From: Nitrososphaeria archaeon
GTDB taxonomy: Archaea > Thermoproteota > Nitrososphaeria > Geothermarchaeales > JDFR-13
Length of the DNA stretch: 64,000 bases
Direction: 5' to 3'
Assembly: GCA_027078545.1 (NCBI GenBank)
Contig: JALWXN010000001.1
Location: 1 to 64,000, forward strand
Shown: in pieces, positions 1 through 64,000 of the stretch
Layout of the letters: the number at the start of each line of letters is the position of its first letter
Numbering within the stretch: position 1 is the first letter of the stretch
Translations under genes and position numbers: made by a program
Notes under the pieces: model-generated
Told to the model about the DNA's origin: nothing
The model's database searches: none
The model's input: the letters and a program-made list of their open reading frames with translations, nothing else

Positions 1-44
1 TAATTTCCTTACCCCTGTTCTGTATTAGGTTGGGGGGGGGGGGG

Positions 45-593
45 CTAGATCCGTCCCGGGCCATATATCCTTCCCTGGCTACGGGCGTTGTATAGATATT
101 CGTAGACAACCTTGTGGGGCTTCCCCTTTATTAGGAGCTTTATAGCCTCGTCGGCTAGGTAGATGCCTTCGAAGGTTCCTATGATGGCTACGAAGTTCCT
201 GTATATCGATATCTGGGTCTCGGTCGTCTCCTCTATTATCCTCTTGGCTTTGCCCTTCTCCCCGATTATCCTACCCATTATGCGTTTCAGGTGGTTCTCA
301 CTCTTTTTCTTCATGTAGGTGTAGAGGTCGATCACGTGGAGGTTCATATCCCTGTCTAGTAGTGCGAAGGCCTTCTCCGGTGAGAAGCCTAGGTTTATAG
401 CCTTGATAATGTTGCTAGCGGTCATGACGTCGTCCAGGGTCTCCCCCCTTATCCTTATCACTCCCTGCCTTGTATCCACGTCTATCTCGGTCCTTGTTAA
501 TGCCTCTATCCTCTTCTTAACCTCTCCCCCCTTCCCGATGATGACTGCTACTCTCTCTGGGTTTATGGGTAGTCTCCACTCCACCATGGACAC
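45..593 (-). CDS. dim2: KH-domain pre-rRNA processing protein (Dim2/Pno1)
   Basis: Two KH GxxG motifs (IIGKGG, RIIGEKGK); conserved position after rio1. Confidence 0.9.
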   Translation of the reverse strand: MSMVEWRLPINPERVAVIIGKGGEVKKRIEALTRTEIDVDTRQGVIRIRGETLDDVMTASNIIKAINLGFSPEKAFALLDRDMNLHVIDLYTYMKKKSENHLKRIMGRIIGEKGKAKRIIEETTETQISIYRNFVAIIGTFEGIYLADEAIKLLIKGKPHKVVYEYLYNARSQGRIYGPGRI

Positions 594-1379
594 CTACCCA
601 TTAATAATAAAGTCCAGTACCGTCTCTAGATCCGGGGTTTCCACCCCTCTAGATCTGAAGAATTCTAATATGTTCTGTATATCTCTTGCTAGGAATGCCT
701 CTGCGTTGGGATGGCTCTTCACCACTGCCTGTCCAAAGTCGAAGATTATCGGCTTCCTCTTGTAGTAGAAGATGTTGTACTCGCTTAGATCCGCGTGTAT
801 CAGCTCCGCCTCGTCGTAGAGTATCTTTACCTGTCTGAGTATCTGGAGCATCATGTACTCTGTTACCCTTGGGAGCTCCTTCAATGTGGGTGCTGGTGTG
901 AAGTCCTTGCCTATGAACTCCATGACTATGATGTTCCTATAGTGTTTGATCGGTCTTGGGACGTATACGCCTGCTTCGTAGGCCCTCACAAGGTTTTTAT
1001 ACTCTTTGGATGCCCATGCGTTGATGAGTTTTAGTGGGCTTGTGTCTAGCCCCTCGAACCTGGGGTCTCCCAGTATGTATTTAAGCCTACCCCTCCTGAA
1101 CTCCGCTGTCCATGTTAGGAATATTTTTACGGCTAGGGCCTCGCCCTCGGGTGAGGTCGCTGCGTATACCCTGGCCTCCTTCCCACTGGAGACCACGCCT
1201 TTAAGCTCGTAGATCACTCCCCGGTTCATTAGGTGGTATAGGTTCATCAGTGTTGTCTGGTCGAATACCTCCTCTACTATCTCCCTCTCGTCGCTGTCCT
1301 TCTCCCTGAGCTGGTACTCCCTGACGAATTTCTGGAGACGCTCCTCTATCTTCTTCTCGATGTGGTCGTCGTACTCCAT
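594..1379 (-). CDS. rio1: RIO1 family serine protein kinase
   Basis: SSGKEARVY, LIHADLSEYNI, IFDFGQAV motifs; ATG at 1379 preferred because it avoids overlap with aIF-1A. Confidence 0.93.
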   Translation of the reverse strand: MEYDDHIEKKIEERLQKFVREYQLREKDSDEREIVEEVFDQTTLMNLYHLMNRGVIYELKGVVSSGKEARVYAATSPEGEALAVKIFLTWTAEFRRGRLKYILGDPRFEGLDTSPLKLINAWASKEYKNLVRAYEAGVYVPRPIKHYRNIIVMEFIGKDFTPAPTLKELPRVTEYMMLQILRQVKILYDEAELIHADLSEYNIFYYKRKPIIFDFGQAVVKSHPNAEAFLARDIQNILEFFRSRGVETPDLETVLDFIING

Positions 1380-1380
1380 C

Positions 1381-1695
1381 TTAGAGTAGCCACTCCGGTA
1401 GGTATCCATTCTGGATTAGCCACTGCTTCTGCGCATTTGTATACCTCCCTACTATGTCTCCCCTCGTATCGTTCTGGAAGCCCCAGAGCTCCACTATCAC
1501 CGCGTCGCCTACCCTTATCCAGACCCTCTTCCTAAGCTTCCCGGGTATTCTACATACCCTCTCCTTTCCATCTGCACATGCGACTAATACCCTGTCTGCA
1601 CCCAGTATCTTCTTTGCTATCCCGATAACCTGTCCCTCCCCTGGTAGGGGGGTGTCCTTCAACTCTTTTTCGGACATTATCCTCCTCTTTCCCAT
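1381..1695 (-). CDS. eif1a: Translation initiation factor aIF-1A
   Basis: CADGKERVCRIPGKLRKRVWIRVGD signature. Confidence 0.95.
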   Translation of the reverse strand: MGKRRIMSEKELKDTPLPGEGQVIGIAKKILGADRVLVACADGKERVCRIPGKLRKRVWIRVGDAVIVELWGFQNDTRGDIVGRYTNAQKQWLIQNGYLPEWLL

Positions 1696-1735
1696 CTCCT
1701 TCCACCCAATGTCTATATACTTGTTGGGGGGTTAG

Positions 1736-2023
1736 TTAAATCCTGACGTCGATGTAGATGGCTACGTCGACCCCGTTCTGCTTAGAGACTGCTTCGGGGT
1801 GGATATACTTCTCCCTGATACCGATCTCTATGCATCTCCTGCCGTAGAAGATGAGTGATACAGCGGTCCTCATGAGCTCGACGAGCTGCTCCTCATCCAC
1901 GACCATTGTATAGTCCTTATCCTTGAAGTGCTCCACCCCTGTGAGTATCTCCTCGTCATAGATGGTTATGAACCTTCCCAGCCTCGGGTTCTCCCTCAGG
2001 TCTATGTAGAACTGCTGCGGCAT
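1736..2023 (-). CDS. DUF424-like protein
   Basis: Size, C-terminal IHPEAV motif and the usual position between aIF-2beta and aIF-1A; start moved to ATG 2023. Confidence 0.6.
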   Translation of the reverse strand: MPQQFYIDLRENPRLGRFITIYDEEILTGVEHFKDKDYTMVVDEEQLVELMRTAVSLIFYGRRCIEIGIREKYIHPEAVSKQNGVDVAIYIDVRI

Positions 2024-2042
2024 CTCCTCATCCCCGGCCAGG

Positions 2043-2477
2043 CTACTTGATGGGTGGTGTGGGGCTCTCGGCTCCACATATCTCGCATTTCATTACTAGG
2101 GTCTTGCCCACCTTCCTCAGAGTCGTGTCATATCCCCCACATACTGGGCAGCGGACGTATCTCTTGATGAAGTAGTTCACCGTGTTCTGTATGGTCTGTG
2201 TATCGACCCTGGTGTGTAGTATGAGCCTCCCGTCGGAGGGGCTTGAGGGTGCTGCTAGCTCGAGGCTTAGGAACTTCCTGAGTAGGTTTGGGTCTCTATT
2301 GAGGTATTCGGCCACCTCCTTGAAGTTGAGGAATACCGTCTTGTTCTTACCCAGGTATGTAATCTTTACGGGTGGTGGGTTAAACCTGGCCTCCGCCTGT
2401 TTATACCCCGTCTCGGGGATGATCTTGTATGCCTCCTCAAGCATCTTCATATATGCCTCCCTACTCCTCAGGTCCAT
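2043..2477 (-). CDS. eif2b: Translation initiation factor aIF-2 beta
   Basis: NFKEVAEYLNRDP plus C-terminal zinc finger CPVCG...CEICGA. Confidence 0.93.
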   Translation of the reverse strand: MDLRSREAYMKMLEEAYKIIPETGYKQAEARFNPPPVKITYLGKNKTVFLNFKEVAEYLNRDPNLLRKFLSLELAAPSSPSDGRLILHTRVDTQTIQNTVNYFIKRYVRCPVCGGYDTTLRKVGKTLVMKCEICGAESPTPPIK

Positions 2478-2535
2478 GCCTCTCACTCCTCGCTTGAATA
2501 TAACATGTATATGATTCTTTTTAACGGTGTCCTAG

Positions 2536-3315
2536 GTGGCTGTGGTGGGCCTAGTAGGGGGGACAGGGCTTGAGAGGATCTTCTCCGGTGTTGAGGGGGG
2601 GAGCTATAGGGCTGGGGACCTGGAGATCAGGTTTGCAAGGGGCTCTATAGGAGGGGTTGATGTTGTCTTTATACCTAGGCATGGCTGGGGCCATGAGTAT
2701 CCGCCGCACCGGGTACCCTATGAGGCGTATATCCATATGTTTAGGTCTATGGGTGTGGATAGGGTCGTTGGTCTGAGTGCTGTGGGTAGTCTTAGGCCTG
2801 ATATTGGGCCTGGGTCTATCGTTATCCCGAGCCAGTTGATAGACTACTCGCTCCATGGACGTACGCTGTATGATTCACGTGTATATCATGCCGACTTCAC
2901 CAGGCCCTACTGCCCCCAGCTGGTCGGGCTGGTTGCTAAGGAGTCTGCCCGTAGGGGAGTCGATGCTGGGGCCTACTATACCTATGTATCGACATATGGC
3001 CCACGCTTCGAGACTGCGGCTGAGATATCTATGCTCCGTAGAGCTGGGGGTGATGTGGTTGGGATGACTAGTGTGCCTGAGTCGGTCCTCGCTAGGGAGG
3101 CTGGGATACATTACCTATTGATATGTGTGGTGTCGAACTATGCGGCGGGTATGCAGGAGAGAGTTACTGAGGAGGAGGTGTATCGGGTGATATCTAGGGC
3201 TAGGGAGCGTATTGAGGATATGCTCCGATGGGTATTACCACTGGTTGGGGAGGCTGACCTATCCGACTCCTGCTCCCTTCCATATGAGGCGTATAGAGAG
3301 GTGTATGGTGTATGA
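2536..3315 (+). CDS. MTAP/PNP-II family phosphorylase, probably 5'-methylthioinosine phosphorylase
   Basis: GLVGGTG, PRHG, GPRFETAAE, VGMT motifs; SNYAAG (Asn) specificity loop. Confidence 0.85.
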   Translation: MAVVGLVGGTGLERIFSGVEGGSYRAGDLEIRFARGSIGGVDVVFIPRHGWGHEYPPHRVPYEAYIHMFRSMGVDRVVGLSAVGSLRPDIGPGSIVIPSQLIDYSLHGRTLYDSRVYHADFTRPYCPQLVGLVAKESARRGVDAGAYYTYVSTYGPRFETAAEISMLRRAGGDVVGMTSVPESVLAREAGIHYLLICVVSNYAAGMQERVTEEEVYRVISRARERIEDMLRWVLPLVGEADLSDSCSLPYEAYREVYGV

Positions 3316-4642
3316 TCGTTAGGGGTAGGTGGGTGGTTAAGAATTATCGTGAGGTTGTGGAGGATGGTGCTGTGCTGGTTGAGGATGGAAGGATCGTGGC
3401 TGTCGGTCCCTATGAGGAGGTTGTTAGGGAGGCTGGTAGGGGTCATGACGTCGTGGGCGATAGGAATAAGCTGGTGATGCCTGGGATAGTCAATTCCCAT
3501 ACCCACATCTCGATGACCCTCCTCCGCGGCTATGCTGACGACCTCCTCCTCCAGGAGTGGCTGGAGAAGCATATATGGCCCTATGAGAGGCTGATGAAGC
3601 CTAGTGACTATGAGCTGGGCGCCCTCCTAGGCGTCGCTGAGAGCCTGGCGTCGGGTGTGACCAATGTCTGTACCATGTATCACTACCATCCCGAGAGGAG
3701 TGAGGCCACCGCCCTCCTCAAGACTGGGATGAGGGGGACGGTGGGTATAGCTATCTTCTCCTGGGATAGGGAGGGGACGCTGAAGAACTTTGTAGACGCT
3801 GTTAGGAGGTTCCATGGGAGGGAGGGGCGTATAAGGATAGCCTCCTCACCACATGCACCCTATACTGTGGATCCTGAGCTATGGAGGGAGTCTGAGACGC
3901 TTAGACGGGAGTATGAGGAGAGGTATGGGGATGGTGGGCCGATCATACTTGCTACGCATCTAGCCGAGGATTGGCGGGAGCCGGAGATGGTTAGGGAGCG
4001 CTTCGGGGTGGAGGTCCCGGATGGCAGTATAGTTAAGTATCTCGATGGCCTCGGGGTTATACATGAGGAGTTCCTTGGGGCCCATGGCATACATCTTAAC
4101 GATCTCGACATAGAGATCCTGGCTAGGAGGGGTGCCAAGATAGCCCATAACCCGGTGGCCAATATGAAGCTTGGGATGGGATATGCAGATACTCCTAGGC
4201 TTCTCGAGGCCGGGATCACGGTGGGCCTAGGTACTGATGGGCCAGCCTCGAATAACACGTTGGATATGGTGGAGACTATGAAGTTCGCCGCCTTGATAAA
4301 CAAGCCTCTGAAGAGGGATCCTAGGGTCACCCCTGCCCGGACGGTCTTCCGCATGGCTACGGAGTATGGTGCTAAGTGTCTGGGCTATGAGGATCTGGGT
4401 GTTATCGAGGAGGGTTATAGGGCGGATCTGGTAGTGGTTGATATGGATAGGCCTCATCTAACCCCGGTCTATGACGTTTATAGCCACATTGTATATGCGA
4501 TGAGGTCTTCAGACGTCTACGCCACGATCGTTGATGGGAGGATACTCTACGAGGATGGTGAATATACCACTATCGATATAGATGATGTGATGGATAGGGT
4601 TAGGAAGAGGAGTATGGAGCTATATGAGGAGGTGAGGGGTGG

Positions 4643-4646
<4 letters not shown>
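3312..4646 (+). CDS. mtaD: 5'-methylthioadenosine/S-adenosylhomocysteine deaminase (amidohydrolase)
   Basis: NSHTH, PHAPYT, HLAE, GTDGPASNN motifs; operon context. Confidence 0.88.
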
Positions 4647-8076
<3,430 letters not shown>

Positions 8077-8103
8077 TCACCAGTATTCCTGACTATCCAG
8101 GAT

Positions 8104-8120
8104 CTTTATAAAGTTTAAAA
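8104..8120 (-). promoter_or_regulatory. Probable TATA box/BRE of cdc48
   Basis: Minus strand TTTTAAACTTTATAAAG about 35 nt upstream of the ATG. Confidence 0.5.
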
Positions 8121-8232
8121 CGAGATTTTTGCATTATCCGCTTTACAAAATGTCTGGAAAAGAGATTTTTGAGAAAACGGGAATCCTAATAAAGCTGGTA
8201 AACGAGATATACCGGGCCAGCTCCCTAAGTAT

Positions 8233-8745
8233 ATGGATATGGAGGAGGTCTTCAGGGGTAGGAGGTTCCGTGTTCTAAGCGGGGAGGTGCGGCTCCCCTT
8301 GGGTAAGACTGTTAGGAGGGATGTGGTGGATTTCGGCGAGTCTGTGGTTATACTCCCCCTGCTAGGTGACAAGATAATACTGCTGAGGCAGTACCGTGTA
8401 GCGGTGGGTGACTGGCTATACGAGCTACCGGCAGGGGTTGTTGAGGAGGGTGAGGATCCCGGTGAGACTGCCAGGAGAGAGCTGGTTGAGGAGACTGGCT
8501 ACGAGGCTGGGAAGCTCGTTAAGCTCTTCAGCATGTACCTCTCACCGGGATATAGTAATGAGTTTATGCATGCATACCTTGCCACCGACCTGAATTACGT
8601 GGGGGCCAGGCCGGAGTATGGAGAGGAGATAAGGGTGGAGGTCTATGCCCTAGAGAAGGTTCTGGAGCTTATTAGGAGTGGCGGGGTGAATGATGCCAAA
8701 ACTATAGCAACTATACTCTTCTATACACAGTTTATCAAGGATTAG
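8233..8745 (+). CDS. NUDIX hydrolase (ADP-ribose pyrophosphatase-like)
   Basis: Nudix box ELPAGVVEEGEDPGETARRELVEETG; SPGY. Confidence 0.92.
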   Translation: MDMEEVFRGRRFRVLSGEVRLPLGKTVRRDVVDFGESVVILPLLGDKIILLRQYRVAVGDWLYELPAGVVEEGEDPGETARRELVEETGYEAGKLVKLFSMYLSPGYSNEFMHAYLATDLNYVGARPEYGEEIRVEVYALEKVLELIRSGGVNDAKTIATILFYTQFIKD

Positions 8746-8774
8746 GGATTGGTGTCTTTCTGTAAAAAGGGTGG

Positions 8775-9062
8775 TTATTTCTTTAGCATCTCTATGAAGT
8801 CGTCCACCTTTATGGCTGGCATTGTCTCTGTCCTGATTGTCCCCCTGCTGTTTAGCTCCAGCATTGCCTTCATTACCGTCTCTATGTCGGGCGCCTCGAC
8901 TATGTTTACGAAGTCGTACTCACCTAGGACTACGTACTGCTCTATTACCTTGACACCCATCTCTTCGAGCTCCTGGTTCACCTCCCTGATCCTCTCCGGC
9001 TTAATCTTCACCGTCTTGCTTCCCTCGTCCGTGAGCTTTGAAAGTACTATGAATAGCGCCAT
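8775..9062 (-). CDS. GYD-domain protein
   Basis: LGEYDFV and IRTETMPA motifs; 95 aa. Confidence 0.85.
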   Translation of the reverse strand: MALFIVLSKLTDEGSKTVKIKPERIREVNQELEEMGVKVIEQYVVLGEYDFVNIVEAPDIETVMKAMLELNSRGTIRTETMPAIKVDDFIEMLKK

Positions 9063-9219
9063 GGTGTTTCACCAGTGCTAATTATTCCAGGATCTATATG
9101 TATAAGGGACGTCCTCTCTACTCCATGGCTTTAGGTATTTGTATAAGGGTGTCCGGGGCCTTATCAACGGGGAAAATATTTTAACTATGTATGGGGAAGG
9201 GGTTTCATAGGAGGGGTAT

Positions 9220-9308
9220 GCGGGGGTTCCCCTAGCCTGGCCAACGGGGCGCGGCTTAGGACCGCGTGGCGTAGGCCTTCGTGGGTTCAAATCCCACCCC
9301 CCGCACCA
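9220..9308 (+). tRNA. tRNA-Leu(TAG), intron-less, CCA encoded
   Basis: Acceptor GCGGGGG/CCCCCGC, anticodon stem CGCGG/CCGCG with loop CTTAGGA, long variable arm, T-arm GTGGG-TTCAAAT-CCCAC, ACCA end; AT-rich TATA-like element near 9173-9184. Confidence 0.96.
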
Positions 9309-9321
9309 CCGTCCTTAGTGG

Positions 9322-10056
9322 GTGTCGGCCTTGATAGGTATAGTCCTGGCGTCTGGATATGGTAGTAGGCTGGCTGGGTTGGGTGGTCCTCCTAAATACT
9401 TCTTGGATGTTGCTGGGCGTCCACTCATATCCTATCCACTGGGGGCTCTCCGTATCGCTGGGGCTGATCCCATCTATATCGTTGTGAATAGGTATACATG
9501 TGGATATCTCTGGAGGTATTGGGAGGCGCTGGGTAGGCCGGGGATCATCCTGAATCCTAGGCCTGAGCTTGAGAATGGCTATACACTGGTTATGGCCCTC
9601 TCTAGGCTGTGGGACGGCTCAGCACTGGTCTCTGTCAGTGACCATATCTATCCCCCATATGTAGCCTCCAGGGTGGTTAGCTGTATTGATGGCTACGACT
9701 TTGTCATAGCTGGTGATGAGAGTCCCAGGTATGTCGATGTTGGGGAGGCTACTATGATAAGGGTTGATGATGAGGGCTATGTGGAGAGGGTGGGGAAGGG
9801 GCTGGATCGTTACGACTATATTGACATGGGTGTCTTCGCCTTCTCCCTAGATACTATAAGGTTTATCAAGGGTATTCCTCCCCAGAGACTGAGTCTTAGC
9901 CAGTTGATCAACATGCTGATTGATGAGGGCTTTAGAGGGGGTGTATGTAGCTTCGAGGGTGTACCGTGGAAGGATGTGGATACTCCGGAGGATTACCTAG
10001 CCCTGAGGTCTGGAGCTTATAACGAGGTTCTTAGGGAGGTGTTTGGGGATGGGTAG
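9322..10056 (+). CDS. ipct: CTP:inositol-1-phosphate cytidylyltransferase-like NTP transferase
   Basis: LASGYGSRL, PELENGYT, SDHIY, EATM, WKDVDTPED; overlaps a DIPPS-like gene. Confidence 0.8.
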   Translation: MSALIGIVLASGYGSRLAGLGGPPKYFLDVAGRPLISYPLGALRIAGADPIYIVVNRYTCGYLWRYWEALGRPGIILNPRPELENGYTLVMALSRLWDGSALVSVSDHIYPPYVASRVVSCIDGYDFVIAGDESPRYVDVGEATMIRVDDEGYVERVGKGLDRYDYIDMGVFAFSLDTIRFIKGIPPQRLSLSQLINMLIDEGFRGGVCSFEGVPWKDVDTPEDYLALRSGAYNEVLREVFGDG

Positions 10057-10693
10057 GCCTGTTCTGGGGAAGCCTACGGATGGGCCTGTGTCGAAATATA
10101 TTAATAGGAGGATCAGCGGCCTGATCACTAGGCTTATACTATCCACTGGTAGGGAGGTCTCCCCATCCTATGCTAGCCTGGTGTCCTTCCTCACTGGTCT
10201 CTTGGCATCTATACTGGTGGCTGGTGGCGACCCCCTCCTAGGGGGTGTGTTGATACAGCTCTCCTCTATACTTGATGGTGTGGATGGGGAGTTGGCTAGG
10301 GCGTTGGGTAGGACTAGTAGGAGGGGTGGCTTCATAGACTCGCTGCTCGACAGGGTCGTGAACATATCCATGTATCTAGCCATTGGGATGTATCTATCCA
10401 GCCGTATGGACCCTGATCTGGTCGTCGCCTTGGTCGTGGCGGGTCTATCTGGGGATATGATGGTCACCTATCTCCACTCCCTCTCCCAGAAGGAGGCTGG
10501 TAGGCATGCTGCCCTGATAGGTAGGGTGCCGCAGATAGCCTCTAGGGATGTGCGGCTTTTCATACTCTTCCTCTCACTTGTTTCTGAGCCGTTCTACCAG
10601 GGCTCGACCGCTATTGGGCTGGGGGTTGTGGCCATGCTGAGCTATATATATGTCCTGTTGAAGTCGGTGGAGGTTGCCAGGGTTCTTGACTAG
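10049..10693 (+). CDS. dipps: CDP-alcohol phosphotransferase (di-myo-inositol-phosphate-phosphate synthase)
   Basis: KPTDGPVSKYINRRIS N-terminus; DGVDGELAR..G..DSLLDR motif; SRDVR. Confidence 0.82.
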   Translation: MGRPVLGKPTDGPVSKYINRRISGLITRLILSTGREVSPSYASLVSFLTGLLASILVAGGDPLLGGVLIQLSSILDGVDGELARALGRTSRRGGFIDSLLDRVVNISMYLAIGMYLSSRMDPDLVVALVVAGLSGDMMVTYLHSLSQKEAGRHAALIGRVPQIASRDVRLFILFLSLVSEPFYQGSTAIGLGVVAMLSYIYVLLKSVEVARVLD

Positions 10694-10697
10694 ATGT

Positions 10698-11357
10698 TTA
10701 TGGATTCTCCATGGCCTCCTCCATCTTTTCCCTTATCCGTTTGGCCGCCTGGGCTGGGTCTGCCGCCCTCGTTATCCCTCCCCCAACTATGATCAGGTCT
10801 ATCTCTACCCCGCTATCCCTGAGTAGTCTGGGTATGTTTTCGTGGTTTAGCCCTCCTGCCACCCCGATCCTCAGCTCCCTGGGTAGGCTCCCCATCTCAC
10901 GTATTAGGGTTAGGGGTGTTATCCCTGCTTCCTGCATATCTATACCGCTGTGGATTAGTAGGTAGTTGGGGAGTAGCCCCCTATCGATGAGCTTCCTCCT
11001 CACTATGTCCGTCTCCTCTATACCTATTGTATCTACCATTGAGCCCCTCCCCCACCTCTTCGCCGTCTCGATGACCTCCTCTATCGTCTTTGGATGGGCG
11101 GCTAGGAGTACGGTTACATAGTCTGCCCCGTGTTTAAAGGCCATCTCAGCCTCTAGCCTACCAGTATCCATCGTCTTTAGGTCTGCCACTACCGGCTTGC
11201 CAACCTCGTCCACGAGTCTCTCGACGGCCTTCATGCCGTGCATCTTGATGAGGGGTGTCCCGGCCTCGATGAGGTCTACATAGTCCGCTACTTTTAGGGC
11301 TATATCGATGGCCTTCTCCAGGTCTAGTAGGTCTAGGGCTACTTGGAGCCTTGGCAT
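10698..11357 (-). CDS. hps: 3-hexulose-6-phosphate synthase (OMP decarboxylase/HUMPS family)
   Basis: LQVALD, EAGTPLIK, ADLKTMDTG, HSGIDMQ, VAGG. Confidence 0.88.
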   Translation of the reverse strand: MPRLQVALDLLDLEKAIDIALKVADYVDLIEAGTPLIKMHGMKAVERLVDEVGKPVVADLKTMDTGRLEAEMAFKHGADYVTVLLAAHPKTIEEVIETAKRWGRGSMVDTIGIEETDIVRRKLIDRGLLPNYLLIHSGIDMQEAGITPLTLIREMGSLPRELRIGVAGGLNHENIPRLLRDSGVEIDLIIVGGGITRAADPAQAAKRIREKMEEAMENP

Positions 11358-11797
11358 ATCTCTCCCTCTAGTCTACTTATCTTGTCTATCCTCCGTTTAT
11401 GCCGTCCACCATCGAAGCCTGTGGATAGCCAGATCTCGACCCTTCTGAGTGCCTCCTCCTTGGTCATGGTCCTCCCTCCTAGGCATATTATGTTGGCGTT
11501 GTTATGCCTAGCTATCAACTCGGCTACCTCGTCTGAATAGGCTATGCCGGCCCTCACATTTGGATATTTATTCGCGACTATCGACATCCCTACGCCTGTT
11601 CCGCATATCAGGATCCCTCTCTCTAGGATTCCTCGTGAGACGTCGCTGGCCAGTCTTGATGCGTAGTCGGGATAGTCTACCGAGTCTTCGGAGTTTGTTC
11701 CATAGTCTACTACCTCGTACCCCCTCTCCTCCAGGGCCTTCTTGATATACTCCTTATGCCTATAACCCGCGTGGTCGGAGGCTATCCCAATCCTCAT
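11339..11797 (-). CDS. rpiB: Ribose-5-phosphate isomerase B
   Basis: SDHAG, DYPD, CGTGVGMSIVANK, HNNAN, GGRHKRR. Confidence 0.95.
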   Translation of the reverse strand: MRIGIASDHAGYRHKEYIKKALEERGYEVVDYGTNSEDSVDYPDYASRLASDVSRGILERGILICGTGVGMSIVANKYPNVRAGIAYSDEVAELIARHNNANIICLGGRTMTKEEALRRVEIWLSTGFDGGRHKRRIDKISRLEGEICQGSK

Positions 11798-11849
11798 CTC
11801 TATGCACATCTATATATGGTCTCCCATGGGTTTTAACCCGGGTCCATGG

Positions 11850-12428
11850 CTACTCGATATATTCCAGGGGTTCCACGCCGGCCTTCCTGAGCATGGTGAT
11901 CATCTTGGCTAGTGGTATACCGACTACTGTGTAGTAGTCGCCCTCTATCCTCTCTACGAAGAGTGAGGCCAGCCCCTGTATCCTGTATCCCCCGGCGTAT
12001 CTCCAGTACTCCTCCCTCTCTACGTGCCACTCTATCTCTCTCTTCTCAAGCTCCCTGAACCATACACGGGCCTCTCCATAGTCTGTCTCTATCTCCTCAC
12101 CTGTGTGTAGGGCTATCCCTGTATAGACGCAGTGCCCCCTGCCGGAGAGCTTCTCCAGCATTGATATGGCCTCGTCCCTGCTTTTGGGCTTCCCCAGTAT
12201 CTCGCCGTCGATGTAGACTACTGTGTCGAAGGTGAGTATGTATCCATCGACTATCTTGGCGGCCTCCTTCGACTTTAGGATGCTGTTCATGAGGACTGTC
12301 TCTATAGGGTCTTTAAGTACCGTCTCGGGGGTGTCTATACCTAGGTATTCAAACCTGAACCCCAGCCTCTCGAGGGCCTCCCTCCTCCCGGGGGACTTTG
12401 TGACTACGTAGATTGTGGGCCTCCCCAT
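11850..12428 (-). CDS. maf: Maf-family nucleoside triphosphate pyrophosphatase
   Basis: SPGRREAL, DTVV, ILGKP, AGGYRIQG, VVGIP. Confidence 0.9.
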   Translation of the reverse strand: MGRPTIYVVTKSPGRREALERLGFRFEYLGIDTPETVLKDPIETVLMNSILKSKEAAKIVDGYILTFDTVVYIDGEILGKPKSRDEAISMLEKLSGRGHCVYTGIALHTGEEIETDYGEARVWFRELEKREIEWHVEREEYWRYAGGYRIQGLASLFVERIEGDYYTVVGIPLAKMITMLRKAGVEPLEYIE

Positions 12429-12479
12429 GTCATAGATATAGATGCCCAGCCAATCTGAATTTAAGATGGTATAGTTTAT

Positions 12480-12540
12480 GTGGATGATGAGGCTCGAAAG
12501 GTTTGAGCCCTTGGCGATGAAAGAAGATCGGTGCTGACAC
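12480..12540 (+). ncRNA. Box C/D methylation-guide sRNA
   Basis: Box C ATGATGA 12484-90, D' TTGA 12503-06, C' GCGATGA 12514-20, D CTGA 12534-37; 12-13 nt guides; GTG/CAC terminal stem; intergenic. Confidence 0.82.
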
Positions 12541-12549
12541 CCATGGCTC

Positions 12550-12569
12550 TTTGCAAAAATTTTTGCAAA
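12550..12569. promoter_or_regulatory. Perfect 20-bp palindrome TTTGCAAAAATTTTTGCAAA (operator or terminator)
   Basis: Self-reverse-complementary; lies between the sRNA 3' end and a TATA-like CTTATAAG near 12588. Confidence 0.6.
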
Positions 12570-12618
12570 TTGAAGGGGCCGTGTTCCTTATAAGGGGTTT
12601 CCGCACCCGCTTGGGCGG

Positions 12619-13785
12619 GTGCCTCCGATGGAGTTTGTCTTTGAGGGTGTTAGGTGGGGATGTGGTGCGGATAGGCTCCTCAGGGGTGCCGTGCTCTATG
12701 TAGGTAGGTATCGCAGCGACTTTGTCGGTGAGGTTTTCAGCGCTTCAGGTGGTATGGTCCTCCATGATCCACGGGGTGTCTATAAGGGTGGCTTGGTGCT
12801 TGAGTATGGCCTCGATATACGTCTAGACCTCCTTATGAGGCCCGAGCTGCTGATGAATAGCCTTTACAGCCTTGTGAGGAGTCTGGGTATGAAGCTGCAG
12901 TACTGGGTGATGGTTCTCCCAGTACTGGTTGGGGATGTTAGGAGGGAGTATGACGACCCATCACTATATACGCTCTACGAGGTGGCTGGTGAGAGGGCTG
13001 AGGAGAGTGGTGGGGTTGAGAAGGCTGGCTATGTGGAGCTGCATAGGCTCCTGGGTATGGTGGCCCAGTATACGGATGGGCGTGTCTTGGAGCCCCCAGC
13101 AGAGCAGGTCTCGCTACCGAGTGATGAGTCTATCGTGGTTAGGTACTCGGGCTGTGGTCCCTGGGCTAGGCTGGTTATACCACAACTTGTCTTCAGCCTG
13201 CTGCTTGGGGATGGGGCTGGACAGATATTGATGGATGGTGACACCCTCCTAAAGGGTTATGACAACGTACTCTGGAGGCTTAGTGAGTATCGGGTTCTAG
13301 TCCATAGCAATAGGCTTGATCATAGGGTGATACCCTTCTTCGACGTCGTTGTGACTGAGCAGGGCCTTGCCAGGCTGGGGGAGATATATGCATACTCTGC
13401 CGACCAGTCGTACCCTACTAGATATGTGGCGTGGGATGGGGATGCCATTGTCGGGGTTGAGCCGGCCTACTCTGAGGGTGAGTCCCCTATAGAGCGTGGC
13501 CCAGCATACCCCGAGACCCCTGGGACTGGGGCTGAGTCTGACTATCTAGAGCTGTATAGGGATATCGTTGCCAGGATCCTTGGGATAATATCGGGCTATG
13601 GTGAGCTGACTGCAGACGGTGTCTATATCCATATGCCTGGTGTGGAGAGGAGGCTTGTCTATAGCCTGCTAGAGAGGCTGTGGAGGGATGGCTACCTCAG
13701 GCGTGAGGTGGGGCGCTCCAGGCCTGTATATAGGCTGACCGCTAAGGGCGTGGGTCTCCTTAGGGAGGTGGAGGGTGATGAGTAG
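12619..13785 (+). CDS. Hypothetical protein: degenerate HerA/FtsK-like fold plus C-terminal winged helix
   Basis: VLHDPRGVY resembles HerA DPxGEY; no GKT/S; QILMDGD at a Walker-B-like position; LLERLWRDGYLRRE..YRLTAKG winged helix. Confidence 0.5.
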   Translation: MPPMEFVFEGVRWGCGADRLLRGAVLYVGRYRSDFVGEVFSASGGMVLHDPRGVYKGGLVLEYGLDIRLDLLMRPELLMNSLYSLVRSLGMKLQYWVMVLPVLVGDVRREYDDPSLYTLYEVAGERAEESGGVEKAGYVELHRLLGMVAQYTDGRVLEPPAEQVSLPSDESIVVRYSGCGPWARLVIPQLVFSLLLGDGAGQILMDGDTLLKGYDNVLWRLSEYRVLVHSNRLDHRVIPFFDVVVTEQGLARLGEIYAYSADQSYPTRYVAWDGDAIVGVEPAYSEGESPIERGPAYPETPGTGAESDYLELYRDIVARILGIISGYGELTADGVYIHMPGVERRLVYSLLERLWRDGYLRREVGRSRPVYRLTAKGVGLLREVEGDE

Positions 13786-14758
13786 GAGGCTACTTATAAA
13801 CTCTATCCCCAGGCTTAATGAGGTCTTCATGGGTGGAGTAGCGCCTTCCAGCATGATACATATCTATGGTAGGTACCAGACTGGTAAGAGCTTATTGGCT
13901 CTACAGATCCTCTATGAATGGGTCTCCAGTGGGTTCGGCTCAGCATTGGTGCTCGACTCTGAGCATAGCTTCTACAACAACTTCTCCAAGACGTGGATGG
14001 AGCGCTTTGCAAAGAGGTTCGGTGTAGGGGTGGAGATGGTTAGGCTCTCGAAGGAGAAGTATAGGGTGCAGGGTGATAAGAAGCGCTACCTAAACGATAT
14101 CAGAAACGTTATGATGGACGTCTTCCAGGAGTTGGGGATGGAGGTTGATGAGACCTATCTAAGGAGGGTTCTCGAATACCTGCTCCCACAGGTGGAGCTT
14201 AGGCCGGAGAAGACTGTCGATCGCGCTATATATGTGTATGAGGTCTCAGGCGTGGAAGAGTTGGCGGAGCTCCTCGGCATGAAGAGTAGCGTCAAGGTGG
14301 GTAGTAAGAAGATCGAGGCCTCCATGGATAGGACGACCGATCTTGAGACATCTCCCCTCGCCAACTTCATAAGGAGTGCTGGTGTGAAGTTCATACTCCT
14401 CGACAGCCTGGGCGGCCTCATGAAGAACTATATCTTCCATCTACAGGACTTCCCCACTAGGGCGGCGATACTGAACGTGATGCTTCACTCACTGGGTACG
14501 CTGGCCTCTAGCCACGGCCTGATAATATTCGTGTCGAACCATGAGTCTAGGAACCCGACGACGAACTACCACTCCTTCTACGGCGGCTCAGCGGTGGGCT
14601 ATGGCTTCAAGTATGTGCTCTACATGAGGCTGGAGAGGGATGGTTATCGGGAGGTTATTGGGTATAGGGCTCCCCACATGCCTGAGGCTGGGTGGAGGCT
14701 CAGGCTCCGGCTTGATGAGAGGGGGTTTACACAGGATGTGGATGGGGAGGCTGATTAA
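13775..14758 (+). CDS. RadA/Rad51 paralog (RecA-superfamily ATPase) lacking the N-terminal HhH domain, with an insertion
   Basis: LNEVFMGGV, Walker A GRYQTGKS, LDSEHSF, Walker B ILLDSLGG, SNH, GGSAVGY, APHMPE..ERGF. Confidence 0.8.
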   Translation: MMSRRLLINSIPRLNEVFMGGVAPSSMIHIYGRYQTGKSLLALQILYEWVSSGFGSALVLDSEHSFYNNFSKTWMERFAKRFGVGVEMVRLSKEKYRVQGDKKRYLNDIRNVMMDVFQELGMEVDETYLRRVLEYLLPQVELRPEKTVDRAIYVYEVSGVEELAELLGMKSSVKVGSKKIEASMDRTTDLETSPLANFIRSAGVKFILLDSLGGLMKNYIFHLQDFPTRAAILNVMLHSLGTLASSHGLIIFVSNHESRNPTTNYHSFYGGSAVGYGFKYVLYMRLERDGYREVIGYRAPHMPEAGWRLRLRLDERGFTQDVDGEAD

Positions 14759-15032
14759 GGTAGTTGCTGCCGGCTACATGGCGTCCATGGCCATCAGCCT
14801 GGTCTCTGACCTGGCTGCCGCGATGCTCTTCATCATTGCTCTGCTCAGCTCACCCATACTCGTCCATCGATACCCCGGTATGATGAGGACTACCACGATA
14901 TACGTCCTCCTAGGCGCGTTTATAGCGCTTCTGATCGAGGTTCCCCCAGCGATGATCCTCGTCCTACTGATCATCTACTTCTTCAGGAGGGAGGTGATGA
15001 TTCTTTGGCGCCTACTGACCTTAGGGAGCTGA
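14742..15032 (+). CDS. Small hydrophobic membrane protein
   Basis: About 96 aa with 3-4 hydrophobic stretches; overlaps both neighbours; start uncertain (14736 or 14742). Confidence 0.6.
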   Translation: MGRLIKVVAAGYMASMAISLVSDLAAAMLFIIALLSSPILVHRYPGMMRTTTIYVLLGAFIALLIEVPPAMILVLLIIYFFRREVMILWRLLTLGS

Positions 15033-15637
15033 TCAATGGAGAGCCTAGGCTTGTAGCGGTGCTGGATAGGCCTCCATACATCGTTACAGAGGGGGTGGAG
15101 GAACTCTTGGACGGGTATAAAGTGCTTGTGAGGAACGGTGCCTATAACGGGCTCGGGGTCATGGCTGTGGGGAGGGGTGTCGCCTCCCCTCTATATACGC
15201 CTTCACAGCATGTCTATGACAAGCTGAGGGGTGGGATACTGGTTAGGGCAGTACTTAGGGACCCCACCGCACTGTTGGATGGTGAGGGGGAGGCTCAGCT
15301 CCTTGTAAGTGGTGTGGAGACTGATCCGGTGACACTCTCGAACTACGTGGTGCCGGTGATGGTGGATAGGGACTATCTACTGGGCCTGATCGAGAGGGCT
15401 GGGAAGATACTAGTCAGGGGTAGGCCCTACAGCAGGGGATCAATAACACTCGTCAAGGAGTATGGATATCCAATAGAGGAGTTGTTTAGGCTGTATGGTG
15501 GATGTCCATTAACGCTATACCTGGGGGGTAATAGGCTTAGGATCGGGTCTACGAGGAGGTGTAGCCTATTGATTGGGGATCCACAACCTCCCTACGTCAC
15601 GATCGATAATGGTCTCAGGATTGTTTGGAGGCTGTAA
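15005..15637 (+). CDS. Hypothetical protein
   Basis: 210-aa ORF with host-like codon usage, upstream GGAGGTGA RBS, followed by a T-tract. Confidence 0.7.
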   Translation: MAPTDLRELINGEPRLVAVLDRPPYIVTEGVEELLDGYKVLVRNGAYNGLGVMAVGRGVASPLYTPSQHVYDKLRGGILVRAVLRDPTALLDGEGEAQLLVSGVETDPVTLSNYVVPVMVDRDYLLGLIERAGKILVRGRPYSRGSITLVKEYGYPIEELFRLYGGCPLTLYLGGNRLRIGSTRRCSLLIGDPQPPYVTIDNGLRIVWRL

Positions 15638-15677
15638 CCCCCCATTTTTTAGTTATGATTGGGGATGACACTATTTT

Positions 15678-16382
15678 ATGCTCCCCCTCAGAGACATAAA
15701 TCCCAGTGAGACTAGGCCGGTAGTTACAAAGTCCCTAATCGCTCTGAATGTCGCGATATTCTTCCTAACATTCTTCAGGGAGGATTATCCCCTCATAGTG
15801 GATCAGTGGGGGTTTAAGCCTATATACCTCTTCACCGGTGAGAGGCTGGAGACGCTGATTACCTCCATGTTTCTACATGGGGATCTACACCACCTACTGG
15901 GTAACATGCTCTTCCTATGGATCTTCGGTGATAATGTGGAGGACGCCCTTGGCCATCTCAACTATCTAGTGTTCTACATCTCATCAGGCATAGCAGCGGC
16001 TATAACCCAGAGCCTAGTCCCTGGTAATCCCTATATACCTATGATAGGTGCCTCAGGGGCGATCTCAGGTGTTCTGGGGATGTACATCATCTTCTTCCCC
16101 TTCGCCAGGATAGTGACAGCCGTGTTCTACTTCTTCGTCATGATCTATGAGATCCCAGCTATACACTACATATGGTTCTGGTTCGTCATCCAGTTCCTCT
16201 ATGGAATGGTCTCCATATTCAGGCCCGCGGGCTTCGGGGTCGCCTATTGGGCCCATATAGGCGGCTTTGTCTTCGGGGTTGTGCTGGGCTTACTGCTTAA
16301 GAATATTGGTAGGGTGAGGCTGAGGACTGAGAGGTATAGGGAGCTGATAGCATATCGGGGATACCGCTGGAGGGGATATTGA
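15678..16382 (+). CDS. Rhomboid intramembrane serine protease
   Basis: HLLGNM, GASG, AHIGG catalytic motifs. Confidence 0.95.
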   Translation: MLPLRDINPSETRPVVTKSLIALNVAIFFLTFFREDYPLIVDQWGFKPIYLFTGERLETLITSMFLHGDLHHLLGNMLFLWIFGDNVEDALGHLNYLVFYISSGIAAAITQSLVPGNPYIPMIGASGAISGVLGMYIIFFPFARIVTAVFYFFVMIYEIPAIHYIWFWFVIQFLYGMVSIFRPAGFGVAYWAHIGGFVFGVVLGLLLKNIGRVRLRTERYRELIAYRGYRWRGY

Positions 16383-16420
16383 CACCGTTAATACAGTGGA
16401 TGTGTCAATAATATAGATTC

Positions 16421-16912
16421 ATGAGCAACGGAGGCGGTAAGACCCGTAAGATAATGGATACTACAGCTGACGAGACTGGAGTGGCCAGGGTAATCTATGG
16501 CAGGATAGGGAAGGATAGAGACGTTATTCCAGAGCTGGAGAAGATTGCTAAGAAGTTCGGAATAGGTGGGGGTAGCATAGTGTTACTCGGCGCCCTATCC
16601 AAGGCAAGACTTGGATACTACGATATGGAGAGAAAGAAGTATGAGGAGTTGCGCCTAGAGTCTAATGGTCTCCTCGAGATGGTTGGTAACGGCTTTATAG
16701 CTATGTATAATGGTGTTCCTGTGATCCACATCCATGTGTCTCTTGGTGACGAGTGCTCCTCGTATACGGGTCACATGATGGGGGAGGGTAATATTGTCGG
16801 CGCTGTGGTGGAGTACACCATCTTTGTATTTGAGGATGAGGTTACCAAGGTTGATGACGAAGATAGTGGGTTGAAGATTATTGAGGGTTCGCAGTTTGAT
16901 GCTGAGGAGTAG
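16421..16912 (+). CDS. PPC/DUF296 domain protein
   Basis: LGALSKARLGYY, IHIHVSLGD..GH. Confidence 0.85.
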   Translation: MSNGGGKTRKIMDTTADETGVARVIYGRIGKDRDVIPELEKIAKKFGIGGGSIVLLGALSKARLGYYDMERKKYEELRLESNGLLEMVGNGFIAMYNGVPVIHIHVSLGDECSSYTGHMMGEGNIVGAVVEYTIFVFEDEVTKVDDEDSGLKIIEGSQFDAEE

Positions 16913-16930
16913 TGGCTCGGGGAATTTACT

Positions 16931-17770
16931 ATGGATTCGCTGATAATTGGTGGCTATACATATGACGTGATAGTCTCTGGTGAGGTGCAGAGGTTTGGTG
17001 TGGGTGGGCCTCCCCATTATGCGGGGTTGGCGGCCCAGCGGCTTGGCGATGACTATGCTGTTCTATCCCCTGTGGGTATGGATTTCGATCTCTCTATGGC
17101 TCTTGGGCCCAGCATAACGTTCCTAGACATGGATTCCCGGAGGAGGAACCTTCGCTTCACAAATATCTATGGAGGTGATGCGAGGAGGCAGGAGGTCGAT
17201 GGAGGCGGCTATGTACTAGACCCGGTCTATGCCAAGAGGATAGCCTCCCTAGTCTCCCCCGGCTTCATCATAGTCTCCCCAGTCTTGGGTGAGGTGCCCC
17301 CCACGGTTCCAGCCTCCCTCTCAGGAGTGTTCCCCGTAGCGATTGATCTCCAGGGCTTCGCCAGGCGTGTGGATGGCGGTAGAGTTGTAGAGGGCGGGTC
17401 ACTAGAGGGGTTGAGGAGTGCCAGGTTCTCGGTGGTTAAGGCATCTGTTGAGGATGTCTCTAGCCCCCCGTGGGAGCTGGGTATTGAGGCTGATGTCTAT
17501 CTCTACACCTCTGGTGGGGATGTGTTCAAGGTAGTGACTAGGGATGGGGTCTATATGGTCTCCCCATATAGGGTGGATGCACCAGACCCAACGGGTGTGG
17601 GTGACTACTTCCTATACGTCTTCAGCCACTACCTCCTCAAGCTGGGCTATAAGCCTGTTGAGGCCGCTGCATATGCCGCTGCATATGCAGCCTCCTTCCT
17701 AGATCCAGGTGTAGATGTCGAGTCTGCTTATAGGAGTATAATTGGAACGGTCTCCAAGGCCTCTGGCTAG
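16931..17770 (+). CDS. PfkB-family carbohydrate kinase
   Basis: GGPPHY, IDLQG, DPTGVGDYF anion-hole motif. Confidence 0.82.
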   Translation: MDSLIIGGYTYDVIVSGEVQRFGVGGPPHYAGLAAQRLGDDYAVLSPVGMDFDLSMALGPSITFLDMDSRRRNLRFTNIYGGDARRQEVDGGGYVLDPVYAKRIASLVSPGFIIVSPVLGEVPPTVPASLSGVFPVAIDLQGFARRVDGGRVVEGGSLEGLRSARFSVVKASVEDVSSPPWELGIEADVYLYTSGGDVFKVVTRDGVYMVSPYRVDAPDPTGVGDYFLYVFSHYLLKLGYKPVEAAAYAAAYAASFLDPGVDVESAYRSIIGTVSKASG

Positions 17771-18693
17771 TCTACATCTTTGCTGGTTAGTGGTTCTGCG
17801 TCGTAGCCTAGGCCGCGTAGCTCCTCCGCCAGTCTAGATGCATAGCCATAGATCGTGTATACCTTCCTGGGCCCCACCTCCTCAACAACCTTGATGAGGC
17901 TGTTGAAGTCTGGGTGGTCGCTCATGGCTATCCCCTTCCTAGACCTTATCATGAAGCCTGAGACCCTGGCCTCAACTGTCTCGTAGCCGTTGCTGGGTAG
18001 GCTAAGGGCCTCGTTACCAGCAGCCACTACTACGTAGGGCTCGTCACTAGGGGCTTCTCCCCCGTATAGGAGGCCGTCTAGGCCTAGTACCTCACTGTAT
18101 ATCCTGTTGTACCTCGCCACCCTTGGGCTGACATATAGATTCTTCACGTTCCTGAGTAGGTGGGTGATTATCTGGGGCTTTCCAAGTGGGTGGGCCCTTA
18201 GGACTATATTGACTCCTCTGATCATGTTCCTAGATACGAATCGTATAAGCCTGGCGACCTGCTCGTCGAAGCCTCCGAAGACGTATCTAGGGTCTCCATA
18301 GGTAGCCTCTATTATGAGTATCTCTGCCTGGGGAGGCCTGAACCCGTCGAGGAATATCCTCTTAGACGTGTTTATATCCCCTGTGTAGAGGATCTTCCCG
18401 CCTATTAGGAAGGAGCGGGAGCCTAGTATGTGGCCCGCGTCGAATACCTCTACGTCCCTAATGCTCTCCACCACGTTTCTATACCTGTATCCCCTGGCCC
18501 CTGCCAGGAGGAGGGTCTCCTTGGAGGCTAGTACCCTACCCCTTGGCCTATGGGGTAGGTGGTCTATATGGGCGTGGGATATGAGGTTGTAGTCGGCCCC
18601 CACCCTCGAGGGGACCTTGTCGAGAGCATATTTAACGCCTTGATACTCTACTAGTATCCCCCCGCCCACCCTCCTTATCGATAGGTTGGCCAT
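17767..18693 (-). CDS. Metallo-beta-lactamase/beta-CASP-like nuclease
   Basis: SHAHIDH, AGHILGS, YTGD, EATYG, LGKPQ, SDHPDF. Confidence 0.85.
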   Translation of the reverse strand: MANLSIRRVGGGILVEYQGVKYALDKVPSRVGADYNLISHAHIDHLPHRPRGRVLASKETLLLAGARGYRYRNVVESIRDVEVFDAGHILGSRSFLIGGKILYTGDINTSKRIFLDGFRPPQAEILIIEATYGDPRYVFGGFDEQVARLIRFVSRNMIRGVNIVLRAHPLGKPQIITHLLRNVKNLYVSPRVARYNRIYSEVLGLDGLLYGGEAPSDEPYVVVAAGNEALSLPSNGYETVEARVSGFMIRSRKGIAMSDHPDFNSLIKVVEEVGPRKVYTIYGYASRLAEELRGLGYDAEPLTSKDVD

Positions 18694-18758
18694 CCCCGCT
18701 CAAGTTAAAATAATTTGTATGGCGGGAAATTTTATGGTCATTGGGTGGGGTGTAGGGT

Positions 18759-19976
18759 TTGACCACGATTAAGATTGGTATAATAGGTAAGACAAACACT
18801 GGTAAGACAACCTTCTTCAACGCTGCAACCCTTCTAAATGCTGAGGTCCAGCCATACCCCTTCACCACGAAGGAGCCTAATACGGGTATTGCACATGTAT
18901 CGTCGCCATGTGTCTGCCGAGAGTTCAACGTGAAGGATGAGCCTAGGAACAGTATATGTATAAATGGGTTCCGCTTCTACCCTGTGGTGCTGCATGACTT
19001 GCCGGGCCTGATAAAGGGTTCGCATCTGGGGAAGGGGCTTGGAAACAGGTTCTTGACTGTTGCTGGGCAGTCCGACGCCCTCCTACACATTGTCGACGCC
19101 TCTGGGAGTATTGATGCCGAGGGTAATATCGTTGAGCCTGGGTATGGAGACCCGCTGGGGGACTACTATGATATTGAGGAGGAGCTGGTGCTCTGGTACC
19201 ATAAGATCATAGAGGGTAATAGGAGTACCATCGAGAAGTATGAGAAGACCATGGGTATTGTGGAGGCCCTCTACATAGTGCTCAGTGGGATCAAGGTTAG
19301 TAGGGAGCATATTGAGAGGTCCCTCGCATTGACTGGGCTCCAGGATAAGCCCTTCGCCGACTGGACTGATGATGAGAGTAGAAACTTCGCCTATACAATT
19401 AGGGAGATCTCTAAGCCGACGGTGGTTGTGGCTAACAAGATAGACTTGGAGGGTGCGGAGGAGAACTATCTGAGGCTTAGTAATAATCTTAAGGATGTGG
19501 TTGTTATCCCGGCCTCCGCCGACTCTGAACTTGCTTTGAGGAGGGCTCAGCAGAAGGGGCTCGTCGAGTATGTACCCGGTACTGAGGAGTTCAAGGTTGT
19601 GAAGCCTGACCTCCTCAGTGAGAAGCAGAAGAGGGCTCTGGAGTATATGGAGCGCTTCGTGTTCTCGAAGATCATGAGGACTGGTGTCCAGTTCGCCCTG
19701 AACACCCTGGTGTTCAAGGTGATGGGCTACAAGTTTGTATATCCTGTGGAGGATGTTGAGAGGCTCAGTGATAGGAGGGGCCGTGTACTGCCCGATGTTT
19801 TCCTCCTCCCCCGTGACGCTACTCTGGTGGATCTGGCGAATGCTATTCATAGCGATCTGCCGAAGTATCTCCTCTACGGGATAGATGTCAGGACTGGTAT
19901 CAAGCTTCCCAAGGACTATATCCTGCATGACAGGGATGTGATCCACCTAGTCCTGGCTAGGCGGAGGGGTAGATGA
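18759..19976 (+). CDS. ychF: YchF/OBG-family translation-associated NTPase with TGS domain
   Basis: GKTNTGKTT, YPFTT, DLPGL, GLGNRFL, NKID, IHSDL. Confidence 0.9.
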   Translation: MTTIKIGIIGKTNTGKTTFFNAATLLNAEVQPYPFTTKEPNTGIAHVSSPCVCREFNVKDEPRNSICINGFRFYPVVLHDLPGLIKGSHLGKGLGNRFLTVAGQSDALLHIVDASGSIDAEGNIVEPGYGDPLGDYYDIEEELVLWYHKIIEGNRSTIEKYEKTMGIVEALYIVLSGIKVSREHIERSLALTGLQDKPFADWTDDESRNFAYTIREISKPTVVVANKIDLEGAEENYLRLSNNLKDVVVIPASADSELALRRAQQKGLVEYVPGTEEFKVVKPDLLSEKQKRALEYMERFVFSKIMRTGVQFALNTLVFKVMGYKFVYPVEDVERLSDRRGRVLPDVFLLPRDATLVDLANAIHSDLPKYLLYGIDVRTGIKLPKDYILHDRDVIHLVLARRRGR

Positions 19977-20896
19977 AGATAGTATATGTTGGTGAGGAGC
20001 TCTTCAGATATGGCTTCCCACCACCCCACCCCCTCAATAGTCGGAGATATATACCTTTCATCAGGGCTGTGGAGGCACTGATGGGTAAGGAGGGGGTCGT
20101 GTTTAGGAGGCCTCCTAGGAGGGGTGAGGAGGTCCTCCTCCGGTTCCATAGGAGGGAGTATGTCGAGACTGTTAGGGAGGCTTCTGAGAGGGGTTATGGA
20201 CTGCTTGACCGTGGGGATACCCCGGCTTATAAGGGTGTCTTCGAGGTGGCCCTTGAAAGTGTATATGCCACTCTAGACGGTGTCCTGAGTACACTGGATG
20301 GCGGTGTGGCTGTTAATATTGCTGGTGGGTGGCACCACGCCTTCCCGGATAGGGCCTCGGGCTTCTGTATATTCAACGATATCGGGGTGGCGATTGAGAG
20401 TATTAGGGATCGTGTAGACAGGGTTATGTATATCGATATTGATGCCCATCATGGTGACGGGGTGTATTATCCCTATGAGGCTGACCCACAAGTCTATATT
20501 TTCGATGTCCACCAGGATCCTACCACCCTTTTCCCAGGGACGGGTTTTGAGTGGGAGCGTGGTAAGGGGGAGGCTGAGGGCACGAAGATTAATGTGGCGC
20601 TGCCCCCGGGTAGTGGTGGCGGGCCTCTGAGGAGGGCTGTTGATAAGTGTGTCTCCTGGATGGATGAGGTTTCTCCGGACTATATTATTCTCCAGGCGGG
20701 TATGGATGGTGTTGTGGGTGACCCCCTTACCCAGCTCGACTATCCTCTGGGGGACTATCTCTATGCGGTGGAGAGGATCCTTAGATACGCTGTGGATAGG
20801 GGTGTCGGTATAGTGATGCTGGGTGGGGGAGGGTATCAGCCGGAGCTCTTCGGGACTGTATGGGGAGGTATACTGATCCGCCTCTATACGGTGTAG
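19973..20896 (+). CDS. Histone deacetylase/AcuC-family deacetylase
   Basis: GGWHHA, SGFCIFND, DIDAHHGDG, DPL, GGGGY. Confidence 0.92.
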   Translation: MKIVYVGEELFRYGFPPPHPLNSRRYIPFIRAVEALMGKEGVVFRRPPRRGEEVLLRFHRREYVETVREASERGYGLLDRGDTPAYKGVFEVALESVYATLDGVLSTLDGGVAVNIAGGWHHAFPDRASGFCIFNDIGVAIESIRDRVDRVMYIDIDAHHGDGVYYPYEADPQVYIFDVHQDPTTLFPGTGFEWERGKGEAEGTKINVALPPGSGGGPLRRAVDKCVSWMDEVSPDYIILQAGMDGVVGDPLTQLDYPLGDYLYAVERILRYAVDRGVGIVMLGGGGYQPELFGTVWGGILIRLYTV

Positions 20897-21871
20897 GTGG
20901 TGGATAGCATTATCAGGATGCTGAAGGAGTCTTCGGGTAAGGCCCATATAGATGTCTATAGGCATGGAGGCTTCATCACCCGTATCGTCTTCGAGCTCCC
21001 CCATCACCTCGTCAGTAAGGTTGGTTGGGTGGACTTCCTCGTCGAGGATATCGACCTAGACCTGGTCTCCCATGTTGAGAAGGTCGTCCTCAGACGTCTA
21101 TGGGGATTTAGACCCGTAGTGCTGGGGCTTGTCACACTCTTCAATCTCGAGAGGCCCATGGTACCGGGTGATAGGCTTGGAGTCAGCCTGATAGATGATA
21201 CTCCCCTGGAGTATAGGGTGGCTGGGTACTCTCCCCTAGTCGATATTGGATACTCCTACTCGAGGGTGATGCCGAGTAGGTGGAGGCCGGGCTTCACCTG
21301 TCTGGATGAGCCCCCATATCTTGGTCTGGGTATCAGGTATCTAAACTATCCGGCATCGCTGATCGATGTAGATCTCCTCACCAGGCTTGGGGATGGGTTG
21401 GTTCTACTCCCGCCGAACCCGTTTGGCCTTGTCGAGACCCCTGTGGAGATGCTTGGTGGTGATGTGGAGGTTGGTGAGGCTGGTGGGGAGGTTGTGGAGA
21501 AGTATGCCAGGGTGTTGGGTGAGCTCGGCGTGGATACTGGGCTTCTAGTCCCAGTCATATATGGTGGGGATCAAGTCCTACGTGCAACCCTGATCCTGGT
21601 CTCTGGTGGGACGGCCCATCCGGTGGGGCTTGTCTATGAGGAGGGTGGATATGTGGTTGATCTCTCCTATGGATATAGAGGGTCTAAGCCGGTGGTGGTG
21701 TTTAAATGGGTGTGGAGGGATCCGCCTATGGATGGAGATGTCTTCACGGTTAACCTGGGTGTGGGTAGGTATCCCCCTCCTGCCCATCAATATGTAGAGT
21801 ATTGGCGGGGTGGGAGGCTCCTATGGTCATCCTCGTCTAGACGTGGATTGGTGGATCTGGTTCTATGGTAG
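20897..21871 (+). CDS. Hypothetical protein
   Basis: 324-aa ORF abutting the deacetylase; no recognised motif. Confidence 0.65.
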   Translation: MVDSIIRMLKESSGKAHIDVYRHGGFITRIVFELPHHLVSKVGWVDFLVEDIDLDLVSHVEKVVLRRLWGFRPVVLGLVTLFNLERPMVPGDRLGVSLIDDTPLEYRVAGYSPLVDIGYSYSRVMPSRWRPGFTCLDEPPYLGLGIRYLNYPASLIDVDLLTRLGDGLVLLPPNPFGLVETPVEMLGGDVEVGEAGGEVVEKYARVLGELGVDTGLLVPVIYGGDQVLRATLILVSGGTAHPVGLVYEEGGYVVDLSYGYRGSKPVVVFKWVWRDPPMDGDVFTVNLGVGRYPPPAHQYVEYWRGGRLLWSSSSRRGLVDLVLW

Positions 21872-22660
21872 TGGTGAGGGCCACTCCCTCTTGATCCCCG
21901 CGAGATAGATCTTCTCGATTAGGTTTTCCACCGTCTCGTGTGTCACGCCCATCTTTCTGAGGCTCTCCTCGTCGATTAGCCCTGAGGATGGGACTATCCT
22001 CGCGAGTAGGTTGTCAAGTGTGGAGATCCCGTCTAGGCCTAGTCTCTCAGCGGTTCTGGCTAGTCTGGGGTCTATCCTCAGCTTCGAGATTATTCCTTCC
22101 ATGCCGAAGTAGGAGGCTATGATGGGTAGGTCGCTGTAGTAGGTCTTTATGAGTGGGTGGTAGTCGACGGCCCTCATCTCTATAGTGTCGAACTCGCCGA
22201 GTATCCACTGTGTATATGTATATCTCCCCAGTAGGAACTGCCTATTCTTATCCGCGATGGCCCTGGCCACTATGCTTGATAGGGAGTATGTTATCCCAGC
22301 ACCTCCTGAGCCTGTAACCTCGGATAGGTATGCCCTCATAACTGTTGAGGCGTCCCTGATCCTGAGGTTTTTTATAACTATTCTCTTTGTCTTTGCCCAC
22401 CTAGCCAGGTCTCTGGGTACTCCTACGGCTCTTCCGTGGGGGATGTAGAATGCTGATAGGCTTGTCTGTATCTGGCTAGCTATGGATGTGGCTGCCGCTA
22501 GGGTTACTGCCCCCTCCCAGCTGCCGTCGATGAGTACTGCTATGCCTCGTAGGCCATATTCATCCATATAGCTGAGTATATCCTCCCTTAGATCCCTTAG
22601 TAGATGTCTAACATCGTTTCTACTTGTGAGTCTCCTAGCCCCGCTGGTGGGGATGGACAT
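21863..22660 (-). CDS. NAD synthetase (NadE)-like protein with degenerate active site
   Basis: NadE-like layout (GIAVLIDGSWEGAV, LLGRYTYTQWILG, DYHPL) directly downstream of pncB; SGGxDS missing. Confidence 0.6.
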   Translation of the reverse strand: MSIPTSGARRLTSRNDVRHLLRDLREDILSYMDEYGLRGIAVLIDGSWEGAVTLAAATSIASQIQTSLSAFYIPHGRAVGVPRDLARWAKTKRIVIKNLRIRDASTVMRAYLSEVTGSGGAGITYSLSSIVARAIADKNRQFLLGRYTYTQWILGEFDTIEMRAVDYHPLIKTYYSDLPIIASYFGMEGIISKLRIDPRLARTAERLGLDGISTLDNLLARIVPSSGLIDEESLRKMGVTHETVENLIEKIYLAGIKREWPSPLP

Positions 22661-22661
22661 C

Positions 22662-23885
22662 TTAGTCTCCCCACCCGAGGGACTTGATCCTCTCGAGCTG
22701 TCTCAGTACCCTCTTCCTCACTATATGTGGCATCTCCTCCGGTGGTATATCCTCCTGTAGTATCTTCTCACCATTCTTTATGGCTGTCACCAGCATCTTC
22801 TCCATCTCTCCCCCGCAGCGTGGGCATCTCCCCACCTTTCCGCTCCTTGGGAGTACTAGGTATTCATAGCATTCCCTGCATCTATAGACCTCCTTGACGC
22901 CGCTGAACTTACCCCTCTTGGCTATTGGCTTGTTGTTGAGCTGTACTATGTCGAGGGCGAAGTCGACTATCTTGGCGTTTGAGAGGCTTGCTCCCACGCC
23001 GTATCCATCCACTGGTGCGTCTCCAAGCCTCTTCACGAGCTCGATATCCACGCCTCCAGAGAGGAATATCTTTACGTCTCTGTATCCCCGTAGGTCTAGC
23101 TCCCACCTCACCTCCCTGATTATTGTGGCTATGTCACCCCTCCTTGAGCCAGGTGTGTCGAGCCTGACACCATCGAGTTTCTCGCCGAGTGTCTCGGCCG
23201 CCTTTATGGCTTCGGTCTTCTCGTCAGCGAATGTGTCTATCAGGGCTATCCTGGGTACGTCTCTCTCCACGTGTCTGTCGAAGGCTTTCCATGCCTCCTC
23301 CTGGCTCCCCATGATTATCACTAATGCGTGTGGCATGGTTCCCATCGGCTTCATCCCGAGTATCTTGGCGCTTAGTATGGAGGAGACCCCGTCGAACCCA
23401 CCTATGTATGCGGCGTAGTCGAGCATCGGGGTTATTGCTGGGTGCATCCTCCGGGCCCCGAATGCTAGGAGTGTCTTGTCCCATGCATGGTATCTTAGGT
23501 GGGCCGCGTATGTGGCTACCCCGGTGGCTTGGCTCAGTAGTCCTAGGAGTGGGGTCTCGTAGATGGCGAAGTCGATGTATCTGCCTGAGATGTATCCGAT
23601 GGGTACGCGTATCCCGTTGTAGTCATATGGCTTGAAGAGGGTGCCCTCCGGCAGGATCCTGAGGGTTATGGGTAGCCCTTCTAAGAGGTTTATGGCTTCA
23701 TACGTCCCGGCGAGTATGCCCCATGTGAATCCGTATGGTAGTCCTCCCGAGGTTATCTCCATATCGACTTGTGCCTCTCCCCTACCCTCCTTCTTTAGTA
23801 TGTCTACTGTGCGGATGAAGTAGATGTCTGTCGTCCCACCCCTCTTGATCTCACTCTGGGTGGCTACTAGGAATCTCCTATCCAT
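22662..23885 (-). CDS. pncB: Nicotinate phosphoribosyltransferase
   Basis: TDIYF, FGARRMHP, GTMPHAL, RLDTPGSRRG, SGG, GVG; C-terminal Zn ribbon. Confidence 0.92.
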   Translation of the reverse strand: MDRRFLVATQSEIKRGGTTDIYFIRTVDILKKEGRGEAQVDMEITSGGLPYGFTWGILAGTYEAINLLEGLPITLRILPEGTLFKPYDYNGIRVPIGYISGRYIDFAIYETPLLGLLSQATGVATYAAHLRYHAWDKTLLAFGARRMHPAITPMLDYAAYIGGFDGVSSILSAKILGMKPMGTMPHALVIIMGSQEEAWKAFDRHVERDVPRIALIDTFADEKTEAIKAAETLGEKLDGVRLDTPGSRRGDIATIIREVRWELDLRGYRDVKIFLSGGVDIELVKRLGDAPVDGYGVGASLSNAKIVDFALDIVQLNNKPIAKRGKFSGVKEVYRCRECYEYLVLPRSGKVGRCPRCGGEMEKMLVTAIKNGEKILQEDIPPEEMPHIVRKRVLRQLERIKSLGWGD

Positions 23886-23907
23886 CTGTATGCACCGCCT
23901 AGATATG

Positions 23908-25692
23908 TTAATTGGTCTCTAGGAAGTAATATTCGCCTATCTCCTTCTGGTACCTGTCGAGCCTGCTGTCTGGCTTGTTTATCCTTGGCCTCCCGCTATG
24001 CCTATCGCGCCTCAGGGTTACCCCTACCTCCTTGAGGAAGGTGTTCATCGCGTCTATCTTGTCCATAGGCTTTGTTGCGTATCCCCTTCTCGATGGTTCT
24101 CCCTTGAATACTATTATCCTGTCGGAGACCGCGTCCACCATTATTAGGTCGTGGTCGATCACGGCTGCTGGTTTCCCGCTCAGCTTTATGAACTTGTTTA
24201 TCGCGTTGGCGAGTACTAGTCTGTCCTCCACGTCTATGAAGGCTGATGGCTCGTCTAGTAGGTAGAGGTCTGCCTCCATGAGTAGCGTGGCTGATACGTA
24301 GAGCTTCTGGAGCTCCCCTCCTGAGAGGTCCTTCACCCTCCTCTCTAGTAGCTTGTATAGGTTGAGGGGTTTGAGTAGGTTGTCTACTGCCTGTCCTGAC
24401 AGTGCCTTTGACCCGACCTTCTCTAGGAGGAAGTCCTGGACTGTGCCTTCGTACTCCGGCCTTATGTACTGGGGCTTATATGCTATCCTACCCGGCCCCA
24501 CTATTATTTCTCCCTCATCCGGCTCCAGCTCCCCCACCAGCATGCGGAAGAAGGTGGTCTTGCCGGTGGCGTTCTGGCCCACTACCCCGACTACCTCTCC
24601 ATTGTATATCTCCCCATCCTCCACCTCTAGGTGGAACCCGTTGAGGGTCTTGCTCAGCCTTGTATACTTGAGTATTGGGGTCTCCTCCACCTTGTGGCTT
24701 GGCTGTGGCTTCTCGAAGACTATCTTCCTATCCCTGAACCTTATGTTGTCGCCGGGGATGTATCCGTCTAGGAATATGTTTATACCTGTCCTTACACTCT
24801 CGTTTCGGGTGAATATGCCGTAGGTGCCCGGCTCTCCATAGACTACTGATACCTGGTCGCTTACATAGTCGAGGAAGGCTAGGTCGTGGTCGACGAGTAC
24901 TACGTACTTTCCTCTCTGGGCTATCTCTGTTATTAGCCTGGCTATGGCCATCCTCTCGAAGACGTCGTTGAAGCTGCTGGGCTCGTCTATCAGGTATGCA
25001 TCCGCATCTTTTAGGAGTGCTGCTGCTAGTACGAGTCTCTGCACCTCTCCTCCTGAGAGGTTCTTGACGTCTTTGTCGAGGCTGTTCCCAAGGTTCAGCC
25101 TCTCCACCATGTAGTCTATCTCGCCCGTCTCGTCGGCCTTCCTGAGTAGGTCTATAACCCTGCCCTTCACTATCCTGGGGGTTAGGTATACCTCCTGTGG
25201 CTTGTATGATACTCTTAGCCTACCGTCGTATAGGTCTTTGAAGTAGTAGTATAGCTGTGTCCCTGAGAGGTAGTCTAGGACTGCGTCTCTATCGGGCTCC
25301 TTCTCTAGGTTGCCCAGGTTTGGTATCAGCCTGCCTGACAATATCTTTATGGCTGTAGACTTCCCAGTCCCGTTCCTACCCACTATTCCGAGTACCTGGC
25401 CCTTTAGGGGTGTGGGTAGGCGGAAGAGTCTGAAGCCGTTTACGTCGTATTGGTGGATCAGGTCTGTCTCGAGCTGTTGTGGCAGGTTGACTATGGTTAT
25501 TGCGTTGAAGGGGCATTTATTTACACATATTCCACAGCCTATGCAGAGGGGCTCGTTGATATATGGCTCCCCCTCTATGAACTCTACCGCCATTATACCC
25601 ATCTTTACGGGTGGGCAGAACCTCTGGCATTCATGGTTACACTTGTCTGGGTTGCATATGTCCCGGTCTATTACGGCTACTCTTAGCACCAT
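23908..25692 (-). CDS. rli: Ribosome recycling ATPase ABCE1/RLI
   Basis: N-terminal 2x[4Fe-4S] Cys pattern, two ABC domains, RPRINK. Confidence 0.97.
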   Translation of the reverse strand: MVLRVAVIDRDICNPDKCNHECQRFCPPVKMGIMAVEFIEGEPYINEPLCIGCGICVNKCPFNAITIVNLPQQLETDLIHQYDVNGFRLFRLPTPLKGQVLGIVGRNGTGKSTAIKILSGRLIPNLGNLEKEPDRDAVLDYLSGTQLYYYFKDLYDGRLRVSYKPQEVYLTPRIVKGRVIDLLRKADETGEIDYMVERLNLGNSLDKDVKNLSGGEVQRLVLAAALLKDADAYLIDEPSSFNDVFERMAIARLITEIAQRGKYVVLVDHDLAFLDYVSDQVSVVYGEPGTYGIFTRNESVRTGINIFLDGYIPGDNIRFRDRKIVFEKPQPSHKVEETPILKYTRLSKTLNGFHLEVEDGEIYNGEVVGVVGQNATGKTTFFRMLVGELEPDEGEIIVGPGRIAYKPQYIRPEYEGTVQDFLLEKVGSKALSGQAVDNLLKPLNLYKLLERRVKDLSGGELQKLYVSATLLMEADLYLLDEPSAFIDVEDRLVLANAINKFIKLSGKPAAVIDHDLIMVDAVSDRIIVFKGEPSRRGYATKPMDKIDAMNTFLKEVGVTLRRDRHSGRPRINKPDSRLDRYQKEIGEYYFLETN

Positions 25693-25787
25693 GTCTATCC
25701 ACCCCCAATAATTATTCTAGGCCCCTCTCCCCCTGAGCCCCGTGTTCAAGACCCTTAATATATATCTATTCCTGGTAAATTAGTGGG

Positions 25788-26489
25788 GTGGTGTCCTGCC
25801 ATATGAGTAGAGCAGGTGGTGTGACTACTAATCCTATCGATATGTTGAAGTGGAGCATCGACTGGATGGCTAGGGATAACAAGATATGGATATACCCTGT
25901 CCTCCTCTCCCTCATCTCCGGCCTACTCATCTATGCCCTGAGCATCGTCTTCCTACCCGCAGCGATCCTCCTACCATTCGCGATATTTGTATGGTGGCTC
26001 ATAGTACTAGTGGTTAACCTGCTTATCCAGCTCGTCATATACGTCCTGATGGTCATCAGTGGTAAGATGTTTCTACAGGCCTTTACCGAGGGCTCTACAG
26101 ACTTTGAGAGGGCTAAGAGGGAGGTCCAGTCCGCGATCGGCGCATATATAGTCGTAGGTATAATAGCTGTGATCCTCGGCGCCCTCATCATAACTGCGCC
26201 GCTGGGTATTATGCTGGTTGTCTACTCCATCCTATACGATCCATCTAGGATCGCTGAGAACCTTGAGAGGGGCTTCAGGGCTATCATAGATAACCTCGCC
26301 CATGTACTTATCTTCATAATCATCTCTATAGTGGCTGGTGCCCTACTATCCCTATCCGGCTCGTTGCTCTCGATACTCACCAACCCGTTGTCGACATTCC
26401 TGAACATTGCTGTGCTGGGTGCCTTCGTCTATCTCGCCGCTGAGTATGAGGGTCTAGGTGGGGAGGAGGCTGGTCCTGAGGAGGTCTAA
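25788..26489 (+). CDS. Multi-pass membrane protein
   Basis: About 6 hydrophobic segments; acidic tail. Confidence 0.7.
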   Translation: MVSCHMSRAGGVTTNPIDMLKWSIDWMARDNKIWIYPVLLSLISGLLIYALSIVFLPAAILLPFAIFVWWLIVLVVNLLIQLVIYVLMVISGKMFLQAFTEGSTDFERAKREVQSAIGAYIVVGIIAVILGALIITAPLGIMLVVYSILYDPSRIAENLERGFRAIIDNLAHVLIFIIISIVAGALLSLSGSLLSILTNPLSTFLNIAVLGAFVYLAAEYEGLGGEEAGPEEV

Positions 26490-26534
26490 GGCGTTATAAC
26501 CCACATTCTCTATACTAGTCTGTCTTGGTGCGCT

Positions 26535-29159
26535 ATGGAGAGGGGGATTACTAAGGAGGAGTTGTTGGCTGCTCTGGATCCTGACGTAGCCCGTTGGTTC
26601 TCGCGCTTCGAGGACCTGACTCCTCCCCAGAGGCTGGGTATACCCCATATAATGGCGGGTAGGAATGTACTTATCACCTCCCCCACGGGTTCTGGCAAGA
26701 CGTTGACGGCCTTCCTATACATCCTGAGCGAGCTATATAAGATGGCTAAGAGGGGCGAGCTTAGGGACACGGTATACGCCGTGTATGTCTCGCCCCTGAG
26801 GTCCCTCAATAATGATATACGTAGGAATCTTGAGACCCCGCTTAGAGAGATATCTGAGATGATATCCGCCGATGGCCGTGAGCCTCCTGAGATTAGGGTT
26901 GATATCAGGACTGGGGATACGACTCAGAGTGAGAGAAGCAGGATGCTCCGTAAGCCGCCCCATATACTCATCACTACACCGGAGTCTCTAGCCCTGATAA
27001 TCACAGCCCCGAAGTTTAGGGAGAGGCTTAGGAGTGTTAGGTGGGTCATTATAGATGAGGTCCATAGCCTCTGTGAGAATAAGAGGGGTGTACACCTCGC
27101 CCTCTCCCTGGAGCGGCTGGAGGAGCTCGTTGATGGCCCGTTGAGGCGTATAGGCCTCTCCGCAACTATACATCCCTTGGATGAGGTGGCTAGGTATCTG
27201 GTTGGCTATAACGATGACGGGTCGCCCCGTGAATGCGTCATTGTCGACGCCCGTTTCGTTAAGGAGATGGATCTCCGACTATACTCCCCGGTTAAGGATC
27301 TGATCTACACCGATAGTGAGGAGAAGAATAGGGCTCTCTATATGTTCCTCAAACGGGTTATCGATAGCCATAGGACAACTCTCATCTTCACCAATACGCG
27401 TAGCGGTGCTGAGAGGGTGGCGTACCACCTGGTGAAGTATGGGATCGTTAGGGAGGATGAGCTCGGTGTCCATCATAGTAGCCTCTCTAGGGAGGTTAGG
27501 TTTGATATTGAGGAGAAGCTTAAGAGGGGTGAGATACGCTGCGTAGTGACTAGTACGAGTCTGGAGCTGGGGATAGATATCGGCTATATAGACGCCGTTG
27601 TCCAGATAGGGTCTCCTAAGAGTATTAACAGGGGGCTCCAGAGGATCGGTAGGAGTGGGCATAGCCTTGACCGTGTCTCGAAGGGGTATTTCGTTGCCCT
27701 GGATCTTGACGACCTGGCTGAGGATGGGGTCTTGATATCCGAGGCCTATAGGAGTAGGCTCGACCGTGTCTATATCCCTATGAAGCCCCTCGATGTTCTT
27801 GCTCAGCATATAGTTGGTATGGCCCTCGAGAGGAGGTGGCGTGTGGAGGATGCCTTTAGGGTTGTTAGGAGGGCCTATCCCTATCACGACCTATCGATGG
27901 AGGAGTTCCTAGACGTCCTCAGGTATCTAAGTGGTAGGTATGGGCTTGAGGACTATAGGGTGTATGGGAAGATCTGGTTCGACGAGGAGACTATGGAGTT
28001 TGGTAGGCGTGGCCGCTACCTGAGGCCTATCTACTTCATGAATATAGGCACTATACCCGAGAACATGAACCTCGTAGTGTATCATGGGAGGCGGAGGATC
28101 GGGTTGTTGGAGGAGGAGTTCGTCGAGCATCTGGATGTGGGTGACATCTTCGTCCTCTCTGGTAGGACCTACCGCTTCCTCGGGGTTAAGGGTGATAAGG
28201 TATATGTAGAGCCCGCCGATGGTAGGAAGCCCACAGTCCCTACGTGGATCTCCGAGATGCTCCCCCTCTCCTTCGACCTGGGAGAGGCCCTATCGAGATA
28301 TAGATATGTGATCTATAGGATGGTGAGTAGTGGGCATCGCGAGGGTGCCAGACGCTTCATAAAGCGGTTTATGAGGGCGGATGACTGGGCAGCGGATAAC
28401 CTGGTCAGGTATATAGAGGCTCAGGCGGGTTATCTCAGGAGCCTCGGTGTAGATGTCTTCCACTCCCCTAGGGATATACTTGTTGAGAGGTATCTCGATA
28501 GGGGGGAGAACCTGCTATACCTGATCTTCCACGGCGTCTTCGGTAGGAGGGCTAACAGTGTCCTGGCGAAGGCCTATGCCTATAGGGCTAGGGAGGCGTT
28601 GGGGACTAGTGTGAAGGTCTTGGTGGATGACCATGGCTTCGGGATAGGCTATCCCAGTGAGCTTATGGATAGACTGGATGTCGAATGGCTTGTGAGGAGT
28701 ATAAGGAGTGATGAGCTTAGGGATGTGGTCACAGCCTCGATAATGAGTAGCCACTATATCAGGCGGATATTTAGACACGTGGCTAACCGTGGGCTCATGA
28801 TCCTCCGGTACTACAAGGGTAGGAAGACGAGGCTCACTAGGCAGCAGCTGAATAGTGAGGCGATCTTCGAGTTTGTCCGTAGGATCAGGGACTTCCCGCT
28901 CCTCAGGGAGGCTGTGAGGGAGGTCATCGAGGATAAGATGGACGTAGCTAGTGCCGAGTCTGTATTGAGGGATGTGGAGACTGGGAGGAGGCGCTTCGTG
29001 ATACTACCCATTAGTGATGTGCCCTCCCCATTCGCCCATGGATTGCTCCTGAGGGGTATGGAGGACGTGGTCTTGATGGAGGATAGGGTTAAGATCCTCC
29101 AGAGGTTTTATAACATGCTGTGGCTTAAGATTGGTGGGAATGGCGATAAAGCTGTATAG
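26535..29159 (+). CDS. lhr: Lhr-core ATP-dependent SF2 helicase
   Basis: SPTGSGKT, DEVH, SAT, ELGIDIG, QRIGRSGH, IGTIP, SPFA. Confidence 0.95.
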   Translation: MERGITKEELLAALDPDVARWFSRFEDLTPPQRLGIPHIMAGRNVLITSPTGSGKTLTAFLYILSELYKMAKRGELRDTVYAVYVSPLRSLNNDIRRNLETPLREISEMISADGREPPEIRVDIRTGDTTQSERSRMLRKPPHILITTPESLALIITAPKFRERLRSVRWVIIDEVHSLCENKRGVHLALSLERLEELVDGPLRRIGLSATIHPLDEVARYLVGYNDDGSPRECVIVDARFVKEMDLRLYSPVKDLIYTDSEEKNRALYMFLKRVIDSHRTTLIFTNTRSGAERVAYHLVKYGIVREDELGVHHSSLSREVRFDIEEKLKRGEIRCVVTSTSLELGIDIGYIDAVVQIGSPKSINRGLQRIGRSGHSLDRVSKGYFVALDLDDLAEDGVLISEAYRSRLDRVYIPMKPLDVLAQHIVGMALERRWRVEDAFRVVRRAYPYHDLSMEEFLDVLRYLSGRYGLEDYRVYGKIWFDEETMEFGRRGRYLRPIYFMNIGTIPENMNLVVYHGRRRIGLLEEEFVEHLDVGDIFVLSGRTYRFLGVKGDKVYVEPADGRKPTVPTWISEMLPLSFDLGEALSRYRYVIYRMVSSGHREGARRFIKRFMRADDWAADNLVRYIEAQAGYLRSLGVDVFHSPRDILVERYLDRGENLLYLIFHGVFGRRANSVLAKAYAYRAREALGTSVKVLVDDHGFGIGYPSELMDRLDVEWLVRSIRSDELRDVVTASIMSSHYIRRIFRHVANRGLMILRYYKGRKTRLTRQQLNSEAIFEFVRRIRDFPLLREAVREVIEDKMDVASAESVLRDVETGRRRFVILPISDVPSPFAHGLLLRGMEDVVLMEDRVKILQRFYNMLWLKIGGNGDKAV

Positions 29160-29892
29160 GGGGCTATACATAGCGGATCCATGGCCAGCCGCATATATCG
29201 AGGATATGGACGCCCTCGTATTCTCAGATCTACACCTGGGTATTGAGGGTACGCTTGAGGAGGAGGGGGTCTTCCTACCCAGGGGTGTGAGTAGGGCTAC
29301 CGCCGATATAGTCTTCTCGGCAATAGAGGATTATAGGCCGTCAACGGTCGTCTTCGACGGTGATCTTAAGCACTCCTTCGGGCTTCTTAAGACGAGTGAG
29401 TGGAGGGAGCTTAGGAGCTTCTTCGAGAGGCTTAGGGATGTGTATCGTCTCCAAGTGTATGTGGTGAGGGGGAACCATGACAACTATCTAGGTGTCCTGC
29501 TGGACCGGTTTGGATACAAGTTCTTCGAGAGGCTTGATGGTGAGTGGTATACTATTATCCATGGCCACGAGGATGTGGATCCAGATGAGCTTAGGGAGGT
29601 CGTGATACTTGGCCATGAGCATCCTAGCATCGTACTGAGGGACGAGGCTGGTGGTAAGTATAGGTTTAAATGCTTCCTATGGGGGGACTATGGGGAGAAG
29701 AAATTCCTCGTCCTACCCCCCGTATCCGAGTTGTCTGGGGGGAGTAACTATGCGAGCTATGAGTTGATGAGGCCTATGTCGCCCATACTTAGGAGGTTTG
29801 ATATGGGGGTGATGAGGCCCTACGCCATCGTTGTCGGTGAGGCTGTTATGGAGCTGCCTCCCCTTAGGGAGCTCGGCTCCGTGATGGGGTAA
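29140..29892 (+). CDS. Metallophosphoesterase (Lhr-associated MPE type)
   Basis: SDLHLG, GDLKH, GNHD, HGH, GHEHP; overlaps lhr. Confidence 0.9.
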   Translation: MAIKLYRGLYIADPWPAAYIEDMDALVFSDLHLGIEGTLEEEGVFLPRGVSRATADIVFSAIEDYRPSTVVFDGDLKHSFGLLKTSEWRELRSFFERLRDVYRLQVYVVRGNHDNYLGVLLDRFGYKFFERLDGEWYTIIHGHEDVDPDELREVVILGHEHPSIVLRDEAGGKYRFKCFLWGDYGEKKFLVLPPVSELSGGSNYASYELMRPMSPILRRFDMGVMRPYAIVVGEAVMELPPLRELGSVMG

Positions 29893-29980
29893 GGTGATAA
29901 CCTAGGGGGTCGTCGGAGTATATAGATACTATTCTAAAAAACCGGGCTGGAATACTATACCTAATCCACTGGTGAATACT

Positions 29981-31018
29981 ATGAGGCCCACCAGGGAAGT
30001 GGGGATCTACGGCTATGGTGCGTATATCCCTAGGTACATCATAGAGAATAGGGATATAGCTGATCTCTGGGGGCGTGACGCCACTCCTATAAAGTCTAAG
30101 AGCTTTCCTAGCTACGACGAGGACACGATAACGATTGCCTATGAGGCCGCGTTGAGGGCTATAGAGTCCTCAGGCGCCGATCCATCTCTGATCGGGGCGG
30201 TCTTCATAGGGAGCGAGTCTAAGCCCTATGCTGTCAAGCCTTCGGGTACTGTGGTGGCGGAGGCCCTAGGCCTGGGTAGGAACATATTGTCGGCCGACTA
30301 TGAATTCGCCTGTAAGGCTGGTACTGAGGCTATGCAGACTGTTTTTGGCCTTGTCTCCTCGGGTATGATCAGGATGGGTCTAGCTATAGGTGCTGATACT
30401 GCCCAGGGTAGGCCTGGTGATGAGCTTGAATATACTGCTGCAGCGGGTGGTGCAGCCTATATAATCTCAAGGGTTGAGGATGGTGTGTTGGCTAGGCTAG
30501 AGGCTTCCTACACATATGTCTCGGACACCCCCGACTTCTGGAGGAGGAGTCTGGAGGAGTATCCCCGTCATCTCTATAGGTTTACGGGTGAGCCGGCCTA
30601 TTTCCACCACATCATGTCGAGTGTGAAGGGACTCTTCGAGGAGTATGGCTACAGCCCCTCCGACTTTAAGTACGCGGTCTTCCACCAGCCAAACTATAAG
30701 TTCCCTACCCGTGTAGCCAAGAAGCTGGGCTTCACTATGGATCAGATAAAGCCTGGGCTGGTGGTGGCCCTTGTAGGGAATACTTATAGCGGCTCGAGTC
30801 TACTTGGGCTTGCAGCCACCCTCGACGTGGCGGAGCCGGGTGACAAGATACTGCTCGCATCCTTCGGCTCCGGCGCTGGTAGTGACTCGATGGTCTTCGA
30901 GGTGACTGATCTCATTGAGGAGAGGAGGATGAGGCCCCCGGTCTCCAAGCTTATCTCTAGGATGATTCCGGGTGACTATGCGACCTATGCGATGTTTAGG
31001 GATATCCTGAGGAGGTGA
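29981..31018 (+). CDS. mvaS: Hydroxymethylglutaryl-CoA synthase
   Basis: GSESKPYAVKP, EFACKAGT (catalytic Cys), FHQPN, GNTYSG, SFGSGAGSD. Confidence 0.95.
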   Translation: MRPTREVGIYGYGAYIPRYIIENRDIADLWGRDATPIKSKSFPSYDEDTITIAYEAALRAIESSGADPSLIGAVFIGSESKPYAVKPSGTVVAEALGLGRNILSADYEFACKAGTEAMQTVFGLVSSGMIRMGLAIGADTAQGRPGDELEYTAAAGGAAYIISRVEDGVLARLEASYTYVSDTPDFWRRSLEEYPRHLYRFTGEPAYFHHIMSSVKGLFEEYGYSPSDFKYAVFHQPNYKFPTRVAKKLGFTMDQIKPGLVVALVGNTYSGSSLLGLAATLDVAEPGDKILLASFGSGAGSDSMVFEVTDLIEERRMRPPVSKLISRMIPGDYATYAMFRDILRR

Positions 31019-32175
31019 GCCTCATGGGTATGCCTGTAATAGCTGGGTATGGCTTCACCCGGGTGGGTGAGCATTGGGATAGGGGTTTGAAGGACTTGTC
31101 GCTGGAGGCTATTGAGAAGGTCTTCGAGGGCATGTCCTCGGTTGAGATAGATGCTATATATGTGGGGACGGCCCTCTCAGGGTTCTACGAGCTACAGCTC
31201 TCACTGGCTAGCCACATAGCAGACCTGATAGCGAGGTTCGACGCATCTGTATCCAACTTCGAGGCTGGCGCGGCCTCCTCGGCCCAGGCTTTCTACAACG
31301 CCGCTCTCGGGATACTCTCTGGGATGTATAAGGCGGTCCTGGTTGGTGGTGTTGAGAAGATGAGTGATGAGCTTCCCGCCCCTAACTATAGGGGTGTCTC
31401 ACTGGTGGAGGATAGTTTCCTCGTGAACTATTCGGGCATGACCGAGATCGGTCTCCACGCCCTCCTAGCAAAGATGTATCTCTCGGAGTATGGCCTCGAG
31501 GAGCCATTGTACTCATACCTCCCGGTAAATGAGCATGAGAATGCGTCTAGGGCTGGGCATGCACAGTTTAGGAATAGGATTACGTATGACATGGTTAGGT
31601 CGGCATCGCCCGTCTCTGATCCCTTGACGATCTTCGATGTGACTGCTCCTGGGGATGGGGCGGCCTATATACTGTTGATGGATAGGGAGTATGCCGACTC
31701 GCTGGGGGTTGAGTATGTCAAGCTCCTTGGTATGGGTGCGGCTGGGCAGCCAGCCAATCTCTTTGACAGGGCCTCGCCCCTATTCTTCTCTGCCAGTTCG
31801 AGGGCTGTTGAGAAGGCTCTTGAGAAGGCTGGTGTGGAGACTGAGGATATTGGTCTGCTGGAGATGTATAACCCCTCATCGATCTCGGGCGTCCTCGTCC
31901 TGGAGTCTCTAGGACTGGCCGATAAGGGTGGTGCTGGGAAGCTATTGGAGAGGGGATACTTCTCACTCTCTGGTGAGCTGCCTGTGAACACCTTCGGGGG
32001 TGCCAAGGCCAGGGGTGATCCTAAGGGTGCCACTGCTGCGTATCAGTTGGCCGAGGCCGCTATGCAGCTCCTTGGCAGGGCTGGTGATAACCAGGTTGAT
32101 GGTGCTGAGTATGCCCTCGTCCACTCTATGGTGGGCCTGGATATATCTGCATATGCCTTTGTCCTGGGGGTGTAG
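31015..32175 (+). CDS. Thiolase-fold protein lacking the catalytic Cys and His residues
   Basis: GGVEKM, DGAA, VNTFGG thiolase scaffold; EAGAASS, EMYN and GDP replace ExACAS, EvHD and GHP; no Cys in the protein. Confidence 0.85.
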   Translation: MSLMGMPVIAGYGFTRVGEHWDRGLKDLSLEAIEKVFEGMSSVEIDAIYVGTALSGFYELQLSLASHIADLIARFDASVSNFEAGAASSAQAFYNAALGILSGMYKAVLVGGVEKMSDELPAPNYRGVSLVEDSFLVNYSGMTEIGLHALLAKMYLSEYGLEEPLYSYLPVNEHENASRAGHAQFRNRITYDMVRSASPVSDPLTIFDVTAPGDGAAYILLMDREYADSLGVEYVKLLGMGAAGQPANLFDRASPLFFSASSRAVEKALEKAGVETEDIGLLEMYNPSSISGVLVLESLGLADKGGAGKLLERGYFSLSGELPVNTFGGAKARGDPKGATAAYQLAEAAMQLLGRAGDNQVDGAEYALVHSMVGLDISAYAFVLGV

Positions 32176-32178
32176 GGG

Positions 32179-32562
32179 ATGACGGAGGTTAGTGACTGGA
32201 GGTTTAGGAGGTATAGGTATAGGCTTATAGGGAGTAGGTGTAGGGAGTGTGGTGAGACCTCATACCCTCCACGTAGGCGCTGCTCTAGGTGTGGAGGGGC
32301 TACCGAGGAGTATCAGCTGCCGAGGAGGGGTAGGGTGGTTCACTACACCCTGTTGAAGGCCCTCCCCACTAGGTATAACCATTATAGGCCGTATTTCCTC
32401 GCCGTCGTGGAGCTCAGTGATGGTACTAGGGTTATCGGTATGCTTACCGATGTGGATGAGCCTAGTGAGGGTATGGAGGTCGAGGCTACCCTTAGGAAGC
32501 TCTATACCTATGGCGAAGATGGCAAGATCATCTATGGGGTGAAGTTTAGGCCGGTGCTCTAG
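32179..32562 (+). CDS. DUF35 Zn-ribbon/OB-fold protein
   Basis: CRECG..YPPRRRCSRC, YGVKFRP; third gene of the HMGCS-thiolase cluster. Confidence 0.93.
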   Translation: MTEVSDWRFRRYRYRLIGSRCRECGETSYPPRRRCSRCGGATEEYQLPRRGRVVHYTLLKALPTRYNHYRPYFLAVVELSDGTRVIGMLTDVDEPSEGMEVEATLRKLYTYGEDGKIIYGVKFRPVL

Positions 32563-33173
32563 AGGTTCTCACCCATCTTCTTCTCCTCAAATTTTTTGAG
32601 GGCCCACCTGATCTTCCCTATTGTATCCCTCCTCCTAGCCACCTCTCCATGGTCTACAACCTCTATCCTTGTTACTATCCCGTCCTCATCCAGTATGTGG
32701 AAGGAGAACCTCTTGTCCTTCGGCCTCTTCCCCTCATCGATCTCCCTCATATCCTTGGACATCTCCTCGGTTAGGCGTGGCTCTAGGAAGCGTGTAACTA
32801 GTGTGTCGTCGACCCTGAAACCAAAGGACTTGTCTATCCTGACTACCACTGCGTGTGGGTAGTGATCCACCCAGGCCACTGGTCTGCCCCTGCTTACCCA
32901 TAGTATCTCTGTTCTGAGGGGCTTCTCCTGCTGTGGCTTGGTCTCGATACTTGTCTCGGCCCACTCCGTCTTCATGGGTTCTCTTGGCTCCGGCCTCTCC
33001 GCGCCTAGTGGCTTTATCTTGTCTGCTGGTGAGAAGGACTTCTCGGTTATCATGTCCTCCAGAGCCTTGAGGAAGCGGTTTATCCTCCGGAGCTCCTCCT
33101 CCAGTTCCTCCCTACGCTTCTCTAGGTATTGGCGGAGCTCCTCTACGTCGTCTATCCCAGCCATCTTGACCAT
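32559..33173 (-). CDS. Hypothetical protein with N-terminal coiled coil
   Basis: LEKRREELEEELRRI heptads; IRWALKK C-terminus; downstream of alba. Confidence 0.7.
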   Translation of the reverse strand: MVKMAGIDDVEELRQYLEKRREELEEELRRINRFLKALEDMITEKSFSPADKIKPLGAERPEPREPMKTEWAETSIETKPQQEKPLRTEILWVSRGRPVAWVDHYPHAVVVRIDKSFGFRVDDTLVTRFLEPRLTEEMSKDMREIDEGKRPKDKRFSFHILDEDGIVTRIEVVDHGEVARRRDTIGKIRWALKKFEEKKMGENL

Positions 33174-33305
33174 ACAGTATTAGAGCATTATGTGGGTGAT
33201 AAATAGGCATGCCAAGGGGTTAGGAGGGTTCTGTATAGGATATGGATACTGTATAGCCTGGATCCAGGGCTTTATATAAAGGGAGGAGAGAGAAGGGTGC
33301 TGGTT

Positions 33306-33584
33306 CTAGGCGGTCTGCTCTAGGACTATCTCGATGGTTGAGACCTTCCTGGGAGGCTCGCCGACCTCCTCGGTGTCGATCTTGCAGCTGGTCACCTCTA
33401 CCTTGCCGCCTAGGAGCCTCCTCTTCACTATCTGGGCTACGTCGACAGCCTTGGAGATGGCCTTACCCCTGGCCTTGAGTACGACGACCTTGTTGCCGAC
33501 GTCGAACTGGAGGAGCACTGCTAGGACGTAGTTCATCACTGACTTCTTCCCGATGAAGATTACGTTCTCACCCTCGGCGCTCAT
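33306..33584 (-). CDS. albA: Chromatin protein Alba
   Basis: IGKKSVMNYVLA, KARGKAISKAVD, VSTIEI. Confidence 0.96.
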   Translation of the reverse strand: MSAEGENVIFIGKKSVMNYVLAVLLQFDVGNKVVVLKARGKAISKAVDVAQIVKRRLLGGKVEVTSCKIDTEEVGEPPRKVSTIEIVLEQTA

Positions 33585-33653
33585 GGTGATCACCGTTGAT
33601 TGTTATGTATTTAGATAAGGGGGGAGGGTATATAAATGGTTCCCGTGAGGCGG

Positions 33654-33968
33654 CTAGATGTCTACCTCCCTATCCTCCATCTCGGCTAGGAGGAGCCACT
33701 TGACGGGTATGGGGTCGAAGTCGTCTCGGTATATAAGCTTCCTCTTTATCGAGAGTGGTAGGACCCCGCTCTCAAGCTCCTTTATGGCTATGTCTATACT
33801 CGTCATCCCCTTCTCAGCCTTTATGAAGGGCTCGGCTCCATAGTCTATCTGTACAGCCCTTATACCTATTATCCTGGCCCGCTCATATGCGGTTAGCTTG
33901 GGCGGGCCGATTGTTATCAGGTCTTTATACCTTATCTTACGCTTCTTCTCTGTTGTCATCTCGGGCAT
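33654..33968 (-). CDS. rpoK: RNA polymerase subunit Rpo6 (K)
   Basis: LTAYERARIIGIRA..GA, IAIKEL..LPLSIKR. Confidence 0.93.
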   Translation of the reverse strand: MPEMTTEKKRKIRYKDLITIGPPKLTAYERARIIGIRAVQIDYGAEPFIKAEKGMTSIDIAIKELESGVLPLSIKRKLIYRDDFDPIPVKWLLLAEMEDREVDI

Positions 33969-34028
33969 CGGAATAATTTATATAGGGACACTTTAAAAAT
34001 GTTTTGACCCGGTGTATCAATAGGTTGT

Positions 34029-34409
34029 TTGGACATGCCCTCAGATAACAGGACGATGTATAGAGTCGTTGTGGAGAATCTGGGGGAGGCTGTACTGGCG
34101 CTCGACAATGATAGGGGCTTCTCCATAATATCGGAGCTCGAGTTGAAGGGGGAGGTGCAGACCTACGCCGTGAGGAGGGGTGAGGTGGTGGTTATACCCC
34201 TGGGGGTGGAGAAGGGGCTCAGGGGTCTCCCAGGGGTCTTCACGGCTGGTAAGGTTCTCTACACACCTATTGACGATGGCTTCGCCATTGTTCTTGAGGA
34301 CTTCAAGAGTCTGGAGCAGAACTATGTGGAGATAGGTGAGGTTGTGGAGGGCCTGGATCTGCTTCGGGGTTTGGAGGGGGTTAGGAGGGTTGTTGTTAAG
34401 CGGCTTTGA
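34029..34409 (+). CDS. Cyclophilin-like fold protein (DUF369-like), tentative
   Basis: Size and GKVLYTP...IGEVVEGLDLL pattern. Confidence 0.4.
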   Translation: MDMPSDNRTMYRVVVENLGEAVLALDNDRGFSIISELELKGEVQTYAVRRGEVVVIPLGVEKGLRGLPGVFTAGKVLYTPIDDGFAIVLEDFKSLEQNYVEIGEVVEGLDLLRGLEGVRRVVVKRL

Positions 34410-34704
34410 CTGGTACGTATACCTCTAGCTCCCGGTTCTTGAGCTCCAGCCGTATAAGCCCCTGGTTCTCAAGCTCCTTCAGGAATCTCCTGGCCTCGCT
34501 TATCTTTATCTCGGCCTTCCTCGAGACCATGGAGGGTGTTACGTATTTAGAGCTCTTGATGAAGCCTATCAGCTCCTTCCTAGTCGCCTCGTCTATAATC
34601 ACTCCATACTCAACCTTCCTGACCTCCTCCTTCTCACTCCTCCTCTTCTTGCCTTCGAGCATCTTCTTGAGCTTACTTATTGTCGGCTTTTTCTGTCCAC
34701 CCAT
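34396..34704 (-). CDS. rps25e: 30S ribosomal protein S25e
   Basis: MGGQKKPT, YVTPS, ISEARRFLKEL. Confidence 0.92.
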   Translation of the reverse strand: MGGQKKPTISKLKKMLEGKKRRSEKEEVRKVEYGVIIDEATRKELIGFIKSSKYVTPSMVSRKAEIKISEARRFLKELENQGLIRLELKNRELEVYVPVKAA

Positions 34705-34812
34705 CTATACCACCCTATCTACACCCTATAGGGGCTTTGGGTATAGATAAATAGGAATAATGTTGGTTTGTGGGTAGGGACAATATCGGTAAAAAGGTTG
34801 GTCCAGGCCTAT

Positions 34813-34899
34813 CTACCTGAACTCTGGCCTGAACTTGAAGTACCATGTGGCATGTATTGCCGACATGCCTATCTCGAGCTTCTCGATCTCCTTCTTCAT
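34813..34899 (-). CDS. Small orphan peptide MKKEIEKLEIGMSAIHATWYFKFRPEFR (28 aa; 30 aa from ATG 34905)
   Basis: RBS GGAGGAGGTG at 34906-15, BRE/TATA GAAAAG-TTTATAAA at 34937-50, T-tract near 34791, host-preferred codons. Confidence 0.72.
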   Translation of the reverse strand: MKKEIEKLEIGMSAIHATWYFKFRPEFR

Positions 34900-34992
34900 C
34901 CTCATCACCTCCTCCTGACTCTGGATAAGTAACCTATTTATAAACTTTTCTGTTGTGACGGGCCGTTCTAGATGTATGTAATCCGGGGGTTT

Positions 34993-36753
34993 CTACTCCA
35001 CCCCTATCCTGCGCTGCCTCTTATACATCTCGATCACTTCCTCCTCCGTAGTTGCGTCCTCCGGCCTCTTGTCCAGCCTATACCTGCCTGTGAAGCGTGG
35101 GAATCTGAGGGCTAGGCCTACTCCCTCCTCTATCTTGTTGTATGCGCATGTATGTAGTGGGCTGAGGGTTATCTCCGCGGCTGTTATCTCTAGGACTATG
35201 GCTGGCTCTACCCACTTGTCGGGCTCCATCTTAGCCTCTACCCTGGCCGGCTTCTTATCCCTTAGGTATGGCTTTAACAGCTTGTTCATCTCAACTATGT
35301 CCTCGTCCTTGAAGCCTGTCCCTACTTTGCATATCGTTTTGAATACGTCGTTCTCATGGTCGTATACAGCCATTAGGAAGCTGCTTAGGACCCCTGCCTT
35401 CCTGCCCCGACCGTAGAGCCCACCTACGACTACTAGGTCTAGGGTGTCTGTCAGTTCTGATCTGTAGTCCCTCTTGAGCTTTATCCATAGCCATCCCCTG
35501 GCCCCTGCCTGGTAGATAGAGTCGGGGCCGGTGCTCTTTATCATGAGCCCCTCCAGTCCCTGCTCCACGGATAGGTGGAAGAAGTCCCAGAGCTCCTTCA
35601 CAGTCTTTGGGTATGTTATGTCTGAGGGGGCTATGTTCTCGTTGGTCTTGACGACCTCCTCCAGCCTCTTCCTCCTCTCTGGGAAGGTCTTGTTCATCAG
35701 GCTCTCTCCGTCGTATATAATGTCGAAGACTCTTAGGGAGACGGGTATCTCCTTGGCTACTTGGTGGATGTCGTGCTTCCTCTTCCTCCTCATAAGTTCT
35801 TGGAAGGGTCTGAACTCGCCTGTCTCAGGGTCGATGGCCACTGCCTCCCCCTCTAGTATGCCTACCTCTAGGTCGACGTATCTCCTCACGACCTCTACTA
35901 CGTCGGGGAATTGGTGGGTTATTCTCTCGAGCCTCCTGCTGAATATCTCTATCTCGCCGTTGGGTAGGATGTGGATCTGCATCCTCTCCCCGTCGTATTT
36001 GAACTCCGCCGCTAGTCTCCCCCTGGTCTTCTCCCACGCCTCCTCTGGGCTCCTGACCCTCTCCGCCAGCATGGGCCTTACCGGTATGCCTGGCGTGACG
36101 TCCACCTTGTCGATTCCTTCCCAGCCCTCGGTGAAGAGGATCCTGGTTATCTCCCCGATGTCGGGTAGCCTGTTGTAGGCCCTCTCTATGCGGGGCTTCA
36201 TCTCCCTGCTTCCCTTTGCATTGGCGAGTGCCTCGAGTATCGTCATGTCAGCCACTCCTAGACGCATGTTCCCGTCGGCCAGCCTAGCTATGTACCGGGC
36301 CTCTAATGGGGTGGCGTCGACCAGGAGGCTTGTCAGGAGCTTGACCCTAGTCTCTATAGCCCCCTCCCCCTGTACCTTGGAGATCTTCTTGAAGGTCTGG
36401 TAGACCCTCTTCACCGTGAGCTCCTGTGTCAGGAATACCATCTGCCTCTTCCTCTTCATCATCTCCTCCGCCACTAGGCCTACGTCGCCGAGCTCGTTCA
36501 GCTTCTTCTCGACCACCTTCGTGTCGTACCCAGCGGCCTTGGCTATGGCCCTGGTTATCAGCTTCTCGCTTAGCCCGAGCTCCCCACCCTTGTATGGAGG
36601 CTCGATCTCCCCGAGTAGGATATAGGAGATGTATGCGGCCTCCTCCGGATCATTAATAGTCCTATATAGCTCGGTAAGGATATTCACCATCTCTATCCTT
36701 CCAGTGGTCTTCTCAACCCTGAGGAGGTACCTAGCCAGGTCTTCGAACTTCAT
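34993..36753 (-). CDS. lig: ATP-dependent DNA ligase
   Basis: PMLA, EFKYDGER, EGLMIK, WIKLKRDY, ALRFPRF. Confidence 0.97.
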   Translation of the reverse strand: MKFEDLARYLLRVEKTTGRIEMVNILTELYRTINDPEEAAYISYILLGEIEPPYKGGELGLSEKLITRAIAKAAGYDTKVVEKKLNELGDVGLVAEEMMKRKRQMVFLTQELTVKRVYQTFKKISKVQGEGAIETRVKLLTSLLVDATPLEARYIARLADGNMRLGVADMTILEALANAKGSREMKPRIERAYNRLPDIGEITRILFTEGWEGIDKVDVTPGIPVRPMLAERVRSPEEAWEKTRGRLAAEFKYDGERMQIHILPNGEIEIFSRRLERITHQFPDVVEVVRRYVDLEVGILEGEAVAIDPETGEFRPFQELMRRKRKHDIHQVAKEIPVSLRVFDIIYDGESLMNKTFPERRKRLEEVVKTNENIAPSDITYPKTVKELWDFFHLSVEQGLEGLMIKSTGPDSIYQAGARGWLWIKLKRDYRSELTDTLDLVVVGGLYGRGRKAGVLSSFLMAVYDHENDVFKTICKVGTGFKDEDIVEMNKLLKPYLRDKKPARVEAKMEPDKWVEPAIVLEITAAEITLSPLHTCAYNKIEEGVGLALRFPRFTGRYRLDKRPEDATTEEEVIEMYKRQRRIGVE

Positions 36754-36864
36754 GGACAAAACATATTTGGCTATGGCGAACCTAATATAGTAGTCTAGAA
36801 TCCGTGATGCCTGGTTTCTTAAGGGAGAGATATAAGGGTGGGCTGGTGGTTTAATTTGGGAGTG

Positions 36865-38130
36865 ATGAGTGTCGAATGGGGGTTGATGATAGCGTCCATA
36901 ATAATATTCATAGGCTTCATAGGCTCTGTCCTACTAAATAGGCATAACATCCCAGACGCTATCTTCCTGATTATACTGGGTTATGTATTGGGACCTGGTC
37001 TGGGACTTGTCGATATAGAAATCCTCAAGGGGGCGGCACCCTACATAGGGGCAGTTGCCCTGATCTCAATCATGTTTGAGAGCAGTTTTGGGATAAATAT
37101 TCGGGAGTTGTTTGCGTCTGCGAAGCCTGCCCTGATACTCGCCTTCGGCGGATTTGCCCTGTCTACCCTGGCGACTACTCTTCTCTTATACTATGTCATA
37201 GGCTTCTACCCTGACAATATCCTGATGAGTCTTCTTGTGGGCACTATCATAGGTGGTGGTAGTGGTGCTATCATCGTAAGCGTTATACAGAGGATAAGCG
37301 TTCCTACCAAGGTACAGGTCACCCTGAGTATAGAGTCTGTTCTAACCGATGTTCTCGTCATCATATTTACAGAGACGGTTCTACTAATCATCACGCTACA
37401 AATGCTTCAGAATGGGGTTACCCTAGACCTCAGAAATGTAGGAGGGAGCATAGCATCAAGCTTCTCCATAAGCGTTGTCCTTGGAGTTCTAGCTGGTTGG
37501 ATACTGGCTAATCTTTTGGATAGGTTTAAGAAGGAGAAGCATGTCTATACGATGACAATTGCCTATCTTATCCTAATTTATGTAGCCACCCAGAGCCTCA
37601 ACGGTAGCGGTGCCATTGCTGTGCTCACATGTGGTATTGTCCTGACGAACTTTAGGCATATACCGTTTCTCTTCGAGAAGAGGAGTCCGGAGAGCCTCAC
37701 CTACCAGCTCTACTCACTAGAATCTATGCACTCAGAGCTTACCCTACTGCTTAAGATCTTCTTCTTCGTGGAGGTAGGAATAATCATGAATATTAGGGAT
37801 CTATGGACGATCGTCATATCCCTACTCCTATCGGTAATTCTGTTTCTAGTTAGATTCCCCGTCTCCCTTCTTGTCGCTAAGAGCCTCAATTTCGGTGAGG
37901 CTAGCCTTGTACCCGCCGAGATAATATCCTTCTCATATGCCAGAGGTTTAGCAGCTGCTGTCATGGCTGTTAGGGTTCAGAATGAGTTTGAACTAGTGTT
38001 TGGAGAGCTTTTTTCAGAAGCTGTGGAGTTTATCCTGCAGGTTACATCGGGTGTGATCCTCTTCACTAATCTATTCTTTACCGTTGGCATAGCGCTCCTG
38101 AGGAATAAGGTTAGGGAGTTCTACTACTGA
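36865..38130 (+). CDS. Cation:proton antiporter (CPA1/NhaP-like)
   Basis: Many TM helices; IESVLTD and ARGLAAAV motifs. Confidence 0.85.
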   Translation: MSVEWGLMIASIIIFIGFIGSVLLNRHNIPDAIFLIILGYVLGPGLGLVDIEILKGAAPYIGAVALISIMFESSFGINIRELFASAKPALILAFGGFALSTLATTLLLYYVIGFYPDNILMSLLVGTIIGGGSGAIIVSVIQRISVPTKVQVTLSIESVLTDVLVIIFTETVLLIITLQMLQNGVTLDLRNVGGSIASSFSISVVLGVLAGWILANLLDRFKKEKHVYTMTIAYLILIYVATQSLNGSGAIAVLTCGIVLTNFRHIPFLFEKRSPESLTYQLYSLESMHSELTLLLKIFFFVEVGIIMNIRDLWTIVISLLLSVILFLVRFPVSLLVAKSLNFGEASLVPAEIISFSYARGLAAAVMAVRVQNEFELVFGELFSEAVEFILQVTSGVILFTNLFFTVGIALLRNKVREFYY

Positions 38131-38180
38131 GTTTTTCATCTAACCTCACGATATTGGAAAAAGATGTTTGGGGGTTCGGG

Positions 38181-38750
38181 CTAGGTATACTCTATTAGTC
38201 CTGCGTCGATAAGCTTCTTCTGGAGCTTCTTCACCGCCCTGTACACCTCCTCCTCGCTCCTCGCACCTGTACATACTATTTTTCCGCTGGAGAAGAGGAG
38301 TATCACGACGTTTGGGTCGTCCATCCTATATATGAGGCCTGGGAACTCCTCGGGCTCGTAGATGGTGAACTCTAGCTCGTAGGCGGCTCCCTCGAGGTCT
38401 ATGTATCCCTTCAGGTTTCCCGATGCGACTACATTCTCTATCTTTACCTCGGGCTTCACCCCTGTGAGTATGCCCTTCTCCTCAAACTGTTTTATAAGCT
38501 TGTTTACAGCCTGTTTGACTGCTGACTCGGTCTTCGCCCCTGTTATTACCATGTTTCCTGAGCCGAATATGAGTATCGCGGTCCTAGGCCTGTCTAGCCT
38601 ATAGACTAGTCCGGGGAATCTCCTGGGGTCATACTCCGCCTGTGGTATCTTCTCGAGGATCTTGCGCAGGTTGATATCCTGTCCAAGCTTCACGGTAGCC
38701 ACTACATTCACTATTTGTACATCCGGCTCGACAGGAACGTCATCCGCCAT
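38181..38750 (-). CDS. tbp: TATA-box binding protein
   Basis: Two repeats of NVVA, YxPxxFPGL, FxSGxxVxTGA. Confidence 0.97.
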   Translation of the reverse strand: MADDVPVEPDVQIVNVVATVKLGQDINLRKILEKIPQAEYDPRRFPGLVYRLDRPRTAILIFGSGNMVITGAKTESAVKQAVNKLIKQFEEKGILTGVKPEVKIENVVASGNLKGYIDLEGAAYELEFTIYEPEEFPGLIYRMDDPNVVILLFSSGKIVCTGARSEEEVYRAVKKLQKKLIDAGLIEYT

Positions 38751-38804
38751 TTAAAAACACCTTTATAAAGGTATATTAACCCGTCACGGGGTTAATAATC
38801 TAAT

Positions 38805-39389
38805 CTATTCTTCCTCCTCCACCTCGGCCTCTATACAATCGTAGACCTGGAACTCCTCCACCTCCTCCTCTTCCTTCCTCTTCAGATAATCCCTATACTC
38901 CAGGTAGATCATGGCGAGAACTATGAGTAGTATAATTCCGTAGCGCATTAGGGGTGAGGATGTGAATATCCTTGTTATTATACCGAGTTGGGGTATGACG
39001 AAGACAACCCTGCCGATTATATACTCATCTGTCAATGTCCATGGGTCGTTGAGATTATTGTTATCCCCCTTGGTTATGAAGCCTCTCTCCCCATTTGGGA
39101 GGATGATTATGTCGACTACTCGGTGAACTATCGGTACTGGGCCTCCAGTGGGGTTTCTAAACACTATTATGTCTCCTACCTCGATATCGTCTGGATCTAC
39201 ACCTACAACCACTATTATGTCGTTTACCTTTAGGGTTGGCTCCATACTCCTCGAGATGACGACCATGAAGGGTGTCTCGGTACCTAACACGGCTTTGAAT
39301 ACTGTTGGGAGGCCGAAGACTATGAATATTGTGATTATGAGTATGGCGGCTATCCTTATAGCTAGGCCCTTGTCTACCTGTCTCTCCAT
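38805..39389 (-). CDS. sec11: Signal peptidase I (archaeal Sec11 type)
   Basis: SRSMEPT, IVHRV, TKGDNN..D. Confidence 0.92.
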   Translation of the reverse strand: MERQVDKGLAIRIAAILIITIFIVFGLPTVFKAVLGTETPFMVVISRSMEPTLKVNDIIVVVGVDPDDIEVGDIIVFRNPTGGPVPIVHRVVDIIILPNGERGFITKGDNNNLNDPWTLTDEYIIGRVVFVIPQLGIITRIFTSSPLMRYGIILLIVLAMIYLEYRDYLKRKEEEEVEEFQVYDCIEAEVEEEE

Positions 39390-39390
39390 C

Positions 39391-39687
39391 TCATGCTCCC
39401 TTTATGATGGTCAGGGCTATTGAGAGGAATAGTAGTCCCCAGCCCAGTATGAGGATTATCTTGAAATACTTCTTCACTGACTCGATCATGACTAGGAGTA
39501 TGTAGATTGCTGTTATGCTTATTAGGAAGGTTATTATGTCGCCGTACATAACTGCTATCTCGGGCGCCTCCTTGAAGAGTGTGTTCTCAAGGATGAATGT
39601 TATTATGTCCCTGATGAAGTAGTATATGGCATATAGGAAGTTGATGAGGGCCTCTGTAGTTATGGGGAATGTTGGTGCCTCGGCCAC
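39391..39687 (-). CDS. Small membrane protein
   Basis: Hydrophobic 98-aa ORF abutting the signal peptidase. Confidence 0.7.
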   Translation of the reverse strand: MAEAPTFPITTEALINFLYAIYYFIRDIITFILENTLFKEAPEIAVMYGDIITFLISITAIYILLVMIESVKKYFKIILILGWGLLFLSIALTIIKGA

Positions 39688-39723
39688 TACGGATCACCCT
39701 TAAAGAGATAATAATCTCTTCTT

Positions 39724-40278
39724 CTAGTCAATTAAAGCTTCTTTCGGCTCCTCATAGAAGCGTCCAAACATGTAGAGCAGGGCTATCAGGCCGACTATCC
39801 CCGTCACCACCCTGAGCCTCAGAACCCAGTTGGGCATCTCAAGTGGTTTAAAGGTGACCTCCACCACAGCCTCACTAGAATTCACGAGCCTGAATTCCGC
39901 GGCATAATTGGCGTTGATACTCGCAGTCACCACTCTTTTATAGCTCCCCTCCTCAAGCACCTTTGTACCGTCGATTATCCTGTAGCGTGTTATTGCGGGG
40001 TTGAACTCGCTCCTCAGGTTTGGCTTAAGTATGTATGCCTTCATGACATATGCGACCCTCCCCCTCTCCACGTCGAGTAAAACCTCGATCTTGTCGCCAC
40101 TCTCTAGCTGGATAACCGCCAACCCCTCCTGGTTCAAGGGGCTTCTATCGTTGAGTGTAATGGTTTCTGTCTTTGTGAACAGTATGTTGACCACTTGGGG
40201 GGCTAGGAGGAAGAGGATGATACTGGCTATACCTGCAAAGATAACTATCTTGTCTAGAGTTGAGAGGCGCCTCATCAT
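39724..40278 (-). CDS. Hypothetical protein with N- and C-terminal TM helices
   Basis: Two hydrophobic segments flanking a beta-rich domain. Confidence 0.65.
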   Translation of the reverse strand: MMRRLSTLDKIVIFAGIASIILFLLAPQVVNILFTKTETITLNDRSPLNQEGLAVIQLESGDKIEVLLDVERGRVAYVMKAYILKPNLRSEFNPAITRYRIIDGTKVLEEGSYKRVVTASINANYAAEFRLVNSSEAVVEVTFKPLEMPNWVLRLRVVTGIVGLIALLYMFGRFYEEPKEALID

Positions 40279-40408
40279 CTCTTACCGACTATTATAATGC
40301 TGTGTCTAGGGATAAGACGGTGTGTTTAGACGTGTATGTGTGGCTCAACCTTGAAATATAAAGGGTCGTACCGTGATATTTTTAGAAGTAGTAGCCGCAG
40401 GTGGTGTG

Positions 40409-41470
40409 ATGGCGGTCGTTAGATACCTCGCCTTTAGAATTGTGAATGCCCTCATCATACTGTTCCTAGTCCTGCTCATCACAGCGGTAATGATGAATGA
40501 GTATGTCGAGGATCAGATCAGGACTGATATCAGGGAGAGGGCATACCAGGAGATATATAGGAATCCTCAGTATGCCCAGTGGACTGAGGAGCAGAAGCAG
40601 AGGGCTGTACAGGAACGTATAAAGTTTTATGAGAGGCAGTATGGTCTTGACCAGCCCTACTATGTTAGGGTGTTATACCGGACCGTAGACGCGATGATGT
40701 TCAACTTTGGTAACGCGATGGTTCTGAAGAGTGCCGGTGGATCGCCGGTGGTGTCCGACATTATTCTTGAGGCGTTGCCGAGGACTATCCTACTGTTCAC
40801 CACTGGTACTATCATCACGATCGTCATAGGCATATTACTGGGTATTAAGGCGGCTACTAAAGTAGGCTCACTGCTAGATAGAACGATATCGACATTCGCG
40901 ATGTTCACATACAGCCTACCCATGTGGTGGGTGGGCATGATCTTCATCTTCTACTTCTCATACACATTAGGTATATTCCCATCAGGAGGTATGGTTAGTA
41001 TACCCCCTCCTGAGGAGCCTATGGCATATGCCCTAGATGTCCTGTATCACTTGGCCCTGCCGCTGATAGTCTTCGTCTTCGTAAACTTCGGTGGCTGGAG
41101 CTACGCAACTAGGAGTATCGTGCTCAACGTCTTGACCGAGGACTTCGTGAACACGGCCAGGGCCAAGGGTGTGCCTGAGAGGAAGATTCTCTATGGCCAT
41201 GTCCTAAGGACGGCTAGTCCGCCTATCGTTACCTCGACGACCCTGGCCATTCTCGGCTCGATAGGCGGCGCTATTATCACGGAGGCTGTATTCAACTGGC
41301 CGGGTATTGGTAGGCTCTTCTACCAAGCCATCCTCAATGGTGATATGCCTGTAGTAATTGGTCTGACCTACATATCCACCTTCCTCTACGTCTTCGCCAT
41401 ACTGGCTCTGGACTTTGCGTATGCCCTGCTAGACCCGAGGATCAAGGTCGGTGTGGGAGGCGGTAGATAG
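40409..41470 (+). CDS. dppB: Peptide/nickel ABC transporter permease
   Basis: TARAKG EAA loop, EAVFNWPGIG, LDPRI. Confidence 0.92.
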   Translation: MAVVRYLAFRIVNALIILFLVLLITAVMMNEYVEDQIRTDIRERAYQEIYRNPQYAQWTEEQKQRAVQERIKFYERQYGLDQPYYVRVLYRTVDAMMFNFGNAMVLKSAGGSPVVSDIILEALPRTILLFTTGTIITIVIGILLGIKAATKVGSLLDRTISTFAMFTYSLPMWWVGMIFIFYFSYTLGIFPSGGMVSIPPPEEPMAYALDVLYHLALPLIVFVFVNFGGWSYATRSIVLNVLTEDFVNTARAKGVPERKILYGHVLRTASPPIVTSTTLAILGSIGGAIITEAVFNWPGIGRLFYQAILNGDMPVVIGLTYISTFLYVFAILALDFAYALLDPRIKVGVGGGR

Positions 41471-42885
41471 TGTATGGGATGGGTATTAAGGACATAGTAT
41501 CGGAGTTCCTGCGTTTCAAGAGTGGGCTGATCGGCGTCTTCCTCCTACTAATCATTGTAGGGATGGCTATCGCTGCCCCGGTAATCAGTGATGAAGAGGC
41601 GGGTTACCGCTGGTATGACATCGAGTGGTGGACAGAGAAGAACATCCCTAAGGGTGTCCCACCTGAGTGGATAGGTATTATCGAGGGTAGGGAGTATGCA
41701 TCTACCACTGAGTTTACGTATACCATACCTAGTAGGGATGGCTTCAGATTTACCTTCAACATATCGTATGACATGACGGCGGACGTCCCGCCCTCGGACA
41801 TAATCCTATATATAAACGTGTCGAAGGCTGAGGGTGCTGCGGATGAGGAGTATATCGTGATCATGAGTATCTATAGGCCTGACGGCACAAAGATCGACCG
41901 TGTCCTCGACCTGACCACAGCGGCTCCCTTGGCTAAGATTACGATCTCCACAGATGATAGGGCTAGATCCACGATAGTGACCTTCATGAAGAAATATGAT
42001 CCTGAAAACTTCGAGGATATCACGTCTCGTGGCCTCCTGGAGGTTATAGATATTGTTAAGATCTTATTCTCGGAGGCTCAGGAGGATGTTCTTCTAGAGA
42101 AGGCGCCTCCTCTTAAGGGGGAGTATAAGTTTGAGATCACCCTCTTCAGGAGAAGTACCAATGTAACCTTTAACGAGGCTAAGCTGGTGGTTCTAGGCTC
42201 TGCATACGGTATCTTCGGGACTGACAGTTTCGGAAGGGATATCTTTGTGGGTATTATCTGGGGGGCTAGGATAGCTCTCGTCCTAGGCCTCGTCGTAGCT
42301 ATAGTCAGCGTCTTGATAGGGGTTGTCTATGGAACGGTTAGTGCATATGTGGGTGGATGGACGGATGAGGTCCTCCAGCGTATACAGGAGTTCGCAATCT
42401 CAATCCCCCTCCTACCACTACTCCTGATCCTGGCATACACCTTTAAGCCCACGATATGGAACCTTATACTTCTGCTCATAGTATTCTCGTGGCCAGGCCC
42501 TGTAAAGACTATCCGCAGCATGGCCCTGCAGATACGTGAGCAGCTCTATATAACGGCTGCTAAGGCGGTAGGTGCCTCGACCTCTAGGATAGTGCTTAGA
42601 TATATCCTTCCACAGATACTGCCATACACCTTCGCACTGGTGGCCTTCGCCGTCCCAGGAGCTATCCTGACCGAGGCCGGTGTAAGCTTCCTACTAGGTG
42701 CACAGGGTACGCTGGAGATTACCTGGGGACGTATACTGAGTGACGCTGAGAGGAAGAGCGCGGTTCTCACTGGTATGTGGTGGTGGGTCCTCCCGCCAGG
42801 CCTCATGATAGCCATATCTGGCCTGGCCTTCGTCTTGATAGGCACTGCTCTGGATCGTGTCCTCAACCCGAGACTGCTCAGGTGA
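41470..42885 (+). CDS. dppC: Peptide ABC transporter permease with extracytoplasmic insertion
   Basis: GTDSFGRD, AAKAVGA, WWWVLPPG, LNPRL. Confidence 0.92.
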   Translation: MYGMGIKDIVSEFLRFKSGLIGVFLLLIIVGMAIAAPVISDEEAGYRWYDIEWWTEKNIPKGVPPEWIGIIEGREYASTTEFTYTIPSRDGFRFTFNISYDMTADVPPSDIILYINVSKAEGAADEEYIVIMSIYRPDGTKIDRVLDLTTAAPLAKITISTDDRARSTIVTFMKKYDPENFEDITSRGLLEVIDIVKILFSEAQEDVLLEKAPPLKGEYKFEITLFRRSTNVTFNEAKLVVLGSAYGIFGTDSFGRDIFVGIIWGARIALVLGLVVAIVSVLIGVVYGTVSAYVGGWTDEVLQRIQEFAISIPLLPLLLILAYTFKPTIWNLILLLIVFSWPGPVKTIRSMALQIREQLYITAAKAVGASTSRIVLRYILPQILPYTFALVAFAVPGAILTEAGVSFLLGAQGTLEITWGRILSDAERKSAVLTGMWWWVLPPGLMIAISGLAFVLIGTALDRVLNPRLLR

Positions 42886-42892
42886 TCTGGCC

Positions 42893-43852
42893 ATGTCGTC
42901 CGACCTAGCACTGGATGTGAGGGATCTAAAGGTATACTACTACACCTATGCAGGTGTAGTGAAGGCAGTGGAGGGTGTCTCCTTCCAGCTCCGGAAGGGT
43001 GAGACCCTCGGGCTGGCCGGTGAGTCTGGGTGTGGCAAGAGTACGCTGGGCTTCTCTTTGATGAACCTAGTCCCCCCGCCCGGCAGGATAGCTGGTGGGA
43101 GCATCTACCTAGACGGTATGGATATCGCGAAGATGAGTGAGGAGGAGCTTAGGAGGAAGATTAGGTGGAAGAAGATCAGCATGGTCTTCCAGGGGGCTAT
43201 GAACGCATTGACACCAGTATACAAGATTGGTGACCAGCTGGCCGAGCCCCTCATGGTCCATAAGGGGCTGGAGAAGAATGAGGCTATAGAGGAGGCCAAG
43301 AAGATCCTCCCCAAGGTCGGCCTCGACCCAGAGATTGTGAATAGGTATCCACATGAGCTTAGCGGTGGGATGAAGCAGCGTGTAATGATTGCTATGGCCC
43401 TTGTCCTGAGGCCGGAGGTCGTCATAGCTGATGAGCCTACAACGGCTCTAGACGTGATTGTCCAGGCCCAGATCCTCAACCTCCTGAAGAGCCTTAAGAA
43501 GGAATTCAACATCAGCTTGATACTCATCTCGCACGACCTGAGTATCATGGCTGAGGTGGTTGAGAGGCTAGCGATAATGTATGCAGGTAAGATGGTGGAG
43601 ATAGGCTCCAGCGATGAGCTCTTCGCGGATCCCAAGCATCCCTATACTCAGGGCCTCCTAAAGAGTATCCCCAAACTGACTGAGAAGGGCCTCCACTACA
43701 TCCCTGGAACGCCTCCAGACCTTAGGAACCCGCCCCAGGGATGTAGGTTCGCCGATAGGTGTCCATTCGTATTTGATAAGTGTAGGCGGGAGGAGCCCCC
43801 GATGTTCAAGGTGGGGGAGACCCAGTATGCCGCGTGCTGGCTATATGAGTAG
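42893..43852 (+). CDS. dppD: Peptide ABC transporter ATP-binding protein
   Basis: GESGCGKS, LSGGM, DEPTT, HPYT, GCRFADRC. Confidence 0.94.
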   Translation: MSSDLALDVRDLKVYYYTYAGVVKAVEGVSFQLRKGETLGLAGESGCGKSTLGFSLMNLVPPPGRIAGGSIYLDGMDIAKMSEEELRRKIRWKKISMVFQGAMNALTPVYKIGDQLAEPLMVHKGLEKNEAIEEAKKILPKVGLDPEIVNRYPHELSGGMKQRVMIAMALVLRPEVVIADEPTTALDVIVQAQILNLLKSLKKEFNISLILISHDLSIMAEVVERLAIMYAGKMVEIGSSDELFADPKHPYTQGLLKSIPKLTEKGLHYIPGTPPDLRNPPQGCRFADRCPFVFDKCRREEPPMFKVGETQYAACWLYE

Positions 43853-43864
43853 GAGGTGGGCATC

Positions 43865-44983
43865 ATGACAAAGGAGTTCACCCCCCAGGACTATGTGAAG
43901 GAGCTTGGCGAGGATGATCTCCTCGCTGTGAGGGACCTTGTGAAATACTTCCCTATACGCCGCTCCGTCATCGACGTGATAGCTAGGCGTAGGCAGAAAT
44001 TTGTAAGGGCTGTTGACCACATCTCATTCGACATAAAGAAGGGTGTGATCTTCTCCCTCGTAGGTGAGTCAGGCTGTGGTAAGACCACCACGGGAATGAC
44101 GCTTGTACGTCTATACGACCCTACCTCTGGCCACATATTCTTCAAGGTTGATGAGGAGACGAGGAAGAAGCTAGACGACATCTCCGGTGGCAGGATAAAG
44201 TTCTACGATGGATACGTGGACCTTGCACAGGTGCCTAGTAAGTGGATGAAGCCGCTCAGGACGAAGCTCCAGATCATCTTCCAAGACCCATACTCCTCAC
44301 TCAACCCTGCATATAGGATTAGGGACATATTGATGGAGCCCCTCATAATACATGGCATAGGTGACAGCCCTGAGGAGAGGTATGAGATCATACTGAAGGC
44401 CCTTGAGGCGGTTAAGCTTGTCCCCGCCGAGGATATTGCGAACCGCTTCCCCCACATGCTCAGCGGTGGCCAGAGGCAGCGTGTAAACATTGCGAAGGCC
44501 CTACTCCTAAACCCCTCATTCGTGGTTGCTGATGAGCCTATAGCCATGATAGACGTCTCGCTCAGGGCTGAGGTTCTACTCTCGATCCTAGACCTCAAGG
44601 AGAAGTTCGGTGTCAGCGTCCTATTCATCACACACGACCTGACCATAGCCTATAACATCAGCGACTATATCGGGGTGATGTATCTAGGTAAGCTGGTGGA
44701 GCTGGGCTCGGCCGAGCAGATCATTAAAAACCCGCTACACCCGTATACACAGGCATTGGTAGCGGCTATACCCATCCCAGACCCAAAGAGGAGGCACATC
44801 ATAAAGGACATAAGGATCAAGGGCGAGATCACGAGTGCGGTCAACGTACCCCCTGGCTGCCGCTTCCACCCGAGATGCGTTGCCTTCGACGAGCATCCCG
44901 AGGTTCAGGCTAGGTGTAAAGCCGAGGAACCCAGGCTTATAGAGGTAGAGAAGGGCCACTACGTCGCTTGCCACCTCTACTAA
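43865..44983 (+). CDS. dppF: Peptide ABC transporter ATP-binding protein
   Basis: GESGCGKT, LSGGQ, DEP, HPYT, GCRFHPRC. Confidence 0.94.
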   Translation: MTKEFTPQDYVKELGEDDLLAVRDLVKYFPIRRSVIDVIARRRQKFVRAVDHISFDIKKGVIFSLVGESGCGKTTTGMTLVRLYDPTSGHIFFKVDEETRKKLDDISGGRIKFYDGYVDLAQVPSKWMKPLRTKLQIIFQDPYSSLNPAYRIRDILMEPLIIHGIGDSPEERYEIILKALEAVKLVPAEDIANRFPHMLSGGQRQRVNIAKALLLNPSFVVADEPIAMIDVSLRAEVLLSILDLKEKFGVSVLFITHDLTIAYNISDYIGVMYLGKLVELGSAEQIIKNPLHPYTQALVAAIPIPDPKRRHIIKDIRIKGEITSAVNVPPGCRFHPRCVAFDEHPEVQARCKAEEPRLIEVEKGHYVACHLY

Positions 44984-45117
44984 CTGGCTAACCAGCAACT
45001 AAAATCCTTTTTCCACATATTCCTAAAAATGAGGTTTTACACTGGATTTCCACGGGTTTTGGGGCTTTAAGATATATAAAGCCTGTGTCCGTGTATAATT
45101 TGTGAGGTGTTACTTCT

Positions 45118-48045
45118 ATGAATAGGGCAGCATGGTCCATAGTACTCGCTATTCTACTCGTGTTGCCGGTGTTCTTCATCCAGGCACCAGTATATGCCCA
45201 GGAGAGGCCGGGGCCACCTGCAGACAAGGTTCTCGTAGAGGTTAGGCTGACGCAGGATGTCGGTCTAGCAGACGTAGCTGCTGGTAAGGCAGACATATTC
45301 ATGTGGGGTGTCTCACCAGCGACGCTGGCCCAGCTCTCAGAGGCTCTGAGGCAGAACCTTAAGACCTACCAGTCAAGGTCCTCATTCTGGTCATATGTCT
45401 TCAACCCTGTGGAGAGCCCTGAGCTGGGTCCAGGCATAGTGAACACGACATCCGGTGAGGTACACTTCAACCCATTCGCTATCAGGGAAGTAAGGTTCGC
45501 CATGAACTACGCCCTTAACAGGAAGTTCCTGATCGACGAGATCCTGCTGGGCGGCGGTGAGCCGATGTACTCACCAGTGATGGTCAGCAACCCGTTCCAC
45601 GTGTGGGTTGAGCCATTCATCAGGGAGTTCGGCTTCACCGAGGAGGGCAACCTAGAGCTTGCAAAGCAGATGGTTGACGCAGCCCTTACAGAGGTGGCTA
45701 ACCAGCTAGAGGGTACAGGATATACCTTGGAGAAGGTCACTGATCCAGAGTCCCCAGCAGGGTTCTGGTGGAAGTTTAGCGGTCCAGGCGTGCCTGGCGG
45801 TGAGGAGATTGTAACTGTGAAGTTCATAGTAAGGGTTGAGGATGAGAGGAGAGAGGGTGGTAGGGCCTTCGCCTCATGGATAGAGCAGACAGGTATAAAG
45901 GTTGAGATCGCCGAGACTGAGAGGAGGCTCGCCATCAGCACGGTATACATTACAAACCCAAGGGACTATAGGTGGAACATCTATACCGAGGGCTGGATAT
46001 CGCTCTCGGACTTCCCATACATTGAGCTCGATGCAGTATTCTTCTACTCATCGACCTTCGGCTTCGTACCTGCATTCCCACTGGAGGACTGGATAGTATA
46101 TAGGAACGAGACAATTGACGAGCTATCCTTCCAGCTGGTTCAGGGTACACTCCCAGATAAGGAGTCCTATGAGCAGACAGTGAAGACTCTTATCAAGATG
46201 GGTATGCAGGAGTCTGTCAGGGTATTCGCCGTTAACACGATCGAGTATTGGGCAGCCAGCGCAGACCTGACCAACGTGATACCTGGATTCGTAACTGGTC
46301 CGGCTAACATGTGGTTCTACAGGACGGCGACTACTGAGGACGGTATCATTAGGCTTCTAGAGTATTCTGCCCAGGGTCAGCTATTCCTGACGGTGTGGAA
46401 CCCAGTTCTAGGTTTCCAGGGTTACTACGCAGAGATTATAAGGGCGGCTGTTAGGGACTACGGTATATTCCCACACCCGAGGCTAGGTGAGCCAACAGCT
46501 GTGAGGGCTGACTTCGTGGTTGAGAAGCAGTTCGATATAGTGGAGGGTACACTAGTGCCTCAGTACCCAGTGCCGGCAACGGCATTGGTGTTCGACCCAG
46601 TGGCTGAGGAGTGGGTAGAGATTGGTGAGGAGACTACATCGCTGGTCAAGATAACGTACAACTTCAAGTTCAGCAAGTTCCACGACGGCACAATGATGGG
46701 TATAGCTGATGTCATGGCTGCACTGGCCTTCACATATGAGTGGGCTAGCATGGACTTTGAGGGCGACCCGTTCTACGACAGCTCAATAGATAGTGGCGCT
46801 ACACCATTCCTAGAGACAATTAAGGGTATAGAGATAATTAACGAGACTGCTATAGCTGTATATGCTGACTATTATCACCCGTACTCCGACGGAGCAATTG
46901 CAATGAACTATGACTTCTTTACAGACCTACCGGTGCAGATCTGGGATGCTATGGAGTACGTAGTAGTGGCCAATGGCCCAGCAACTGGTACAGACTACTA
47001 CTGGGAGGATGTTGAGCCAGAGGTCGGTCTGGACCTGATTAGTGCGTCCCACGCAGAGGACATCAAGGCTGCTATGGAGAACCTACTTAACGAGGGCTGG
47101 ACCGTAGAGGTAAATGGCAGCGTCGTGAGGCAGATAGACGCTCCATACGTATCGCCATACGCAGCACCATGGCTAACGGCTGACGAGGCTGCTGAAAGGT
47201 TCCAGAACTCGATAGCCTTCATCGAGGAGTTTGGCCACGCATACATTAGCAACGGTCCATTCATGATCGAGCAGTATAGGCCTGAGGAGAGGTTCATGGA
47301 GCTAACAGCCTTCAGGGATGAGTCCTATCCATTCACTGAGCAGCAGTTCCTAGAGCAGTTCTCAGTTGCCTTCCTAAGGATCGACGCTGTAGAGGTGCCT
47401 GACGACATGTTCGTCGGTGAGGACATACCAGTAACAGTCTACCTGACCTACGTAGAGACATTCCCGAACGAGATCGCAGTACCAGCATCACAGGGTGAGG
47501 TCATTGTAAAGCTATTGACTCTAGACGGTGAGGAGATAGCTGCTGCAAGGGCCAGTCTAATAGAGCCAGGTAGGTTCGACGCCATACTGCCAGGTGCCAG
47601 GACAAGAGGCATAGCCCCAGGAGTATACCAGATAGAGGTATTCGCAACATTCGGTGGCCTATATGGATGGAAGCAGGTCATCACTGTAGAGCTCCAGCCC
47701 AACCCGACACAGACGAGGCTAGATGAGATAACTGACAGGCTCAACGGCCTGTCAGAGGCCTTGGCACAGCTCTCTGACAACCTAGCCAACGCACTTAACA
47801 GCGTAAGCGAGGCCCTAGGCGAGATAGACACAGCCATCTCCGGCCTAGGCGACCAGCTAGGCAACCTTGGTGACCAGCTAGACAACCAGGCACAGACTCA
47901 GACGCAGCAGTTCAACGACCTACAGAACTCGCTAGACGAGCTGTCACAGAAGCTAGACGCACTATCAATGGTGACGACGCTGCTGATACTGATAGTGATA
48001 CTGCAGCTAGCATCCATCGGACTCTTCTTCATCAAGAGGAAGTAG
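45118..48045 (+). CDS. dppA: Family-5 ABC substrate-binding protein with C-terminal coiled coil and TM anchor
   Basis: Signal peptide, NPFAIREVRFAMN, FHDG, SNGPF motifs; heptad stalk, TM helix and KRK tail. Confidence 0.88.
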   Translation: MNRAAWSIVLAILLVLPVFFIQAPVYAQERPGPPADKVLVEVRLTQDVGLADVAAGKADIFMWGVSPATLAQLSEALRQNLKTYQSRSSFWSYVFNPVESPELGPGIVNTTSGEVHFNPFAIREVRFAMNYALNRKFLIDEILLGGGEPMYSPVMVSNPFHVWVEPFIREFGFTEEGNLELAKQMVDAALTEVANQLEGTGYTLEKVTDPESPAGFWWKFSGPGVPGGEEIVTVKFIVRVEDERREGGRAFASWIEQTGIKVEIAETERRLAISTVYITNPRDYRWNIYTEGWISLSDFPYIELDAVFFYSSTFGFVPAFPLEDWIVYRNETIDELSFQLVQGTLPDKESYEQTVKTLIKMGMQESVRVFAVNTIEYWAASADLTNVIPGFVTGPANMWFYRTATTEDGIIRLLEYSAQGQLFLTVWNPVLGFQGYYAEIIRAAVRDYGIFPHPRLGEPTAVRADFVVEKQFDIVEGTLVPQYPVPATALVFDPVAEEWVEIGEETTSLVKITYNFKFSKFHDGTMMGIADVMAALAFTYEWASMDFEGDPFYDSSIDSGATPFLETIKGIEIINETAIAVYADYYHPYSDGAIAMNYDFFTDLPVQIWDAMEYVVVANGPATGTDYYWEDVEPEVGLDLISASHAEDIKAAMENLLNEGWTVEVNGSVVRQIDAPYVSPYAAPWLTADEAAERFQNSIAFIEEFGHAYISNGPFMIEQYRPEERFMELTAFRDESYPFTEQQFLEQFSVAFLRIDAVEVPDDMFVGEDIPVTVYLTYVETFPNEIAVPASQGEVIVKLLTLDGEEIAAARASLIEPGRFDAILPGARTRGIAPGVYQIEVFATFGGLYGWKQVITVELQPNPTQTRLDEITDRLNGLSEALAQLSDNLANALNSVSEALGEIDTAISGLGDQLGNLGDQLDNQAQTQTQQFNDLQNSLDELSQKLDALSMVTTLLILIVILQLASIGLFFIKRK

Positions 48046-48055
48046 CCCACCCAAC

Positions 48056-48092
48056 CCCTCCTTTTTAAAACCCTCCAAAATTTTTATAAAAC
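48056..48092 (+). terminator. Pyrimidine/T-tract terminator after the binding-protein gene
   Basis: CCCCTCCTTTTT...TTTTT shortly after the stop codon. Confidence 0.5.
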
Positions 48093-48166
48093 CCTCCTGA
48101 CGGATACATAACTCCTCCTAGAGATATCAAACCCTTTATGAGGGCATACAACCAACATATAATGGT

Positions 48167-49315
48167 ATGTCTAGAGGCGGTGGTAGCTTTGCACGATACT
48201 TGGTAGCTATATATCTATCGACCCTCATCATAGGGCTCCTCCTCACTTATTGGGTGGCCAAGTCGGAGGTGGATTCCGCTGTATCTGGTGTAGAGATAGA
48301 GGTGCTCGCAAAGATATATAGCCTATCCTACCAGGCGGAGAACATTACCCAGCCAAAATTCAATAACTTGACTCGGGAGTTGTTGGGTCTCGAGCCCGAG
48401 AGGCTCTACGGCTTCCTATATATTGCCCAGCCGGAGACTAGTTGGGTCTATAGGGCTGGATACATAAACATATTCCTATTCTTCGGTGGGTTTGACAGTA
48501 GGTATTTCGCCGGGTTCTCCATCCCCAGGATACAGTTCTTCCTAGCAACACCTGATTATGACGAGCTGGGAATCGATGAGCCTGGTGATGGTGAGGTATT
48601 GATTGTTCTGGATGAGAGGTATAGGCTTAGGGATGACCCTATCTTTGAGGTGGTACTTGATGAGAGTTGGCTGGCTCTGTACTATCCAAGTGTATTGTCA
48701 ATAAACCTGACCTACACCACAATATTCATGGATACGGAGCCCCTGAGAAGAGCACTAGGGATACCCGAGGAGGTTGGGTATGATGGTGAGACATATGACT
48801 TCACAAGGACGCCGCCGATCTATCTATTGGTGAACCTGAAGACCTATGCAGACATCCTCGATGTTACATACCCCGTTATCTCGGGAGAGGTGCTTAGGGC
48901 GGAGTGGGTGCTGAGCGGCTTCGAGACATATGTAGAGGCGGCCTCCAAACCAGTCTCTCTCAGGGAGCGGATCATTAATGTCGTGTACTCCCTTGGGATA
49001 GAGGATGTGGAGGTAGTCTTGCTAAATATTGATGAGCTTGATAGGGCTGCTAGGCCAGCCAATCTCTACTCCCTATATGGGATCATATTCCTTGTGGTGG
49101 CTACAATCCCCGCCTTATACCTCGGCAGACGTTATAGGCGTAGAAGAGCCGGTCTAGACGGCTACGCAGTGATGGTGTATCTACTCATCCTGATCATCCT
49201 TATAGCCGTTCTGAGGATCCAGTACTACGTTAACCTTGTGACACTACTCCTATACGCTACACTACCCATACTCGTCTCCCTCTACATCAGCCTTAAATCT
49301 AGGCGGCGCATATGA
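48167..49315 (+). CDS. Membrane protein (1 TM, large extracytoplasmic domain, 3 TM)
   Basis: Hydrophobicity pattern; no recognised motif. Confidence 0.65.
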   Translation: MSRGGGSFARYLVAIYLSTLIIGLLLTYWVAKSEVDSAVSGVEIEVLAKIYSLSYQAENITQPKFNNLTRELLGLEPERLYGFLYIAQPETSWVYRAGYINIFLFFGGFDSRYFAGFSIPRIQFFLATPDYDELGIDEPGDGEVLIVLDERYRLRDDPIFEVVLDESWLALYYPSVLSINLTYTTIFMDTEPLRRALGIPEEVGYDGETYDFTRTPPIYLLVNLKTYADILDVTYPVISGEVLRAEWVLSGFETYVEAASKPVSLRERIINVVYSLGIEDVEVVLLNIDELDRAARPANLYSLYGIIFLVVATIPALYLGRRYRRRRAGLDGYAVMVYLLILIILIAVLRIQYYVNLVTLLLYATLPILVSLYISLKSRRRI

Positions 49316-49361
49316 AGATATCTTAATCTCCGGGAAGTGGGGAGGGTGGGTTTGGAGATCC

Positions 49362-51203
49362 ATGTCTAAGAAGGTCTCTCTGAAGAGGGAGATAGGTCTA
49401 CTCGGCTCCTTCTCCATGGGCTTCGCAGATGTTGGTGCAGATGTCTTCCTAGCCATAGGTATAGTTGCACTATATGCAGCCGGTTTCTCACCACTAGCAT
49501 TCTTAATAGCCTCTATATGCTACATAACGACTGGCCTAGTCTATGCGGAGCTCAGTGAGCTATATCCCTATGCAGGTGGCGCACAGGTATATGGAACTAA
49601 GGCGGGTGGTGATGCTTTAGGATTTCTGATGGGATGGGCAATACTTCTTGACTATGTCTTGAACATCGCCCTATTCTCCATAGCCTCTGCTGGATACCTC
49701 TCATTTATACTCCCCAACCTCAGAGAAGAAATTAGTTTTCTGGGTTTGGAGCTTAGTGGTGTAGGCGTAACTGCCTTCAGCATCGTGATTTTTCTGATAA
49801 TCCTTAACATTATAGGTATTAAAGAGTCTAGTGATTTCAACGTAGTACTCGTTCTTGTAACCATAGCTACTGAGTTGGCGGTGCTTAGCCTTGGATACCT
49901 ATACGCATTCGATTTAGACCGTTTCTTTGAACAGTTGAACTATTTTGGAAATCCAGAGGGAGTGAAGTATGTCTCCTACACAGGACTTCTAGATGTACGG
50001 ACAGAGAACTTCCTATATGGCGTCACCCTCGCCATGAGTAGCTACATAGGAATTGAATCAATAGCACAGGCGGCTGAGGAGACTAGGAATCCTTGGAAAC
50101 ATCTCCACAGAGCTTTTAAAATTGGGATTGTAGCAGTCGTCTTTTTCACCCTCGCCTTTTCAATCCTAGGTTTGGGGGTTCTGGGCTGGGAAGTTCTTGC
50201 CGAGGAGGCATATAACCCGATAGCATCTATAGCTAGTAAGGTTCCAGTTATTGGTGGGATATTCTCACTAAGTGTAGCCTTCGTGGCGTTTGCTATAAAC
50301 ATGGTATCTACAAATACGGGTGTCATCGGTGTTTCTCGTGTAGTATATAGCATGTCCAGATTCAAGATGCTGCCCAAGGTGTTTAGTAGGTTACACCCCA
50401 CTAGGGCCACTCCATATGTTAGCATCATAGTCTTTAGTTTGATAGGTGGATCCCTAGCCCTAACGGGGGAAATACACTTTGTAGCCAGTCTCTACAACTT
50501 TGGTGCTTTGCTAAGCTACTTCTTAGTAAACCTTAGTCATATAAGGCTGAGGAAGATAGATAAAGAGGCTTACAGACACTGGAAGACACCACTCAACATA
50601 AAGATAAAAGGTGTAGAGTATAGCCTCGTATCGATCGTTGGGTTGGTATCTACAGGTGTTCTTTTCAGTCTTGTCGTCATCTACCACCCAGATGGAAGGA
50701 TACTAGGGTTTACTTGGATGTTCATCGGAGCCCTGCTCTATGTAGCTTACAGAAAGGCGAAGGGCTGGGGCGTCTTTGAAAGGAGAAGCGTGGAAGAGAT
50801 ACCACCAGCAACCCCACACCTTAGAACAGCAGTAATAGTGAAGCCTGGGGTGGATCCGAGAAGAGTATTAGCCGCCATAGAAACACAGCTTCCAAGGATA
50901 CATAGAATATTTCTCATTGGCCACTTGGATATACCTAGTGGTGGTGGAAAGGTGGCTGTCGATTTGGCTAAGGAGTTTGACAGGGAGCTGGAAACTTTAG
51001 AGAGACTTCTAAGAGAGGCTGGATATCTCGTGGAGCACCGTATATTCGTTGGTGGGGAGGATGGGCTTATGAGGCTTCTAAGCGACTTATCAGTGGATCA
51101 GGCGGCCTTCATAGCGCCTAAGAGGGTGTTTAGGAAGGCTGGGCGCTGGGGCCTGCTACGCCTCCCCGCTGGTGTCGAGCCTATCTACCTATATATAGAC
51201 TAG
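49362..51203 (+). CDS. APC-family amino acid permease with C-terminal soluble (USP-like) domain
   Basis: YAELS..P.AGG, GIESIAQAAEE, SRVVYSMSR, TPYVSI. Confidence 0.9.
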   Translation: MSKKVSLKREIGLLGSFSMGFADVGADVFLAIGIVALYAAGFSPLAFLIASICYITTGLVYAELSELYPYAGGAQVYGTKAGGDALGFLMGWAILLDYVLNIALFSIASAGYLSFILPNLREEISFLGLELSGVGVTAFSIVIFLIILNIIGIKESSDFNVVLVLVTIATELAVLSLGYLYAFDLDRFFEQLNYFGNPEGVKYVSYTGLLDVRTENFLYGVTLAMSSYIGIESIAQAAEETRNPWKHLHRAFKIGIVAVVFFTLAFSILGLGVLGWEVLAEEAYNPIASIASKVPVIGGIFSLSVAFVAFAINMVSTNTGVIGVSRVVYSMSRFKMLPKVFSRLHPTRATPYVSIIVFSLIGGSLALTGEIHFVASLYNFGALLSYFLVNLSHIRLRKIDKEAYRHWKTPLNIKIKGVEYSLVSIVGLVSTGVLFSLVVIYHPDGRILGFTWMFIGALLYVAYRKAKGWGVFERRSVEEIPPATPHLRTAVIVKPGVDPRRVLAAIETQLPRIHRIFLIGHLDIPSGGGKVAVDLAKEFDRELETLERLLREAGYLVEHRIFVGGEDGLMRLLSDLSVDQAAFIAPKRVFRKAGRWGLLRLPAGVEPIYLYID

Positions 51204-51221
51204 TGGGGGAAGTGGTATTGT

Positions 51222-51458
51222 ATGAAGGCGATTGTCCTGATCGTGGTTGAGCCGAATAAGCTTGACCATGTATGTAAGGAGCTGAGTAAGATAGAGGAGG
51301 TTGTGAAGGTCTACGAGATAACCGGGGAGTTCGACGTATTCATAGAGGTGGATATGGAGGATGTACAGAGCTTTAGACGCCTCCTCAAGGATAAGATTAT
51401 GAAGATCAGTGGTGTCCGCATGACCCAGAGCAGCATAGTCATAGGTGAGTGGAAGTAG
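51222..51458 (+). CDS. Stand-alone Lrp/AsnC ligand-binding (RAM) domain
   Basis: VYEITGEFD, ISGVRMTQSSI; no HTH. Confidence 0.88.
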   Translation: MKAIVLIVVEPNKLDHVCKELSKIEEVVKVYEITGEFDVFIEVDMEDVQSFRRLLKDKIMKISGVRMTQSSIVIGEWK

Positions 51459-51460
51459 TG

Positions 51461-51874
51461 ATGCGCCTCCTCATCCCAGTAGGGCTATACACATCCCCAT
51501 ACCCATATCTACACCTCCCGAAGATCGTGGGGCCGCAGGAGGTGGAGGCGACGGTATTCACAGCGATCCCCATACCCCAGGTAACTAGTCTGGACCATGT
51601 GCGTGAGGAGGAGCTTGAGATCATAAAGAAGTATCAGGATAAGCTACGGGAGATCGGGGGTGTGTTGAGGGATCTGGGCTACACTGTGACGGAGAAGATC
51701 GTCTTCGCCCGTGACGTCGCCGAGGCTATATACCAAGAGTCTATCGAGACTCCATACGACCTCATAGTCCTGGTTAAGAGGAAGAAGCCGCCACGCTTCC
51801 TAGGCAGGAGTGTGAGCAGGTCACTTATACATAGGGTTGACAAGCCACTCCTAATCCTGACCATGGAGGACTAG
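51461..51874 (+). CDS. Universal stress protein
   Basis: VAEAI...YDLIVL...FLGRSVSRSLI...PLLIL. Confidence 0.8.
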   Translation: MRLLIPVGLYTSPYPYLHLPKIVGPQEVEATVFTAIPIPQVTSLDHVREEELEIIKKYQDKLREIGGVLRDLGYTVTEKIVFARDVAEAIYQESIETPYDLIVLVKRKKPPRFLGRSVSRSLIHRVDKPLLILTMED

Positions 51875-51877
51875 GCC

Positions 51878-52462
51878 GTGGATCTGGGGCTACACCCCAC
51901 ACGCCTAGTAGTCCTCCTAGCTATGCATACAGGGAGGGAGTGGGAGAGGCTGGCCCATCTATACGGCTTGACCGAGGCTGAGCTTAGGCGTCTCCACGGT
52001 ATGAAGGATCTCCTCGGGGATGACGAGGCCTTCTACAGGGTTGTTGAGGCTCTACTGGCACAGGGATACGTGGATGACGTGGCCCGAGTACTTACGTGGA
52101 GGGGCTTCGAGAGGCTTACAGCCTACATACTTAGGAGCTATGGATATAGGGTGGAGTTGAATGTTAGGCTGGGGCGTAGGGAGATCGATGTCCTAGGTAG
52201 GGGTAGGGGCCACACGCTATGTATAGACTGTAAACAGTGGGATAGGCCATTGATACCCTCTGCCGCTAGGAGGATACTCGAGGATCTAAAGACTAAGTGT
52301 GGGGAGCTGGGGGATATAAGTGGTAGGAGGATACCCCTAATAGTCTCGCTCAGGATGAGGAGGCCACTTATCATTAAGGGGATTGGGGCTGCGCTGCCCC
52401 TCGTGGCTCTGCCAGAGTTTCTAGGGGAGCTGCCCGTGATGCTTGGGACTGGTGAGCTTTAG
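51878..52462 (+). CDS. Mrr-like PD-(D/E)xK endonuclease
   Basis: WRGFE..GY...EIDVL...IDCKQW. Confidence 0.75.
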   Translation: MDLGLHPTRLVVLLAMHTGREWERLAHLYGLTEAELRRLHGMKDLLGDDEAFYRVVEALLAQGYVDDVARVLTWRGFERLTAYILRSYGYRVELNVRLGRREIDVLGRGRGHTLCIDCKQWDRPLIPSAARRILEDLKTKCGELGDISGRRIPLIVSLRMRRPLIIKGIGAALPLVALPEFLGELPVMLGTGEL

Positions 52463-52467
52463 AGGGG

Positions 52468-52641
52468 CTACCTAGCGAGTACCCTGTTACCCATATCCCT
52501 CCTAACCTTCTCGAGGACTGTGAAGTTGCATTTGGGGCATTTGAGGAAGCTCTGCTGTGAGATTACAGCCGCTGTGAAGACGCTTCCACATTTTAGGCAG
52601 CGGTAGCGGATACTCTTGGTATCCAGCTTAATATTCCTCAT
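52468..52641 (-). CDS. rpoP: RNA polymerase subunit Rpo12 (P)
   Basis: Hand-translated 57 aa: YRCLKCG...KCPKCNFTVLEKVR...RVLAR; below the ORF-track cutoff. Confidence 0.85.
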   Translation of the reverse strand: MRNIKLDTKSIRYRCLKCGSVFTAAVISQQSFLKCPKCNFTVLEKVRRDMGNRVLAR

Positions 52642-52709
52642 GGCAAGTAGAATTTATATTGACCCACCTATTTAAAGATGCTAGGCCCTGGGCTGAGGTG
52701 CGCCTCGAG

Positions 52710-53843
52710 ATGCCATCTATAGCTATATTCACCCCCACCCGCTCCTCAATAATCCTCCTATCGAGGGTCTATAGGGAGCTTATCGAGTCTACAGACATAT
52801 CCATCCTCCACTATGATGTGGTGGAGGAGCATGGATGGTTTGAGAAGGGGCTTCAATACGTATCCCTAGAGTATGACAAGCCTAGGAGGGTTATTAGGTA
52901 CCGGGATATGGAGGCCCTTACAAATGAGGTTAGGGAGGTTGTTGAGAGGGATGAGCCGGACCTAGCTGTACTGGCTGGCTACTCACCAGCCACCAAGACG
53001 ATTCTAGACACATTGGCCAGCATGGATGTGAAGACTGTGCATCTAGAGTCGGGTCTGAGGACCTATACAGAGTCTGAGGAGGAGTATCTCAGGCAGTACA
53101 TCGACTGGCACAGCACCGTGAACCTCACACCTGGGAGGCAGTACTATGAGAACCTTGTGAGGGAGGGGTTCCCACGTGAACAGCTATACAACGTCGGCTC
53201 CCCCATTGTGGACGCCGTGTTGACGAATATCTCTAGGGCTGAGAGGCTCAGCAGCATACTCGAGGAGATCGGGCTTGAGAAGAGGCGTTACATACTGGCC
53301 TACACCGGCTCCCACGACCCTTCACGCTTCTTGGAGGCTGTTGGGGAGGCGTCCCTCAAGTGGGATATAGACGTCGTGATACCACTGGCTAAGTGGCAGA
53401 AGAAGAGGCTTATCGATATGGGGCTCTACTACGAGTCGATGACCAAGTACCTCGTCATACCGATAGAGATCCAGGACTATCTGGACCATCTAAGCCTGAT
53501 AAACAACTCGAGGCATGTAGTGACCGACTCTCCCGAGCTGGCCCTAGAATCCTCGGTACTTAGGAGGGGGGTGACCCTGATAACCGGGTCTCCAGACCTA
53601 TATAACCTCGTGGATCGTGGGGTCGCTACTACAGCCTCTATAGACGAGTTGTCGAGCATCCCTGTGGAGAGGCTTGGGAGGAGGCGTGGGCTAGACGTCT
53701 CCAAGGTCTTCGGAGGTGGGGAGAGCCACCTCAGGATCGTGGATGCAGTGAAGGGCTTTATAGATGCGAGGCTAACCAGGCCGGTGTGGCGCGGCCCAAG
53801 GTATAGCCACGGCGGTGGGGAGGGTGTGGAGCTAGGGGTCTAG
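52710..53843 (+). CDS. UDP-GlcNAc 2-epimerase (WecB)-like protein, divergent
   Basis: HLESGLRT, ENLVREG, VGSPIVDA, VVTDS, FGGG; several catalytic motifs altered. Confidence 0.7.
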   Translation: MPSIAIFTPTRSSIILLSRVYRELIESTDISILHYDVVEEHGWFEKGLQYVSLEYDKPRRVIRYRDMEALTNEVREVVERDEPDLAVLAGYSPATKTILDTLASMDVKTVHLESGLRTYTESEEEYLRQYIDWHSTVNLTPGRQYYENLVREGFPREQLYNVGSPIVDAVLTNISRAERLSSILEEIGLEKRRYILAYTGSHDPSRFLEAVGEASLKWDIDVVIPLAKWQKKRLIDMGLYYESMTKYLVIPIEIQDYLDHLSLINNSRHVVTDSPELALESSVLRRGVTLITGSPDLYNLVDRGVATTASIDELSSIPVERLGRRRGLDVSKVFGGGESHLRIVDAVKGFIDARLTRPVWRGPRYSHGGGEGVELGV

Positions 53844-53846
53844 ACG

Positions 53847-54557
53847 GTGCGTCTGATGCCCAGGAGACTAGTGGTTATACCCACCTATAGGGAGGCTGAT
53901 AACCTGCCAAGCCTCCTAGAGGCCATATTGAGCCAGCCAATAGAGCTGGACATCTACGTCGTGGATGATGATAGTAGGGATGGGACGGAGGAGATTCTGA
54001 GGCGCTACAGGGAGGGGTATGGGGATAGGGTGGGATACGTTATAAGGAGGGATGAGAGGGGGTTCGCATCAGCCCTCTACACGGGCTATAGATATGGCTA
54101 TGATACGGGCTACGACTACGTCGCCCAGATGGATGCCGATCTCCAGCACGACCCCCAATACCTCCCGAGCCTATTCGGGAAGGCGGAGGAGGGCCTCGAC
54201 CTAGTAGTTGCTTCACGATACGTGGAGGGCGGCGGTATAGAGGGGTGGCCACTAACCAGGAGGATTATCAGCTGGGGTGCCAATACATATGCCCGGATAG
54301 TCCTAGGCCTCCCGATCAGGGATGTGACGAGTGGATACAGGGTCTTTAGTAGGGAGGCAATATCCACCCTCCTGGGACATAGGCCTAGGTCACGGGGCTT
54401 CATGATCCAGGTGGAGACCGCCTATATACTCCATAGGGCTGGGCATAGGCTTGGTGAGGTTCCATTCATATTCAGGAGTAGGAGGGCGGGTAGGAGCAAG
54501 CTGGGGATTGGCATGATCCTGGAGTTCTTTATTAATGTACTCAGGCTTAGAATATAG
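53847..54557 (+). CDS. GT2 polyprenol-phosphate glycosyltransferase (DPM1/Ppm1-like)
   Basis: PTYRE, VDDDSRDGT, MDADLQHDP, SRY..GG, DVTSGYR, RRAGRSK. Confidence 0.9.
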   Translation: MRLMPRRLVVIPTYREADNLPSLLEAILSQPIELDIYVVDDDSRDGTEEILRRYREGYGDRVGYVIRRDERGFASALYTGYRYGYDTGYDYVAQMDADLQHDPQYLPSLFGKAEEGLDLVVASRYVEGGGIEGWPLTRRIISWGANTYARIVLGLPIRDVTSGYRVFSREAISTLLGHRPRSRGFMIQVETAYILHRAGHRLGEVPFIFRSRRAGRSKLGIGMILEFFINVLRLRI

Positions 54558-54563
54558 CTTGGA

Positions 54564-55385
54564 ATGGAGGTCTCCCTAGGATTTATCCAGCCTAGGCTTA
54601 GGTTTGGGGATCTAGACTGGAACATGAGCCGTATAGATAGGCTGGCCCAGGCACTGGACTCCCCCGACCTAATAGTCCTACCCGAGCTCACATATACCGG
54701 GTACCTCTTCCGCTCAAGGGAGGAGGCGTTGGAACTGGGCAGGAGGTTCTGGGAGACCAGTTTGGAACATCTTCTTAGGCTGAGCGATAGGCTGTCAGCC
54801 ACTGTGGTGGCTGGGGTTGCCGAGCCCGGTGGTGATAGGCTCTACAACTCGGCGGTGGTAGCGTCTAAGGGCGAGTTGCTGGGGATATATAGGAAGATAC
54901 ACCTCTTCAACGAGGAGAAGACCTGGTTCGATCCTGGTGATAGGCCGCCCAGCATCTTCGACGTGGGGTTCAGGCTCGGTGTTATGATATGCTTCGACTG
55001 GGCATTCCCAGAGGTTGCACGTAGCCTCGCCCTCCAGGGTGCGGATGTGATAGCCCATCCAAGCAACCTAGTCTTCGACTATGCCTATACAGCAACCCTT
55101 GTAAGGGCTAGGGAGAACTCTGTCTATATAGTCACGGCTAATAGGGTGGGTATGGATGACCGTGGGGATAAGAGGCTCCTCTTCAAGGGGATGAGCCAGA
55201 TAGCCTCGCCTGATATGGAGCCTATCTATAGGGCTAGGCCCTACACTGAGGAGGCGTACACCGCTATAGTGGATCTTGGGAGGGCTAGGGATAAATGGAT
55301 AACTAGGAGGAACCACTTATTGAGGGATCGTAGGCCGGAGCTATACCTACTAGGCGGGGAGGAGCTGGAGAGGGAGGAGGCGTGA
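54564..55385 (+). CDS. Nitrilase/carbon-nitrogen hydrolase
   Basis: LPEL, YRKIHLF, ICFD catalytic triad. Confidence 0.92.
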   Translation: MEVSLGFIQPRLRFGDLDWNMSRIDRLAQALDSPDLIVLPELTYTGYLFRSREEALELGRRFWETSLEHLLRLSDRLSATVVAGVAEPGGDRLYNSAVVASKGELLGIYRKIHLFNEEKTWFDPGDRPPSIFDVGFRLGVMICFDWAFPEVARSLALQGADVIAHPSNLVFDYAYTATLVRARENSVYIVTANRVGMDDRGDKRLLFKGMSQIASPDMEPIYRARPYTEEAYTAIVDLGRARDKWITRRNHLLRDRRPELYLLGGEELEREEA

Positions 55386-56662
55386 ATATAGACAGCCTCT
55401 TCGGCGGCGGCCCTGTCCTTGATGGTTTCGTGAAGCCTAGGCTCTACAGCGAGAGTATATGTGTCAGGTGTAGGGGGAGGGATCTACTCTGTGGGAAGCC
55501 TGTATGCCCAGTCATACTGGAGTATAGGGCGTTGATGGAGAGCTATAGGGAGCTGTATAGAGAGGATATCTATGGGGCGAGCCCACCAAGCGTGTTCATA
55601 GGTAGGATGGGGTATCCAAAGGTCTCGATGGGTGTCCTCACACCTCCCGAGACTGGTGACACCTCTATCTACGACTATCCCGAGAGGTGGCACAGCCTAG
55701 GCCTAGAGGATATTCTCCGTCTGAGGAGTAGGCTGGTCCTGGGCTGGAGGAGGGTGGATAAGCACCTCCCAAGGAGGGGTGACAGGCTATACCACGACAT
55801 CCTAGACCTAGCGATAGCACGTAGGAGCCCAGAGGTGGAGATCCGGCTCGAGAAACGCCCCGTCAGGGTCATGGTTATAGACGAGGATATAACGCCCTTC
55901 GGCCCTAGGGCCCCGGTCAAGAGCCTCTCACTGGGGAGCCTGAAGATAGACTATCGTATCGAGAAGAGGGTGGGCGATACCGATCTACCGGCTGAGGAGG
56001 GTGTTGTCGAGCTGTACCGCTCCGGTGTCGAGGTCAGTAGGATCATCAGGGTCTTCAGCATGGGGGGCCTTGGGAGGAGGGGTAGACGTGTACTCGTACC
56101 TACTAGGTGGTCGATAACGGCTGTCGACGATATCATTGGGAGGTGGCTCTACAGGAGGGTTAGGCGCTACCCAGAGATAGATACCTACCTAGTCTATGAG
56201 AAGGACTTCCTGGAGAATAGGTATGTAGCTCTCCTAATACCTGGTCCATGGATGTACGAGTTTATGGAGGCCTGGTACCCAGGGACCTTCTGGAACCGTC
56301 TAGGGACTAGGGTGGTTGTAGAGGGATCAGCAGAGTTTGGGAGGCCTAGGAGGGAGTATGCAGATATAGGTGGCTGCTACTACGCCTCACGCCTAGCCAC
56401 CCTCGAGTATCTCGACAGGATTGGTAGGCAGGCATCGGTAGTGATCTTTAGGGAGGCGTATCCAGGCTATGTCTTCCCAGTTGGCGTGTGGAGTGTACGT
56501 GAAAGTGTCCGTATGCTCTTCAGGGAGAGACCCTTGAGGTTTGAGTCTCTAGAGGAGGCCCTCAACCATGTGTTCAGTAGGCTTAGGACGCCTAGGGATA
56601 TGTGGAGGAGTGAGGTCATAGACTTCTGGACTAGGCAGAGGCGTCTAGGTGATTATCTTTGA
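55382..56662 (+). CDS. nreA: Nre-family DNA repair protein
   Basis: CxxCxG..LCG..CP, SPPSVFIG, LVPTRWSITAVD, GGCYYA; C-terminal PIP-like QRRLGDY. Confidence 0.92.
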   Translation: MNIDSLFGGGPVLDGFVKPRLYSESICVRCRGRDLLCGKPVCPVILEYRALMESYRELYREDIYGASPPSVFIGRMGYPKVSMGVLTPPETGDTSIYDYPERWHSLGLEDILRLRSRLVLGWRRVDKHLPRRGDRLYHDILDLAIARRSPEVEIRLEKRPVRVMVIDEDITPFGPRAPVKSLSLGSLKIDYRIEKRVGDTDLPAEEGVVELYRSGVEVSRIIRVFSMGGLGRRGRRVLVPTRWSITAVDDIIGRWLYRRVRRYPEIDTYLVYEKDFLENRYVALLIPGPWMYEFMEAWYPGTFWNRLGTRVVVEGSAEFGRPRREYADIGGCYYASRLATLEYLDRIGRQASVVIFREAYPGYVFPVGVWSVRESVRMLFRERPLRFESLEEALNHVFSRLRTPRDMWRSEVIDFWTRQRRLGDYL

Positions 56663-57504
56663 CCCCGGTATATAGGGAGAGGATCAGGGGTAGCTACTAC
56701 CTCCATAGGACGCCCCTCCCCGAGATGGATTATAGCATAAACCCGTACTTCGGGTGTGAGGGGGGCTGTAGATACTGCTACTCCATCCAGTACTTCAAGA
56801 TACGTGGGGTGGACTATGACTGGGGAGAGTATATAGAGGCTAAGATGTACCTCCCCCGTGAGCTGGCTAAGAAGCTGGATAGGTTCGAGAGGGGGGCGGT
56901 CATAGGGATAGGAACCTATATAGATCCCTACCAGCCACTGGAGGCCAGGACGAGGCTCACCAGGAGGGTTATCAAGGTCCTAAGGTGGAGGCGGGATCTA
57001 CACCTATCGATACAGACGAGGTATCCCCTAGTCCTCAGGGATCTAGACCTCATAGCTGCTGGCCCAGCGGATGTAGGTACTTCTGCACCGTCCTACGACA
57101 AGATGTTCTGGAGGGTTCTTGAGCCTAGGACCCCTGCCCCCTGGGCTAGGGTAGCAATGCTGGGAAGGTTCTCTGAGAGGGGTGTGGAGACATGGGTCTA
57201 CTACGCCCCGGTTATGCCCCGGCTCAACGACGATCCTGCCATGTTCGAGGAGGTTGTTATCGACGCGGTTAACAGGGGGGTCGAGACTATATACACGGAT
57301 ATTCTACGCTTCAAGGTGGGTGTGAGGGAGCGTCTACTGAGGGCCCTGGAGGATTATAGGCCGGATCTGGTGGGGCTCTATAGGGGGCTTGGTAGGAGGG
57401 AGCTCTACCAATGGTATAGGGAGGTGGTGAGGAGGTTCTCCGAGATTGCTGGGAGATATGGGGTGAAATATATAGATGCTGAGCCGATGATGTTCCGTAC
57501 ATAG
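56659..57504 (+). CDS. Radical SAM protein (SplB/Rv2578c-like)
   Basis: INPYFGCEGGCRYCY, DPYQPLE, LEPRTP. Confidence 0.88.
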   Translation: MTPVYRERIRGSYYLHRTPLPEMDYSINPYFGCEGGCRYCYSIQYFKIRGVDYDWGEYIEAKMYLPRELAKKLDRFERGAVIGIGTYIDPYQPLEARTRLTRRVIKVLRWRRDLHLSIQTRYPLVLRDLDLIAAGPADVGTSAPSYDKMFWRVLEPRTPAPWARVAMLGRFSERGVETWVYYAPVMPRLNDDPAMFEEVVIDAVNRGVETIYTDILRFKVGVRERLLRALEDYRPDLVGLYRGLGRRELYQWYREVVRRFSEIAGRYGVKYIDAEPMMFRT

Positions 57505-57564
57505 GCTGGGTATACCGACCCCCTTAAATCGCCGTATAACTACATATCTTTTGGTAGATCTGCT

Positions 57565-58455
57565 ATGGAGTGGATGGTTCTCCAGGCCGTTATAGATATT
57601 GGTAGCCTAATACTCGCGATAGTAATCATCATATTCCTGGCGATATTGATAAGGGCCTCGATAAGGGTGGTTAGGGAGTATGAGAGGATCGTTGTTTTCA
57701 GGCTTGGTAGGGCTATCGGTGTGAAGGGGCCTGGCCTAGTCTTCCTCATACCCTTCATCGACGTCCCTGTAAAGGTGGATCTTAGGGAGCAGTATATCGA
57801 GGTGACTAAGCAGACATGTATCACTAAGGACAACGCACCCGTCGATATAGACTTCCTCATATACTTCAAGGTCGTGGACCCGCTGGAGAGTGTGCTGAAC
57901 GTTAGGGACTTCAAGGGTGCGGCCACCGGCGTGGCGACTACTACTCTTAGGGCTGTGATAGGAGATATCGAGCTGGACTCTGTACTGGCTAAGAGGGAGG
58001 AGATAAACAATATCCTAAGGGTGAAGCTTGACGAGGTGACCCAGAAATGGGGTGTCAAGGTAACGCTGGTTGAGATTAGGGAGATTACTCCTCCGAGGGA
58101 GGTGCAGGACGCGATGATTAGGCAGATGAGTGCGGAGCGTAACAGGAGGGCCATGGTAACCGAGGCGGAGGGTAAGAAGGAGTCTGCGATCAAGGTGGCT
58201 GAGGGTGAGCGTCAGAGCGCTATTCTGAGGGCTGAGGGTGAGAGGCAGGCGATGATCCTGAGGGCCGAGGGATATGCACTGGCCCTAGCCAAGATATTGG
58301 AGGTGGCCCGTGAACTGGATGAGAACACGATGATCCTCCAGTACCTAGATACTCTAAAGGAGGTGGCGAGGGGAGAGTCTACAAAGATAGTACTCCCGAT
58401 GGAGGTGACGAAGCTCATAGAGGATGTGAAGAAGTTTCTAGAGAAGAGGGGTTAG
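57565..58455 (+). CDS. SPFH/stomatin (band 7) protein
   Basis: VFRLG, GPG..IP, ITKDN, TTLRAVIG, AEG repeats. Confidence 0.95.
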   Translation: MEWMVLQAVIDIGSLILAIVIIIFLAILIRASIRVVREYERIVVFRLGRAIGVKGPGLVFLIPFIDVPVKVDLREQYIEVTKQTCITKDNAPVDIDFLIYFKVVDPLESVLNVRDFKGAATGVATTTLRAVIGDIELDSVLAKREEINNILRVKLDEVTQKWGVKVTLVEIREITPPREVQDAMIRQMSAERNRRAMVTEAEGKKESAIKVAEGERQSAILRAEGERQAMILRAEGYALALAKILEVARELDENTMILQYLDTLKEVARGESTKIVLPMEVTKLIEDVKKFLEKRG

Positions 58456-58460
58456 CCCCT

Positions 58461-59702
58461 ATGGCTAGGGCCCCAGCCCTCCTAACCCTAGTCTTTATAC
58501 TTGCATTGACAGGTGTGTGGGGCCAGCCCTCCGAGCCTATAAAGGTGATCGTGGTAGATGGGACGATAGACGGTGGGTATGGAGACCTTGTGGGTAGGCA
58601 TCTATATACGTCGGACCCCGGTGAGCCGGTCATCATCTACCTGAGGACTAATGGTGGGTATCTTAAGCCTACCCAGGACATTGTGACGGCCATACTAGAG
58701 TCGGGTGCCAATGTGACTGTCTTCGTCCCCAAGGGTGGCTTCGCCTTCTCAGCGGGGGTGTATATCTCGCTCTCGGCTGAGACGCTGGCGATGGGCCCGG
58801 GCTCGTCGATAGGCTCGGCGGAGCCTAGGGATCTATCTGGTAACGTGGATCCGAAGGTTCTGAATGCTATGGTGGCCTGGATAGAGAGTATTGCGGAGGC
58901 CCGTGGTAGGAACGTGACAGCTGCTAGGCTAATGGTGCTTGAGAACCTTAACCTACCGGCTGAGGAGGCTGTACGCCTAGGCGTCGCCGATCTACTGGTG
59001 GGTGATCTGGCGGGGCTCCTAGACATACTTGGGCTCTCCGGCAGGCCCGTGGAGTATGTTGAGAAGGATGTCCGTAGCCACCTCCTAGCAATGTTGACAG
59101 ACCCATTCATCCTAGGCATACTCCTCAACATAGCCGCCCTACTCATCCTGATCGAGCTCTTCAACCCGACCTATATAGGCATGGTGGTGGCGGCCGCCCT
59201 CCTAGTCATGGCCTTCCTAGGCCTAGGCATCCTAGGGGCAGACTCCACGGCGGTTATACTCATGTTGATCGGGGCCTTCGCGATTGTTATGGAGACGTGG
59301 TTCGGGGAGGGGGAGCTCGCCGTGGCTGGGGCAGTCATGACGATCCTGGGGATACTCCTCCTCTACCGGGGGGAGTACTTCATATGGACCCTAAATATGA
59401 GGCTCCTCGTGATAGGTGGGATGATACTCCTAATAGCTGGTGTTGGCTTCTTCGGCTTCTACCTCCACAAGATTAGGGAGACCCTCGCTATGAGGGAGAG
59501 CCCCCTGGAGAAGAGTAGGCTGGTTGGTATGAGGGGGGTGGCTAAGTCGGATATAGTGCCTGGTAAGCCGGGGATCGTACACGTCGCTGGTGATGACTGG
59601 ACGGCTAGGTCCGACGTATACATTCCAAAGGATGCTGAGGTTGTTGTGGAGAGGGTTGATGGCCTGATCCTCTGGGTCAGGCCTGCCGAGGAGGCTGGCT
59701 GA
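58461..59702 (+). CDS. nfeD: NfeD membrane-bound ClpP-class protease
   Basis: TNGG, AFSAG, MGPGSSIGSAEP, ARGRN; TM block; C-terminal OB domain. Confidence 0.9.
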   Translation: MARAPALLTLVFILALTGVWGQPSEPIKVIVVDGTIDGGYGDLVGRHLYTSDPGEPVIIYLRTNGGYLKPTQDIVTAILESGANVTVFVPKGGFAFSAGVYISLSAETLAMGPGSSIGSAEPRDLSGNVDPKVLNAMVAWIESIAEARGRNVTAARLMVLENLNLPAEEAVRLGVADLLVGDLAGLLDILGLSGRPVEYVEKDVRSHLLAMLTDPFILGILLNIAALLILIELFNPTYIGMVVAAALLVMAFLGLGILGADSTAVILMLIGAFAIVMETWFGEGELAVAGAVMTILGILLLYRGEYFIWTLNMRLLVIGGMILLIAGVGFFGFYLHKIRETLAMRESPLEKSRLVGMRGVAKSDIVPGKPGIVHVAGDDWTARSDVYIPKDAEVVVERVDGLILWVRPAEEAG

Positions 59703-60855
59703 GGCCTAGCCTCTCAACCAGCTGGGCTACCTCGTCCTCCGCCTCCTCGAAGTACTGTATAACTATCTGCTCATCCCCCCTTAGCCTATAGCCCTTGACC
59801 GGTGGGTTGAGGTACCAGTAGCCACCGACCTTTATCGCCAGTATATCCACCCCGAGCTTTGTGAGGCCTAGGTCGGCCAGCTCCTTCCCGGCCAGCTCCC
59901 TAGGGATCCTCAGGAGCCTATACCTCTCATCGGTGGTCTCGAGTATCGTCTCTATGATGGGGTGTGGCGGTATACCCATCCTTAGGCTGTAGGTCATGTC
60001 TAGCGCGGCGTCTCCAAGGTATTCACAGGAGTCTATAAACTCTATGAGGGCGAGCTTCTCCTTATCACTTATTCCGCTATCTGCTATGACGCCTGTCTTT
60101 AGATCCTTCGTCACCTGGTCTATCCCATCCTCTAGAGACTCTAGCTCCTGGGCAAGCTCCTCCGAGCCTGTGAAGAGGGCTCCATAGGCCAGGTCAACCA
60201 TGAACTCGCTTAGGTTCTTCACGTAGAGTATGCCCTCCAGCTTCTCGGGATCCAGCCTCACACCTCCGCCGCCCCTCTCACCATGCATCGAGATGATCCT
60301 CCTGATAGTCTCGGCCAATCCCTTGATGTAGATGACGTCCCCCTCCCTGAGAACCACGTCCTCCCCGGGTGAGAGTATGTAGTCGTCACCCCTCCTAATG
60401 GCTACTACGTCGAATATCTCGCCTACTATGTCGTAGGCCCTCTCTATAGACCCGTCTTTGAAGGGGCTGTCCCCCGTGATCCGGAGTGTGTAGACGAAGT
60501 TTGTCCTGCTGTTCCTCATAACATAGTCTCCCAGCTCTATCCTCAGCCTGTCATGGGTGAGCTCTGATATGTCCTTCGCCACCTCGCTTATCTTGTCTAC
60601 TGCTGAGGCCATGTCGAAGACTGAGAGCATCCTCTCGGCGTCCTCCCTATCCCTGGTGGCTAGTGCCGCCTGCATTATCAATAGGCTCCTCAGATAGTCC
60701 ACCCTATCGTCTAGGTGGCTTATCTCCCTGTAGAGGGAGGGGTCTCCGAAGAATAGGCTGCAGTAGGATAGGCTCATAATTAGCTGTGAAAGGTCTTTGA
60801 GCTCTCTTAGGAGCTCCGCCACTGGTTTGGGGCTGTATCCTAGCCTCCTACCCAA
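59677..60855 (-). CDS. PhoU/TrkA-C tandem domain protein
   Basis: Two PhoU-like helical units (ELKDLSQL, VKNLSEFMVDLAY), each followed by TrkA-C (VAIRRG, ILAIKVG). Confidence 0.75.
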   Translation of the reverse strand: MGRRLGYSPKPVAELLRELKDLSQLIMSLSYCSLFFGDPSLYREISHLDDRVDYLRSLLIMQAALATRDREDAERMLSVFDMASAVDKISEVAKDISELTHDRLRIELGDYVMRNSRTNFVYTLRITGDSPFKDGSIERAYDIVGEIFDVVAIRRGDDYILSPGEDVVLREGDVIYIKGLAETIRRIISMHGERGGGGVRLDPEKLEGILYVKNLSEFMVDLAYGALFTGSEELAQELESLEDGIDQVTKDLKTGVIADSGISDKEKLALIEFIDSCEYLGDAALDMTYSLRMGIPPHPIIETILETTDERYRLLRIPRELAGKELADLGLTKLGVDILAIKVGGYWYLNPPVKGYRLRGDEQIVIQYFEEAEDEVAQLVERLGLSQPPRQA

Positions 60856-61015
60856 CTTCTACACCCTCGCCATATGAATCTATGGCTACAATAATAATTT
60901 GGTGTCCACGGCTTATAGCAGGGCCTGGATGTCTTGGATGGCTATTGCCATGTAGATCGGGGCTTGATGGAGGGGGGCGGCGTGTCCAGTATGCCTATAT
61001 GTATCGAGTTCTGGG

Positions 61016-62140
61016 GTGGCCTGCTTGGATAGGGGGGAGTTTCTCCAGGGCTTGGCATCCTTCTCCGCCTCCCTCCTCAACATCGTCTCCGGCCTCCTAC
61101 TCTACATATACAGCCCCGGGCTGGACCAGGGGCTGGTCATCATCCTTCCTATGATGCTCAGCTTCCGTGGAGCCTTGACAGGGATCTTTAGCGGGGGGTA
61201 TTCCTCGGGCCTCCACCTAGGTAGTATGTATCCCGGTCTCAGGCGTAACACACCAGTATTTTATGGCCACCTCATGGCGGTCATGATCGATAGCTATATA
61301 GTCGTCCTACTATCCACGGTGGCGGGCTCAGCTGCTGAGTATATACTCACGGGGTCTACAGACCCGGCTAGGATCTTCTTGATAACGAGCTACGTCGTGA
61401 TCCTTAGCATGGCTTTGACACTCCCCTTCAACGTGGTTCTTGGGGCGGTGATCTTTAGGAGGGGTTGGAACCCTGATATCATGCTCTACCCAGTGGCTAG
61501 CAACTTCTCCGACATCGTGACCAGCCTCCTACTAGTCTCTGTGACCCTGATGCCTCCGACCACTCTCTGGCTCCTCTCCAGCCTATCCCTACTGCTCTAC
61601 ACCCTCCTGGCTATTAGGCTGTACTCCTATTCCGATACAGGGGTTGTTAGGAGGGGTGTGGCGGAGTCCCTCCTCTCCCTCCTCATGGTGGCCCTCTCCT
61701 CTGGCTTGGGCGGGTTTATGCTTGGGGGGTTCTGGGAGGCGCTAATGGATAGGCCATATATCTACATGGTCGTCCCAGCCATCCTAAGCCTCGTCGGGAG
61801 CTTCGCCGCCGCCCTCGCCTCGAGGGCGACCACCCTGCTACACCTAGGGGAGTATATAGGTTCCCTAGGCGTGGTCTCTAGGCTTGTCGCCCCACTATTA
61901 ACATCCGCAGCGGTAGTGGCTGGGCTCAGCGTCTCACCTGTCCTTCTTGTGGCCCATCCCCTGGAGCCTCTACGCCTCCTCCTCTCATCGATCATAGCGA
62001 TGACCCTGCTTGGAGTCTTCTCCCTAGTCCTGTCGATAGCTGTCTTTATGCGTGGCCTCGATCCCGACAACCTGGTTATCCCTGTGGTCACCTCACTATC
62101 CGACCTGGCGGCTATTGCCACTCTTATCCTCGTCTCCTAA
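61016..62140 (+). CDS. MgtE-like divalent cation transporter (duplicated membrane domain)
   Basis: SSGLHLG/TTLLHLG, GWNPD/GLDPDN, SD motifs. Confidence 0.8.
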   Translation: MACLDRGEFLQGLASFSASLLNIVSGLLLYIYSPGLDQGLVIILPMMLSFRGALTGIFSGGYSSGLHLGSMYPGLRRNTPVFYGHLMAVMIDSYIVVLLSTVAGSAAEYILTGSTDPARIFLITSYVVILSMALTLPFNVVLGAVIFRRGWNPDIMLYPVASNFSDIVTSLLLVSVTLMPPTTLWLLSSLSLLLYTLLAIRLYSYSDTGVVRRGVAESLLSLLMVALSSGLGGFMLGGFWEALMDRPYIYMVVPAILSLVGSFAAALASRATTLLHLGEYIGSLGVVSRLVAPLLTSAAVVAGLSVSPVLLVAHPLEPLRLLLSSIIAMTLLGVFSLVLSIAVFMRGLDPDNLVIPVVTSLSDLAAIATLILVS

Positions 62141-62180
62141 CCCCTCCTCAATGCTTTTAAGCCCTGTCCATATAATATAT

Positions 62181-63173
62181 ATGGAAATGTCCCAGAGCAG
62201 CGTGATAAAGATCCCGGAGAGGATTGTTAACCAGCTGTTGAAGGCCCATTATGGTGTGTATAACCACTCGACGGTGGAGGTATGCCACTGGACTAAGAAG
62301 AGTGTTAAGAATGAGGGTGTATGCTACAAGAGGGTCTTCTACGGTATAGATAGCCATAGATGTATAGAGTTCAGCCCAGCCGGGATGATGTGTACAATGA
62401 AGTGTATATTCTGCTGGAGGCCCATGGAGTTTATGAAGAAGGTTGATATGGGGTTTGACGAGGTCGACGACCCCATATCCATAATGGATGGGTTGATGCG
62501 GGAGAGGAGTAGGCTGATGAGTGGCTATCCCGGCATGCCGGGGGTGGACTTCAGGAAGTTGGAGGAGTCTAGGGAGCCTACGCACTATGCTATCTCGCTC
62601 TCGGGTGAGCCCACCCTCTACCCCCGCCTACCCGAGCTTATAAAGTATCTGAAGAGCCTCCCATCAACAAGGTCTATCTACATAGTCTCCAACGGTCTCC
62701 AGCCAGACATGATTAAGAGGATGATGGATGAGGATGCACTGCCTACACAGCTATACATCTCGATGTCGGCCCCTAATGAGGAGGTTATGAGGAGGGTGGA
62801 TAAGCCGCTCTACCCAGATGCCTGGAAGAGGTATATGAGGACGTTGGAGCTTCTGAGCGAGGCTGATACGAGGACTGTTATCAGGATGACTATGATTAAG
62901 GATGTGAATGCCCTAGACGAGTATGTCCCCGAGTATGTGGAGCTCCTAGAGATAGCTAATCCACACTTCATAGAGGTTAAGAGCTATATGCATCTGGGCT
63001 ACTCGACTAAGAGGCTTAGGAAGTCGAACATGATGAGTATTGAGGAGATACGTAGATATGCGAGGAAGATTCTTAGGAAGCTCGACGGCTTCAGATACAT
63101 GGATGACTATCCACCCTCGAGGATAGCCGTCCTACAGAACATGGTTAGATATGTGGATCGCTGGATACCCTGA
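62181..63173 (+). CDS. taw1: 4-demethylwyosine synthase Taw1 (TYW1)
   Basis: CHWTK, CYK..YGI.SHRC, CTMKCIFCWR, SLSGEPT, EVKSYM. Confidence 0.95.
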   Translation: MEMSQSSVIKIPERIVNQLLKAHYGVYNHSTVEVCHWTKKSVKNEGVCYKRVFYGIDSHRCIEFSPAGMMCTMKCIFCWRPMEFMKKVDMGFDEVDDPISIMDGLMRERSRLMSGYPGMPGVDFRKLEESREPTHYAISLSGEPTLYPRLPELIKYLKSLPSTRSIYIVSNGLQPDMIKRMMDEDALPTQLYISMSAPNEEVMRRVDKPLYPDAWKRYMRTLELLSEADTRTVIRMTMIKDVNALDEYVPEYVELLEIANPHFIEVKSYMHLGYSTKRLRKSNMMSIEEIRRYARKILRKLDGFRYMDDYPPSRIAVLQNMVRYVDRWIP

Positions 63174-63223
63174 CAAGGAAAAACTAAATATATTTCATGG
63201 GTCATGAATTATCCACGGTGTAG

Positions 63224-64000
63224 ATGTCCTGGGACGTGGATGAGTTTAGGAGGGGGATCCAGTTCCTCGAGAACCGGTTTAGAACCTCATTGGAGAGGGT
63301 GGAGGGCCGGGTAGATACATCACGACTCACCAGGAAGTTGGATGAAGAGGCTGCGAAGGACTATCTATATAGGCTGTGGGGCGAGGGCGAGTATACAGCG
63401 ATAGGTATAGACGGTAGTATGGATCACTCGGTGGCGCTGGACATCATAACGATGTTTATAGCAGTCGCCACTGCGGAGGCCAGGTTCACTGTTAGCCGTG
63501 ACGGTATAGGGGTAAGCCTCGACGAGTCGGACATCTCTGCTAGGGAGAGTATCTATAAGGTTGTGCCCTACTCGTTGGAGGATTCTGTGGAGGCCAGTGG
63601 CTTCGGCTCAGCCCTGGAGGAGAGGTCTGTAAAGGGGACTATAGAGAGCATCCCCAACGCTGTTATGACTCTGGGTGAGTTCTACATAGCTAGGAAGTCG
63701 CTGGAGAGGGAGGATGTTAAGATCGTCTTCCTAGACAGGCCCATAGCCAGCACCTATGGTCCATACTCCAGGAATCTGAGGGAGCGTCTGGATAGGGATT
63801 GGGACTGGGTATTCATAGACGAGGATGTTATGGGTGGAGAGGCTATCCAGCCGATCGATATCTACCTCACGCTACACATAGGTCCTAGGCCGGGATTCCT
63901 TGGGCTCCAGTATATACCCGGCCAGAAGCTGGCCTATGTAGTCGACCGTATGCTGAGCCTGGCGGATGAGGATGGCATGGTTGATCTTAGGGAGCTTGGG
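63224..64000 (+). CDS. NurA-family nuclease (partial, runs off the window)
   Basis: Hand-translated open frame MSWDVDEF...AIGIDGSM...LGEFYIA...VFLDRP. Confidence 0.7.
   Translation, partial: MSWDVDEFRRGIQFLENRFRTSLERVEGRVDTSRLTRKLDEEAAKDYLYRLWGEGEYTAIGIDGSMDHSVALDIITMFIAVATAEARFTVSRDGIGVSLDESDISARESIYKVVPYSLEDSVEASGFGSALEERSVKGTIESIPNAVMTLGEFYIARKSLEREDVKIVFLDRPIASTYGPYSRNLRERLDRDWDWVFIDEDVMGGEAIQPIDIYLTLHIGPRPGFLGLQYIPGQKLAYVVDRMLSLADEDGMVDLRELG

Follow-up and report, generated by a model that had tools for sequence, protein, structure and literature searches.

What task could join a HerA/VirB4-type fold without an ATP site to a RecA/RadA-family ATPase, a small membrane protein and an orphan is the question raised by a four-gene operon of an uncultured Nitrososphaeria archaeon from a hot environment. 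The operon lies within positions 1 to 64,000 of contig JALWXN010000001.1, the window analysed here. A sequence-only reading of this DNA had proposed a membrane-tethered DNA-handling complex of a composition not previously described. In archaeal homologous recombination, RadA paralogues are the part least well understood, and how foreign DNA is taken up and integrated is obscure in most archaea; the module to which the operon belongs is a concrete candidate for a recombination step at the membrane that can be put to the test.

Organization of the Operon and Its Borders

The ORF coordinates confirmed four consecutively overlapping genes on the + strand, at 12628-15637. The g1 ORF spans 12619-13785 from a GTG at 12619; since the orthologues P0001 and P0002 begin at the ATG at 12628, this was taken as the likely start, giving a protein of 385 aa. 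The second gene, g2 (ORF 13775-14758), encodes a core-only RecA/RadA-family ATPase; its ATG at 13778 overlaps the g1 stop codon (TAG, 13783-13785) and is preceded by GGAGG at a distance of 5 nt. The start of g3 (ATG 14742, alternatively 14736, to 15032), which encodes a membrane protein of 96-98 aa, in turn overlaps the g2 stop. The last gene, g4, runs from a TTG at 15005 to 15637 and encodes an orphan of 210 aa, with GGAGGTGA placed 7 nt upstream of the TTG start and a 28-nt overlap with the g3 stop.

The borders proposed earlier, a palindrome/TATA element and a T-tract, were also recovered. The palindrome TTTGCAAAAATTTTTGCAAA (12550-12569) is perfect over 20 nt and 100% self-complementary, and represents a candidate operator. 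We found that it is invariant across seven genomes and occurs as a single copy in the 1.24-Mb genome, even when 2 mismatches were allowed; in genera of the family that are further removed, related palindromes of the form TTsAAAAATTTTTsAA precede g1. A TATA-like box, CCTTATAAGG (12588-12597, + strand), was read from the sequence ~30 nt before the g1 ATG, and TTATAA or TTTTAA is kept at its position in the seven genomes. A GC-rich hairpin, GCACCCGC-TTGG-GCGGGTGC (12603-12622, + strand), forms a perfect 8-bp inverted repeat just 5' of the g1 start and is conserved only in part among relatives. Downstream, the T-tract ATTTTTTAG (15645-15653, + strand), likewise read from the letters, lies 8 nt past the g4 stop and is likely an archaeal terminator; the next gene, encoding a rhomboid protein, starts at 15678. 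A scan for sigma-70 promoters and intrinsic terminators is uninformative for archaea.

Gene 1 Is Predicted to Be a HerA/VirB4-Type Fold without an ATP Site

The g1 protein (numbering from the GTG at 12619) comprises a HerA/VirB4 fold at aa 1-291 and a C-terminal winged helix (wHTH) of the MarR/PadR type at aa ~307-388. The AF2 model of g1, with a pLDDT of 86 and a pTM of 0.87, matched VirB4 (4ag6) in VIA with a Z of 17.8 over 276 aligned residues (rmsd 3.8), in agreement with the P-loop fold suggested from the sequence. Further VIA matches were DndH-C (Z 16.6), HerA (8yhx; Z 14.7) and TrwB (Z 13.4), and Foldseek concurred with a HerA/VirB4-type fold (E 8e-6). The wHTH gave a Z of ~13 in VIA and is similar to AspA of pNOB8 and F93 of STIV. 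In a search of 1.84 billion proteins, the g1 family profile reached DUF87 proteins at 1e-10 to 1e-4, whereas g1 itself gave no match to Pfam PF01935 (DUF87) at the gathering cut-off of 23.2 bits, nor to any NCBIfam model, including the CedD model NF053655.

The ATP site is where g1 departs from this superfamily. The GxTGSGKS of DUF87 aligns with G-RYRSDF in g1, and the Walker A lysine or Ser/Thr was absent from all 29 g1 family members in the alignment. A Walker B with its catalytic acid is not conserved, the HVhhxEEA position being QILMDGDT in g1 and variable in relatives. The strand motif hhhDxxG[YW] beyond the P-loop position is retained, as in HerA, VirB4 and TrwB (PF01935), but g1 differs from these proteins also by the lack of a HAS-barrel-like N-domain and by the added wHTH. 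Judged from the model, g1 is an ASCE P-loop fold of the FtsK-HerA superfamily that is predicted to have no ATP site, and the earlier description of an ATPase-dead HerA/VirB4 fold with a winged helix is borne out by both the structure matches and the missing Walker A. HerA-type systems pair with NurA, Sir2 or DUF4297, whereas the partner of g1 is a RecA-family ATPase. Separately, VDEAH is retained in some distant g1-like proteins.

Gene 2 Encodes a RecA/RadA-Family Core with Intact Walker Motifs

In contrast to g1, both the Walker A and Walker B motifs are intact in g2, with an insert of ~85 aa between them. The protein keeps GxxxxGK[ST], DTE, hhhhDS, the Arg at the L1 position and the GG of L2, and the residues G32, G37, K38, D61, E63, D210, S211, R229, H256, G270 and G271 are invariant in 24 sequences; NHE takes the place of the TNQ/TNH segment of RadA. 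It begins ~10 residues ahead of the strand leading into Walker A, and in the alignment with RadA nothing in g2 corresponded to the first 80-90 residues of RadA (the HhH domain and the polymerisation-motif linker).

Pfam matches were just above the cut-offs and partial, with KaiC at 28 bits (cut-off 26.6; aa 11-64 only) and Rad51 at 24.4 bits (cut-off 22; aa 13-87 only). Among the NCBIfam models, RadA PRK04301 matched aa 197-311 at 2.5e-10 and 40 bits, below its cut-off of 259 bits, and RadA TIGR02236 (32.5 bits, cut-off 361), RadB TIGR02237 (24.7 bits, cut-off 172.4) and the KaiC_arch and ArlH equivalogs (16-24 bits, cut-offs 215-307; ArlH at 3.4e-5 and 23.7 bits, cut-off 215) were likewise below theirs. 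RadA chains in the PDB match g2, its best model matches are likewise to RadA, and its C-terminal half resembles RadA and not KaiC. These matches, together with the invariant residues, agree with the RadA-like ATPase with intact Walker motifs named in the sequence-only reading. Since g2 has no HhH domain or polymerisation-motif linker and scores far under the model cut-offs, however, recombinase-like behaviour is not assured.

In architecture, g2 is close to RadB (TIGR02237) and aRadC, which are core-only as well; RadB also has no N-terminal HhH domain. With canonical RadA, g2 shares the RecA core, Walker A, DTE, Walker B, the L1 Arg and the L2 GG, and it coexists with a canonical RadA in the genome. 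It differs from RadA, RadB and aRadC in the ~85-aa insert, the NHE segment, the obligate coupling to a dead HerA-like gene and its place in a clade of its own. In a quick tree, the g2 family and the partner of the distant variant L039 formed a separate long branch outside RadA proper, in which long-branch effects are possible. Because of this position, descent of g2 from a RadA paralogue is not established, and an origin of g2 within the g1-linked clade of RadA paralogues was not supported by the same tree.

Genes 3 and 4

The hydropathy scan revealed three to four hydrophobic segments in g3, as expected for the membrane protein of about 96 aa described before, and a small hydrophobic ORF holds the g3 position in every family locus. 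Profile searches of g3 matched nothing in Pfam or PDB and detected no pilin-like similarity. For g4, termed unrecognised earlier, we also found no match in Pfam, NCBIfam, PADLOC or PDB; the g4 family profile had no matches in PDB, and Pfam on all nine positional orthologues returned noise only. The sole near-identical match of g4 among 5.8 billion proteins was g4 itself. Its positional orthologues are 27-28% identical, whereas those of g2 are 56-61% identical, and g4 is a fast-evolving orphan kept in position. The AF2 model of g4 from nine sequences had a pLDDT of 31, too low to read a fold. A decayed RecA fold was looked for in g4 and not detected, hhalign against the g2 family giving a probability of 0.2. 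The idea that the g2 insert or g4 might be the small soluble protein known from the second type of operon was dropped, since hhalign gave no signal (probabilities 0.2). As g3 is only 96 aa long and g4 has no recognisable fold, this half of the operon adds nothing to the functional argument.

Synteny and Selection within the Family

Two of the outcomes named beforehand as refuting, a lack of synteny in relatives and a g1 without the P-loop fold, did not come about. Synteny was found in 11 of the 13 sampled genomes and in six of the seven genera of one family (labelled Geothermarchaeota), in which the g1-g2 pair is present. ORFs resembling g3 and g4 come after the pair wherever the contig extends far enough. 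Across genera, the set of four genes and its order recur in relatives, in a slot between Maf and rhomboid genes. The dN/dS values obtained with a 91%-identical relative were 0.19 for g1, 0.04 for g2, 0.02 for g3 and 0.19 for g4; purifying selection thus acts on every gene of the operon. Taken together, the recurrent gene order, the low dN/dS and the unique conserved palindrome indicate that the four-gene arrangement exceeds chance. At E 0.1, none of the four proteins matched a PADLOC defence model, and the reading as a defence system was dropped; a defence island is also unlikely because the operon stands in core-genome synteny.

A Phylum-Wide Module of Walker-A-Less HerA-Like and RadA-Family Proteins

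Beyond the family, a RecA/RadA-family ORF lies directly downstream of the g1-like gene in 29 of the best 30 phylum-wide loci, the thirtieth ending at a contig edge, and Walker A is missing from every g1-like protein in these 30 loci. Of 16 loci inspected, most have a membrane-protein gene immediately upstream, and this gene often extends into the start of the g1-like one. DUF87 relatives that retain Walker A were found to have no RadA neighbour. In other lineages, the g1-like protein is partnered by a RadA paralogue of full length that includes an HhH domain. In 10 genomes with loci of this phylum-wide kind, another RadA copy outscores the recombinase-family gene linked to the g1-like gene. 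A related operon type, made up of genes for a membrane protein, a dead HerA, a small protein and a RadA paralogue, is present in complete genomes such as G054 and G047. The distant variant L039 adjoins a LAGLIDADG gene.

The operon is thus a derived, lineage-specific form of a phylum-wide module of dead-HerA and RadA-family proteins, which is newly recognised here. A RecA-family ATPase, an inactivated translocase fold and a membrane anchor are conserved together across many families of one phylum, and the present operon is the most derived version, in which the HhH domain has been lost, an insert gained, and an orphan recruited along with a membrane protein of miniature size. The claim that no system of this composition has been described stands for the literature searched, on HerA, RadA paralogues, KaiC-like proteins and DUF87, in which we found no description of the g1-g2 pair.

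The same genome encodes, elsewhere, a canonical RadA (G000:C4:70162-70881), a NurA-HerA-Mre11-Rad50 set and a second NurA-HerA pair; the operon is therefore regarded as accessory. A PF01935 scan of the genome returned four other genes, g1 not among them. A separate active DUF87 ATPase gene is clustered with a T2SSE-type ATPase gene, a cluster also present in L036, and the CedD model NF053655, with its cut-off of over 600 bits, scored highest in the genome on a gene other than g1, at 164 bits.

Proposed Function

We infer that the function is most likely that of a membrane-anchored recombination accessory complex. In this mechanism, g1 would no longer pump DNA and would serve as a DNA-binding scaffold through its winged helix, possibly in the form of a ring; g3 would tether the assembly to the membrane; g2 would provide ATP binding and hydrolysis together with single-strand DNA contacts, and would assist the genome's canonical RadA in the manner of an accessory or mediator; and g4 may be a fast-evolving adaptor. 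Other core-only RadA paralogues act as accessories or mediators of RadA. Similarly, in eukaryotic Rad55-Rad57, Shu and BCDX2, Rad51 paralogues and non-catalytic partners assist the main recombinase; apart from the RecA fold, the concept alone is shared, as an analogy, these complexes having neither a HerA-fold subunit nor a membrane anchor. The g1-like family would then show a motor ATPase retained as a pseudoenzyme scaffold. The membrane-tethered DNA-handling complex proposed earlier is made more plausible by the phylum-wide coupling of dead-HerA-like, RadA-family and membrane-protein genes, its function, assembly and DNA handling being inferred. We tentatively put forward the reading as a whole, namely a vertically inherited, translationally coupled operon that is a lineage-specific form of the phylum-wide module and works by the mechanism above.

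A bolder generalisation, which we regard as doubtful, is that a dead-HerA/wHTH protein, a RadA-family ATPase and a membrane anchor constitute a hitherto unrecognised membrane-bound recombination machine of TACK archaea, capturing DNA that reaches the cell envelope, or broken chromosome ends tethered to it, and passing this on to homologous recombination. If true, it would be an archaeal counterpart of DprA/RecA loading in bacterial transformation, for which a conjugation-type motor, since retired, supplied the parts.

Comparison with DNA Import Systems

The foremost rival is that the operon forms the receiving end of DNA uptake or cell-to-cell transfer, in which the dead-motor/wHTH scaffold captures incoming DNA at the membrane and this DNA is loaded with the RadA-family ATPase, a separate motor driving import; functionally, this would parallel DprA/RecA loading at the competence pore of bacteria. 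The constant coupling of a membrane-protein gene to the g1-g2-like pair across variants agrees with such a role, as does the finding that g1 comes closest in fold to VirB4 and TrwB, which are ATPases of conjugation, and the active DUF87 ATPase beside the T2SSE-type ATPase could be the motor. We consider this explanation unlikely, however, as the operon has neither an active motor nor a channel-sized membrane protein, the Pfam and PDB profile searches gave no pilin-like match for g3, and g1 fails the CedD model, the only weak CedD-like match lying elsewhere in the genome. Moreover, we know of no DNA transfer in this lineage.

The rival also draws on the Ced (Sulfolobales) and Ted (Thermoproteales) systems, in which a VirB4-like ATPase is teamed with small membrane proteins and whose genes lie together with genes of recombination (PMC9905601). 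A VirB4/HerA-fold protein, a small membrane protein and a genomic link to recombination genes are common to them and the operon. However, CedB and TedB are active ATPases, and the systems need the 6-7-TM channel CedA/TedA and the VirB2-like pilin CedA1/TedC (PMC9905601), whereas the sole membrane protein here is the 96-aa g3. Identity of the operon with Ced or Ted was rejected, as g1 has no Walker A, g2 is of the RecA and not the VirB4 fold, and g1 gave no CedD match. The parallel drawn in the sequence-only reading holds as an analogy and fails at the active VirB4-like motor, the CedA/TedA-size channel and CedD.

Comparison with Regulatory and Mobile Elements

The operon probably has its own operator in the palindrome that precedes the TATA box, to which the g1 winged helix may bind, and as a unique candidate operator this palindrome offers a handle on DNA binding by the domain. 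The wHTH and the unique operator would equally fit a purely regulatory role. In a signalling switch of this kind, a KaiC/ArlH-like g2 would control DNA binding by the g1 MarR/PadR domain after a membrane cue via g3, the HerA-like domain being an oligomerisation platform only, as for ArlH on the ArlI ring at ArlJ. In the archaellum, a hexameric ring of ATPase fold, placed at a membrane platform, is where a KaiC/RecA-like ATPase docks, an arrangement documented in PMC5019145 and bioRxiv 10.1101/2021.03.19.436134. Besides the type of the wHTH and the position of the palindrome directly upstream of the promoter, the likeness consists in the match of the N-terminal part of g2 to KaiC, barely above the Pfam cut-off, and its weak match to ArlH. 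However, ArlI is an active ATPase of the PilT/VirB11 class and not of the HerA class, the archaellum system has no wHTH, and the operon has no archaellins. The palindrome is single in the genome, so that its only visible target is the operon itself, and the C-terminal half of g2 is RadA-like. Because g1-like proteins of other lineages are paired with full-length RadA paralogues that carry an HhH domain, DNA transactions are favoured over signalling, and we judge the switch to be quite improbable.

Plasmids and viruses of archaea commonly carry ATPases of the HerA/FtsK fold as well as AspA/PadR-like proteins that bind centromeres. That the operon is what remains of a domesticated module for partition, packaging or transfer from a plasmid or virus, with no present cellular role beyond self-maintenance, would accord with the AspA- and F93-like wHTH of g1 and with the LAGLIDADG neighbour of L039, but is very improbable, given that no integrase, repeats or PADLOC defence matches were found, that the GC content of the operon is that of its surroundings, and that all four genes keep the same core-genome slot from Maf to rhomboid across genera under purifying selection.

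Organization of the Four-Gene Operon

The window covers the initial 64 kb of C1, a contig of an archaeal MAG (1.24 Mb, 92% complete). Within it, four overlapping + strand ORFs, g1 to g4 (12628-15637), are bracketed by a divergently oriented Maf gene and by a gene for rhomboid. The g1 ORF opens at GTG 12619, and ATG 12628 is its likely start because orthologues begin there. The g2 start (ATG 13778) overlaps the g1 stop and has GGAGG close upstream; g3 starts at ATG 14736 or 14742, overlapping the g2 stop, and g4 at TTG 15005, overlapping the g3 stop by 28 nt, with GGAGGTGA 7 nt upstream. A T-run is present 3' of the g4 stop, and the GC content of the operon is that of the surrounding DNA. In comparison with a 91%-identical relative, dN/dS was 0.19, 0.04, 0.02 and 0.19 for g1, g2, g3 and g4, respectively, indicating that each of the four is a genuine gene under selection.

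Upstream of g1 lie a perfect 20-nt palindrome (12550-12569; arms TTTGCAAA-N4-TTTGCAAA) and a TATA-like box (12588-12597), both invariant in 7 genomes. The overlapping genes and their palindrome/TATA and T-tract boundaries, as described in the sequence-only reading, were thus borne out. More distant genera carry a related palindrome, TTsAAAAATTTTTsAA, at the equivalent spot. The palindrome has no further copy in the source genome, allowing two mismatches, and is thus an element dedicated to this operon; we infer that it may be bound by the winged helix of g1. A perfect 8-bp GC hairpin (GCACCCGC / GCGGGTGC, 12603-12622) covers the expected transcription start and ribosome-binding region of g1, and might either control translation or be functionless. 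A candidate C/D-box sRNA was also noticed between Maf and the palindrome (12480-12540, +). Its C box GGATGATGA, 10-nt invariant guide GCTCGAAAGG, C'-like GCGATGA and D box CTGA are kept in 7 genomes, among which its second guide is variable; its Rfam matches were weak (sR30, 19.8 bits, E 0.07), and it was not seen beside the palindrome of the more distant genera.

Gene 1 Has a HerA/VirB4 Fold without an ATP Site

Pfam detected only a weak C-terminal PadR/TrmB winged helix in g1. When a profile of 12 orthologues was run against 1.84 billion representative proteins, a small family of 25 clusters was found below 1e-10 and, further out, proteins assigned by Pfam to the DUF87/HerA central domain. 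In the alignment, the DUF87 Walker A motif GxTGSGKS faces G-RYRSDF in g1 and likewise Lys-free segments in every relative; the strand motif hhhDxxG[YW] after the P-loop position is retained, and the Walker B segment is unconserved. The AF2 model of g1 was confident (pLDDT 86, pTM 0.87). Its residues 1-291 matched the ATPase domain of VirB4 (Z 17.8 over 276 residues, rmsd 3.8), followed by DndH-C (Z 16.6), HerA (14.7) and TrwB (13.4), and residues 307-388 matched winged helices of the MarR/PadR type (Z about 13, rmsd 1.6-2.2), AspA of pNOB8 among them. A P-loop fold is therefore present without the Walker A Lys, and the earlier description of g1 as an ATPase-dead HerA/FtsK/VirB4 fold with a winged helix is correct.

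Genes 2, 3 and 4

Near its Walker A motif, g2 matched KaiC, Rad51 and RecA models, and aa 197-317 matched RadA models and structures. GxxxxGK[ST], DTE, hhhhDS, an Arg at the RadA L1 position, NHE and YGG are invariant in 24 orthologues, consistent with the proposed RadA-like ATPase with intact Walker motifs. In contrast to RadA, g2 has neither the HhH N-domain nor the linker, carries about 85 additional residues between Walker A and B, and falls far short of every curated equivalog cut-off. Elsewhere the source genome encodes a canonical RadA and a KaiC-like protein. Contig C4 also has the canonical operon NurA-(206 aa)-HerA-Mre11-Rad50 (1082020-1089318) and, at 41016-43405, NurA and HerA as a further, shorter pair, so the g1-g4 operon is an extra set.

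As anticipated, g3 encodes a 96-aa membrane protein with 3-4 hydrophobic segments; every relative has a small hydrophobic ORF at this position, scarcely alignable in sequence. Gene 4 stayed unrecognised, as Pfam, NCBIfam, PDB and protein searches gave no family match and no homologue beyond the lineage. Its positional orthologues share only the short motifs PPYI and DK[LF]RGG[IL], and are 27-28% identical as compared with 56-61% for g2.

The Gene Pair Is Conserved in the Family and across the Phylum

Gene 1 was found in 11 of the 13 sampled same-family genomes (6 of 7 genera) and, by single-protein query, in 0 of 28 further genomes from that order or class, counts that refer to the sampled genomes searched, in which related genomes are not independent observations. 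The next gene is always g2, overlapping or adjacent, and g3-like and g4-like ORFs come next wherever the contig extends far enough; the predicted synteny thus holds in relatives. The flanking Maf, rhomboid, PCC and PfkB genes are mostly retained. This constant order with kept flanks indicates that the operon is vertically inherited in a core-genome slot, rather than being a mobile island, and PADLOC gave no matches for its proteins.

The weak g1-profile matches split in two groups. Those that retain Walker A are ordinary DUF87 ATPases, without a RecA-family neighbour in loci L036, L060, L062 and L066. Each Walker A-less match (hereafter dead HerA) is followed by a RecA/RadA-family gene, and several share the C-terminal winged helix. 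A profile rebuilt from both groups was searched against 400 genomes spread across the phylum, and the best 30 loci were examined; they come from at least 8 families, with each of the 17 genomes sampled in one genus represented. GxxxxGK[ST] was absent from all 30 g1-like ORFs, and a RecA/RadA-family ORF lay directly downstream on the same strand in 29, the 30th being cut by a contig end. In nearly all of 16 loci checked, the upstream neighbour was a 200-485-aa membrane protein, frequently with start overlap.

Four layouts were distinguished: a membrane protein, dead HerA-wHTH (450-520 aa), a soluble 105-135-aa protein and an HhH-bearing, full-length RadA paralogue; a membrane protein (454 aa), dead HerA (409 aa) and a RecA-like protein (287 aa); the window arrangement of dead HerA-wHTH, core-only ATPase with insert, 96-aa membrane protein and orphan; and a metagenomic variant in which an active DUF87 protein of 838-872 aa precedes the dead HerA/RecA-like pair, whose RecA-like partner carries the insert of g2 and clusters with it. 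In 10 genomes checked, the best-scoring (canonical) RadA is encoded elsewhere, the linked gene being a paralogue of lower score.

Several genomes of the phylum (G372, G324, G204 and G348) have at least three RadA copies that are full-length and score highly, and in each the dead HerA-like gene is linked to one of these. In metagenomic operon L042 (1-18337), a 778-aa dead-HerA-like/wHTH protein is encoded together with a RadA, two helicases (one XPD-like DEAD_2, one DEAD-box) and several small membrane proteins. In L039 (2758-4059) and a related contig, both of the layout with the active DUF87 protein upstream, a LAGLIDADG endonuclease gene lies directly 3' of the g2-like gene; the L039 proteins have an unusual Q/T-rich composition.

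Comparison with Known Systems and Possible Function

HerA-partner complexes (NurA, Sir2, DUF4297) employ an active HerA, whereas g1 is Walker A-less. RadB and aRadC are core-only RadA paralogues, and we know of no coupling of either to a HerA-fold pseudoenzyme. No description of a dead-HerA/RadA-family pair was found in the literature searched, in line with the suggestion that this composition is undescribed.

Taking folds, motif status, gene coupling and conservation together, we tentatively prefer the hypothesis, judged slightly less than evenly probable, of a membrane-anchored complex, in which dead HerA-like g1 would serve as a DNA-binding scaffold, g3 would anchor it at the membrane, g2 would provide ATP-dependent ssDNA handling and assist canonical RadA, and g4 may be a lineage-specific adaptor. 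That the operon instead serves on the receiving side of DNA import appears unlikely. The Ced/Ted parallel drawn earlier is an analogy in the pairing of a HerA/VirB4-fold protein with a small membrane protein; however, Ced and Ted by definition depend on a VirB4-like ATPase that is active, together with a multi-TM channel and a pilin (PMC9905601). None of these was recognised in the operon, whose one membrane protein, g3, matched nothing in PDB and Pfam profile searches, and the CedD model gave no g1 match. A regulatory switch in the style of KaiC/ArlH, to be set beside the KaiC and RadA matches of g2 and the winged helix of g1, seems less likely still. A domesticated module of a mobile element is highly improbable for an operon in a vertically inherited core-genome slot with unexceptional GC content.

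Other HerA-Family Loci in the Source Genome

A further HerA-family locus begins at the far end of the window (contig C1, 63225-66802; 63225-64000 within the window), with a 602-aa ORF without Pfam match, followed by a gene for an active DUF87/HerA-like protein of 541 aa and by a 145-aa ORF. At contig C4, 347423-351343, a 498-aa active DUF87 ATPase, the best CedD-like match in the genome (164 bits, sub-threshold), lies in a cluster that also comprises a T2SSE-type ATPase and two small ORFs. This arrangement recurs in unrelated metagenome contigs L036-L038, and the cluster is possibly a secretion or DNA-transfer motor.

Follow-up and report, generated by a model that had tools for sequence, protein, structure and literature searches.

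The thiolase/HMG-CoA synthase (HMGCS)/DUF35 complex of M. thermolithotrophicus, the structure of which (6ESQ/6ET9) was reportedly determined by Vogeli and colleagues in 2018, is among the closest known systems to the operon described here. In the same work, archaea are said to drive the unfavourable thiolase step through the channelling of acetoacetyl-CoA within a complex encoded in almost all archaeal genomes, and channelling was reportedly proposed as a means of avoiding reliance on free diffusion for this endergonic step. According to an excerpt of PMC12960953 (citing Vogeli 2018), archaeal HMGS is inactive alone, and there is a fused CoA site at the interface between HMGS and ACAT. With H284A in the archaeal ACAT unit no HMG-CoA was formed, and PfACAT carrying H294Y was almost devoid of thiolysis activity (PMC12960953). 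Tripartite HMGS-like/ACAT-like/DUF35 assemblies are also represented by the Friedel-Crafts acylases PhlABC and MucABC and by the P. fluorescens PfACAT/HMGS-DUF35 complex (PMC12960953, PMC6392133). The thiolase HDCF motif is equivalent to YDHF in Ltp2 and YDCY in Sal (PMC12329534).

We analysed a window of 64,000 nucleotides from a Nitrososphaeria archaeon, in which a thiolase-like gene is flanked by HMGCS and DUF35 genes in one operon (Table 1). Gene order is identical in orthologous loci, and the tight gene junctions are likewise retained among orthologous operons. The host is a small hot-spring-type archaeon. HMGCS is encoded by a single copy in this genome and the operon starts isoprenoid (membrane-lipid) synthesis. 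The partners are intact: HMGCS retains the catalytic Glu, Cys and His described in the earlier note, and also Asn, as did all 82 of the 82 partner HMGCS proteins examined, and DUF35 combines an OB fold with a zinc ribbon of four Cys (C21, C24, C35 and C38), invariant across 24 orthologs. The thiolase-like gene probably starts at ATG 31024, which lies 6 nt downstream of the Shine-Dalgarno-like GGAGGTGA and yields a protein matching the length of the closest orthologs (383 aa, N-terminus MG(M/L)PV).

Table 1. Features of the HMGCS operon, in window coordinates.
Feature	Position	Strand	Details
HMG-CoA synthase (HMGCS), 348 aa	29972..31018	+	NCBIfam NF003274, 497 bits (cut-off 244)
HMGCS catalytic residues, intact	E82 30215-30217; C114 30311-30313; H238 30683-30685; N270 30779-30781	+	
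HMGCS/thiolase-like junction	31011..31026	+	Shine-Dalgarno-like GGAGGTGA, includes HMGCS TGA stop, then ATG 31024
Cys-less thiolase-fold ORF	31015..32175	+	386 aa from GTG 31015; 383 aa from ATG 31024
Ala86 codon GCG, CxS nucleophile position	31270..31272	+	Alignment and codon reading
Y285-N286-P287-S288, replacing the H-D-C-F motif	31867..31878	+	Alignment and codon reading
Asp335 codon GAT, replacing the His of GHP	32017..32019	+	Alignment and codon reading
DUF35 scaffold protein, 127 aa	32179..32562	+	Pfam zf-ChsH2 and OB_ChsH2_C

Alignment of the thiolase-like protein with two archaeal thiolases of known structure, 7yvy and 6esq, together with direct reading of the codons, bore out the substitutions described in the earlier note. 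EAACASG has become EAGAASS, leaving Ala86 in place of the nucleophilic Cys, encoded by a GCG codon at least two base changes away from TGY; EVHDCF has become EMYNPS, with His, Asp, Cys and Phe replaced by Tyr285, Asn286, Pro287 and Ser288; and GHP reads GDP. The His replaced by H284A and H294Y in the homologs corresponds to Tyr285, and the nucleophile is missing too. Hence, the window protein is without all the catalytic residues that a thiolase needs. The ORF was also said to be free of Cys, and we counted none (one in HMGCS, four in DUF35), yet 123 of the 580 stop-to-stop frames of at least 300 aa in this genome are Cys-free, at a genome-wide Cys frequency of 0.53%. Total Cys absence was therefore rejected as a statistical oddity, and the loss of the catalytic residues is the meaningful point.

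The thiolase fold itself is preserved. Pfam Thiolase_N and Thiolase_C_1 both matched the window protein, which scored 219 bits against the NCBIfam equivalog NF053570, below its 600-bit cut-off, and 282 bits against the best-scoring model, PRK06064 (cut-off 420). The AF2 model (pLDDT 94) superposed on the thiolase of the M. thermolithotrophicus complex (6et9/6esq) with a TM score of 0.94 to 0.95 and an rmsd of 1.5 to 1.6 Å. A predicted complex of HMGCS, DUF35 and the thiolase-like protein scored 0.83, against 0.68 for a control in which HMGCS was replaced, a result that weighs neither for nor against binding.

Loss of the nucleophile extended well beyond this genome. No HMGCS-operon thiolase examined in the host family (13 genomes) had the Cys, its place being taken by Ala, Gly, Asp or Glu. 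In a phylum-wide sample with roughly one genome for each family, 23 of the 36 HMGCS-adjacent thiolases, from about two thirds of the families sampled, lacked it, and many Bathyarchaeia, Thermoplasmatota, Caldarchaeales and Chloroflexota, as well as the HMGCS-operon thiolase of Methanomassiliicoccales, were also without it. The window protein nests among archaeal HMGCS-operon thiolases, not with Ltp2 or Sal. A single ancient origin for all Cys-less forms was rejected (AU test, p 1.8e-8, for a group defined by the trait after the first tree had been seen). No description of a Cys-less thiolase from an archaeal HMGCS operon turned up in our literature search; Hoshino & Gaucher 2018 go no further than noting that the catalytic motif is absent from many archaeal AACT homologs encoded outside the operon.

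The thiolase-like gene is under strong purifying selection, with a dN/dS of 0.043 at a dS of 0.40 (G000 versus G002), and the same pair gave 0.043 for HMGCS and 0.049 for DUF35; dS was saturated in deeper pairs, leaving only these G000/G002 values reliable. Across Cys-less operons the thiolase-like protein diverged at 1.5 to 2.0 times the HMGCS rate, compared with 0.5 to 0.8 times in closely related Cys-keeping operons, showing that constraint is relaxed, not lost. Thirty-seven positions were at least 90% conserved in Cys-keeping and Cys-less groups alike, and eight, including C86, H335 and F288, were conserved in the Cys-keeping group only. Comparison of the two groups found no pocket positions newly conserved among the Cys-less forms, and this absence of a common new residue argues against a common new chemistry. 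The former catalytic positions vary among Ala, Gly, Asp, Glu, Ser, His, Gln and Thr in related lineages.

We scrutinized the genome for other thiolases. Two canonical EAACASG/HDCF/GHP thiolases were found, each paired with its own DUF35 and only 28 to 31% identical to the operon protein. These pairs could supply acetoacetyl-CoA, and with canonical thiolases present the window case is not paradoxical. At least one canonical thiolase occurs in 12 of the 13 genomes of the family, 11 of them confirmed by sequence and G002 judged from collinear matches. Cys-less lineages outside the family carry a thiolase of either the archaeal type or bacterial type II, and in the Cys-keeping relatives G014, G020 and G023 the operon thiolase is the only one. 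No other thiolase was seen in G004, a 0.7 Mb MAG of the same genus, and in G091, which belongs to another family and has a complete genome of 1.3 Mb, the Cys-less operon copy is accompanied only by a Ser-for-Cys homolog of ST0096.

Our preferred reading, to which we assign a probability of about 0.7, is that the operon protein is a pseudo-thiolase retained to support HMGCS structurally and at the CoA site. The subunit would fold correctly but have lost the ability to form or cleave acetoacetyl-CoA; it would be retained because HMGCS works only within the HMGCS/thiolase/DUF35 assembly, to which the subunit would contribute one half of the common CoA-binding chamber as well as the docking surface for DUF35. 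The two canonical thiolase and DUF35 pairs encoded elsewhere would make acetoacetyl-CoA, which would arrive at the HMGCS site by free diffusion instead of being channelled. The three proteins presumably still assemble, with the thiolase-like subunit aiding CoA binding and the paralogs feeding the pathway. The earlier note had left a choice between a structural subunit with acetoacetyl-CoA supplied from elsewhere and new Tyr/Asp chemistry; the former is favoured by the two canonical pairs, the purifying selection, the faster evolution relative to HMGCS and the drifting catalytic positions. Three points weigh against a scaffold. The invariance of Y285, N286, P287 and D335 in the genus-level clade could reflect function rather than packing, free diffusion must pull the endergonic thiolase step once channelling is gone, and G004 and G091 are two exceptions to another thiolase always being present.

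A first alternative is a repurposed enzyme, in which the Tyr285/Asp335 pocket of this genus catalyses another CoA-thioester reaction at or near the mevalonate entry, such as a decarboxylation or else an aldol or retro-aldol step of the Ltp2/Sal kind. Y285 occupies the catalytic-base Tyr position of Ltp2 (YDHF), Sal (YDCY) and TbSLP (YDCF) (PMC12329534; alignment), Y-N-P and GDP do not vary among 11 sequences with identities as low as 56%, Ltp2 and Sal also use a DUF35 partner, and many of the 37 positions still conserved probably line the pocket. We nevertheless consider such repurposing unlikely. The Cys that Sal requires in YDCY is Pro287 here, Asn takes the place of the motif's conserved Asp, and Asp335 corresponds to Ltp2 Tyr344 by spacing only (+50 residues), such that the catalytic pairs of Ltp2 and Sal are not reproduced; a His-to-Tyr change at the equivalent position nearly abolished the thiolase activity of a homolog (PMC12960953). 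The Tyr/Asn/Pro/Asp set holds throughout the genus-level clade but is limited to it: in sister genera of the same family position 285 is His, Asn or Phe, position 335 is Asn, His or Tyr, and position 86 is Asp, Glu or Gly, leaving no shared chemistry even within the family. Placement of the protein in the archaeal operon-thiolase tree, away from Ltp2 and Sal, and a raised relative rate, as expected after loss of function, also speak against it. That the subunit gained, at the level of the genus, a Tyr285/Asp335-based CoA-thioester activity of an aldolase-like, decarboxylase-like or acyl-CoA-sensing kind is quite unlikely, and if true it would change carbon entry into the archaeal mevalonate pathway.

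The second alternative is that the subunit takes an unconventional part in providing acetoacetyl-CoA, either by forming a heterodimer with a canonical paralog, thereby bringing a live thiolase site to HMGCS, or by aiding HMGCS Cys114 in both condensations. Thiolases are obligate dimers, two canonical paralogs with their own DUF35 are encoded in the genome, and the lack of a Cys-bearing thiolase in G091 and G004 is a hint that certain lineages can do without such an enzyme. However, the paralogs share just 28 to 31% identity with the operon protein, we know of no precedent for HMGCS making acetoacetyl-CoA, and nothing in the window genome requires it, which makes such a role improbable. An artefact at the catalytic codons or a decaying pseudogene, which the missing residues and nothing further would suggest, is refuted by the same residues in independent assemblies of 90 to 99% identity from other sources and by a dN/dS equal to that of HMGCS, alongside an Ala86 codon at least two changes from Cys, a full-length open frame and the upkeep of Cys-less genes beside HMGCS in every family genome and many other lineages.

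With the thiolase half dead, channelling cannot feed lipid synthesis in such organisms. Cys-less operons thus present a natural experiment on what the subunit contributes beyond catalysis and on the dependence of HMGCS on it for CoA binding, and they bear on the source of acetoacetyl-CoA in the few genomes without a Cys-bearing thiolase. Automatic annotation is also affected, as Cys-less genes are routinely called acetyl-CoA acetyltransferase.

Among known systems, the thiolases of the M. thermolithotrophicus complex (6ESQ/6ET9) and of P. furiosus (PFC_04095, 7YVY) have the fold, the gene order HMGCS-thiolase-DUF35, intact partners and many non-catalytic positions in common with the window protein, at 31 to 35% identity. 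They differ in the nucleophilic Cys, the His and Cys of HDxF and the His of GHx, replaced here by A86, Y285, P287 and D335, so the window protein is unable to catalyse the thiolase part of the channelled reaction. ST0096 of Sulfolobus tokodaii (4YZO), the third-best structural match, is another archaeal protein of thiolase fold that lacks the nucleophilic Cys (the alignment shows Ser there); unlike the window protein, it keeps HD and GHP. The ST0096-like gene of G091 lies with its own DUF35 away from the HMGCS operon. We considered whether ST0096 might correspond to the HMGCS-operon copy of the complete 2.7-Mb genome of family f26, and rejected this as the operon protein of that genome scored only 140 bits against 4YZO; no paper on ST0096 function was found in our literature search.

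Ltp2 (6OK1), Sal (9MYR) and TbSLP (5AB4-7) also lack a nucleophilic Cys and have Tyr first in the HDCF-equivalent motif. Their motifs read Y-D-H-F or Y-D-C-Y/F, whereas the window protein has Y-N-P-S, with P287 at the position of the Sal Cys and the Ltp2 His (PMC12329534). In the fold search 6ok1 and 9myr ranked 25 to 49, far below archaeal ACATs, and the window protein is partnered by HMGCS rather than by a hydratase. In the PhlABC, MucABC and PfACAT complexes, as proposed for the window, one thiolase-fold subunit is catalytically dead, kept and needed for assembly. There the HMGS-like subunit is dead and the Cys persists in the ACAT-like one; the window is the mirror image, with HMGS alive and the ACAT-like subunit dead. 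Those complexes have left the mevalonate pathway, whereas the window encodes the only HMGCS of its genome.

The three genes lie on one strand with tight junctions in the ORF listing of the window. Since the genome (1.24 Mb, 92% complete) encodes a single HMG-CoA synthase (HMGCS) and a single HMG-CoA reductase, this operon is where isoprenoid lipid synthesis begins. The 386-aa ORF of the earlier note is present, but its likely start is ATG 31024, 6 nt downstream of GGAGGTGA, giving 383 aa, the same length as the closest orthologs. The best NCBIfam models for this protein all scored below cut-off, PRK06064 reaching 282 of 420, and NF053570, the M. thermolithotrophicus-type equivalog, gave 219 bits against 600.

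Genes of the HMGCS operon and a thiolase-like/DUF35 cluster elsewhere in the genome
Feature	Position	Strand	Basis
Archaeal HMG-CoA synthase	29972-31018	+	NCBIfam NF003274, 497 bits, cut-off 244
Thiolase-fold protein, 386-aa ORF	31015-32175	+	Pfam Thiolase_N + Thiolase_C_1
DUF35, 127 aa, zinc-ribbon/OB	32179-32562	+	Pfam/NCBIfam profile searches
L004, two adjacent Cys-less thiolase-like genes then two DUF35 genes	G000 (the window's genome) contig C4, about 715.0-718.4 kb		

Residues were assigned by aligning the protein with 7yvy and 6esq, two archaeal thiolases of solved structure, and codons were then read directly. The substitutions listed in the earlier note were all borne out: EAACASG reads EAGAASS, the nucleophilic Cys being replaced by Ala86, whose GCG codon is two or more base changes away from TGY, EVHDCF reads EMYNPS (Y285, N286, P287, S288), and GHP reads GDP (D335). 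The partners proved as intact as claimed, HMGCS retaining E82, C114, H238, and N270 and DUF35 its four Cys. The 386 aa indeed contain no Cys, but this is no oddity where 123 of 580 frames of at least 300 aa (21%) are Cys-free. Cys usage is very low genome-wide (0.53% in long frames), and the sole Cys of HMGCS is the catalytic one.

The nucleophile was absent from the examined HMGCS-operon thiolase in all 13 genomes (7 genera) of the window's family, with A or G instead in the genus of the window and D, G, or E in other genera. Positions 285 (H/Y/N/F) and 335 (D/N/H/Y) also varied; conservation of the Tyr/Asp substitutions, a check proposed in the earlier note, extends down to 56% identity in the genus-level clade but not across the family. 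A sister family of the same order keeps the Cys; elsewhere in the class, one family has His at this position and a Nitrososphaerales-like family is fully canonical. A scan of species-representative genomes recovered Cys-less HMGCS-adjacent homologs in Bathyarchaeia (Ser), Chloroflexota (Asp/Glu/Gly), Thermoplasmatota including Methanomassiliicoccales (Asp/Gly), Caldarchaeales/Wolframiiraptor (Asp/Glu), and Njordarchaeota (Gly), and the nearest 145 full-length representatives of 50%-identity clusters included 72 without the Cys. In an HMGCS-centred sample of Thermoproteota, taken at roughly one genome from each family, a thiolase-fold gene adjoined HMGCS at 36 loci; 13 of these kept Cys and 23 did not, the latter including 4-residue deletions at the nucleophile site next to HMGCS-DUF35 fusions of roughly 505 aa. 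The trees called for 5-6 changes between Cys kept and lost. The AU test rejected a single clade of all Cys-less proteins (p 1.8e-8); this group was chosen by the trait once a first tree had been inspected.

HMGCS-DUF35 fusions (about 500-535 aa) with the thiolase-fold gene upstream occur in many families of the phylum (loci L169, L172, L175, L179, L184, L187, L188, L190, L192, L194, L197, L147, and L152). In eight families the upstream gene lacks four residues precisely where the nucleophile would be and carries YDQS and DGNP motifs; it is fully canonical at L169, L175, and L187, and has Ser for Cys at L147 and L152. At L164, L165, L183, and L200, in three families, HMGCS or the fusion had no thiolase-fold neighbour within about 2.8 kb either side. 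One member of the window's family, G010, carries two complete HMGCS-thiolase-DUF35 operons (L010 and L138), one thiolase with Asp for Cys and the other fully canonical (ESACASS/HDCF/GHP), with E/C/H/N in both HMGCS copies.

At the sequence level, the constraint pattern is one of catalysis lost with fold and contacts kept, rather than of a common new active site, because the E/C/H/N tetrad was intact in 82 of 82 partner HMGCS; the thiolase-fold protein diverged 1.5-2.0x relative to HMGCS in Cys-less operons vs. 0.5-0.8x in closely related Cys-keeping ones (pairs not independent); 37 positions reached 90% conservation or more in each of the two groups and 8, among them C86, H335, and F288, were conserved in the Cys-keeping group only; and comparison of the two groups found no newly conserved pocket residue in the Cys-less one. 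The AlphaFold2 model was confident (pLDDT 94) and superposed on the M. thermolithotrophicus complex thiolase with TM 0.94-0.95 and rmsd 1.5-1.6 A.

Between a structural subunit and new Tyr/Asp chemistry, the options offered originally, the former is best supported by the conserved fold and the canonical thiolases elsewhere in the genome: with a probability of roughly 0.7, a dead thiolase-fold subunit would be kept as structural and CoA-site partner for HMGCS, and paralogous thiolase/DUF35 pairs would supply acetoacetyl-CoA. Chemistry new to the genus seems unlikely; Y285 occupies the position where Ltp2 (YDHF), Sal (YDCY), and TbSLP (YDCF) have their catalytic base, a Tyr (PMC12329534), but the essential Cys of Sal is Pro287 here, the motif Asp is Asn, and Ltp2 Tyr344 pairs with Asp335 only by spacing, while the pocket comparison argues against a chemistry shared among Cys-less forms. 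Similarly long odds attach to an unconventional contribution of the protein to acetoacetyl-CoA synthesis. Sequencing error and gene decay, the weaknesses foreseen in the earlier note, are ruled out, as other assemblies encode identical residues in proteins 90-99% identical and dN/dS against the 97%-identical relative G002 is 0.043 (dS 0.40), equal to that of HMGCS (0.043; DUF35, 0.049).

If the operon protein is a non-catalytic partner of HMGCS, another thiolase is expected in the genome. The search, suggested at the outset, found two thiolases with the canonical EAACASG, HDCF, and GHP motifs; a separate DUF35 gene follows each, and one of the two adjoins an acyl-CoA dehydrogenase gene. Another thiolase was present in 12 of 13 family genomes (11 by sequence, G002 by collinear matches only), in the family with His for Cys and, within the same order, the family with HMGCS-DUF35 fusions, in three Methanomassiliicoccales genomes (bacterial type II, about 320 bits), in one Wolframiiraptor and one Anaerolineae genome, and in another eleven genomes, eight of them on a single contig, that represent seven other families. 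Conversely, the operon thiolase is the sole thiolase in three Cys-keeping relatives (G014, G020, and G023). There were two exceptions: no other thiolase was found in G004, a 0.7-Mb MAG of the window's genus, and Thiolase_N and archaeal thiolase queries found no Cys-bearing thiolase in G091 (complete, 1.3 Mb; loci L206/L243 and L185), matching only the operon copy, which has Gln for Cys, and an ST0096-like protein with ENTSGSG (Ser for Cys), ELHDMA, GHP, and its own DUF35. The window's genome additionally encodes two more Cys-less thiolase-like proteins alongside two DUF35 proteins (L004; YVGGGTG/EVYDPF/GNP and GGDG/EVDDRF/GYP); the YD-P-F motif recalls Tyr-based aldolases. Such four-gene clusters occur in most family genomes and in other families (L125, L128, L130, L134, L136, L143, L145, L148, L251, and L254).

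The literature searched yielded no publication describing a Cys-less thiolase in the archaeal HMGCS operon. In the acetoacetyl-CoA thiolase (ACAT) unit of the archaeal complex, H284A abolished HMG-CoA formation, and H294Y in a Pseudomonas ACAT nearly abolished thiolysis (PMC12960953); the window protein has exactly the latter His-to-Tyr change and, in addition, lacks the nucleophile. According to PMC12960953, citing Vogeli 2018, archaeal HMGS is inactive alone and shares with ACAT a CoA site fused at their interface, which would be a reason to retain a catalytically dead partner. The mirror image is seen in PhlABC, MucABC, and PfACAT/HMGS-DUF35, where it is the HMGS-like subunit that is dead.
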